In this document: in pieces, positions 1 to 64,000 of the stretch | Layout of the letters: every line of letters starts with the position of its first letter | How positions within the stretch are numbered: position 1 is the first letter of the stretch | Assembly (NCBI RefSeq): GCF_036365525.1 | Contig: NC_090377.1 | Location: 77,485,198 to 77,549,197, forward strand | Reading direction: 5' to 3' | Source of the DNA: Heterodontus francisci | Lineage: Eukaryota | DNA length: 64,000 bases | Program-made: the position numbers and the translations under genes | Notes under the pieces: generated by a model | Seen by the model: the letters and a program-made list of their open reading frames with translations, nothing else | Databases searched by the model: none | Told to the model about the DNA's origin: nothing

Positions 1-12495: not shown

Positions 12496-15064
12496 AGTTA
12501 CTTTGGTTTTCGAAATCAATGTTTACCGACGAGAAGCGAAAGCCATGACCTGAGTTGCGAAATCCACGCGTGAAATGTTAAATTAAAGCATAACTGATCT
12601 GCAGCATGAATATCACAGAACATTTTGTATCGAGATCCCCCTATGGGAAATGACAATGTAGCAAAAGCATTCGAGATGCATAATTAATATTAAATAATGC
12701 ATAGACGGAGCCTATATCATTGCTGCTAAATGTTTTAATTAGTACTGTGTCCCCTATGCCATAGAATAAACAGTAACGCCCTGTCATATATATCAATATA
12801 TATTCCCTGTATTTTGTTGTTCTAGTTTATAACCTGCAATATTCATACCCTTGTAGTCAGCATTTACGCTAATTTCTGCACTTAGACAAAACATAACTGG
12901 ACAATAAATGCCGAAAACAACGGTAATGGAAAATGACAATAATATTGTTGCGATTTATGGGAAGACATAAACAATTAATGCTAATTGTGGTTAAGCAAAT
13001 GCATTAAAAAGTGATATTAAAAGTTGCACTGTGAAAATTATGTTTTCTTCCCAAAGGTCTTGTGCAACAACAGCTGCTTCTGTAAAGTACGGGAGACACC
13101 ATTTTAATGTTATTGTTTTCTAATAAAAGAATTAATACAAGTTGAAAGAGATCATAAATAGCGCGTTTAAACTGCTGGCATAGGCGATAAACATTTTTTC
13201 AATGTAGGAAATGATATGGCCACAAGTTAGCAAATATGTCTTATGGTTAGCAAACATAATAACCTTTCAGATCCTTGAAACAGCTCGTACGTTCGGACCG
13301 TTATCTCAAAAAATCAAAAAAACTTGTATCAATGATGATACGAAATAAAAATTTCTGCAAACAAGGATTTTTGAGATATTGATATTCATGTTAATTTCGA
13401 ACCTTGTTTATTAATATTTATCTGTAGTCCAACAATCAAAATGAATGAATGCTACGATGAATTAATTGTGAAGCTTTGCAGTATTCTTTTGAGTGGAGAT
13501 GTTAGATAAACAAAGATGTATGGATTCGGAATTAAATGCAGTCGCTCGAAATATCTGTCCTCTGGCGCCCTCATCTGTTTCCTTTGATTTTAACAGTCAT
13601 ATTACTTTCACAGTGGCTCCAAAATGTTAATTTCTCTGACAGCCAGCGCCTTTTGGAAATAATACTTAAGGAACCAAATTAAAAATAAAACACTTTGTCT
13701 ATATAAGTTAACTTTTGTATTGATTAGTTATTTTACATCGACACAATTTGAAAATACTGCTATAAGGGATAAATAAATGTATGAATTGATTTGTTCTTAA
13801 TAAAACTGACCTCTGGACTTTTGTATTGCTCTTTTGTGAGCGATAGCAGTTAGCTAGCTAACGAACAATTGACTTCTCCGTGCCGTTGTTAAACATAGAT
13901 GCCTTGAAATATTTATTATCAAGGGCAAGTGATGAGAGAAAAATAAAGTTTGAATTAAGCATTTTCATAAAATCTATCTCATAACCTGTAGTCTGTTGAA
14001 AATCCGTTTGAGCACTGAACGCAAAATCTCTTTATATCTGGTTGATATTGGTGGCAGATTGGAAGACTGCAGAAAATGTCAATTCTCGTTGATATTGGCA
14101 TAATACTGATTAATGAAACTGAGCAAAGTAGTGTTAAACACAATACAAAGAAGATATAGTGGCAAGGGCATTCGTTTGGAAATTGATTGCATGACTTCAA
14201 AATCCATGATTTCTGTCATTTATATTTTAATTACCTTTGGTACTGTGTGAAGGGAAAGTTTTAATAGGACAGAAAAGTCACAAAGCTGGTTTAAAAAGAT
14301 ACGTAGACAGATTACACCAGGTCTCTGTGCGCAGCAGTAGTTCACTTCTGCTAGCTCAAGGAAGGTTTACGGCAATAGACTAAATATTTGTTTGATCGTC
14401 TAGTGCAGGTACCGCGAGGTGTAATTCTAGAGCGTTAAGGGTTATAGCAGGCAATAAAAGGTCCTTAAATGCTTTTTGTCTGACGCAAGTTGCAATGTCA
14501 CTAAAGAGGTTTATTCCAGATTGCGGTTCACTGTTCTACTAAATTATTGCTTCATTCTGCTGCTTGGGTTTTAAAAAATGCGCGTTTACAAGTCTAGGTA
14601 ACCTGCAATCAAATATTGTAAATTGAATTCACCAGAGAAAAGTCATACAAAGAAAAACTGAAAGAATCAGCTGATACAAAACTCAACATTGACCTTGAGT
14701 CAACAGTACGTTAACTATAGTACAAATGTGTCATTCTGTAATGCAGCCGTGTCCTTGACGTTTGTTCACAAAGTTTAATTTGCAAAGAGTCCACACCGTG
14801 TTTTATTTACCAACTGTAGTAGAGTTACAGCAATAAAAAGATCAGGTAGTTTGGACCAGGGTGTAGTATGTGCACCTAATGGATAGCTTAGTTCCATTTC
14901 TGGGAGGTGGAATTTAACGTATTTGCTCAGTGCCTCTCACGCATATCATTCTCAACATTTGGAACAAAGAAGAATTTACGCTGACAAGTAGCGACAGAAA
15001 ACTATCAGGAATATTATATTTGTAAGTGGCTGGAGTGAACGCAATCATTTAGTGCAGTTGTAAG

Positions 15065-15593
15065 ATGGATTCGACTTCCCTGCAGTACAAACTGACGTTA
15101 GAGACATCTAGCGATAAAACAGGAATACTGCAAGATGAAGCGCGGCCGATGGAAATTGTACCAGTACTTTCCACTAACTTTGGAATTTCTTCTGCTATGT
15201 GTCCAACGCCTTTGAAAACGACTTCAAGTGGAAGGTGCCATGGATTGTACTCCGAAGGCATTTCAACTTGTGAATCGCATGGAAGCGCAGATCGGGAGAT
15301 AGTTGCTATGTCATTTGAGGCAGGTCAATTTCCTACAAACCAGCTTCAAAGTGACAGTCATATATCTTCGTTTACTAGCTACCGGCATAACCCCTGCACC
15401 AGAGGTGAATACCCTACCAACTCCTCATTTTATCAGCATTGGCCTTTAGAATATCCCCGGGCTGCACCTGTCCAGAACCAGACAGATTCCAACAATCTGG
15501 GCATGCCTGCCTTTAGCCATCCTCAGTACTGCGGAGCACCGTTTTCAGGAGGAGCACTCAACACTACAATGCCTGGTGTCCCAAGGCATTTAG
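15065..15593 (+). CDS. hoxd14: Hox paralogue group 14 protein, exon 1; spliced CDS 529+182+90=801 nt, 266 aa
   Basis: Long ORF MDSTSLQYKL...PRHL with donor TTAG|gtcggt in phase 1, matching the exon 2 acceptor. Choice of ATG and donor is less certain than for the homeobox exons. Confidence 0.8.
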
Positions 15594-16361
15594 GTCGGTC
15601 TAATATTCACACACCGCATGCCTGTCTCTCGCTGTTAGATACAGAGTTAATATTTGAGTTAAGGTTTTTAATGTGTTCAAAAGGCAAGATTAGTATTTCC
15701 GGGTCTTGCAGCAACACCCAGGTGATTGTATTTCATCGACTGTGGATGTTTTACCTTGACTGTGAATTATTGCGCATTTAATTTTTGCATGTAATTCTAG
15801 AAAAAACATGTCCACCAAACTTTAGGAGAGCTAAAACAGTTCGCTTTTCCTAAAGGTAGTTAGAATTCTTACGATGTATATTCAACACGAATATTTTACC
15901 TAAAGAAAGTGGTCGATGAATGTTAGTTCCTTTCCAGTCAATTGCTACATATTTATTTTTCATTGAAACATTTAGGAGATCCAATCAAAATTTACATTTC
16001 GTACACAAAATATGCAAATATAACAAAAGAAGAAGCATACCCACTTCAACTGAAAAATATTTACTTTGGAGAAAATGTATTACGTATTCAAATAAAAAGG
16101 GGAGTATGGGAACCCAAATTTTTAAATAAATACGAATACGTTTGATATTAAGTCTCGTCACTACTATGTTAATTTTTGAGGATAAATTAACTAACGTCAA
16201 TTAAAATAAGCGATTGTCAACGGCACTATTTGATCTTTAGTTATCATGGGGTTTGTGTATACAAGAAGATGATACGAGTACGAAAAATACACGCTGCTGT
16301 GAATTTCAGTTATTGTGGTCGAAGTTTCAAAACATATTGATGGATATGTGTATTTCTTTAG

Positions 16362-16543
16362 CATTGGGATTTACATCGCAATGGTCAACATCGCAGAACT
16401 CAATACACAGACAAAGAAAAAAACGAGTCCCTTACAGCAAACAGCAAATCGCTGAGCTGGAAATGGCTTATGAAAACAATCGATTCCTCACTCCCGAAGT
16501 CCGCTTAAACATTTCGTTCAAGTTAGGCTTAACAGAAAGGCAG
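16362..16543 (+). CDS. hoxd14: Hox14 exon 2 (linker and homeodomain residues 1-44)
   Basis: Acceptor tatttctttag|CA, strong donor CAG|gtaaga. Encodes [61 protein letters not shown]. Confidence 0.93.
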
Positions 16544-16712
16544 GTAAGAGAATCTCTTTCCAGTTTCTACAAAACAAAAGGTGAAGTCCCTGTCTGGCAA
16601 TGCTATCTCTCTTAATTGTCAACAGGTGGGCGCATTTATTCTCACAGAATATTAAACCAAGTCAGTTTATATTAGCCATCTTTTCTTCTCAAGTAGTCTG
16701 TCTATTTTTCAG

Positions 16713-16802
16713 GTGAAAATATGGTTCCAAAACCAGCGACAGAAAGAGAAAAAGCTTCTTCGTGTACAGCAATCGATAAATCCAAGTTGCCCCGGACTCT
16801 GA
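16713..16802 (+). CDS. hoxd14: Hox14 exon 3 (recognition helix and C-terminus)
   Basis: Acceptor tctatttttcag|GTG. Translates VKIWFQNQRQKEKKLLRVQQSINPSCPGL* (TGA 16800-16802). WFQNQR is the vertebrate Hox14 signature. Not shown in the ORF track. Confidence 0.94.
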   Translation: MKIWFQNQRQKEKKLLRVQQSINPSCPGL

Positions 16803-17254
16803 AATGGAATACTTCCCCTCAAATGAAGAATGGCTTTTTGAGAGTTACAGAAGCGTGTATTCGGACATGCATTGGCAAAGTCACCTCTCTTCAAATGTAT
16901 ATGCACATAGGTTATTTCGCATTCTCTCTTTCAATACTGTCCTTTTGCAGCTGCACGAGTGCAAAAAGTTTTATCTTACATTATTGTCACATCTAGTTTT
17001 CTGTGTTAAATGCTATCAACGGATTGATTCTACTAAAGGTGGCAAACAAGAAATATTTATACTGTGAGCCGAATTCGATTCTTAAAGAAAATGTTCAGCT
17101 TGATTTTCTAACATGATGATGACCTGTATACCATCTATTATGTATATAACTAATTATGTTTAGGTACATAAATGATTTTCTAAATGTTAGCGTTCATGTT
17201 TAAAGAATGATAACATTAGCATAGATTGCAGAGGAAATTGCTTCATGACTAGCA

Positions 17255-17260
17255 AATAAA
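17255..17260 (+). terminator. Candidate HoxD14 polyadenylation signal
   Basis: AATAAA about 450 nt after the stop, followed by T/GT-rich sequence. Confidence 0.4.
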
Positions 17261-18760
17261 GTTGTTAATTTCAAATTTGATATAATTGTACAAAATAATT
17301 ACGTTATATTTTCATAGAATTGTCAACGTTGTGAAGGCCTTACTTCCATAACACTGAATTCGAAACATTTTTCTTACCTTTTTCCCAAAAACTGATTATT
17401 TCACAGGCTTTAGTCAACCCGAATGCAATGGGAAGATGCCAACATTTATTCGTTGGATACTACAATGTGCTGATGTAACGCACTAAAACTGCAACACTAC
17501 AAAATAAAATCTATGACTACATTTAGATTGTAAAATACAATGAATTACCTAGACTATTTCCTCAATGGTTCATTGTGCATTTGCTGTTCTCTTCGTGTAC
17601 GCAATTTTAAATGTTAAACAGTTCCCCGTCGATTTGCCGATAACCGCACACTGGTTTCCTAAAAGAAAGGATATTTTACACTTGAACTGATGTTTCGTTG
17701 CGGGGGTCACGGAAGTCGGCAATGCTGTGATTCTGCTATGGATTATTTAGATCAAAAGAATGAACCAGTTCTTGAAAGTTTCGTGTGTAATAAGTTATAA
17801 TGGAACCGAATGCATGGTTTTATTGTAGAGGTAACTGGAACATTGGTCAGCTGAACCAGCCCATAATGTTCAAGTGCAATATATTAATATCTGAGGATCT
17901 CATCTGGGTGTAATATTTGCTTATATGTGATTTCCCTATTATTCCTCTATATTTTTCCTTTATTTACGTGTTACAATGGCAATATTTTCATTGTTGCTTC
18001 AGAGTCAGAATCAGCTCGAGGGCTTGAAGCGTAAAATTAAGAAGGAAATAAACTTGCTTCCAGTTGACTCCAAATTCATTGGCACCCATTTGCTACTGTA
18101 GTGATGATTTTGTTTTGTGGTAAAAGGCAAATATCAGAAGTGCGTTTCTGCACCTCAGAGGCGCAAATCGAAGTCCCGCCTTCTATCCGTCGCCAATATA
18201 AAGAACTAAAAGCAAAAGACACAGGTGGCAAAAAAATAACATAGCCATTACGAGCAGTCCTTCAGATTCTTCCACTACATGGGATAAAACCACGTTGCCA
18301 TCATATGCCTGCATAGAGATTCACCAATGATCGGGGAAGTTGCAAGGGCCAAACATATTTTGAGCGATTGTTGTACGTCTGTCAAAATTTCTTAACTACA
18401 ATACGTAAGTTGGACAAGAGTCTGATATTAATTTCAAACACCACATTACGATATCTGTTGTACATAACCAAAGAAATGTCTTAAAGGTATAGCAATCTTC
18501 ATAGCAATCAGACGAAAATTGTTGTAATTAGTTATTTGCAATTGAAATCAGTTGAATCAATATCTCAGATGCTACAGTTTTCAAGCACATGACTGAAGAT
18601 TTAAAAAACTGGCAAATATTGTATTTGATTTTTTAAAACTTGCATTTATGTAGTGCTTTATCACTCCCAAAAGGATCTTCACGACCATCGAATTCAGTTT
18701 TGAAATGAAATCATTTTTATGTAGGCGACTAGCAGCTACTTTGGGAATAGCAATATCCAA

Positions 18761-18903
18761 CAAACAGCAAACGAATGAATGATCAGATAATCTATATTCG
18801 CAGGTATTGGTTGAGGGAGGAATGATGGCCAGGACAGCAAGAGAACGACTTGCTTTCTTCGAATACTGCCACTGATTTTTTTTTTTGTTTTAAGTCCACC
18901 TGA
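18761..18903 (-). mobile_element. Degenerate DeuSINE fragment (SacSINE1/AmnSINE1-like Deu domain)
   Basis: caaacagcaa...atgatcagataatct...tggttgagggaggaatgatggccaggaca...gagaac...ttcttcgaatactgcca...gtccacctga follows the reverse complement of the Deu domain as I recall it. No database search was run. Confidence 0.65.
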
Positions 18904-19595
18904 TTATAATCCTTTGTATGTCCACTGTTGAAACAGAAAACGTTAAGACTTATATTCTTTAAGAACATATGAATATAATCAGCATGTTAAGCAATCAGGC
19001 ACAATAATTACTGTAGAACGACCCTTACAGACATATATTGAAGAACTAACAATTAAAAATATATCTTAAGAAATTTACATCTGTGCTCACTTCCCGTCAA
19101 CTTTTTCATTATAGATGCCTATGTCCACCTTTATAATAGAAACTTCCAATGCAAACTTGCCGTCCAGGAATTAGACCCTCCAGCCGGTTGTGCAGGTAAG
19201 CGCCACCACTGGTGGGAAGTGGTAATCGCAGCGTGACAAGTTTGCATATTCAGTTTCATTATCAATGAGGAGATAGGCATTTTAAAATGTGTTACTTTAA
19301 AACAAAGACTGAATTAGTTCTCCACGCCTTGTTCTTATGATCCACTGCTCTTTAATACCGTTTCATTTGTTCCTGACTCCTGCTGTACAACACCAAGGGC
19401 GATAGGCGAGTAAGGTAGTGAATATATTGGTGCCAAATTTTATTCATGAACATTGCAGATCGCAGTTTCAGTAGTGAAAGATTTAACAGATACAAAGGCC
19501 TATAACATGTTGTTAACCTTATTTGCGTACTCGAATAACTATTTAAACAGTAAGGGACAATAATGGCATGTTGTCCAAACAATTGGGATTCGAGG

Positions 19596-19677
19596 TAAAA
19601 ACAAGAAATGCTGGAACCACTCAGCAGGTCTGGCAGCATCTGTGGAAAGAGAAGCAGAGTTAACGTTTCGGGTCAGT
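19596..19677 (-). mobile_element. Penelope-like terminal repeat fragment, inverted copy (left arm)
   Basis: 82 nt, the reverse complement of 19745-19826 with 5 mismatches by manual comparison. Confidence 0.8.
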
Positions 19678-19712
19678 AGTTCATTTTACATACCAAGCAA
19701 TCGAATTTATTT

Positions 19713-19861
19713 TGTTCTGTATTATTGAGTTCTGAAGAAGGGTCACTGACCTGAAACGTTAACTCTGCTTCTCTCTCGACAGATGCTGCCAGACCTGCTG
19801 AGTATTTCCAGCATTTCTTGTTTTTATTTCAGATTTCCAGCATCCACAGTATTTTGCTTTT
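19713..19861 (+). mobile_element. Penelope-like terminal repeat fragment (right copy) flanked by a 14-bp direct repeat
   Basis: Elasmobranch-type repeat ...gaaacgttaactctgcttctctc...agatgctgccagacctgctgagtatttccagcatttcttgtttttatttcagatttccagcatc..., flanked by AATCGAATTTATTT at 19699-19712 and 19862-19875. Penelope assignment is inferred from the hammerhead motif. Confidence 0.75.
19727..19765 (+). ncRNA. Minimal type I hammerhead ribozyme motif
   Basis: GAGUU (stem I), CUGAAGA+A (core), GGGUC acu GACCU (stem II), GAAA, CGUU, AACUC (stem I). Stem III is reduced to palindromic ACGU. Predicted cleavage after GUU at 19760. Confidence 0.7.
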
Positions 19862-21940
19862 AATCGAATTTATTTATTCCCTATATCACTGCCGAGGGGA
19901 ACAAGATATGTGGGTGGGAATCTCTTGAACATTTTATATTACAATGTTCTCCAGACCGTCCGTGTCCGTGTTTTCATTGACAAAATTCTGACATTCGTTA
20001 GAACACATTGTAAAAGTATATTTGCATACCATACTACTCTAATTCGCTTGCAGAAGGATACAGTTTGCATTTGAACTGTATTTGAACTCCAGACAATTTA
20101 ACAGAATACTGTTTTCTGGTTCATTGATAGTTTATCCATGTCTTGCAAGTGAAATTCCTCTTATGCGGGATTAGTTTGGACCGGTGCAGATAAATTCATT
20201 TTTATAGGATATATAATACATAAAAAACTGAGCACCTACTAATAGTCCCCAGATAGATTATTTTGTACTCCCATGGAAGAGCTGGGATCAGAAGTTAACA
20301 TCTTTTAAAATGCAATAATTTTACACGATGAATATTAACTTGACTTGTTGATTTGTGTGCATTCTCTGTCCTCACTCCAACAGACAATATGACGTATTCA
20401 GTTGTGTTTATTGTTCAAAGGAACTTTGCATTATTTCAAGAACATTTAACGACTGCTTTTGAATTATGTAAATGTTTTATTTATAAATATTGTCATATTC
20501 TCTTCAGATATGCAGGACTTTGAAACTGTTGAAATATTTGTGATGCGGTCACTACTAGTTACTTAGGACTGTGGGATCAGAGTAGAGTATCGTTCGGCGG
20601 CTTACAACGCAATAAATTACTTATGTAGTTCCTAATGGAGCATAAGCGCAAAAGGTGAGGTAGGAGACATTCACAGCATCAAGTGATTAATTGGTTGCTA
20701 ATCATGTTAGATTAAATATATATTTCGTTACCCTGATTACTGCTGACAGATTAAATCCATTTTACGCCTAGGTGGATTTTACGTGCAAGGTTAATACCTC
20801 ATATATCTAAAATATCACAAGTAAATTTCGATCTAGTTTTAGCAACTGTCTAGGACTTATTTTCAAGTACGGCTGGTGAGTAATATGGTTGGTTGATACT
20901 TGGACAGCTGTGGGTTTATAATACTTTGTTTCCATTTAAAAAAAAATATAGTGAGCATTTTGTGACGTGTAATCTGGTTTCATTCAGGTATTAATAACAG
21001 CCATTACATTTGACTAAAGCGACATGCTTCCGATAATGTGCATTCAAACGGGATTCATATAACCTGTAACATAGCCAGCCTCACTTTGTTAGCTGGATAT
21101 ATCTTTTATCAACTGATTTTAAAACTGTATCTACTGTCGTTAACTAATTTTGAAGTAGATGCTTCTGCATTATGAATATCTACTTTACTATGCTTGTAGC
21201 TCAAATTGCATTGACTTGTTTTGCACATACTATGTTACACGACCTGAGTGGTCCGCTTTAAGTTCATAGTGCAAAAAATCCAATATTGGTCACGTTTTAG
21301 AAAAGCTTCTAGTAATAATTATAAAAATATGTAACGGATTGCGCAAAAGAAAATTGTTGCTAATACGTCATAGGGAATGTTGGCAATTATTTCTGTAGTT
21401 ATTAAAAGGTATAGAAAAGCATGGTCCATGTAATAGGTTTTGATCTTAAATCGAAATTATTATTATTGATGCTTCAGGGTTATGAATCGCTTCATGAGCC
21501 AAGGTCATTTAGAATAGCATCCTGCAAATATTTTTAAGCAACAAATGCTATATGTTATTTTCAGTAACTCAAATATCAGTTTGAAAATGTCAAGCAAAAC
21601 GATATCAACAAGAGAAGGAGAATCAATTTTAATAATCAAAGTCAAATAAACGAAATTTTGTACAGTGAAAGAAGATTTCCCGTCACGGTTGTCCACTGGT
21701 TTCACAAAGCGACAGTGGGAAGTTTATGTTGAACTTCGCTGAAAACATAAAACAATTAAAGAAAATTGATGTGAACCAAAATAACGTTCAAATACATGCC
21801 CTCAATTTTTATGCAAATTAAATAAAGCTTCAATTCTGCTGGCTAAATGATATCAGCATATAAGAAGAAATAACATTCAAAGGAAACAATATTTGCTACC
21901 AACCTTTTCAAATAAAATGTGGAATGTCAATTGGGTCCCT

Positions 21941-22035
21941 GTTTTTTATTTGTTCTGGGATGCCAACAACACTGGCAAGGCCACATTTATTGCACATCCC
22001 TAGTTGCCCTGGAAGTTTGGTGTTGGGCCTTCTCC
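21941..22035. mobile_element. Degenerate fragment of an elasmobranch retroposon (probably LINE 3'-region type)
   Basis: ttttttatttgttctgggatg...ctggcaaggccacatttattgcacatccctagttgccct resembles an abundant shark repeat. Family recalled, not verified. Confidence 0.5.
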
Positions 22036-22308
22036 ATTAGACTCTTTTTTAATCTCATTCAATTTTCTCACGAAAATGATTTTAAGGCGGGTTGAATCAG
22101 CAATCTAACGCATGCTATTAAATATAACTTAGTGTTTAATTTAACATCGCACCACAGGTATTACTGTCTTTGAAGAACGATCTGATATAATTTAGCAATA
22201 GCACACAATTTTGCAAAGCTATGTTATAATTCACAACTAACTCCAATCTTTGAAATTCTCACACAAATCCCACAGAGCTGTTGAGTTGCTTTAAACCGCT
22301 GTTTACCA

Positions 22309-22347
22309 TCTTTCTTTCTCTCTCCTTCCCTCCCTCCCTCTCTTTCC
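22309..22347. repeat. Pure polypyrimidine (CT/GA) tract, 39 nt
   Basis: tctttctttctctctccttccctccctccctctctttcc. Confidence 0.85.
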
Positions 22348-24544
22348 ACCTTGACCTTGGACTTCATCTACTTCCGGAAAGAACCCCTTTGTCTACATAC
22401 CAGTAATGCGAACAACTTGAGACAGCGGCATGTTTTTTAAAAATCCGATCCTGTATTTTCCCGGAATTCTAAATAAAAGCGGCCATCCGAAATATGTGCT
22501 TAGCATTTTTCTCTCTTACTGACGAGAGACATCATCCACATGTTCTCAAATAAACGCGCTGTACTTATTCAAAACAGATACTCTAATAGGAAGGATAAAC
22601 ATTGAATTTGCTGTTTTGAAATTCTTTTTCTTCAGGTTATTTATTAAAAACGCTATTGGAACAACTTCACTAAATATAGACGAAGCGCATCAAGTCAGTG
22701 CAGAAAATGTTTGTTTAGAGAAGAAAATAAACCAAAAGATTCACAGGAATGAGTGAATGAATGTAATTTAGTGCAAAATGCGTGGGCTCCACTAGTCTAT
22801 CCATATCACGGACGTTTGTAGGTAGAATCTGCTTTGTCTCTGTGAAATAGCGGCTCACATTACAGTTTTCCAGTCTTTCCTTTGACATTCTGAAAAAAAT
22901 TAAGATAAAATTCAAAATGCTTGATTTGAAATTTGACATCGTTCTTATTTTGCTCGTGCACAGAATGTCGTTTTCTAGTTATTTGGAGTTTTCGATTACT
23001 GTTTGCCAAAATATTCTGATGTTTCTTTGAGTGGCGACTCGTCAACGAATTTACTTGTATGCGGACTCTGCAACTTTTAGAAAGATGTGAAAATATGTGC
23101 AGTGAAACAGTAAGATGCGCCCTCAGTTTTGCACAATATTCCACACTGAAAACCAAGTCGTAGTATCCCATCCCTTTCCATTATCCGTTTAACAACTGTA
23201 AAATGTGACTGCGACTGCTGTTGTCATGACGAACTGCAGTATATAACTTGCATCTAAATATCTCCCCAGAATGGGATTTCTTCGTTTAATAACTCACAAA
23301 ATGTAATGCAATATTTGTAGCACATATTATGAGCCTTTTATTCTAAGGTAAGCTGCAAAGTATCATTCGATTTGTCTCACAAAACGTGGGTTCGCCAAAT
23401 TTGAAAATGTATGTAATTGCGAACGCATTTTGGTGAAAAAATTAATACTTTTCTACATCTTATGTTATTGTTAAAATAGATTGTAGTAATTAAAATATGT
23501 TCTATTTCAAATAGCAGAGTTATCTTGTGGAATATTCATGTTTGAATCCTACGGTCCTTGACAGCAATGGAGTGAATTGAATCATACATGCGAATTATGC
23601 CGGAACGTCCAAATTCAGATATCAGATAACCAAAATCGGGCCCGTCGAAAAAAAAACGGCGTTTCCTAATTTTTGAGAACGTGGCCTCCCCCGGAATCAT
23701 ACATTCGTCTGTTTGACGCAAGTGATTGAAAATTCTGCCACTGACAAATAGTGATAGTTGACAATTTGGAATAATTTAGCACATTTTATGCAAAATGTAA
23801 ACTAATCCCAATATGCGAAAATCTTGTGCTGAAAAGGCAGTAGGGTGGTAAAGAATAAAGAACATTGCATGCAAATCAAATGACATATCAGATATCTGCA
23901 ATCTCCACATCATTTAATTTCTGCACGGGTTTTTGAAAATTTAGTATATATAAAATTTGAGCGAAAATCTATATATATGTGATTGTCTTATGAGTTGCTT
24001 AGAAAAAATGAGTGATCTTTAAAATCTATTTTGTATTTGCATACAGGATAATGCAAATAGCGTCGTTTTATATATAGAACATATATATGTTATCCCGAAC
24101 GGCACATTGCTGAACAGGTTATTGCCGAGATTCTTCGTAACAATATACGAAAATGCAGACAAATGTCATCATTGTACAATTTTTTTACTGTATGATTCCG
24201 CACCAATTTGAAATGGTTATTTTGCAAAAGATGCCCAACACTTTATTTCAAAGGGAAAGCAACGCAGAATAGAACATTGAATCAAAAAATATATCATGTA
24301 TGCTGCACTTATAATTTACTGATCCTACAAACTGTACAATATATTATGCAAACCATCATTATTATTAATAAATCTTAATGAAGTACGTCGGTAGGAGTAT
24401 TGCTGTGGAAAACACCATCCCGTGTTTTATTTTCAATGCATAACAGTTCCTATAGTCAAATATCATGAATTAATTTTGGAAACATTAAATTGTTTTAACA
24501 TCGGGAAGGGAGTGCAATGACTGCTCAAGCCAGCTTCAGTTGCT

Positions 24545-24650
24545 GCGTATCACGTGGCCAGAATCAACCTATCAGGTTTCACTCGGTCAGTGCACACTCT
24601 AATCAGTGAAAATAAGCACCTCTTACTCCCGAGGCTGCTTTTATAAAGCA
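24545..24650 (+). promoter_or_regulatory. HoxD13 proximal promoter (candidate)
   Basis: E-box CACGTG at 24551-24556 and TATA-like TTTTATAAA near 24639-24647, just upstream of the ATG. Confidence 0.55.
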
Positions 24651-24676
24651 GTACTTAGTTTGCAGTGGGTCGTGAT

Positions 24677-25364
24677 ATGACAGCTTCTTTTCTTTCAGCC
24701 CCTTGGAGGACTGATACAATCAGGTACCTAGACAACAAAAACAACATATCTAACTCGGAGATGGAAGGACTGGGAGGGAACGTCCCTTCAAATCAATGCA
24801 GGAATTTTCTGTCTCCCTCTGCATTTGGAGCTCATCACAACTCTTTATCCTCGGGTCCTGCTTACACCGTCGGAGATCGAACGCATTCTGTCATTTCTGA
24901 ATCTGCTAAGCAATGCAGCCCATGCCCTGCTCCGACAAGCCCTCCAAACCCAGCGATCAGTTACGGCTATCATTTTGGAAGCAGCTATTACAGTTGTCGA
25001 AATGTTGGCATTCAACAAACTGGACTGAAATCTGGTGCTCATGCATCTCTAGCCGGTTATCCAGTGGACAAATACATGGACGTTTCGAGTTTGACTAATA
25101 CTCCTGTCCCCACTGACGAGGTGTCAGCCAGGGCGAAAGAATTTGCTTTTTATCAGAGCTACCCTAATCCATACCAACGGGTCTCTGGTTATTTGGACGT
25201 CCCAGTAGTCCCTACAATAAGCGGCCACGGAGAGCCAAGGCATGAAGCCTTAATATCCATGGAGGGCTATCAGCCTTGGACATTTGCTAATAGCTGGAAC
25301 GGTCAAGTGTATTGTCCTAAAGATCAGACACAAACTCCACATTTTTGGAAATCGCCTCTTTCAG
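24677..25364 (+). CDS. hoxd13: Homeobox D13 exon 1; spliced CDS 688+251=939 nt, 312 aa (alternative ATG at 24761)
   Basis: Hox13 motifs [60 protein letters not shown]. Donor TCAG|gtatca, phase 1. Confidence 0.95.
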
Positions 25365-25706
25365 GTATCATGAAATCATTTTTACTGAAAAACGGTACGA
25401 TTACTTTAAATGTAAAGTAAATAAATTAAATCCACGTTCCTTTGGTTTAGTACTGTCAGGCATTCTTTAGTCTTTTAATTTACTATATTTCAAACGAATA
25501 ATATGTGGAACACAGAATAACCATGTATTAGAATTAATGTGCGGAAATGTTGGATTAATCGTATGCCTAATTGTCTCAAATGATTCACTAAAATTATGTT
25601 TAAAAAGCCAGACGAATGGGTTGTCAATTTTCTTTATATTTTTAACACCCTTTGAACTGCTGCTACTTGAAGTTTACGTTCTTATAATTTGCATTTTCCC
25701 CCTCAG

Positions 25707-25957
25707 GAGATGTGATGCACAATCAGACTGATATAAACATTTACAGACGAGGGAGGAAGAAAAGGGTTCCTTATACGAAAACCCAGCTTAAAGAACTCGA
25801 GCGAGAATACGCCACAAACAAATTTATAACCAAGGAAAAAAGACGAAGGATATCAACAGCCACCAACCTTACCGAAAGACAAGTCACCATCTGGTTTCAG
25901 AATAGAAGAGTCAAGGAGAAAAAAGTGGTTTCCAAAGTCAAAGAAAATATACCTTGA
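25707..25957 (+). CDS. hoxd13: Homeobox D13 exon 2 (homeodomain)
   Basis: Acceptor ttttccccctcag|[66 protein letters not shown]. Confidence 0.97.
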
Positions 25958-28617
25958 TATTGCAGACAACAGTAACCAATATTGGCGCATTGCAAATTAT
26001 ATGTGATGGACTTCCTTTTAGAAAAGGAAACTAAATGAATGTGGGAGGAGTTCAAGCCACATCTTCGGATTTACAGAGAAAATCTTACAATGACCATTTC
26101 CACGCAATGTTGTGCAAAATTTTGCTAAAATATTTGATGTGACTTCATCACCACATTCAAAGAAATGAGGTACTCTTAAGAGAGTGAACAATTCCACATT
26201 CACACACTTGTATTCTGTTACCGTGCTGGATTATTTTCACGTGTGACATTGCAAATATTGCTGCAAAGTAATGCTTAGTTCATTCTTAATTAAATTGTTC
26301 GTGGGTTCAGCTGGAGGTTTTGCAATACGCAGGAAAAATGGCGACTACAACTGATAACACATTCAAAGCCAAAAATTGACATTAAGTAAAACGTATTTAT
26401 AACTTTCTTAATGCAAAGCGATTTTTATTTAACATTTAAGTTTTTAGTCATGCTTTGCAAGAGGTACCATGGCTGCATTGCGAATGGGTTCTAATGCTAA
26501 TCATATATACTAGCAACAAAATCCATTCTGTTGTGAATGATTGAAAATATAATGCTTAAGTGCTATTTTACGTCAGTGCCAGTTAGAAATTATTTGCAAG
26601 TGGGATAGTTACAGATTAACTGCGGTACAATCCCATAAGATATTTTATCATATTAATCGGCAGCGAATTTACAATCATTTTCAAAATAAATTATTTAGTG
26701 TATATACCGAAAGGACCTTCTGTTTACTCACTCCAGAAAGTTCTACAATAAAATGTTGTCCTAAGCAAATGTAAACATTAAACATAAATTTCAGTCTCAA
26801 GTGAAATGCCTGTCAAATTTAAAATGTCCTTAAAAGTTATGAGTTAAAATATGAAAATCTATGTTTCTGCATTTTGAATCTTTTGTTCATTTAAAACTGT
26901 TATTTTCAAAACAAATGCTAATATATTTGAAAGTCCCATGGTCGTTTTGAATGCGGTGCCTTTAATTGAAATATTTACAGCTGTTTTCTAATTAGTAAGT
27001 TGTTGTGCTGTATACTTAAATTGCTTCATTATTGTAATCATGATAACTATACGACTAAAATAGTGGGGAAGTTTGGCATTATTTCTATATTTTATGTACA
27101 TTTTAACGCAAGCATTTGCTCATTTTTGTCCATCATTTCTCTGCCCAGGATGAGTTAAATGTGAACTCGGGTGGTTTTCTTACTTTGATTTATGCCGTGT
27201 AAAATATTAAAACAAATCACACTTTAACTGCCTCCAAGTTTTATATTTCTTGTAAATGAATTAAATATATTTTGTTTTGTCACATCGCCACATTCTATCT
27301 TAAGCTGTATAGCATTTACACGAATGCGTCTCTAATTTACGCACGTACATAATTCGCCTTAGTGTTAGGGTATTTTGGGGCGAAAGTACAAACTCTAAAC
27401 ACCATAATAATAAATAAGCATTACGGATTTAATAAACTGCAAGAAGCTGTAAATGTTCGTCTTAAAATAAATTATTTTATTAAAAAAAAGAACGTATTGA
27501 TCCAGTATTAACTTGCTGCGCATTTTGTAAATATATATTAAACTATTTGAAGGACACATGGTTTCTAAGTTGTTGCGCTTTACAACAAATTATGAGCAAG
27601 CCAAATTACACACCGAAAATTGATCATGCAATGAGTAAAATTCCAAACAGTGTCGAAGCCACAAGAATACAAACATCTGATTTTGAAAACGTCTTGCCAG
27701 GATTGATGCCAGATCGATGCCATTACCTCACTTTCTCTTGTACAGGTTCAACCATTATAGGATTGAGTTAATTTCACATAACTATTCCAACTTTTTGTAA
27801 GGTTTGCCACAAAGAGTTACTAGTAGGTAAGTAAACTACTTGGCACACAGTACCAGTTAATTATCAGAAGCAAGTAATTTGAAGAGATGCACGATAAAAT
27901 ATGTCCTATAAAACGTCTTTTCGATTATTAAATACAATTAAACGTGTAAACAATCGATCTAATTCCTTTTTATCTTAAACTTAAATTGAGTCATTTAGTG
28001 GGCTACCCTGTAATCTTCGCACAGATGTTTAAAGTAAACAGCTATTGTACTATCCCAGTCGGCGACGGTGCGTAAATAAAATAAAACAAGATAATATGGT
28101 TAACATGTTCATAACAGAATGAATGTAGCCTGGATTTGTAATGCCTTTTTAATGGAAAATATTGCAGGGATAAGGTAGTTGGGGAGAGAAATCAGTTCCT
28201 AATTTTTTAAATAGAAATATTAAGTGATGAAGTTTAGAATTAAGCTAAGTGAGATTGACTGCATTTATATGAGCATGAACTTAGTAGGTGATAATGCTCC
28301 TGACCCTGCCATCTTTATTTACCAGCTGCTAACACTTTCTAACATATTCCTGTGCATTGGGATAAATTCTGTTCGTCAGCCTCAGAAGAAAATTGGAAAG
28401 AATTATGATATATTAAGTTAAATTAAAACTTCATATTTAACGACTTTCATTAAATTTGCAGGAGCTCCGTGATATTAAGATACATTTTTGGAAGGATATT
28501 AAGCGCTCTGACGTCAAATTTCTATTTACCATTGACCTTGACTATCGTTATAGTCTTTGACCTTGACTTTATTTAGCATCATGAATAATAAGGATTGCCC
28601 TGATCGCAGAGCTAGTT

Positions 28618-28630
28618 CGCCATCTGCTGG
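28618..28630 (-). promoter_or_regulatory. Candidate CTCF site between HoxD13 and HoxD12
   Basis: Reverse complement CCAGCAGATGGCG matches the CTCF core CCASYAGRKGGCR. Confidence 0.65.
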
Positions 28631-29425
28631 ATATTCCGCTGTAAAACACGAAGCAACACAAAACTGTTACTGCCGAAACGCGGGCCACAAGATGGTCGTT
28701 CGTAGTTTACGCTGCAAACCAGTGTCAGAAATAATAATTAGGCCACAGTGTTTTCTTTCAAGATCTTATTGAAAGGTTATATTGGCAACTTAGCAGCAGT
28801 GCGTATGTTTTTCTTTCAAGAAAAGCGCGATAAAGTTAAGTATTTCCGTTCAAACTATGTAAACTTTGCGAATGCCGGTGTTCAACTTGTTAATAATCTG
28901 GAGTTTAAAATTTTACGTAATTTAAATTTAATGTATTTTCACGAACTTATACATCAAGTTGTATTTTCTACATGGTAGTTTATTTAGTGTTCACAGTCCG
29001 GATAACCAAGCACATCACGGCATTGGAGTTAAATTGTAAACAAAAGAATGTAGGTGAATTAGCGTTACTACTAGCCTCTGTGAAATATATAACATATAAA
29101 TTGCTCGACTGTAGTTTGTTCAGTATGTTCGCATATTAGTTACGATAGAATTTCCCAGAAACTGTATTTAAATGATATTCGTGGTCAAATGAGAGTTTTG
29201 AGAAAACGTCGCTAACAATACAGCAGCGTTTGTTATGTTAGGTGTAAAGTGAGGATTCTTCACCCAATTTCCTTTCTTGGTTACATTTGTTCTAATGAAA
29301 ACTGAAATTGTGCCCGATGTGATACTAATTTCAAACTGAGGTGGTTCTTCATTCGAAAACATTTTGCACTAAAACGAAGTTAACATCTTTTTCTAAAAAA
29401 AATGGCGATTTGATTTAATCGACAT

Positions 29426-29437
29426 TGACCTTGAACT
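29426..29437 (-). promoter_or_regulatory. Perfect DR0 nuclear-receptor element AGTTCA-AGGTCA
   Basis: TGACCTTGAACT on the plus strand; NR6A1/GCNF-type site. Confidence 0.5.
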
Positions 29438-30816
29438 GAGTAGTTGCATTTTTTTTTGGAGTCATTTCGAGTTTTTGTAAAAATTTTAAGGTAGAGGCCC
29501 GCCTTGGGTAAAGCGCCCTTGTTCACAATTGCGCTTGGATTTTAAAGTGTTACTAAAGAAACCCGGTTCGGCATTTTTAGGGCATCGTGAGACCATAAAA
29601 GGGACAGAGGACAAAGTAGTTTTTCTTTCCGGTGAGGATGTGGTGGCGATATCTGCTTTGATTTTACTGCACGTGAATGTAACGGAAAGGGTCAATTCGT
29701 GTCAAATTGTAAACAAATAAATATATACATTCGAGGGCAAGGTAAGTAGTTAACTTATAGACCACGAATTATTAACAGTAGAGACAAAATATTTAAATAT
29801 ATTTCTGCAGTTGGTACAACGCTAGAATAAATCGGATTTTTTACTTTAGGCGCCAAGCCTGAATTTTAATCATCTAAAATCATATCTTACCTCAGAATTA
29901 TATGCATAGTTCAATAAGGTAGACGCATTATGTTTAATATTTTATTCAATTTATTTTGCTATCGATAAAATTGAGCACCATTGTTAATGTTAAATGTTGA
30001 ATTAATAACAGCCATGTTAATCTCTTAATCGTTGGCAGATTTGATACATTGCGCATAGGTTTGTAAATTCTGCTTAAAATAAATTTCTAAAAATTCTAAA
30101 GAGAGCGGATGCACGAGAGCGATGCGGTTTTTTTGGCTTTGATACAAGCGTTGCAAATATTGGTATTTACTCCAACAATTTCAACATTTTCTTTGTCTAA
30201 GTATAAAATAAGGGTTTGCGGTGCTCTAATGAGAGGCAGCATTCTTAGGAAATCTTTAATTTTGTAGTCAAATAAATTAAGGGAGGCCACCACCAATCTA
30301 CTGGATTTACTGAAATCTGCGTATTATAAACAAAGATTCACAACCGAATTTAACCTCAACATTTCCACTTGCAGCGGCACATGTTAAACACAATAGAACT
30401 GCGCAAAATTATTCTACTCAAATATGAACACACTAAGAACTGGCCCATTTTAGTCTCCGCCTAATATTACAAGCACACTTTAATCAACGTGCTGAAATGT
30501 TATCAAAAATGTCTTAGGTAATTGAATTCAGCCAGAAAGTTAGAATATGGCCATCATTTCCATTACAGTAAAAGCAACGCTGATGTAGGATATTATTTAA
30601 TTTTATGAATGCGTATTTTTGAGAAAAATCGAATGAGTCTTATTGCATTACATTCAGTACATTTGCTGAGTTATCCGATTTTTAAAACGTCCCTTAACTA
30701 GTTAGACACGAAATACATTTTCTAAACTCTTTAGGTAATTTGCACTCGCGTTCATGTGTTTGGTTTTGAAACATAGTCACCGCTACCATCATATTAGTCT
30801 ATATTGTTAACAAAAA

Positions 30817-30857
30817 TAAAATATATAGAAAGCGTGCCTAAAATATATAGAAAGCGT
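30817..30857 (+). repeat. Short tandem duplication, 19 nt x2, period 22
   Basis: TAAAATATATAGAAAGCGT at 30817-30835 and 30839-30857. Confidence 0.85.
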
Positions 30858-31448
30858 TAAACATAAATATCATCACAGCAAATGTTGCTGCCCCAAATAA
30901 ATATTCGCTGTTATATAGCTAAAGGTAATACGATGAAATATAAAAAGTCTGTGACATTTTTAATGAATATTTTTATTCGACGTAATGCATCATATCGATT
31001 TTAGGTTTTCAAGAATTATTGAAATTGGGTTGATATAATCAAGGGCATGTATGAGCATTTCGGGGCATTTAAAAGTTTATTAATCAAAAAATAATACGTG
31101 ACAAAGCGAGCGTTTAATCCGTGTAGGGTATGTGAAATGTTCGGAGATCTATTGGAACTGTGTGTCTAATTTATTTTGTTGGAACAGTTTTTCTGTATTA
31201 TATATGCATCCTGTTGACTTCAGCGAGTTGCGTCGCTTTAACAGCCGATGAGTGGAAATGAAGGTGCACATGTACGTGTACTTGGACATTTCAGATGTGA
31301 GTTGGAGCGGGACGGAGGCGGTTCCAGAAAAAAAAGCTGTTTCCTCTTGTCTTGTGACCATCACGGAGCCAATCAGCGAGCGCCTTTCGTTTATCTCTGT
31401 CTGGAAGCTAAATAGGGGACAGAGAGGATCTGATCGCGCTCCTCGGAA

Positions 31449-32028
31449 ATGTGCGAGCACAATCTGCTAAATTCAGGCTATGTCGGCTCCCTGTTAAATT
31501 TTACCAGTCCGGAGCCCTTCTACTTCGCCAACCTGCGTCCAAATGGGACTCAACTGGCAACTCTGTCGCCAGCACTCTCCTATACCCGCAGGGATGTGTG
31601 CTCGCTCCCGTGGACTTCGAGTCCATGCGCATCGCCGCCGCAGAGCCGCGCCTTTAGTGGCTACTCTCAGTCCTACCTCAGCAACTCAGTCTCCATCAGC
31701 ATCAATAGGCATGTATCAGACAAGGCAGCAGCCGGCGAAGAGCCTAACAAATACTACTTCCAAGACAGCAGCCGGAAAGTGGAGGAGAGATGCAGACACA
31801 ATCAGTCTTATCCAAGTGATGCCAGCATCCCCTCTTCAGTCAACATCAATCCTGCCAAGTACGAGTACCCAAACGTGGAAACATCTCTGCATGGCTCGTC
31901 ATTACATAACCAAGGCTTTGAATTGAATTCCAACTCTCCCACTGTAAATGATGGCATCAAGCAAAGTGTGAGCCTCAGTATGTCATTACAGTCATCAGTA
32001 ACGCCAGTATGCAACAGATCCTCCGATG
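31449..32028 (+). CDS. hoxd12: Homeobox D12 exon 1; spliced CDS 580+239=819 nt, 272 aa
   Basis: Hox12 N-terminus MCEHNLLNSGYVGSLLNFTSPEPFYFANLR. Donor GATG|gtatag, phase 1. Confidence 0.95.
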
Positions 32029-32789
32029 GTATAGTATGAGTGCAATATTAAGGCGATGATCATTTGAAAATTGCAATATCCCTCTTTTCCAAAAGTGCTA
32101 CCTGTCACCTTCACGTGAATTTCATATATTGAACATCAAACAGCGATCCCGGAACACAAGCTTATTGCAATCAGAACCATCAGGAAATTAATTACTATAA
32201 TTACAACAATGATTAAGACGAGATAATAAAACACAATGAAACTGAAAGCATGGCAGCAGTCCATGGTGATAGATGAAATTATTTTAAAATTAAATTAAAC
32301 TTTAAATTAAATTTACAACGTTAAATACTCCAGTTTAAGTTTTGGCTAACATTTAAATGATGACAAAATGGTAATTGTTTACTGAATTTTTCGCCATTCT
32401 ATTATGAAGCCAATTTTCCAGGGAGAGTCCTTTGCTAGAATTTATAATTTGGCGAGTTTTCTGCGGCAATGACTACAGAATATTCAGATGCTTGAATGCC
32501 TAATTTGAATAATTTATCTGTGCTATTTGGCTAACTTCTCGTTTAATGTATCTGTTTACCAATGGTGTTTTTTATTTATAAAAACCAAGTGTCACAAAAA
32601 TAGAGAATGTTGTATTATTTTGTCGAAGTTTCAACATAATTTCTAAAAGAGAAACAATCTGAATCTTGCAACGTTACAAAGTTATTCTATGAAGGAACAA
32701 AGCATACTGAAAATTTAAATCATTTTGGAATGGAAGGGGTGGTGAAATGTTTCAATTACTTAAGCCTTTTTTTCAACTTCCATCTGCAG

Positions 32790-33028
32790 GGCTGCCCTGG
32801 TGTCCAACCCAAGTGAGGTCAAGGAGGAAACGCAAGCCGTACACAAAGCAACAAATAGCTGAACTTGAAAATGAATTTCTGGCGAATGAGTTTATCAATC
32901 GACAGAAGCGGAAAGAGTTGTCCGATAGACTGAATCTGAGCGACCAACAAGTAAAAATCTGGTTTCAAAACCGACGTATGAAAAAGAAAAGACTTGTAAT
33001 GCGCGAACAAACGCTCTCACTCTTTTAG
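32790..33028 (+). CDS. hoxd12: Homeobox D12 exon 2 (homeodomain)
   Basis: Acceptor catctgcag|[81 protein letters not shown]. Confidence 0.97.
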
Positions 33029-36000
33029 GCCAAAGTAAAGTTCAAATGTGAGTTTCAAGGTCGTGAATTGAACTTTTTATGGTAATTAAGCTCGCTTGCA
33101 GAAAGCATGTAGATCAAGAATATCCATTGTTTTAATGGATAGGTGCTCCTTTGATGTGCTGTCATATAAAACGGCATTCTAACATTACATTGCCACTACC
33201 ACTAGTCCAGGGCGTGTTGGTTTAGTTAAACATCAGCAACATACAGGGACTCAGATGCAAACTACGGATACCTCGTGAACATTTGCTATAGCAGGAAATT
33301 GGTCGCAAGGCACAAATTTGACGTCTTGTGGTCTGAACTTTGCTGTCCGCGGATAACGTCTTGTCAACATTTATTGGTTTCAAAGACATTTGTAATTGCT
33401 TTATTTCCTCGGTTTGTTTAAATTGCCACATGACTGTCCATTCGAGTAACAAGCAGATATTCTGCATTTTGAGAATGTAAGTACGACAGATAATTAGAAT
33501 GGAACATTCGAATTTTAATCTTAAATATATAAATGTTATGCATGCACTCTACCTATGTAAATTGAGTTCTAATAAAACGAATTACGAAGCAATTTTTCGG
33601 TTGTATGTACAACTCATGTTTTGTAATCGTGCTGTGAAGCTGGAGCCGGCAAATGGGTTAATTCAAAAGTGCATGAAGATCTGCTAAGGATGTATACCTA
33701 TCAGGACTATTACATTTGCTTTTGGAAGGCTATGCGTTTACGCGATAAGTGATAACGGTGTGTGTGAATTTTAATTGGACCAAAGGAAATGTGCTAGCAT
33801 TATCCAAGTTCTGTTACTGACTTCAGTATAGTTGGCGCTCAGCTGTTTTCAAAGCTGCAACGACCTCGGCTTCATAATTCAGAGTTGCCCTGCTGAAATT
33901 ACACTTGTTTGCGGTGCATAGAATAAAATAAATAAGCAACGGTGCCAGGAATTAAAAATAATAAATAAAACACACGGGTGATAAACTGTTATGAAATTGT
34001 ACTTTTCTTGGGCCCTTTAAAGGCCCATATTGAGCAAAATAAAAATAAACACGCCTCATTTTTTTCTACAATTGGTTATTGCAGTTATTTCACTCGAGTA
34101 ACATTTATTGACCGCCTAATTTCTGATTAAGTTTCGATATTTAGACACCAGCGGTTAATTCAGAACGCGTTATATCCGCCGGATGCATGAGTTACATAAT
34201 TGGAAATATGAATTGCCATATAGACACATTACAGAGTACAGAATTTTGTAACTAATTGCTTTTAAATGATCGCATTATTGTTGGAACAATATTGACTGAT
34301 CACGGTGCACACGAACTAATTTTCGTCAATTTCCTATTGGATGTAGAGTTTGCCCATTTAATTAGGCTTTTAACTGTTAAAATTTTCGCTGGTTTCTGGA
34401 AATTCGGGGCATGATGAACGACAAAATTTAAGGAGATCGAATCCAAATTAAATGAGACAAATATTTCTCTTCAGTTGTGTTCTTATACACCAATATTAAA
34501 GCGAAACCAGTGCCCCAGTAGAAACGGCACAATACAGAAAAGCATCTCTTTCACTTTTATTCTACTGGATTCTGATTCTGTAGCAAGTCATCTAACTCTG
34601 TCGTTTGAGCATTGTTAGCTACCCCTTCCTACTTTTACTTATGGCTCACCGCTATTTTATTCGGAGCAAAATAGTAATGTGCCCCTCTAGGTAAGTCGTG
34701 TCCAGTAATTTATAATAATTCACATTCTTAATCCCCAGAAAGAGTAAGCGACCAGAGTGCAAAAATTTAAAGGCCAACTTTTACAATAATTTTACAATAA
34801 TGTAGAATTAAATCAGCTAATCTTTGCTGCAATTTGAATATGATTTGACCTGGGTGTAGGGCGACACGTACTTGTTTTACTCGAAACGAGTATGTGACTG
34901 TTATTCTTTCGTTTCATACATGTTGACGCCGATTCAAATCGCCATTGAAGCACATTTTTCATCGAACGGTTCAGAACTATAGAAATAATGTTTGGATTTT
35001 AGGGAATAGAGTCAAGTGCTATCAACCCCTTTTGATAATTATTAATTCACTTTCCTTATATGGCAATGTCATGGTCGGGCCCTACTTAGTTCATTTTTTG
35101 ATTTGACGGCTTCAAAGATTTTTAATTCATTTAAAATTATAAAATTATGTTTTGACGTGAATTATGCGTATTAAAATGAGATTTGATAGAGAAGGTCTTT
35201 GTACGGGCAGTTAGCAGACGATGCAAACGAGAATGAATGAGTTGCAGTCACTTCGCTTCTCATTCTAGCAAATCAGGACGTGGGTGGGCAGAAAACAGCC
35301 AGTTACTTCTAACCCCGCCATTTGTCTGGACTCCCATCAATTAAACATGCACCGTGCGATTTCATGAACTTTTTAAGCGGCTTTATTGAAATATATCAAC
35401 GCAAATAAATATTCTCTGATTAAATGTAATTAAATATTTCATTCTGGGTATTTTACCGACAGTAACCTTTTGGGATTCATCAGCAAATTTTCATGGGCCT
35501 TAAATATGTCTAGATAATACATCGACAATTAAGTCTTGGAGCAATGTTATGAAATTCAGAGAGGTTTTTTCAGGCAAAGTATGCAAATACGACTTGCGCT
35601 GAAAACAGTGCACGCACATATTTTAAATTATTTTAGCGGCATTAACTTGATCCGAGGTTGGCATTCAATTATTTGCCAGTGTCAAAGCGACTTTTCATGT
35701 CCTTAGTCTCTGGGCGTCATGTTTGTATCAAGTCAATGAAAGAAATGTAGATGTCTGCAGCCCAGCTGTTACATATAATTGCACTTTCCTGCATTAATTA
35801 TGGCAATGAAAAGAAATGTTACTATTATTGTCGAGGCTTTTTTACATTTCAGAAAGGCAGGTGTTATGGGAAAGAATACCTAAACTAGGCTACTCTGAAG
35901 TGGAGGTTACTCCATTACCACTTGATGCAAATATTCAAAAGTTCCATCAAATTCCATTGCACTAGGGTTGTAAACTTTTGCGTGAAAATGCAAGTACTTC

Positions 36001-39000
36001 TACTAATAAATACTATTCAAACGATTGCGTGCAGTACTTAACATTGCACCCGTTTTAGAAAGTTAAAGTAGAATTAGCGTAAATGTGTATTTCGAATCTA
36101 TCGAATTTGGTGAGCTCGTTTGAGAAACACTGCCATTTAATAAAAACGCCATGTAGGTCAGCAGGATGAACGACATCAGCAAGAGCCACCTTAGAAAATA
36201 ATTCCAAATAAATACAGCCACCAATTCACCGGAAATTAAGTATGCCAAACCAGTCTCGAGTTGGTCCTTCATATTTTAATTCATATTCATCTATATGCAA
36301 AGCTATATTTCAAAATCAAGGAAGCCATGCATTCGCTAATATTGAAAACGTTACCGTTATTAGCGTGATTATACTTCTAGTTCAAATATTAATTGAAAAG
36401 CATACCGAGACCCCAGTATTTCGGCATTGTGAATTGACTTTCAAATTGAATTAGAAACAGACGAAAATGACCATCGCTATGCTCTTCTAACGGCTGCTGT
36501 TGCTCTTTGGAGATGATTAGTCCTGAGCGTGGTGCTGAATTTCTGAATGCCTTCCTTACGTATTATGCCGCGAGTGCAAATAAATGTGGCACATCATTCC
36601 AGACTGATATTTACATTAATTTATTGGATAATTGCAACTAATACAAATTACTATAGCACCAAAACGTACTGTTGTAACAAGGTTAACGTATTTGCAATAG
36701 TATAACCCAGAGCTTTGGAAATTTGTCCGACATTACGTCGAATTGCTCAGAATCTCTTTTTCATCTCACTTTTATGGGTCGAGCTGCCAGACGGTGTCTG
36801 TACATGTTCTCCAGATACTGGGGGCGCCATAACAAAGTTAAGGTCAAGTTAGTGTCTCTTTTTGGTTTGCACAAGTCTAACATACCTACCGATCGTAGAC
36901 TTTGCTTGACTAATGAGTTTTTTTCACATTCGAAATACTTAATGTTGCGTGCAGTGCAAAGAAAAACAAAGAAGGCGCTAATATTTTGCCTGGAACGTCA
37001 ACGTGAAACAACAGATCGTCGACTTGAAGAATTGCGTAAGAAAAAATACCTCCGACGAACTTGCTTCGTACATCGCCTTTTGTTCCATGTATGTAAGAGA
37101 ATAACGATCCTAACTTATATACTATAAAACACTTAGCTTGCTATACCAGAATCGCCTTTGATTCCTCATCGACGTTAAGCAGCTTGTTCGGTATTTGTCC
37201 ACATTTAGTATTCAAAACATGCCGAACTGGTCATCTGAACACGAGACGAGAACAAAGGACACTTTTAATTCCCTTTCTATTTACAGCTATTGCCACAGTA
37301 TTGAACCGAATCTTTTAGCACCATTGACTAATGTTATTTGATTGCCTAGTTTGTACTAGTACGTATCTTTGTAGCCGTTAATGCTTGGAAATTACATCGA
37401 GGCCATTGCCAGTACATTTACGTTTTACAGCTAATATAAGGAATAACGAACGTCTTATTATAACCAGCATCTAATTAAGTGAATTCTATAGTCTATGAAC
37501 TGAACATACAACGATTATGTTTTTATTAATTATACAAAGGAAATGTTACAAAGGAAATTCAAGAAGAAAATTTTTTAAATGCATCAATATTTATAAGCTA
37601 GGGGGCTCGCATTTCAAATTATTGTGCAGGAATAATGCTCGACACGCTGAACACAATTTAATGCGGGTTTACCTTATTTTGCTGTATCACTGACCACCGA
37701 CGACACGATAGATCACTCAGCTGTGTTACATTAAGATATTTCATTTTTTGATTTAATTCGAGGTTAATTATCATTATTATTTTACAACAAACAAGCAAAG
37801 GCAACACTGCGTTTCAGTTCTCACTAATTAAAACGATGCAATGCCGCATATTTTATGCTGACATCTACCGGACGTCACATTTTATAAATGCGTGTTCAAG
37901 TTTGATGGAGCAAATGCAGCAAACGAATAGAAATTCAGCACATTTGCGGCTTTCAAATCTTTACTTTTGAATCCATATTTTAGGAAAATTATTCTACAAC
38001 CAAAAAATTGCTTCTTCCAGAATCAACACCATATACGTTTTCATTATGTGGAACTTGGGGGTTTCTCCTCAGATTACTCATGTTTATTGTATAGAATCTT
38101 CATCTAATTGGTAGATACAGACATAATAAATTATATATTTCAATCTGGCCAAAGTAAACAAATATTGATCATACCCAGCGTGCTGCTTGGTCGTACGGGG
38201 AAAAAATGTTGCTCAAATGACATGTAATATTTAATGAGTATATAAAAGTAAATTGGAACAAGAGTAGAATTTTCCCCATAATTGAATATGATTTTTTTTC
38301 CTCCGTGGAGCTCTTTTTTCCCCCCTTAAATCAATTCGGATTTGACAGTTGCATGTAACGATTCGCTTGTAAGACTTTCGCTTTTCTGGTCTTCGCATAA
38401 ATGGGCAGATTACAGACAAAATTTGCAGATTCAAGCACTTTTCAAATAAGAAGCTCACGTTCATGCAAATCAGCCTACTTTATTAGATTTAATATATTAG
38501 GTTCTGCGAATGAGGAAGATTACGGAATAACTCAGCAATATGCCTGTTTTAATTCTCAGATTACTGAAATCACTTTCCAGCTTCCAAACACAAGTTTTTA
38601 TTTTTAGTTATGTATTTTTTAACTTATGCAAATTCGGAATATGAACTTTTGAAATTACAGTGAGAATTTTACACATTGAGCAAACCTTTTTGTTAGGAAT
38701 AATCTAAATATTGTAGTACAACCATAGGTTAATGTTAGTACAAAAGTGGTGCTGCAGTTCTCAAGGCACTAAAGTTCAAAATCGTTTTTAATTTGCATAT
38801 TTACGATTTATATTGCAGATAGCGTTAAATTCACATGGCCGTTGGGTCGTTATTTTGCCAAAAATAAACAATAATATATATGTACTCCAAGTACGAGCGT
38901 AAGTTTTCAAAGAAGAAAAATCGTTTAAGGATGTAACGTAATAAACTAAAAATTAGGGAATGGCTTTACTATTTGCATATTCTTGGCAATAGGATATGCC

Positions 39001-39774
39001 AAACTCGATATTATAAAACGAAGGCAAAGGCTGGAAACCACTAGCTTCAAAATGCAGAAGTGAATAGTGCTGTGTTGGTCCTTTACTTTAAAAGACATAT
39101 TCTACTTAAGTTCCTTACATAGAGACATATAATGAAAATTCTATTACCACGTCAATCCGACCTTGAAGTAGAGTTTAGACTGCATCTTGTAATTCGGTTC
39201 GCCACCACAAAGTAGCTTGGAAATCCACTTTGTTACTCATGATATACTTAGTATAAATAAGTGTATATATTTTAAAATGTAATAATTTGCATTCTGCCTC
39301 TTTGGCAGAATATGGTTTAATATTATGCACATGAACTCAACAGTAAATGAAACAACGCTGATGTTTTTGAAGTTTCCAAATATAGAAAGGTATCTGTGAC
39401 AGACTGTGATGTGTAAACTAAATTACTTGTTATAGTGTTTGCTTTATCCTTAGCCAGAGGACAAATCCTTGGCACTGGGAACCAAACGCATCTACCTTGC
39501 ATCGCCTGAAAGCCGATAGGCTAATTTCGAGAGTATTACCTTCGAGTTCCTAAGGATGGATCTTAATGACCAAAACTGATATATGGTAATTTCTACATTG
39601 GATCACATGACTCGTTTACCCTTAGAATCAATCAAGATGAATTGCACGTCAGCTTGCGTTCCTATTTTTTTTTCTTTCGCAGACCCTGTTCATACGCTTT
39701 TAGAGTAGAATAGATGGAGCATGTTTAACATCATCAATCCTGATAATTCGCCCTCGCAACTCCGAAAACGAAAT

Positions 39775-40378
39775 ATGACAGAGTTTGAAGACCGTAGTAG
39801 CTGCACTTCGAGTATGTATCTACCCAGCTGCACATACTATGTTTCAGCCCCAGATTTCTCGTCGGTGTCAACGTTTTTACCGCCGACTACATCTTGCCAA
39901 ATGACATTTCCTTACTCCTCTAATTTAGCCCAGGTTCAACCTGTCCGAGAACTGTCGTTCAGAGACTACGGGTTAGAACATCCGACTAAATGGCATTACA
40001 GGAGCAACTATGCTCCTTATTGCTCTGCAGAAGAAATAATGCATAGGGACTATATCCAACCACCGACCAGGACGGGAATGCTGTTTAAAAATGATACTGT
40101 ATACAGTCAGCGTGGAAGCTCAAATCCATCTTGCAATTTCTATACCACAGTTGGCAGGAATGGAATACTTCCCCAAGGTTTTGATCAGTTTTTTGAGACA
40201 GCCTATGGGATTTCTGACTCTTCTAATTATGAACAGTTGACCGAAAAGTCCGTGTCTACGTGCCAGAGTATCACAGCATCTGAAAAAGTTTCTTCAGGCC
40301 AGGAGAAAGAAAGTGCAACCGAAAAGAGCACCGTCGAGTCCTCCGGTACCAGTGCGACCGAAAAAAACAGCCTATCCA
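39775..40378 (+). CDS. hoxd11: Homeobox D11 exon 1; spliced CDS 604+233=837 nt, 278 aa
   Basis: Hox11 motifs [48 protein letters not shown]. Donor TCCA|gtaagc, phase 1. Confidence 0.95.
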
Positions 40379-40923
40379 GTAAGCCGGGGTTAGAATACAG
40401 GGCCAACACATTTTGTCACACAGATTTTATGTGAAATTTTATAAGCAGACGAAGGATTTTATATACCCTATAAGATCTGCTTTAAAGTTGTAAAGGTTGT
40501 TTACGACGGGAAATCAATTTAGGTGGGCTTTTTGAATATGAAAAATCACGAATAGTCGATTTTAACTTTCTACCATGAATTCAGTAATGTCATTGCAATT
40601 TTAATGGTGGGGTTTTCTGTTTCTATTCATTGCCAATACTTTTCTTTCATACCAACAATGTGAGGTTTTATTCATGATAGTTTTCTGCGATTGTTGCTTT
40701 CCATATAAATAAAAACAAAATCAAACTTCGTAAAGAAAAGTAATCGACCATATTCAATAAAAAAAACTTCATGAAGAAATAATAAGTGTTTTCAGGATAT
40801 ATTGGATAAGTCGAATCATGAACGTTATTTATATCGTTCCGTGTTGAGTTTAAGGACAAGAAATTAAGAATACGTCTGTTGGTATATGATATTTTGTAAC
40901 TTTTTAAAACATATTTCCACCAG

Positions 40924-41156
40924 CTGCTCTGCGATGCAGAAAGAAAAGATGTCCTTATACCAAATATCAAATCCGGGAACTTGAACGAGAATTTTTCTTC
41001 AATGTCTACATAAACAAAGAAAAACGTTTGCAGTTGTCGAGAATGTTGAACCTCACCGACCGACAAGTGAAAATTTGGTTCCAGAATCGAAGAATGAAAG
41101 AAAAGAAACTTAGCAGAGACCGTCTGCACTTTTTTACTGGCAACCCTTTATTGTGA
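40924..41156 (+). CDS. hoxd11: Homeobox D11 exon 2 (homeodomain)
   Basis: Acceptor tttccaccag|CT. Hand translation [76 protein letters not shown]. Absent from the ORF track. Confidence 0.97.
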
Positions 41157-41936
41157 CTATGATATAACTTTGCTGGATTCTCTTCGACCAAATCCGCATT
41201 GCCTTAGTCAGTATTTATTTACAGAAGGAGTAACTGCAAGTATGAGAGAACTGTTTTGTTGTTCTTATGTGGAAACCAGACAGTCCTTATTAAATCGACG
41301 TAGAATCGGATTTGAGGTGACACGTTTATGCAGGAAACAGGGCCGTAATGTTTATTAGGGAACATTCTTACCTCAACATTTGTGTTATTCGGTTCCAACG
41401 GAAGAGGCTTGATGCTGCGGGATATTCAAGGCAAAAAAAAAGTATGCTCATTTTAAACAATAAATCGGGGTAGCAGAGAAATGGAAACAACGGTTCGTTC
41501 ACAGCGACAGGTCAATCAGATAATATTGTACTTTCTATTTTTGTGTTTAGTCATTGCATAGACAGACTAACCATAATTGCTCAAGTTGTCTGTATTCCCA
41601 TGAAAAGAAAAAATGCATATTTATTATTTTACTTTTTACATTGTATTTCATCAGTTAACTAAAACATACCGTAGCTAGAGATGTAATGCTAATAATTCTG
41701 TTTTAAGGTTATAAACTAGTTGACATTTCATGGTAAATGCATGTATTAGAATGTGTTTTTGTCTCAAATGAATAAAAGCCTTTTATGATATCTTATAAAT
41801 AAAGCTTTTTTTTAAAAAAAAACAGACTATTTGAGTATACTTAAGCAGACCTGATACAGAATGTCACCATTCGCTTCAAAAGATACAAATATTTTTCAGC
41901 TCTGAAATACAGTGCAAACATTGCAATTTAATGTAT

Positions 41937-42015
41937 AAAAGGCAAAGTAATGAGGATGTTGGAAATCTGAAATATAACAGATGCTGCCCGATCTGCTGAG
42001 TATCTCCAGCATTTC
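41937..42015. mobile_element. Second, rearranged relic of the same Penelope-like repeat
   Basis: 41937-41976 resembles the reverse complement of the tail at 19822-19861; 41977-42015 resembles 19779-19817 in forward orientation. Confidence 0.75.
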
Positions 42016-43401
42016 CTACAGTTTGCTGCCCGGCTCATGAATTGTGCGTCTCTGTGAATGTTTCTGTTTAAAAAGATAAGCCGAACGTTGACCTGGTATT
42101 TGCCTATAAACATGACGGTTAATTGCATTTTTTACGTATTTCAATTAAACACATTTATATCTGGGCAATTAATTAACCAATCTATTTCGATTGTATGGTA
42201 ACAAAAAAGACTTTGGTGACGTATATTCAAAATTAAACTGAATTCAAGCAGAAGGGAAGCTCTTAAAATTATAAACAAAATATTCCAACTTGAAGCTCAC
42301 CTCAGTGTCTCTGTGACACAGTAAGTAAGGCTTCTCAGAACTCTTAAGTTTCTTTTGGAATAGAATTGCCAAATTTCCGTGCTGCATGACATAGCAGTGT
42401 TGTTTACAAAACCTTGAACTGTCTAGACAACATCGTAAAGTTCACTACTCCAACCAACTTAATGGCGACTTATTACCCCTTCTAGAAAAGCTTCCGCACT
42501 ATATACCAAACAGAAGAATCGAAAGAAATCAAAGTAAATTTGATTTTAACAAGGAAGAAAAACACAAAGTCAATTAAATTTATAAAGTCTAATGCTTGAA
42601 AAGTAAAAAAAATCTGGATCTCACATAAGTTGTATCAAACAAAACTGTTACGTTTAATAAAGAACGAATGATACTGAAAAAGTAGCATCTCCTCGTGAGC
42701 ATATTAAAGAATATTTTGAAAAGAGAATTCTTATAATGTTGCCTTTGAACTTCTATAATGTCAAGGTCATCACCTTTAACCTTTTTGAAGACATAGGCGC
42801 CTGGTGGCTGTTGACTTGTACTTGCAGTTTCCCTCTTAAAGTAAGACAAAAACTTCAACAACTATAACATGCTACTAATGTGCGCATGCTTCAGGACACA
42901 TCTAGTCAAATGTGGAAATGATCCTTCCGTAAGATGTCTATTTTAGCTGAGTATTTGCTTTTTCCGAAAGTTAGGGTAACAACGCTCCCCAAAGTCTCTT
43001 TGCACAGCATAAATAAACACGAAGGCTCCTTTTTCTTCTATGCTTAGCTGATAGGAAAAACATCTTTCCATGTAGGTTATTCACATGCAAGCTGAACTAG
43101 TCAAAACGTTCATCATACGTCCATACACTATTCCAATCACCCACGAGTGTCTCGGTTTCCATGGAAATGAGAGAAAATGTAATTTACGACTCAATAGTAA
43201 TTTCCAATACAAACCTGACGGTTCGACTTTCTCTGTATCCTTATAACACACAGCACTGCTCTTAAGTGTGATTTTACTGTTTGCATATCTTACTTAAATT
43301 ACCATAACATATAATTTGTTTAGGCTCGTTAACAAAGTGACAAACAGTGGGAAGAGTTTACAGTGATACTCATTGCCAATGGTGGTTGATTCTGCAAGTA
43401 G

Positions 43402-43415
43402 CCACAGGGCGGCGC
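43402..43415 (+). promoter_or_regulatory. Candidate CTCF site between HoxD11 and HoxD10
   Basis: CCACAGGGCGGCGC is a near-consensus core, preceded by an upstream-motif-like CTGCAAGT. Confidence 0.5.
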
Positions 43416-46400
43416 ACTGTAGCTCTATGGTACAGCCCAGACCAGCAATGGAGGGCCGTGGTAATGGCTTTCAGCAATGAGTATGAAATTAACTGAAATA
43501 ATGTAAGTATTACGAACGATAAATTTCTCCTTGTTGCGGCCATATATCTGGAACATCATGTCAAAGTATGGAATTAACTGAGATGCTAATTAATTAAATT
43601 CAACACCGTTCATTACAATCGTAAGTTCATTTGGTTTATTGCTCGCTTCGAAGATTAAGGCGTTACGTTGTCCTCATAATGAGTCCAAAATAAATAAAAG
43701 TCACTTTCCAATTACATTCTTTGAGGAGATTTGTTAGTCTTTCTTCAGTACATTCGCTTTGTTGATCGAATTTGTTGGGTGCAGAATGCACAAAGTTACA
43801 AAGTAATGGGGCCGGAACAAAGGTTTTGTAACAAACAACGCAAAGATCAAATCAGATCTAGCATATTATTTCAGTAACAACCCCAAATAACATTGTGAAT
43901 GTGTAGAGTAAACTGAGAGGAACGTATTGCCTTTAATTTGAAAAAATGCGCTAAACAGTGTAACAATAGGTGGAAATTGTTAAATCGAGCATACCAAAAA
44001 TACTAAATAATTATATTCATATCCTGGCGATGCGGTCGGCTTAAATGGCAACACAGTATCTGAATCAGCCCTTTCTAAGTACTGTTTTCCTCTTATAGCC
44101 TCTCCGCATTCCAGACAGATTTAACAAGATATGAAATGAATAGTGCTGCATTGTCAAATAATATTTCAGGCTATACATTGCACCTCGGTAATGATGTTAA
44201 GTTTAACCACAGTATTCAGTTTTTCTTAATTGGCAAGGAACGCCGTTTACATCGTTTTGGCCTGTTAAATTCCTTCGCTCTTTTGTCGAAGTGAAAAAGA
44301 ATATTGTCAGAAATATTTACTTCGGCGAGGAAAATCAGTAAGTACCGCATTTTCTCAGAGAGTGGAAACAAGGGATATTTGACGGCAATGTGCTGTGAAC
44401 CATTTAAGTGGAATCAAAGACGCAGCCCGCTGGGCATCCTCAACGTGTAGAATTTTCATCTCTTTTACGAGAAATTGTTTCAGCAATCTGAAATGTTCTA
44501 ATGTATGGAAGGAGATAATCTTTAATCTCTTGCTGCAAACAGAATTAACGCATATTTCCAACATATTTCTAAATTGTCAAAAGCGGCTGATAGCAGTAAG
44601 TGGCATTAATACCCGCTCCAGCGCCATGGATGTTGGTGTATTAAATGGATCGTTTGGCTTGAAATTTCTTATTTGCCCTAAAGAAGATTTCAGAACATGA
44701 GCTCATTGCCTGAACGTGTTCCACTTTCTTGTGACAAGGCTGGAATGTTTATACTTTTCAACTATCTTCTTTTTAGTTTCCTACATTTTAGTCAAATTGT
44801 GTTAGGAGCTTTTGTTTTGTTCTTTAATTATTTGATTTCAAATGCCGAAAAACTTTTGAAAAAATTATTTTATCCTGCCTAGTTATTTTATATGATAACA
44901 TTGCATTAATTTTACTCAGATAAAACGCAACCACAAATGCGCGGACGCATGCAATTTAAAACATAGGAAGGCTAATATTCCGATACGTCTAACTGCTTAT
45001 TGATACACATGATCGTTTGCTGATAGCAAATATCACAGCACTTTATTTAATGTGACAAGGAGCGAAGTGATTTAATTATGTTGGACTCTATTGCTAGTAA
45101 TTTGCAATTTGTAGTAAGGTATAATGAAAGTGGCGGTCGTGTGGACTATAATTTGGCTTTCACTCACAAGTTAACTGAAAACGTTCAGTGACCAAAAATA
45201 TTTCCGACGTATCTACAGGTGGTAACATTAAAGCAACGTTTTGTTATCGACAACTGTGGTGGCAAAGTTAGGTTGACGAAAGCTTTACGTGCATTTTAAC
45301 CGGATTTTATGGAATATCCAGATTGGAATGGATTCATTCAATCTTTTCTGCATTTATCTGATAAACTATAAACAAAAGAGCCGGCCAAAACTGGTGACAC
45401 ACGCTTTATGTTAACAACCTTTAATTGAGACCTAAGCGTGGCAAAACGGTCAAAAAAATCAAGGTGAAAGTGAAGGGTACAAGTGACTGTCGGTTTTATG
45501 GTCACAAGACCATACCAGTTTAGGCTAGTGGGAAAGCTAAAATGAGAATTGTGAGCCTACAGCAAAGCTTAGGGACGACAGCTTGGTTAACGCTACAAGA
45601 AAAACAACGAAACAAACAATTCTGTCTGAACACTTGCAGTGACGTTGCAGTGATTTAAAATTATTCGATCAATTTTCTTAGGGATTTGACAAATGTTCTT
45701 TCCATTATTTTTTCTTATTTTCTCAATAGAGTTGTTGTTGTTGAGGTGTGTGTGGGGAGGTGGGGGGCGGATTTCGTCGTATTATATTGCAAATCGCTGC
45801 AAATGTAATACTGTTGCCTTCGCGTCCCTGTTTAAATCTAATATGTATTAAGCTTGCCTTATATAAAATCCTTCCAGCAAATCTCATTCCACGTTGGCGC
45901 TTTATTGCATTACGAGGTTTTAATTAAGGTTCATCATTAGAACTAATTTAAGGAGGATTGTGTGTAACATTTCTCCCATAAACAGCTTATAAGTACGTTA
46001 TTAAACATTGAAGTATCGTTCGGAGACTAATCAGTCAGCTCGCTTTCTAGTTGCTATTAATATAACCTATCCTTTGCTAAAACTTGGCTCTGCGTGAGTT
46101 GAGTGTACCCTCATGATAACTGCATTTGATATTGTAATCTTCTCCGCTGCATACCAGGACACTTCATAGCTCAAAGATTTCATAGCCGCGAGTTCTCGTG
46201 TGTCTGCAGTCGTAATATTTTATGAGTTTTTTTGTCATACTAGGGGTCTTATGATGCAGGTTTACAGACTTATAATTTTATTTCAGTACATTGAAATTAG
46301 CAATGACAATATATCATACAGAACCGCTTGGTACAAGTAAGTTATTTTGTTTACTTGACATGCAATTCTTTGCAATTGGTGCAGTGTAATCTTAAAGGGT

Positions 46401-49400
46401 GATAAATACGATAACACGCTATCATTTGAAATAAACTTATTGATACAACCAACGCCAGGCTAGTGTGTAAATAAGTAATAAATGTAGACGAGAATGTTAA
46501 AGTGGCTTTGTAAATTTAACAAGTTTCCTGCATTGCAATTTATAACTGATAAATATATACATGAATACAAATATACTATGGTGATGCCTCCCTACATAAT
46601 ATTACGGTAACTAAAGTTGCTTGTCTTCAACGTAACCGTTACTATGTAACCGCAAATGTGAGGTACTAGTAAATGGCCGGCAGAAGCCACGGCCACTAAG
46701 CAGCGAATTGCCTTGTCTTGAGTGAAAAAGACTTCATGATCAAATCACTTTTGAGCTATGCATTGCCTTTTCTAAAATCAAGACACCTCGTCTTTTGAAG
46801 TTGTATAATTTTGAGACTGTAATTTGTAAATAAATACCAGTTTTGAATTGTGCAGACGACAAGGCGCTGAGATTTCTCTCGTTCAAGGCTGCAAGAAGTA
46901 TCTGTTGTCTGGAAATAGTGCTGCATCGGTTCTTGTCTGTAGTACTTCCAAAGTCACTACCGCTAGATTATTTGCTTCTGGTCGCTTACAAGCGAAATTA
47001 CCGCCCGTTTGACTTTGTTCACCATGAATTTGAATATTGTTTATAATATGAGGAGGCGTTGCGCAATAAAAACGCACTGCTGGCTCTCGTTCAACAATTC
47101 ATTGTTTATATACGCAAATCATAGAGATTAGCCTATTGCTTAGAACAGTTCTTTAAGTATTATATCATTCCAGGTATAGTCGTGCTATCTACATATGTTT
47201 AATGAATGGTATCCATTATCAAACGTAAAACAGTAGTGGCGAATTGCATTTTATTTTACTAGGATATGAACTCCATTCATGTTTAGGTTGAGTAGGCTTT
47301 AAGCTTTGTGGCGGTTGCAGATTATTGACAGAAGAAATAATAAAAAAGACATGAATAGAATGTAGTATCGATCTATGATTCTGCATTTTACATGTACTCA
47401 CCTCTGTTACACATACATGCGTCCGGGACTCCAAAAACCCAAGAAAATCAATCGTTTTCCCTTTGTACTATACTCTTGCCCTGTCTGTAAGACTAGTTTT
47501 ACATCAGAGCATGTCTACTCTCATTTTTAATGAAGACAAGAAGCTGAATAAATTAATCTGAACTTTATCAATAATATATGATGGTCTCAATTGGACACAT
47601 TGCTGGCTCGGTCATATCGCTCGTCTTTTTATGCCATTTTAAGATTTAGCAAAATTATTTTGCACAGAAAGCAAAATAGGTTAAGAACATTCAGAGCCGA
47701 TTTTAGCGCCTTTTGGAGGCCCTTTGTTAAGACTGTAAGGAACAGGATAGTGATTTATTTTGGAGAAATATACACGCTTTACGATCCAAATAATTGCATT
47801 TTTCTACAAATACTTATTGGAAACAATATTTTGTATGGAGGAGATACGTTACACAACATCAAGGAGTTGTGAACGAAGTTAAATTCGAGCTTATAGTCAT
47901 TACTAGCATGGACCAAACATAAAACTTAAAATGCAGGGACGACGCAGAGCTGATTGTAAAGGTTTAGACTACAAAATCCATCAAATCACAAATAACGATT
48001 TGGAAATTAACAGTCGCAAATTATCTATGAAAAGGATTATATTCATTTAAGAGCAACTTACACGTCTAGCAAGTTTTTAAACTTTTTCTACTGTTTTGTT
48101 CATTTTCAATATTTGTAGAATTGTAAACATTTACATAATCCGAAAAAATCCAAAGATCACATTTACATTCCGAAACAAAATTACAGAAATGAGGACACCG
48201 TAACAGCCTTGACCCTGACACTGTCACCTTCGTAGTTCTTCTTGATAAGTAGAAAACCACTTCAGTTTGGTGTGGATGTCACATTCCTTCTCATACCTGA
48301 TGCCCATCGTTATTTGTATTTTCTTGAACTCTAGAGGGTTCTCCCAATGACCGGACGTGGTCATGTGCTGCTAAATGGTAATTTGCCTCCAGATATTAAG
48401 AAAGTTTGGAATATCGCTTGGAAATGGTGGCAGCACATGAATGCAACTCCACCAGCCAAGCTCAATCCTGAAAACAACAGGCACTATCACTGTTAGCGAT
48501 GGAAAGCAGGCAAATATGCTTTGTGCCTTTCCGTTCTTCTTTCGCGACCGCGGAAACATTTCCGGCCTATTTTGTAGAATGTTTCTTATTGATTATCAAC
48601 AGCGAAGCCACCCACCTGCAGCAGGGAGATGTGTTAGGATCGGAAAGTTAAGGAACAGTTTTTAAGATAAAGTAATAAACTCTCAACTCCAATAATCGTA
48701 TTAAAGGGAAACCACCAAAATTAATGGCAAAAATCGCAAATGCGGCTCTTCCTCAGCCACAGTCTTAAATCTTGGAAGAAGTCTACGCAAATGTTCGAAC
48801 GCAACTACATTACAAAGGTGTATGATATCAACATCAGTATGTCTACACTCTACTGTAGATGTTTTTGTAATGGAAAGAACAGGCGTTCACTGCACAAAGC
48901 ATGATGTAGCTTACAATAATTCAAAATGCGGACTCTGTTATGGCCGCTCGTACCGATCAATTTTACTCACGAAGATTGGTTTAGTATACATCAAGAATAC
49001 TTTTACATACTTTCAGCTACAGTATAATTTAGTTCTATAAGAGCAAGAAATGTATCAATGTATACCGATAGGACTGCAATTTTTTGATTTCATTCATTGT
49101 TGTCACAAAATGTTTGGTTTATATGAAAACAAAGTGTATTTCCCGACTAGTTATACATATAATAAGGGTAATGTGTAGAATGCACACAATGGAATGCCCC
49201 CTTGCAGCACCGGAGTTCCTAGATCATAAAGCTGCTTTGCATTGTTCCATTTCGGCGACGTTTTGTACCAATAACTACGTTTATTATTCCCGATGGCCAG
49301 AAACTGCTGAGGTTTGTATTTTCTTCGGTTTATCTTATGAAAAAAGCTGGTTGCATTTTAGCAAACAGACTAAAAAATAAAGTGCTAATTATTTTACTAT

Positions 49401-49589
49401 TGATGGCGGGGATGAGATTACAGAGTATGAAGTATGAATGTGTTGAAGGGTTTGAATCGGGATCCGTGCGGGATTGCAATGAGCTGGAGCGGACGCCACT
49501 TTGGAATTGGTGTTGTAGGGGTCGCTGTTGTCCACAGTTAAGCTCAAATTCAACTGACTTTGGATCATGTGATGTGCGGGGAGGTAGTG

Positions 49590-49728
49590 CTTCAAGGCCA
49601 TTTTCAAATTCCATTGGCTCAGTAGTCATGTGGTTGTACAGAGGCATCCACAATTACAAAGGGAATGTTTTGTTAGAGATGTCAGCTTACAAAGGACATC
49701 ATCTGCCTTCTTCAAATTACTCTCCAAA
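49590..49728 (+). promoter_or_regulatory. HoxD10 proximal promoter / 5' leader
   Basis: ATTGG (inverted CCAAT) at 49613-49617 and CATGTG at 49627-49632. The leader resembles the mammalian HOXD10 5' region as I recall it. Confidence 0.6.
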
Positions 49729-50467
49729 ATGTCCTGTCCCAACAGTTCTCCCGCTACTAACTCGTTTTTAGTAGATTCCCTGATTAGTGCTTGTCGGGGT
49801 GACAGTTTCTATTCAACCAGCTCCATGTACATGCCATCGAGCACGGATATGGGAACTTACGGAATGCAGACCTGTGGACTGCTCCCGACTATGACTAAAC
49901 GAGGAGAGGTTAACCATCAAAATATGAGCATCAGTGTTCATCCGTATTTATCTCAGGTAGATGGCTGGGCTGACCCTTCAAGACCATGCCGAATTGAGCA
50001 ACCTGTTACTCCACAGATGCCCACGTGCTCATTTCCTGCTAGCGTAAAGGAAGAAAGCACTTGCTGCATGTATAATTCTGATAAACGGGCAAAACTCAAT
50101 CCGACAGCAATTCCCGCCTATCCCAGGCTGGTCTCTGAAAACTGTTCCATTGAGAATCCTGAGATTCCCATCCCGGGATATTTCAGACTCTGTCAGGCTT
50201 ATCCATTGGAGAAAAGCCTGGACTATAATTACGCTGGGGAGATCAGTTCAAATGTAATGCCGCAGTCAAACCTGGGGCTTATCAGTAAACTCCAGGTATC
50301 CAGCCAGCCTCCAATGGAAAGGAAAATAAACGAGAAGCCAAACGCACAGGAATCCACTAAAGGAATATATGTCGAAAGTCCTGAGCCAAAACCGAGATTA
50401 CTGGAGGTCAGTGCAACCGCTGAAGGAGCCGCAACCAGCTCGGAACTATCGGACAATGAGACTAAAG
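49729..50467 (+). CDS. hoxd10: Homeobox D10 exon 1; spliced CDS 739+272=1011 nt, 336 aa
   Basis: [53 protein letters not shown]. Donor AAAG|gtgagc, phase 1. Confidence 0.96.
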
Positions 50468-51672
50468 GTGAGCATTTCAAATATTTAATCTGAACGTGAC
50501 AGCATGGTAACGCGAATACAAAAGCTTGCACAGCCACTACAATCGTAACTTTATTGTGACAATATATTTGGCAAGTTATGTGTATTTCTGATCACCTAAA
50601 TTTACAAAAAAGGCGAGGAAAGTCTGCATAGCATTGCATAAAATGACAGTTTTCTTTTATTACAATGAGTTGTTGGCAATGTTCTCACTAATACCATGAA
50701 ATTGTTAATGACGTAGTAAAGACCAACAAACCATTTACAGATGTCAGTATAACATTGATAGTTTCATCTTAGCGTTGGTATGTGTCATATAATACGTGCC
50801 CTAAGATATTGTATGAACCTTTTTTAGTGCCATACACGACATATATTAAGAACAGCTATTTATATATTTAGTACAACGACGCAAGCTCAGCCCTACTCGC
50901 TCTATTGTGGAAAGTAAGTTACTTGCATCATTTGCTGACTTGCAAACATTGAGTAGGAGAGTACTGGCCGCAGTTAAAATTGTCGCTTCCCCTGGAATAT
51001 TTTATGTTGGATATGTAACATATTGCTATAAGCTGTGATAAAAGTTTCATTCGAAGAATGTGAAATATTATAGCACGTATAATCATAAATTCCAATTAAC
51101 CTGTTCTATAACAGGCAGTGATAGTATGCTTAATACCTTAAGATTTACCTCCGCATTTATTGTCATGACCACATACGTTAGTACTGTCTGGATTTCACAA
51201 TCATTAAATTTAGGTATGAAGTTGAAAAACGACCTATTGGTGAAAAAACTATTGGTGCATTGCAACCCACAGCTTTATATTCTATTTACTAGTAATAACA
51301 CTACCTACTGATCATCCATCTAATATTAACAAATTGTATGCATTTCGTGCTCACATCTTACATTGCTCTGGCATTTATTTTACAATTCACAAAGAGATTT
51401 GTCCCAAAATGTGCAATACAATAAACAATTTACTGTATAATACTATTTGCAAGCCTCCAAATGGATTGTTTTAGTTTCCTCAACCTATTTAGCGATTTTC
51501 TCTTTGAATTACGACAATTTGTGTATATATTTGTTTTGATTATTTGCCAACAAGTAAAGAACATGCATTAAGTTGCTGCAGCCTGTGCATAACTAGCTGA
51601 GGCTGGGTTGAAGTACAGTGTATGAGAGACATATTTGCTGAAATCTCATTTCTTATTTCTTACTTCTGATAG

Positions 51673-51944
51673 AAGAGATCAAAACTCCGATAAGCAACTG
51701 GCTAACAGCAAAGAGTGGAAGGAAGAAGCGATGTCCTTATACAAAATATCAAACACTGGAATTAGAGAAAGAGTTTTTATTTAATATGTATCTGACTCGT
51801 GAGCGCCGTCTAGAGATAAGTAAGAGCGTGAATCTGACCGACAGACAAGTCAAGATCTGGTTTCAAAATCGCAGGATGAAGCTGAAGAAAATGAACAGAG
51901 AAACCCGAATTCGAGAACTGACCACTAATCTGACCTTCTCGTGA
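51673..51944 (+). CDS. hoxd10: Homeobox D10 exon 2 (homeodomain)
   Basis: Acceptor cttctgatag|AA. Hand translation [89 protein letters not shown]. Absent from the ORF track. Confidence 0.97.
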
Positions 51945-54900
51945 GCGTGGAATACGGATTCTAACATGATCCATCACATTTAATACTGTATTGATTTACT
52001 GGGTACTGTGAAATCCTTCCGGTTTATTCACTCTGGGATATTGTCGATTATTCTGATTTGACCATTTTAGTGTTATGGTTGTCTGAAAGTACAATAGCAC
52101 GTTTACCTTAGCAAGAATATTTTCTAAGAAGTTGTTCTATATAACAGGACTAATTATTTACTTTGTTTAGTAGGTAGGTCTTAAGTTATTTGACATGCTA
52201 CAGTTATTCGTGCAATTTGGGAGACGTGTACTGTACATCAGACCATCGCATGTACAAAATTACGACATGCAACTAATTGACATTTATTTAGTAATTGCAA
52301 ATCAGATGGGACAATACTATTAACAATTTTATTAAAAACGTACGATTTGAATTGTTAATTACCAAGTTACTCTTAAACAGTGGTCCCATAAAATACAGTG
52401 TTAAAATAATCAGGTCTGTAGAAGAAGCTCTTAAGTCCTTTTCTGGAGTATGTAATGGAATCGTGATGCAAATTTTCGTGTCTATTTATATGCATGTGTC
52501 TGTTGCACGTATATATATATAAGTATAAATATAAATAATAAATCCTAAATTAGATTTCAATTTCTTCAATACGTTTTACAACTTGGGAAGGCTTCGCCAG
52601 TGGCCGTAAGAGAAATTGTTAAATTATTCTGGGGCACTTCAATCAAAATGCTTTAACAACGGCAAACATAATACTTTTCACAACACTTTAAAGGTTTAAT
52701 AAATTAAATGTAGTCATGTAATATAGATATTCCTTTCCTAATACTTCAGAACAGTACTTAGCGGCGTCGTAATATTTAAGCGACCAACGCTAAACCGCTA
52801 AATGAGTTAATTTCTAAATTAAACCAAACGGCAGAATTAGACCGGACAGTGTGTCCGGTTTTATACACGTCACATAACTTGTAAATGTATGCATTTATTT
52901 ATCAAAGTCGCATTTATCGCGTTGGTAGGCTTCCAATTCTTGTAAAAATTGCATAAAGAATTGGCCCAAGAAACAGCTACATATTTATTTATGTTTTGAC
53001 TCCTCGGTGCAAATCTGTATGAGTTTTTATGTTTATTAGCATAAACCCTCTTCTGGGACATAAGATAGTACCGCAATTAACAGTTTGAATTTACAACGTT
53101 AAAAGTTAAAGTTTGCTATAGGAATATATACGGAAAATAATAATCCGCATTACTAACTAAAAAATGTTCACGGTGAGGTACTTTGATTATTCATCTGAGT
53201 TTGGCTTTAACCAGGATATCAAAACCACTTTCATTACTGCGTCCTTGGTGTTAATAAACAGAAGCAACACACCTAGATCTAGTTATTCCGACATCTTTAA
53301 TGCAAGTGATAATTTCTATGCTCACGTTTTATTATTATCCGGTACGAGACGCTGAGAATACTAGGTTGCAGTCAGGGTCAAACATCATGAATTCGATGTT
53401 CATTTCATAAGGATGCTCAGCTGCATCTTGTAAATGTCACCCGCAGCAATAAAAAGACAAATAATTTTAGTAACATGACTAGGTCTTTGAAATTTTTACC
53501 ACACAAGGTAACGAATTTCGCATAGTTTCGTGATATTTCTTAATGGATATTAATAGTAAAAATTCCTTAATCTATGTTTTATAAATGCAAAAACAAGTCA
53601 AAGCGCTGTAAGCATAGGATGGACAGAAGAGAATGGTCGGATAATGGTTTAATTTGCTGTATTCTTTTGAGGAGAAGGTTCAATCCAATCAATAAAACGG
53701 CTTCAAGAGTCAAGTTAACATTTGTATTTACGGATGTACGCCTTTTCAAAATCTACTAGCTTCCTAGTCTTTGCCCTCTAATGCTGTAGAACTGCCTCAT
53801 TAAAAGCAGACAAAGAGACACGTATATAGTAGTAACAAAGTACTGGACGCTTACTGTTAAATCAAAATTACTAAAATCTCTCGATAACAGTTTAATGTCA
53901 CAAACGTTATAAAGTTGTTAAATTAACTTACACAACGTTGTTGCACGTCTGTCGCATTTGCAAGACTTAAAACAAAAAGAAAAACGTGAAACACTTTAAT
54001 TGTACAAGGGCATTAAGAAAACAGATATAAGAAATGAAACCAAATCAAACGCAGCCACCAGCTCAATCAAGTCCAAGTTTGCAATAAAGCATTGTTTGTA
54101 CACAATGCATAACACAAGCCGAAAACTTGCAGAGATCGTTCAGCATATTTGTTTCGAATTACAGTCCCACAAATACTAAATAGAATTAATTTTCCCTCAG
54201 ATTAGTCTGCTTGAGAGTGCAGGCTTCCCAATTCGCTTTAACAACTGCCTTTGTATATACAAATAAGAAAATAAATAAAAGTCAGCATCAATGAGTATGT
54301 TTAAACTTATTAAAGGGTGAAATTAGTTACTTTTCCTTCATAACAATTGTAATTATAACAATGATTCACATAATAGAGTTTTGTAGAACCCTGATCGGTG
54401 TAAATGTTTAAACTATTTAAAAGTACTGCTTTTTTGTTTTCTGTATTACATGACAGAACACTTAAAAGGAAAGTAATGCTTTCTCACTAATGCACTTTTC
54501 ATCAAGTATTTAAGTCGCAACGCGTTTTCTGTGTTAATTTAGTTGGGATTGATAGCCAATCTTAACCATTTTACCTTAAAAAAAATATATAAAAGTTTTA
54601 CTTGAAGTGCTGCAAAATGGCAGCCAACGAAAGAATGTACTTTCTGACGATATTCCAGATACGAAATGCAGCAAACTTTAAAAACATGAATGTTGTAGAA
54701 ATTTAGTTTTATGTGTGCGTTATATTAAATAACCTTAAACGGAAAACTAATCCACGCTTTTGCTTAGATATAGAAATCGCAGCACCTGAACTGCAGCCTT
54801 GATTTCATTCCTTATTCTTAAAGTAATTAACAGCCAGGAAAGGAACACGCCATGTTTTTCTTTTGTAAGTGACATAAAACAACAACAATGAATGTGTCCC

Positions 54901-56519
54901 TATTCCTTCAACATAGCAAAAACTGAAATCTTGCGAAAAATGTGTGCCTGTTGTCTAAATTCGGCGAGATTATTATTTGCATAAACTTAAATCGGGATAA
55001 CGTCGTTATAATTTGGTAAAATAGGAATCAAATTTAGGTATTTAATGGTTACTAATTGCTTAAATAAAGTGTCTTGATTACACTAAGGTGAAGCTACTGG
55101 AGGCAATAATATATAACGGTTCATACTGAAGTAAAGTTGGATTGAACGGTTATTGACATACTTTGTCCTTCAGCTTTGCTAATCTTCAGATTTTAGCCAT
55201 TCGCCACCATCCGTTTAGTAGTTTTTCTTCTCGTTTATATTAAACAAATTACAAATAATAACGCCTCTGCCCATAAACAAGTAAGAACAGGAGCCGATAA
55301 GAATAACGCACTTTTTAGCGAGATGTATTTTCTGAAAGGTCCGTGAGAGTGGACTGACTGTAAACTAGTCATGGTGAATGCCAAGATTATTTCGCAGTTG
55401 TTGACCATCAAAAGCAAAAAACAAAGTTCAATGTGGTAAAGAAAGAATTAACCTAGAAATGTCTAGATTTTTTAAAATGCAAAACTAAACTCATTCTCGA
55501 AGTTTGCCTGATTCGTGTCATGGTGGACGGTCACTGGATGTGTTATCTGAAGAAACGCGCAGTCTCGCAGCAGCTGTTTAATGGCTATCATTTTTTAAAA
55601 CTCGGAACCAACTCAATCTTCTCGACCTTTACTCATAGACTCAATGCAATTCCTCCATTGTATCGACCAGCGACAGCACTGAAACACGGCACTGGAGCTG
55701 GTGATGCATTTATGTTTCAAACAGCGGGTACATTCTCCTCTTTTGTATACGATGGTACATTGAACTGCTATAAACAGGCGATGTACAAGAAACATATTTA
55801 TAGGCGGGAATACTTGTACCTTTGTTGGAACCTTTAGGCGTCCAGTGTTGGTTAAACGTACTTTACTATGCCAAAAGAGGCCTGTTTTATTAAAGACACA
55901 TTAATGTGTAATCAAATGCACCTCATAAAAATTTTATTGATAGACATAAAAGCATTTATGGTGGCTTCTGAGTACAGACTATAAAGCGGGCGAGGAACCG
56001 CTTACTTCAAATGTAGTGATATTTAAAACAAATTAAAATATTAGACGAATAAAATTCGAAGAGTGAAAATACTCAGCAGGTTCGTGTACACAAGATCGTT
56101 TTTTTCAAAAATAAGCTCAAATCCTTCGTTTTACAACACGTCGTTTACTCCTTTTATGGAGAAACCAGTCAATGGTCTGTAAAAGCTCTTTTCTAAGCAT
56201 GGAATATACAGTATAGAAACACCAACGTACCTCGAAGGTGTTTTCTTGCCGCTTTATTGCACTAAGCTAACAGATATTTGCTCTTGACATAGATCATGGA
56301 CTACGCACTGCTGATTATGAAATGAGTGACAGACATTAATTAGCTTACGGGGGAAAATAGTCCCCTGTTTCTCCAGACGCTTTTTAAACTGCACTTGGAG
56401 AGGTTCTTCCTTTGGATACAGCAGAACGTTTCCAACAATCTTGATCAAGTGATTTTGTTTTACCCATTGATAATGCATTTCTTTTTTTATTTCTTATAAA
56501 GCTGGGCTAGGCCCAGTTG

Positions 56520-56600
56520 TGGTCACGCTGATGAGCGGATTGATTTACTCGCTGTATTGGTAAATACAATCACGTGAGCCCCGCAACCAATAGCTGCAAC
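56520..56600 (+). promoter_or_regulatory. HoxD9 proximal promoter module
   Basis: TGATTTAC (Pbx/Hox-like), ATTGG at 56556-56560, CACGTG at 56571-56576, CCAAT at 56587-56591. Confidence 0.6.
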
Positions 56601-56691
56601 TGTAGTCGGCAAAATACTATGATTGTTCTGAGAGAAGGTATCAGATACACTTCCCAGTGTAACCTTTTCTATGAAAGCGAGAGAGCCTAAA

Positions 56692-57247
56692 ATGTCGACC
56701 GGTGGCACTATACACAATTATTATGTTGATTCTTTGATAGGACAGGAGACAGAGGACTTATACGCGGCCAGATATGCCCAAGGATCACACAGCACAGCTT
56801 CAAGGCCATCAGGTGTAGCAGACAGTTCAGATTTCTCTTCCTGCAGCTTTACCTCCAAGTCAACCGCATTTTCTAATCCCTGGTCTCCCGTTCATCCTCA
56901 ATCCTCTGCTGCCGTTGCAGGGATCTACCATCCTTACATGCATCAATCGCATCTTGCAGCTGGAGACACCAGATACGTGCGCTCATGGTTAGAACCACTT
57001 TCCAGTTCAGTCTCTTTCCCTGGATTCCATCCCAACGGCCGGCATTACGGGATCAAGCCAGAAACTTTATCAAGCAAGAGGACAGAGTGCTCTTCCTATG
57101 AGCTGCAAACGCTCAGCCTGCCAGAATTCACTTGCGGCTCCTACCCAGAGTGCAGGGAGAAGCTTCCCAAGGAGCTTGGCTGCACCAGCTCCGAGACTAC
57201 GAGCAACAGTGAGCACAAGGAGGAGAAACAACAGCAACTTGACCCAA
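56692..57247 (+). CDS. hoxd9: Homeobox D9 exon 1; spliced CDS 556+242=798 nt, 265 aa
   Basis: Hox9 motifs NYYVDSLIG, FSSCSF, YHPY, RYVRSWLEP, HYGIKPE, QQLDP. Donor CCAA|gtaagt, phase 1. Confidence 0.96.
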
Positions 57248-57798
57248 GTAAGTGCAAAAATTGCAGCTTGATTTACAACCCGAACCTGTAGACCTGAGTG
57301 TGCAAAGCTGATGGTTTTACAAACCTATAAAAATGTCTAGACGCCTACCCAAGTCTGAAAAGCCACAGCCAGCAGTAAAGAGTTTATATCGTTTACAGCG
57401 AAATTTTACACACAAATTTGCGTCTGACAAGACTGTAAAACGTTGATGCATCCTTCTCAATGAACCTTACAGGACTATCTGAAAGTCGAAGGCCGAATGC
57501 ATTATTCCAATTTAAACATTTGTCACTGCATTTTTCTATTCTTTCTATAAATTTTTTTAAATATTTGTTAACAACCTACCCTACTTCAAAACAGGCCTAA
57601 ACAGACTGAAACCAATCTTTACCTCCATTTTTTAATATATTAAATCGCCCTGAACTTGACAAGTACCGAGTGGGGAAAGAGCACTGCAGCTTTGATTAAC
57701 ATTATGCGATTGTGGGAATTCTTGAGGATGTCTGAAATTCCATGGAAAATAGTCAGGGGATGTTCTGATTTTAATTCTTGTTCTTCCTTTCTTTCCAG

Positions 57799-58040
57799 AT
57801 CACCCTGCAATAAATTGGATCCACGCTCGCTCTACCAGGAAGAAACGTTGCCCTTATACCAAGTACCAGACGCTTGAATTAGAAAAGGAGTTTTTATTTA
57901 ATATGTATCTCACCAGGGACCGGCGTTATGAAGTTGCTAGAATTTTAAATCTTACCGAGCGGCAGGTAAAGATTTGGTTTCAGAACAGAAGAATGAAAAT
58001 GAAAAAGATGAACAAGGTGAAAAATAACGAAGAACCTTAA
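57799..58040 (+). CDS. hoxd9: Homeobox D9 exon 2 (homeodomain)
   Basis: Acceptor ccttctttccag-type pyrimidine tract then AT. Hand translation [79 protein letters not shown]. Confidence 0.97.
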
Positions 58041-61000
58041 GTGATCATCCGTATCTTAGCGATAGATCTGAAAATCCTACAGACTGTGTAAAAAGTGTTT
58101 TGTCTATCTAGTGGTGCCTGGTTTATTCGAAGCACGGTCTATGTTTCCCAGTGTTGTACTGTTCCAGAGCAATCCTGTGTTTAAACAATTGACATTTATC
58201 TTGAGACTGTCCCTGATTTGCTGCTATTGGGTTACATTAAACAGAATTTAAACTGGTGTCAGTACATTGGTTGTATTGCGTTAAAAGTTTGACAACATTA
58301 CTAAAATATACTTGTTTTATATAGAAATAAAACACGCATATTTGAACATTTTCTTTAGTTGTGCAACCTGTAAAATGTTGTGTTTCCGCTGTACTGTTAG
58401 TGTACCATTTAGATATAAATATAGAGAAATGCAAACCCTTTGTCGTTCTATTCAGTTTTATGCTGGTTACTCGATGAACTGTAATACAAGCGCCACTGGC
58501 TGTACATCATTCAGTTATTTTCAAGTGCAATGACATTATCACTGTGCTGATAAAGGACATTAAGCCAATGTACTATTTATTTAAAACATTTCAAGTTAAA
58601 TTAGCAGAGCGTCACGGTCACTATGGGACGGCCTATTTCTCGAGTAACCTGGACGTGTCATTAAACTGTAGGCATCTTGACTAAGCAACACAAATAAATA
58701 GAACGGTGTTTAAATTTTGTTACTTTTCCAACAGCTGTGGACATCTTTTTGCGCGTTTGGGACAATCTGAAGCAAGCTTATTTTAGTGACAAGTGAATAT
58801 GACCTGCTTTAACGCGGTGCTTATTGCATCGATTTGAATACTGTTATAAAGATGCGGTTACTTGGATCATTACGTAAGTCAAATCCAATGTAATTAATGC
58901 AATGAAAATGTAAGAAAATATAATATGACAATAGTTTTTGACTTACTCCCAGATCATCTGCAGTATTTATTAGCTACCACAGATGTGACAATAAAAATTA
59001 TGCTGTGCTGCAAAAGTCAAAAGATTAAGCAGAAATTTCCATTCGTCCGCTGGTTTGTACCTCACGTTTCTTCCTTATGTTAACAATAAAAGTTTATAAA
59101 CATTTCAGCTTTGCTAACTGGTTAAAAAGTCATTAGTGATTGGATAAACGCCGTTTAGATGTCAACAATTAGCCATTTCAGGAGGGACTGCAAAGTAATA
59201 TATTCCGTTGGAAGGGTATTATGTTGCCTCCGCTTTTGTTCGAAACCGTCAGTATTGCTAAATTGATGTTAATATTCGGATGACCCAAAGGGGATTTCGT
59301 TCAAATCAGCTGATCAGCACTCTAATATTGACCTCCTGATGGAAAATGACCACTGGCTGGTATAAATTATGAAAACAATTCTGAAATCTTGGACTTTCCG
59401 GCTTGTAGTAATTAGCAACTATCCACTAAACACATTCTGATACATATAGGTTTTATAGATAGAGCTGATCAACGTATTTTGTAAAACAGAAACTTTTTTA
59501 ATCAATGTGTTTTCCTTATTTCCTTAGTATATGAGTTGATGGCTGCTTAAAGGAAGTTGTTTTCCATCTCTTGTTTAGAAAGGTGTTTTATAGTTTCTCC
59601 TTTGTTGTTTGAACAATGTGCTATTTTTATTATTCACCGATATCCGACGAGTAGCACTTTGGAAAGATTCCTAGTTAGAAATACTCTTGGTACATTTGTT
59701 AAAGGTACAAAAATAAGTAACAACAAAGTACATATTGTTGTTAAAACACTGGTGCGGATTAACTATAACTCTACCCACAAATGGCCACAGAGCACAGAGA
59801 GCTTCATTTTATTTCACGTCACTATCTCATTAATGTCTCGTACTGAAAACAATTGCGTGTAGTCGTAAAACTGAACTTCATTCTTTTTGGAGAATTCTTT
59901 GAAAACGTTAGTGCTCAGGTGTTGAATTGCAACGCCATCTATTGCCACAATTCTACATATAGTACTTTAGAACCGGAAGGAACGGGGTACAATAAACCCC
60001 ACAACTGGCTAGACGTCTGACCTTAATGACTTTACAGTTTTCTTCGTTTAATTACTGACTTCTTTGAAATCAGCCAATTCAGATGTTTTTGTCTGTTGAT
60101 GACAAACAAAAATGCAGACACTAGTTAAAGGGGCGAAGACAATTAATTCCGTCTTGTCACTTGAGTCTGGACAAACTATTATCTATTCCCAAACATATAT
60201 GTTCGAAGGACACTTTGCTATAAAGTAGATTTACATAAAAAAAATCGTCCGCATGTCCAGTCAAATAACAATAACGAGGAAATCTATAGCTTTAGTTCAT
60301 TAACTCAAAAGGCATGCAATAGAAAACAGCAGCGACGTCTAAAGAAATAATACTTAAGTACAATGCATTTTATTATACAAGATGCAAATGATTTATATGC
60401 GAATATGTGTGACACACTTGTTAAATGACGAGCCGAAACTAAATTGAGCGCAGCATCTGTCTTATGGATTTATTTCATTTTGCATCTTCATATAAATGTT
60501 TCACATCTCGACACATGTCCATACAAAACATGCTCATAAATTCAAAAAAAATTGTAGTAGCAGTAAATGAAGCACAGCTAGCAATTATTTTCTCACCCTA
60601 TAGAAAAACATGTGTGAATCTTTCCAAATATTTAATAGTCACCAATAGAGTTCTCTCTGTCTCTGTTTCTTTCTTTGTCTCTGTATACACGTGCAGTCAC
60701 ACATATCTTACTCTCTATCCGCCCTTATTCGGATTATTGGATTTGAATATATATATTTTGTTACTTTAAAAATCGACATATGTAATCAACCGATTTTACA
60801 TACATTTGTTTTGGTGAGCTATATCAGGGAAATAATATTTATAATTAGTTGCCTGCCTACTTCCCAATACCAAATGGATAGAGTTTCAAATTATCAAATG
60901 ACTTTTTGAACCTCTAGTTTCGCTGGAGAGTGCTGAACATCGTCTTAAAATAGTGCAGAGTAAATGAGACAAGTTGTACTAACAATTCCGAATCATTTTA

Positions 61001-62258
61001 CAAAACCAATTTCTAGCATTTATTGAGATCTAATGGAGCCCATTTTATGTTTCGTTTCTTCACAAGTACGTTCGCTGATTCTTAAATGATTCTGCACAAA
61101 AGTGAACCAAAGCAGCCCAGGTTCCAGTTCAACCGTAGTTCATAACATTATCCACTGGGCGGTGCTGTCGCTCCACTATATCAAATTGGCAAACCTGCAA
61201 ATGACAACAGATACATGGTAAATCGGTTAAAAGGAAACTAATAACTTCTCATAGCGCTTTGTAGCTCAGAAAACATGAAAAGCATTAATATCTGTAGCCT
61301 GATTCTTCGGAGGAGTTTCAAAATACAAATTTAATATTACAATTGTAAATTCACTAAAACGTTCAAAATCAAACGGCGTGTGACCATGTGCTCGCTTAAA
61401 GGTAAAAAGTTCCATATAACTTTTTGGAAATTTATTATTAAATAGTTGCATAGTACAGACTCTCGATCTTAAATGACTTGTGAGAACAAAATGAAGGATT
61501 TTTCATCACAATTTACACGACTTTCCATTTTAATTTTCACAAAAATCCTCCATGGTTGTGTCTGCATTCTCCTTTGTTCTAATGATGTTCATTCACTGAA
61601 ACTCTAAAATATGATCTTTGTACAATGGTTGAAGTTGTACACTAGGGTCATAGTCCGATAATTCTGAATGGGATTCGAGAATAAGGATGTCAGATTTTTT
61701 TTATTTCTCAATTTTAACAAATCACTTTATACTGAAACACAAACTGAAATTTTGCTAAGCGGCGCAGCAATATTACAACTAATGGCATACATTTCCTGCT
61801 AACCTTAGTAAACTTTATAATTCTTAACTTTAACGGGCGTAAACAATTATTTATTTTGATGTGCATTTCAATCTTCAAAACAATAATTAAGCAGAATCGG
61901 GTCTACGGTTTTTTTTTAAATCCGCTTGGCGTCCAATTTTACAATGTTCTTCTTAAAATACTTCTTTCAGAATATGTTGTAATAGTTTAAAATGATTTCT
62001 GAAACATTTTTCAAGCGTTCGAATGCAGTTCTCACACGCTTGCTGCGTTCATGTGCTGAAATAAATCGACTGCAAATATATATAAAAGAGAAAAAACGAA
62101 TAAGGCCTAGAATTAAAATTTAAATTATAATCTACACAATGTCATTAAAGGTGCCTTTCCAATGAATAAACCGTTCTCATGAACTCGGCTTTTTTTAAAT
62201 ACATGCTCCACTACTTTATATTAGGTACGTACCGGCAACGTTGTATAAATACTAGTAG

Positions 62259-62282
62259 ATATATATATATATATATATATAT
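62259..62282. repeat. (AT)12 microsatellite
   Basis: Directly visible. Confidence 0.95.
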
Positions 62283-64000
62283 TTGCTCGTCGCTGATCAT
62301 TGCGGGGTTATTCAATAAACTCGACGAGGGTTAATTTATTCTTTTCGGATTTCTGGCGTTACTTCCTTCGATTAGAAACGGCTTTGTAATCGTTTCAGAT
62401 AGCAAAGCAAAAAAAGTAAAACAAAGCTAAACAATACATTTAAATTAACAACGAGTTATACATATATGTTTTTCAGTCGTATAGGTCAGATTTAAAAAAT
62501 AATAAATTGATTTGAATGTTTTTTTTACAAGAAAGGGCACCGGCGAGATCCTCTTAATTTATCCTTTCATATACATTTACTTAAATGAAGCAAACATTTC
62601 GGCAAAATAGATTTTTGCCGAAAAGTAAATGCACATATGTAAATATGTGCATATCAACATTAATATGCAGCCTATTAATTGCATTACTAACTAATGCAAA
62701 TGTTCATCATTATGAAAAGTGCGGTTTGCCGGAGATTTTAATTGAATGCGGTTAGTGTCTCTTGTTCTATATTGCAGTTAAAACTGGGCAAACGGCAGCT
62801 TTTAGTTCATTTTCAATGTAGAAATTCATGAACATTGTATTATAATTATACAATGATAACGCGTTTTAAATTGCGCGTTTTCAGCTGACTGTTTTTGTTT
62901 ATGCATATAAATGAAACGTTACTGAAAAGGAATATCGTTACAGCACATTTTAGACTCATTTGGAATGAACATATTCTGAATATATTGAAGTATAAGTAGA
63001 ATTCTTCTGGTTAGCAGCCAGTGAAGACATTTCTGATTTTATTTCCCTGAAGCATTCTGTCAAGTTGAGACGACCACCGGAGCGTGAGGAACAAAGTTCA
63101 CTGGTGAATACAAGTTTAACAGATCAAGGACTCTTTGCGTTTAAACTTTAAACGCAGTCGCTTGAAGGAAAAAATTGCGAGTCACTTTATTCATAAGCGA
63201 TTCAGCTATCATCAACTAAGGCTAACCAGCTCGGGAACTGTACGCCTCTCATCTCAGGCTTGCTGTTTCTCCCGATGCTGTAGTTCTTGATGAAATTTCA
63301 ACCTCAAGCGACAAACTTTGAGTTTGCCTGAGGATCCTAGCTGCTTTTCTCGGCAATGACGTCTGCCAGGGGTGAAATGATGGAAATTGTATTCACAGGC
63401 ATGATTTTCATTAGGTAGCAATTAACCTCGAAGTTTCAGTCAAGCGGGCCTATTTTTTATCTGAGGCAAGGGTAGCTATTTCTCCCCGTCTTTGTAGAAG
63501 GGATATTTCATATAGTATATTAATGTTGTTTGATACAATTATTTTTTAGCAAGGATCAATTTCTGTTCATCTACTGCCACTTAAACCCAATAACAGCAAT
63601 AACTATTGTTGATTGATAACAGTTTATATGTAAATTGCAGAAGCATCTATGCGCCAACTATACTTCTGTAGGTAAATATAAATAAATATATAGGAATATA
63701 AGCTAGGTAGACAGACCGACAGACACACGCAGGTCCTACAAGATTTATAGAAACAGCCAGTACAAAATAATCCCTGATCTTAATTCTAACTTTAGCCTTT
63801 TAGCCCTCTGGCTTCTCCCCCATTTTTGACTATGTCTTGACCTTGAGCCCAGTCTCACCTTGCTGTGTTCTAAAATCTAATTGCTGTGCTGTAACCGGGC
63901 CAGCTTCATTTCTCTTCAGTTGAGTGGCGCACGTATTTCATGTTTTCTGTGATGCGGCCCGCCTAATTGTAATGAGAGTGTGCTGAATATATTAATCCGC

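Follow-up and report, generated by a model that had tools for sequence, protein, structure and literature searches.

The window analysed here, 64,000 nucleotides of the horn shark (Heterodontus francisci) genome, contains a three-exon gene that is virtually certain to be horn shark HoxD14. The explanation that best accounts for the evidence as a whole, and that we consider highly probable, is a functional posterior HoxD14 that would serve as a transcription factor of hindgut or cloacal cells. The gene itself is already known: the gene, its three exons and its diagnostic motif have been published since 2004, and a deposited sequence record names it correctly. Finding HoxD14 again adds nothing on what Hox14 proteins bind or why they are kept. 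A spliced contig and a bias toward synonymous changes support a working HoxD14 in close relatives of the horn shark.

Structure and identity of the gene

An initial annotation of the window had joined three exons at GT-AG sites into a stop-free protein of 266 residues, lying between Evx2 and HoxD13 on the strand of the other Hox genes. Coordinates, splice sites and frame were all confirmed (Table 1), as were strand and placement by the positions of the homeoboxes. The joined exons comprise 801 nt, encoding 266 residues and a TGA stop, with no internal stop codon. The 5' UTR holds an upstream in-frame stop and no upstream ATG (ATG scan), and AATAAA motifs lie 3' of the gene at 17255, 17503 and 18047 (motif scan). 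Two stretches of N in the window (4000-4179 and 4744-4907) are both distant from HoxD14, and an Rfam search of the window returned no family at the gathering threshold.

The homeodomain spans residues 194-253, with codons 1-44 at 16412-16543 and codons 45-60 at 16713-16760. Intron 2 cuts it between Q44 and V45, in the sequence as well as in the contig joints described below. The site of this phase-0 intron is unlike anything in HoxD9-13 or Evx2, as the annotation had held: the five downstream homeoboxes are uninterrupted and that of Evx2 is split between K46 and V47. PF00046 matches exon 2 over profile positions 1-43 (E 1.3e-9) and exon 3 over positions 45-57 (E 0.0011, on its own under the curated cut-off); a Pfam search of exon 1 gave no domain. 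The homeodomain is of the Abd-B type, with R5, I47, W48, F49, Q50, N51 and R53 intact, and its helix 3 reads WFQNQR. The three-exon model is not a chance pattern, because the protein equals a deposited record and an assembled contig has both junctions exactly where they were predicted. The labels D13 to D9 in the window we take from the published gene order and from group signatures. The order of the homeoboxes matches the one described for horn shark HoxD (Evx2, D14, D13, D12, D11, D10, D9; PMC3509897).

Table 1. Positions of HoxD14 features and neighbouring homeoboxes in the window
Feature	Position	Strand	Basis or remark
Evx2 homeobox, 5' neighbour of HoxD14	8802..9324	-	split K46/V47 (9187/8843), 343-nt intron 9186-8844
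HoxD14 5' UTR, minimum extent	14938..15064	+	contig 1 of run X1 begins at 14938
HoxD14 coding exon 1, 529 nt (176 codons + 1 nt)	15065..15593	+	100% match to P0001
HoxD14 intron 1, 768 nt, phase 1, GT..AG	15594..16361	+	skipped in X1 contig
HoxD14 exon 2, 182 nt: conserved Trp184, then homeodomain residues 1-44	16362..16543	+	PF00046
HoxD14 intron 2, 169 nt, phase 0, GT..AG, inside homeobox	16544..16712	+	skipped in X1 and X2
HoxD14 exon 3, coding part, 90 nt: recognition helix VKIWFQNQRQKEKKLL, C-terminal tail, TGA	16713..16802	+	PF00046
HoxD14 3' UTR, minimum extent	16803..17983	+	contigs 1 and 2 of X1
HoxD13 homeobox, 3' neighbour of HoxD14, uninterrupted	25751..25930	+	
HoxD12, D11, D10 and D9 homeoboxes, uninterrupted	start 32819, 40935, 51717, 57834	+	

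The spliced protein is identical at 266/266 residues to a record (P0001; ACY39976.1, UniRef100_D0IN01) deposited as 'HoxD14 [Heterodontus francisci]', which bears out the annotated identity. With exon 1 alone as query, 14 proteins were matched among 30 candidates, and the same record came first at 100%. Horn shark HoxD14 is described as one of the two genes that defined vertebrate Hox14 in 2004 (PMC3509897), the founding report being cited there and in PMC8423624 as Powers and Amemiya 2004, Curr Biol 14:R183; the annotation was right, too, that the group is not new. Three exons and WFQNQR, instead of WFQNRR, are given as diagnostic of all Hox14 members (PMC3509897), and in a published figure (legend to Fig. 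5 of PMC8423624) the horn shark gene stands between evx2 and hoxd13, with the splice site inside the domain marked.

The window gene has WFQNQR in helix 3 by sequence; it has three coding exons and a homeobox intron, by its genomic GT-AG sites and by the joints in the contig; it lies between Evx2 and HoxD13 on the Hox strand; and in trees its homeodomain clusters with named Hox14 proteins, outside Hox13. Its place in the HoxD cluster and a full-length identity of 77-79% to named D14 proteins, versus 42-49% to A14, mark it as the D copy. Unlike a Hox13 gene, it has an interrupted homeobox, lacks WFQNRRV and falls outside Hox13 in the tree.

The warning that automated annotation could miss the gene held only in part: the RefSeq model (XP_067890676.1) reproduces the protein exactly, and it is the name, 'Hox-B13a-like', that is wrong. 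None of the 30 RefSeq-accessioned Hox14 rows listed had been automatically named Hox14, and 7 of the 45 cluster rows listed carried any Hox14 name. The automatic names on Hox14 proteins include Hox-D12-like, Hox-A4-like, Hox-C8-like, hhex-like, nob-1-like and MOX-2-like, among others. Because such names hide the group, name-based surveys will undercount Hox14.

Relatives of HoxD14 and group 14 in the horn shark genome

When residues 180-266 served as query, 21 proteins matched among 30 candidates, with skate, sturgeon, coelacanth, lungfish, lamprey and hagfish now represented as well; the matches listed included no name from a tetrapod or teleost. Full-length orthologues are present in sharks, rays, chimaera and sturgeon; all 13 chondrichthyan rows aligned are 262-267 residues long. 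Full-length identity to horn shark HoxD14 is 65-85% for the 12 other chondrichthyan rows, 54% for sterlet and 42-49% for coelacanth and lungfish A14. The distribution given in the initial annotation (chondrichthyans, coelacanth and lamprey) is thus correct but incomplete: Hox14 is also reported from paddlefish, sturgeon and lungfish (PMC8423624, PMC3509897, PMC3038165), a hagfish protein is named HOX14I in database rows, and gar and bowfin carry hoxd14 pseudogenes (PMC8423624).

In helix 3, WFQNQRQKEKK is invariant in 17/17 aligned rows; WFQNQR occurs in 45 of the 47 fetched proteins, the two exceptions being a 184-aa fragment and one short isoform. The Trp ten residues ahead of the homeodomain is nearly invariant (absent in sturgeon and one hagfish row); by analogy, this residue, Trp184, might bind a cofactor. 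Homeodomain identity to the window protein is 50-57/60 in other chondrichthyans and 36/60 in HoxD13. Scyliorhinus canicula HoxD14 (CBL59356.1, P0017) is 79% identical over its full length and 57/60 in the homeodomain, and Callorhinchus milii HoxD14 (ACU32581.1, P0022) 77% and 53/60; both have I6 and F20, whereas the horn shark protein has V6 and Y20. Coelacanth and lungfish HoxA14 (P0030, P0032, P0033) and cyclostome Hox14 (P0043, P0035) share the helix-3 string and the clade of the horn shark protein, with 46-52/60 identical homeodomain residues, but the former belong to the A cluster and the latter are cyclostome paralogues, whereas the horn shark gene is in the D cluster.

Hox13 proteins (HoxD13 in the window, human HOXB13 and HOXA13) have in common with HoxD14 an Abd-B-type N-terminal arm, RKKR(V/I)PY. 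They differ in an uninterrupted homeobox and WFQNRRV, versus the 44/45 intron and WFQNQRQ of Hox14, and are identical at 33-36/60 positions. The nearest natural solved homeodomains are those of HOXB13 (5edn, E 4e-17) and HOXA13 (2l7z, E 1e-15), the top structure match being an engineered tandem engrailed construct.

At homeodomain positions 6 and 20 (window 16427-16429 and 16469-16471), all 11 other chondrichthyan homeodomains of the tree have I6 and F20, versus V6 and Y20 in the horn shark. Y20 is the Hox13 residue, and V6 is present in coelacanth, lungfish and lamprey Hox14. Both V6 and Y20 also appear in the X1 contig (see below).

The first tree comprised 43 homeodomains: 21 Hox14 candidates, 21 other homeodomains of the horn shark genome and Evx2 as outgroup. 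A group-12 candidate (L028, on contig C51) was left out, as no WFQNRR homeodomain was extracted from it. The window protein falls in a Hox14 clade with SH-aLRT/bootstrap support of 99/100; the Hox13 clade received 94/99, and the sisterhood of Hox13 and Hox14 only 83.8/90. With a mixture model, the Hox14 clade received 100/98 (bootstrap/SH-aLRT; 22 of the 43 rows). The best trees never put the window gene within Hox13, at the limited power of 60 columns.

One intact Hox14 copy was found in the horn shark genome (G000), and searches for a second returned none. Three pieces of a HoxA14 remnant lie on contig C2, minus strand, some 8-11 kb upstream of the A-type Hox13 (L002:856-1170 and L001:8276-8664; G000:C2, about 74,809,775-74,812,669). 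They match HoxA14 of coelacanth and lungfish (lowest E 1.6e-7 in the loci fetched) and have in-frame stops and a degenerate helix 3. The remnant fits the group-14 pseudogenes published for cartilaginous fishes (PMC3509897). Its location at the matching place in the A cluster makes group 14 older than the cluster duplications. A tblastn search with 8 Hox14 queries of the 70 kb upstream of the Hox13 genes on contigs C33 and C51 found no remnant, the single match having an E of 0.46.

Transcription, selection and competing explanations

Two of the five sequencing runs listed contain the HoxD14 stretch; none is recorded as RNA, their RNA status being a guess of the tool. Four runs were compared with window positions 14500-18000, and contigs came from X1 and X2 only, both from the same sample of a single study; X3 and X4 (organism B) gave none, which says nothing about expression. 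Being assembled contigs, the matches carry no information on tissue, strand or level. In X1, a contig of 1377 nt runs from 14938 to 17252, leaving out 768 and 169 nt, each gap with GT..AG ends. After the shifts stated for the alignment, its joints fall exactly at 15593/16362 and 16543/16713, the two junctions that had been predicted, here in a single contig from a close relative. The 169-nt homeobox joint was also seen in X2, from the same sample as X1, and a second X1 contig carries the 3' UTR to 17983. The X1 and X2 contigs are 97-99% identical to the window and therefore come from a close relative, not from the window's own DNA. Exon 2 shows no difference from the window in either run.

In the interval 17229-18052, the two overlapping X1 contigs break near the AATAAA at 17255 and end before the one at 18047. 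These breaks are a weak hint of alternative 3' ends of HoxD14; contigs cannot show ends.

The coding differences listed between X1 and the window number seven, in six codons; five are synonymous and two nonsynonymous, and none is in the homeodomain. The resulting pN/pS is 0.12 (binomial P 0.0096; 187 synonymous and 611 nonsynonymous sites), with P = 0.021 if one further, unlisted difference in the contig piece is counted as nonsynonymous. Divergence of the 3' UTR between contig and window is 1.8%. The synonymous bias backs function but, with a single sample and few changes behind it, does not decide the matter. The initial annotation had taken the copy to be intact and functional, and the contig joints, the synonymous bias and the orthologues support a probably functional gene; we put the probability that HoxD14 makes a functional protein very high.

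Splicing alone is no proof of protein function, since the hoxd14 of bowfin, though spliced and still expressed at ancestral sites, is a pseudogene, whose locus has been proposed to be kept for its RNA or cis-regulatory DNA (gar hoxd14 is silent; PMC8423624). Horn shark HoxD14 could likewise be a transcribed relic, its locus kept for RNA or cis-regulatory DNA while the protein is dispensable or decaying. The broken HoxA14 in the same genome would suit such a history, as would V6 and Y20 at sites otherwise constant among chondrichthyans, but V6 occurs in coelacanth, lungfish and lamprey Hox14 and Y20 is the normal residue in Hox13. The open frame of 266 codons, the length kept across the chondrichthyan rows, the unchanged WFQNQRQKEKK and the excess of synonymous changes (pN/pS of about 0.12) all set the gene apart from pseudogenes of the gar and bowfin type, and we regard a relic as very unlikely. 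Extremely improbable is a lineage-specific tandem duplicate of HoxD13, or of another posterior HoxD gene, that gained its intron. HoxD13 does have the closest non-Hox14 homeodomain, Hox13 proteins are the nearest natural solved structures, RefSeq uses a Hox13 name, the two groups are weakly supported sisters, and an AU test did not reject a grouping of the window D14 with the four Hox13 alone (p 0.0625). Against this, the gene groups at 99/100 with lamprey, hagfish, coelacanth and lungfish Hox14, AU tests reject both the window D14 with D13 (p 2e-10) and all Hox14 with D13 (p 0.032), and the HoxA14 remnant indicates that the group predates cluster duplication. An origin by tandem duplication of HoxD13 is largely refuted by the clade support, the two AU rejections and the remnant.

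Expression, proposed role and cluster surroundings

Expression of HoxD14 in the catshark S. torazame is reported in a small cluster of cells around the hindgut and is absent from the neural tube, the somites and the fin folds (PMC5054437); in sharks, Hox14 expression surrounds the cloaca, and in lamprey it lies in posterior endoderm (PMC3534614). Hox13, like Hox14, is expressed near the cloaca. By analogy with catshark and lamprey, a hindgut or cloacal role of HoxD14 in the horn shark is probable. For horn shark HoxD14 itself, the literature searched yielded no data on expression site, DNA binding or loss of function. Paddlefish HoxD14 is expressed in fin buds, nested collinearly (PMC4778128), and bowfin hoxd14, with temporal collinearity, in the fin bud and the tail bud (PMC8423624), so the role of HoxD14 may not be confined to the gut. 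Together with the position between Evx2 and HoxD13, these patterns would suit a Hox gene of the canonical, collinear kind that the global HoxD landscapes drive in fin buds and the tail bud. In that case the protein would be equally functional and only its site would differ; we consider this unlikely, though well ahead of a relic.

For the hindgut or cloacal factor that we favour, spliced HoxD14 mRNA would give a nuclear homeodomain protein that binds DNA through helix 3 (I47, Q50, N51 and R53) and the N-terminal arm (R5). Activation of the gene would come late, from the 5' enhancer landscape responsible for Hox13 expression in the cloaca. That landscape is described as having served the cloaca first (PMC12675288); its link to HoxD14 is our own, because that text never mentions the gene. 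HoxD14 would help to specify the end of the gut and would be partly redundant with Hox13. Such overlap would explain the repeated loss or pseudogenisation of group 14, with one copy under selection in cartilaginous fishes.

Every one of the 20 Hox14 proteins inspected, hagfish, shark and lungfish proteins among them, has Q52 and Q54 in its recognition helix, versus R52 and V or M at position 54 in Hox9-13 of the window. In other homeodomains, position 54 contributes to specificity. Judged from these residues, Hox14 may be a factor with its own DNA code, read through Q52 and Q54, and not a spare Hox13; we regard this as possible but rather doubtful. If true, shark HoxD14 would control a hindgut or cloacal programme of its own, one lost in tetrapods and teleosts. 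Searches confined to open-access text found no DNA-binding or loss-of-function study of Hox14.

In the window, about 16 kb separate Evx2 from the HoxD13 homeobox, whereas an exact-pattern search over 60 kb upstream of the A-type Hox13 (G000:C2:74801500-74861499; L001-L005, L019) found no Evx homeobox; Evx1 may be located farther away.

A fourth, spread-out Hox cluster lies near the start of contig C51 (C51:118189-222544, minus strand; L011, L028-L031). It holds groups 13, 12 (the candidate mentioned above), 11 and 10 and a central-type homeobox across more than 100 kb, on branches longer than those of their paralogues. Divergent HoxC clusters of sharks have already been described (10.1101/2025.06.08.657570, a text that does not mention Heterodontus), and the C51 cluster is probably HoxC.

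Follow-up and report, generated by a model that had tools for sequence, protein, structure and literature searches.

The hammerhead motif at 19727-19765 is not a Hox element but, to judge from its sequence and that of its relatives, the 5' portion of a short copy derived from a Neptune-type Penelope-like retroelement (PLE). The copy lies in a 64-kb window (the whole stretch of DNA analysed here, 64,000 nucleotides), inserted between two genes that we take to be HoxD14 and HoxD13. It is very probably an inert passenger there, its inactivity being judged from predicted folding, family comparison and position.

The earlier note had read a minimal hammerhead ribozyme at these coordinates, with a cut at 19760/19761. 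Re-reading the sequence and matching it to a descriptor (core boxes plus stems) returned the same letters, the same positions and the same predicted cut, with the core boxes CUGANGA, GAAA and UH in type I order. The parts of the motif are:

19727..19765, plus strand: minimal hammerhead motif with a CUGA core, an extra A after A9, a G10.1.U11.1 wobble and a loopless ACGU stem III
19727-19731 and 19761-19765: 5' and 3' strands of stem I
19732-19738: core box CUGAAGA
19739: extra A, unpaired, between A9 and 10.1
19740-19744 and 19748-19752: stem II, with a 3-nt loop
19753-19756: GAAA box
19757-19760: C-G-U-U

The descriptor matched once in the window, as compared with 0.06 (loose) or 0.01 (strict) matches per shuffled 64-kb window (100 shuffles); the motif is beyond chance. 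Stem III was correctly described as palindromic and loopless: its C-G at 19757-19758 sits inside ACGU, and there is no helix III loop. Folded alone, the 39-mer formed stems I and II at -8.8 kcal/mol, an energy no better than that of shuffled sequences (47 of 200 were equally good). The covariance-model search that had been suggested yielded no Rfam hammerhead family at E<=10, over either 4001 nt or 101 nt around the motif, and the scans returned microRNA-hairpin and chance matches only. Such an outcome would be expected, since the motif has no helix III.

Five base pairs had been proposed for stem I. All five do pair in the HoxD copy, but helix I is 4 bp across the family, and of 41 distinct family copies only 6 form the outer (fifth) pair, the first base of the element itself being A 19728. 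The parent element has C, not G, at the position of 19727; by this sequence comparison G 19727 is a non-element base and the fifth pair of the HoxD copy is present by chance. Helix II was paired in 94.6% over the 41 copies. In the HoxD copy both the canonical CUGA core and the stem III CpG are intact, and the pair at 10.1-11.1 is G.U rather than the G10.1-C11.1 typical of PLE minimal hammerheads, a pair that is nevertheless outside the published descriptor (PMC4209133). Covariation of the stems across genomic copies, the other check that had been proposed, was weak: it was limited to the pair 10.1-11.1 (GU in 17 copies, AU in 12, GC in 9, unpaired in 3), whose score was equalled in 11 of 500 shuffles, and two-sided stem changes over the 41 copies were not above shuffles (350 of 500).

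The exact 39-mer occurred 297 times genome-wide, and its reversed control not once. A DNA search with the stub returned 40 scored copies at 95-99% identity besides the window's own, and 77 regions of 10 kb held 43 matches, or about 56 per Mb and about 3.4e5 pieces genome-wide, a rough estimate in that the regions were taken at round coordinates on large contigs and paired arms were counted twice. Longer copies extended upstream into a GIY-YIG frame. A protein search gave 17,734 candidates; among the 150 scored, many had full open frames (924 aa), and the family is therefore young. The attribution of the motif to PLEs was borne out in the same genome by the parent element itself, a tandem array of at least 4 intact units with a period of 3301 bp (G000:C23:66094958-66105295). 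Each unit contains one hammerhead, 168 nt (from C3) before the ATG of a 916-aa ORF, such that the motif stands at both ends of intact ORFs. The ORF matched RVT_1 at E 6e-6 and GIY-YIG at E 0.0018, in each case short of the Pfam gathering score but with an order and motifs that fit, and a CX2-5CxxC linker was seen in the parent translation between reverse transcriptase (RT) and endonuclease. That linker, as defined in PMC8557442, is common to Neptune and Nematis elements. By layout and linker motif rather than by a tree, the parent appears to be a Neptune-type EN+ PLE, arranged with tandem or inverted pLTRs and an optional tail.

Two main types made up the 129 copies (of 166) that covered all sites, a sample biased by the queries: CUGA with G.U at 10.1-11.1 (58 of 71) and CCGA with G-C (46 of 51). 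Hammerheads beside intact 924-aa frames read CCGA for CUGA in 20 of 20 matches, at 10 of 12 loci fetched, the 12 loci having been chosen for their similarity to a single protein query. CCGA hammerheads of viroid-like RNAs are described as cleaving in vitro (bioRxiv 10.64898/2026.09.16.752053), and changes in CUGA are described as giving low activity in a mutational scan (PMC9901934). CpG decay was considered as the origin of the CUGA and G.U letters and rejected, the opposite-strand product being nearly absent (1 of 71); the stem III CpG, by contrast, decays both ways (22 T and 14 A of about 150). In older copies the core positions differed at 6 of 281 sites as compared with 242 of 2266 in the tail, and in young copies the core was no less divergent (6 of 126 against 63 of 1045). 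The lower core divergence of older copies fits selection on source elements, with alignment bias uncontrolled.

At the HoxD site the insertion could be delimited on both sides:

19699..19712, plus strand: left copy of a 14-bp target-site duplication
19713..19726, plus strand: 14-nt filler between duplication and stub, not shared with the parent's upstream sequence
19728..19861, plus strand: PLE stub of about 135 bp, CUGA/G.U subfamily, starting with the opening base of stem I and reaching the distal 3' end of the element, at about +130 from C3
19862..19875, plus strand: right copy of the 14-bp target-site duplication
19596..19677, minus strand: inverted PLE fragment, +13 to +94 from C3, CCGA/G-C subfamily, starting in loop II and without the first core box

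The motif is the first 38 nt of the stub plus the G at 19727. Over 92 nt the stub showed 3 differences from the majority of its own subfamily and 6 from the other.

Fifty bp upstream, in opposite orientation, lies the inverted fragment, which belongs to the younger subfamily (1 difference from its own majority, 5 from the other). It does read GACCC, as the earlier note had observed; it is, however, a member of the subfamily with the CCGA core and not a better-preserved twin of the stub. Based on these letters, the fragment is likely a separate insertion, the order of the two being reconstructed, since the 14-bp duplication frames the stub alone. The two copies could instead be the arms of one insertion event: their 3' ends, at +94 and +130, agree with those of pairs produced elsewhere by a single event (in 5 of 6 inspected, one arm stops near +95, its partner near +132, and a common duplication encloses both), and the spacer between them opens with the element's first five bases. 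We consider this unlikely, as the subfamily letters differ at five sites and the duplication surrounds the right copy but not the pair. Elsewhere in the genome, head-to-head pairs with arms ending near +95 and +132 were framed by one duplication of 13-15 bp and joined via stem I bases; such pairs fit two RT start sites used on both target strands.

Under the preferred reading of two insertions, the copies together still form a hairpin with arms of 82 nt that are 94% complementary (19596-19677 with 19745-19826), at -160 kcal/mol (z -20), a value equalled by 0 of 200 shuffles. It is conceivable, on the strength of that stability, that the inverted pair matters as an 82-bp double-stranded hairpin (a substrate for editing, small RNAs or termination, or a DNA cruciform) and not as a ribozyme; we regard this as very unlikely, head-to-head arms being a routine outcome of PLE insertion, both in PMC8557442 and at the pairs found elsewhere in this genome.

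The surroundings are those of a HoxD-type cluster: a minus-strand Evx-like gene is accompanied by a gene with a split homeobox (15.05-16.80 kb) and, from 25.9 kb on, by five homeoboxes of the plus strand. The names given to Hox genes in the window are our assumption, from gene order. The genes on either side of the insertion are:

15053..16802, plus strand: upstream Hox gene with a split homeobox, examined by homeodomain (E 2.7e-10) and exon frames, presumably HoxD14, by position
24659..25960, plus strand: downstream Hox13-group gene (HoxA13_N E 2.4e-35), presumably HoxD13, the paralogue letter being assumed

The motif lies on the Hox sense strand between these two genes, as first described; the 14th-group gene has its stop about 2.9 kb upstream of it, and the first HoxD13 exon follows 4.9 kb downstream. 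By match to a sample of repeats, the window had a repeat share of 0.6%, as compared with 47% in 20 arbitrary regions. Both PLE copies thus sit where repeats are otherwise excluded, and one genome cannot separate tolerance from usefulness; contigs of three other organisms carried the repeat family, none of them spanning the site, and an orthologous empty site was not obtained. Two further weak repeat remnants were observed at 18740-18846 and about 19120-19250. The PLE pair and these remnants all fall in the HoxD14-HoxD13 spacer, the sole part of the window that matched the repeat sample at E<=1e-8. An old, decayed palindrome related to the PLE tail, lacking the hammerhead core, was also seen at 41935-42015, about 0.8 kb after the homeobox at 41073.

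The most consequential suggestion in the earlier note was that the ribozyme could cut Hox read-through transcripts. If true, the Hox cluster of a vertebrate would contain a ribozyme acting as an insulator; the evidence points against it. Predicted fold probabilities for stems I and II were 0.74 for the motif alone, 6e-15 when the motif had just been transcribed after the inverted arm, and 1e-21 in the full hairpin, a suppression of 20-30 kcal/mol, by energies that leave out proteins, tertiary contacts and kinetics. In Hox-sense read-through RNA the inverted arm would be transcribed first; it is predicted to occupy stem II, stem III and the 3' strand of stem I by base pairing and thereby to keep the ribozyme from folding. 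RNA beginning between the two copies would escape the hairpin, with a fold probability of 0.0075-0.65 depending on its 3' extent. A dimeric hammerhead geometry scored -14.3 kcal/mol, worse than two monomers (-17.6), and no second same-strand copy of the motif was found in the 64-kb window; the stub would also lack the dimer partner or the element protein that such motifs need in vitro. The note's own caveat, that a single copy sequestered in a long hairpin may be inactive, was well placed, given the 82-nt arms, the predicted suppression and the missing same-strand partner. Read-through RNA would pass three AATAAA sites after the HoxD14 stop before reaching the motif, and the same 39 letters recur at 297 places in the genome. 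On this modelling the ribozyme likely does not act on Hox read-through RNA.

It might still be argued that the insertion was kept because the ribozyme cuts HoxD14-to-HoxD13 read-through with the aid of a protein or of a trans partner from other transcribed copies. The sense orientation, the canonical CUGA core, the 5-bp stem I and the site in a repeat-poor cluster would suit this idea, as would the family sequence in presumed RNA contigs of the same sample, through which trans partners may exist, and the protein-assisted cleavage of another PLE (PMC11167929). We judge it extremely unlikely against the predicted sequestration of 20-30 kcal/mol, the poorer score of the dimer geometry, the upstream AATAAA sites and the character of the copy itself, which is young, undistinguished and 98-99% like dispersed copies; in addition, we found no paper joining self-cleaving hammerhead ribozymes to Hox clusters. 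In presumed RNA runs, the share of spacer words present was 0.08-0.11, a word match that speaks neither for nor against transcription of the spacer. The preferred reading remains that of a passenger: it shows only that young elements can settle in the HoxD14-HoxD13 spacer of a cluster otherwise free of repeats, and as a Hox feature the insertion is most likely without importance.

Perhaps of wider use is what the ends of the copies reveal about the RNA from which they were made. Among 42 tabulated copies from an arbitrary sample (one further copy was dropped at a region edge), 12 began at -6..-3 from C3, 11 extended further upstream, and 19 began at or after C3, scattered; 12 of the 33 ends between -54 and +62 fell at -6..-3 (p 5e-10). 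Genome-wide, breaks at -4, where stem I begins, numbered 5368, as compared with 484 at the cut site and 432 at a control position 2 nt beyond it, the patterns used being of differing sequence and the ratio of about 11 between -4 and the cut site therefore approximate. From this ratio we infer that the template RNA had probably not been cut and that stem I probably opened it, a start read from the ends of DNA copies. A cleavage footprint was sought and rejected: breaks at the cut site were not in significant excess over the control genome-wide (p 0.16), and of 12 loci broken there, 6 were head-to-head arms that overlap within stem I, 3 were otherwise whole motifs with a small deletion, 2 were junctions of other kinds and at most 1 was a plain start. 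Some of the paired arms may have come from cut RNA.

In the intact unit, TATAAT stands at -33..-28 and TCAGTT at -6..-1. Copies repeating their first 8 nt at the 5' end numbered 356 genome-wide, as compared with about 46 expected; these repeats look as if the RT had re-annealed at a physical RNA end, which their number fits. The 8-nt direct repeat was sometimes doubled, and long upstream element sequence was present in 0 of 12 inspected copies. One stub had, in the filler at its 5' junction, two telomere-type CCCTAA units (upstream of a match at about 1460-1500 of its own locus).

The ends at -4 could alternatively mark a 3' splice site (CAG/UU), with stubs derived from spliced or 3'-splice-site-cleaved RNA, as in D. 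virilis Penelope. The parent does have a pyrimidine tract and a CAG immediately ahead of the UU in stem I, and the D. virilis Penelope intron ends at helix I (PMC4209133, PMC2377424). Still, 40 of 60 loci were without long upstream element sequence and shared no visible upstream exon, most stubs retain the AG or G that would be intron, no GT..AG joint ended there among 15 of 24 joints listed (four presumed RNA runs, one sample), and the 8-nt repeats fit a physical RNA end at the A; splicing is quite improbable as the source of these ends. Two related proposals were set aside. A distinct 'TGAG' subfamily or spliced exon was mostly query bias and was gone in flank-independent samples. A cap-derived G as the source of the fifth pair was not borne out by the preceding bases of 25 plain short copies (G 10, A 8, T 7), several G in paired copies coming from the inverted arm; by hand count, the base before the start in the first 100 CCGA matches listed was G in 45 and A in 26 (p 7e-4).

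Returning to an unspliced template, the reconstructed order of events would be as follows: the parent RNA would start at the A of stem I, below the TATA-like box and on an initiator-like site; the element RT, primed on nicked target DNA, would begin in the U-rich tail some 130 nt further down; and from there it would copy the uncut RNA as far as the 5' end, so that the stub left behind has no promoter. We tentatively propose, at somewhat less than even confidence, that the stubs preserve the PLE template in fossil form, in which RNA begins at stem I through TATA and initiator, is copied uncut, and gains 8-nt repeats as a telomerase-like RT slips back. With one weakening change per common subfamily (CCGA in ORF-intact copies; G.U or A-U at 10.1-11.1 in CUGA copies), the hammerhead would be a damped, protein-gated structure of the mRNA 5' end and not a cutter that frees tandem units.

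Much of the setting is already published. Minimal hammerheads in the pLTRs of metazoan PLEs, mostly as single dispersed copies with some opposite-strand pairs 100-700 bp apart, were described by Cervera and De la Pena (2014, PMC4209133), and the shark motif resembles theirs in its type I topology, core boxes, unpaired base between A9 and 10.1, helix I of 4-5 bp, palindromic 15.2-16.2 without helix III, pLTR location and dispersal. It departs from them in its 5-bp helix II, in G.U for the usual G10.1-C11.1, and in CCGA in ORF-intact copies. A single S. mansoni minimal hammerhead showed no cleavage and dimers cleaved little, according to the same paper. Promoters have been described elsewhere in the group, with TATA and initiator-like sites in a rotifer pLTR (PMC3846280) and a TATA-less promoter with an intron in D. 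virilis Penelope (PMC2377424). We found no paper on the shark family, which the supplements of PMC4209133 or of the retrozyme preprint considered next may list; Hox repeats are treated, for HoxC, in bioRxiv 10.1101/2025.06.08.657570.

Non-LTR retrozymes (Li, Clavereau, Pollet 2026, bioRxiv 10.64898/2026.07.22.740005) include vertebrate families, one of them chondrichthyan. Like them, the shark stub is non-autonomous, hammerhead-bearing, short and pLTR-related; unlike them, it is a single same-strand copy outside any tandem array, comes directly from an autonomous PLE and is flanked by a target-site duplication. Neptune-clade EN+ PLEs (Craig et al. 2021, PMC8557442) share with the shark element a single ORF of RT and C-terminal GIY-YIG, the CX2-5CxxC linker, partial tandems, inverted 5'-truncated copies and a tail, whereas the window holds non-coding stubs only, and the clade placement is by linker motif, not by tree.

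The closest functional parallel is the Poseidon PLE of Anolis carolinensis (PAc; Frangieh et al. 2024, PMC11167929), whose hammerhead is reported to cleave only with protein, is unnecessary for insertion in vitro, and leaves uncut RNA as the main template. PAc and the shark PLE have in common tandem units, a hammerhead near the ORF start, uncut RNA as template and no ends at the cut site, and the two RT start sites of PAc, which give an optional tail of 30-40 nt, have a shark counterpart in the ends at about +95 and +132. They differ in that the PAc ORF starts inside stem II and the RT start sites lie within that ORF, whereas the shark ORF starts 168 nt after C3, and in the Cys linker of Neptune and Nematis elements carried by the shark protein. 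The genome-wide count of copy ends bears on what PLE hammerheads do, and agrees with this one in vitro study.
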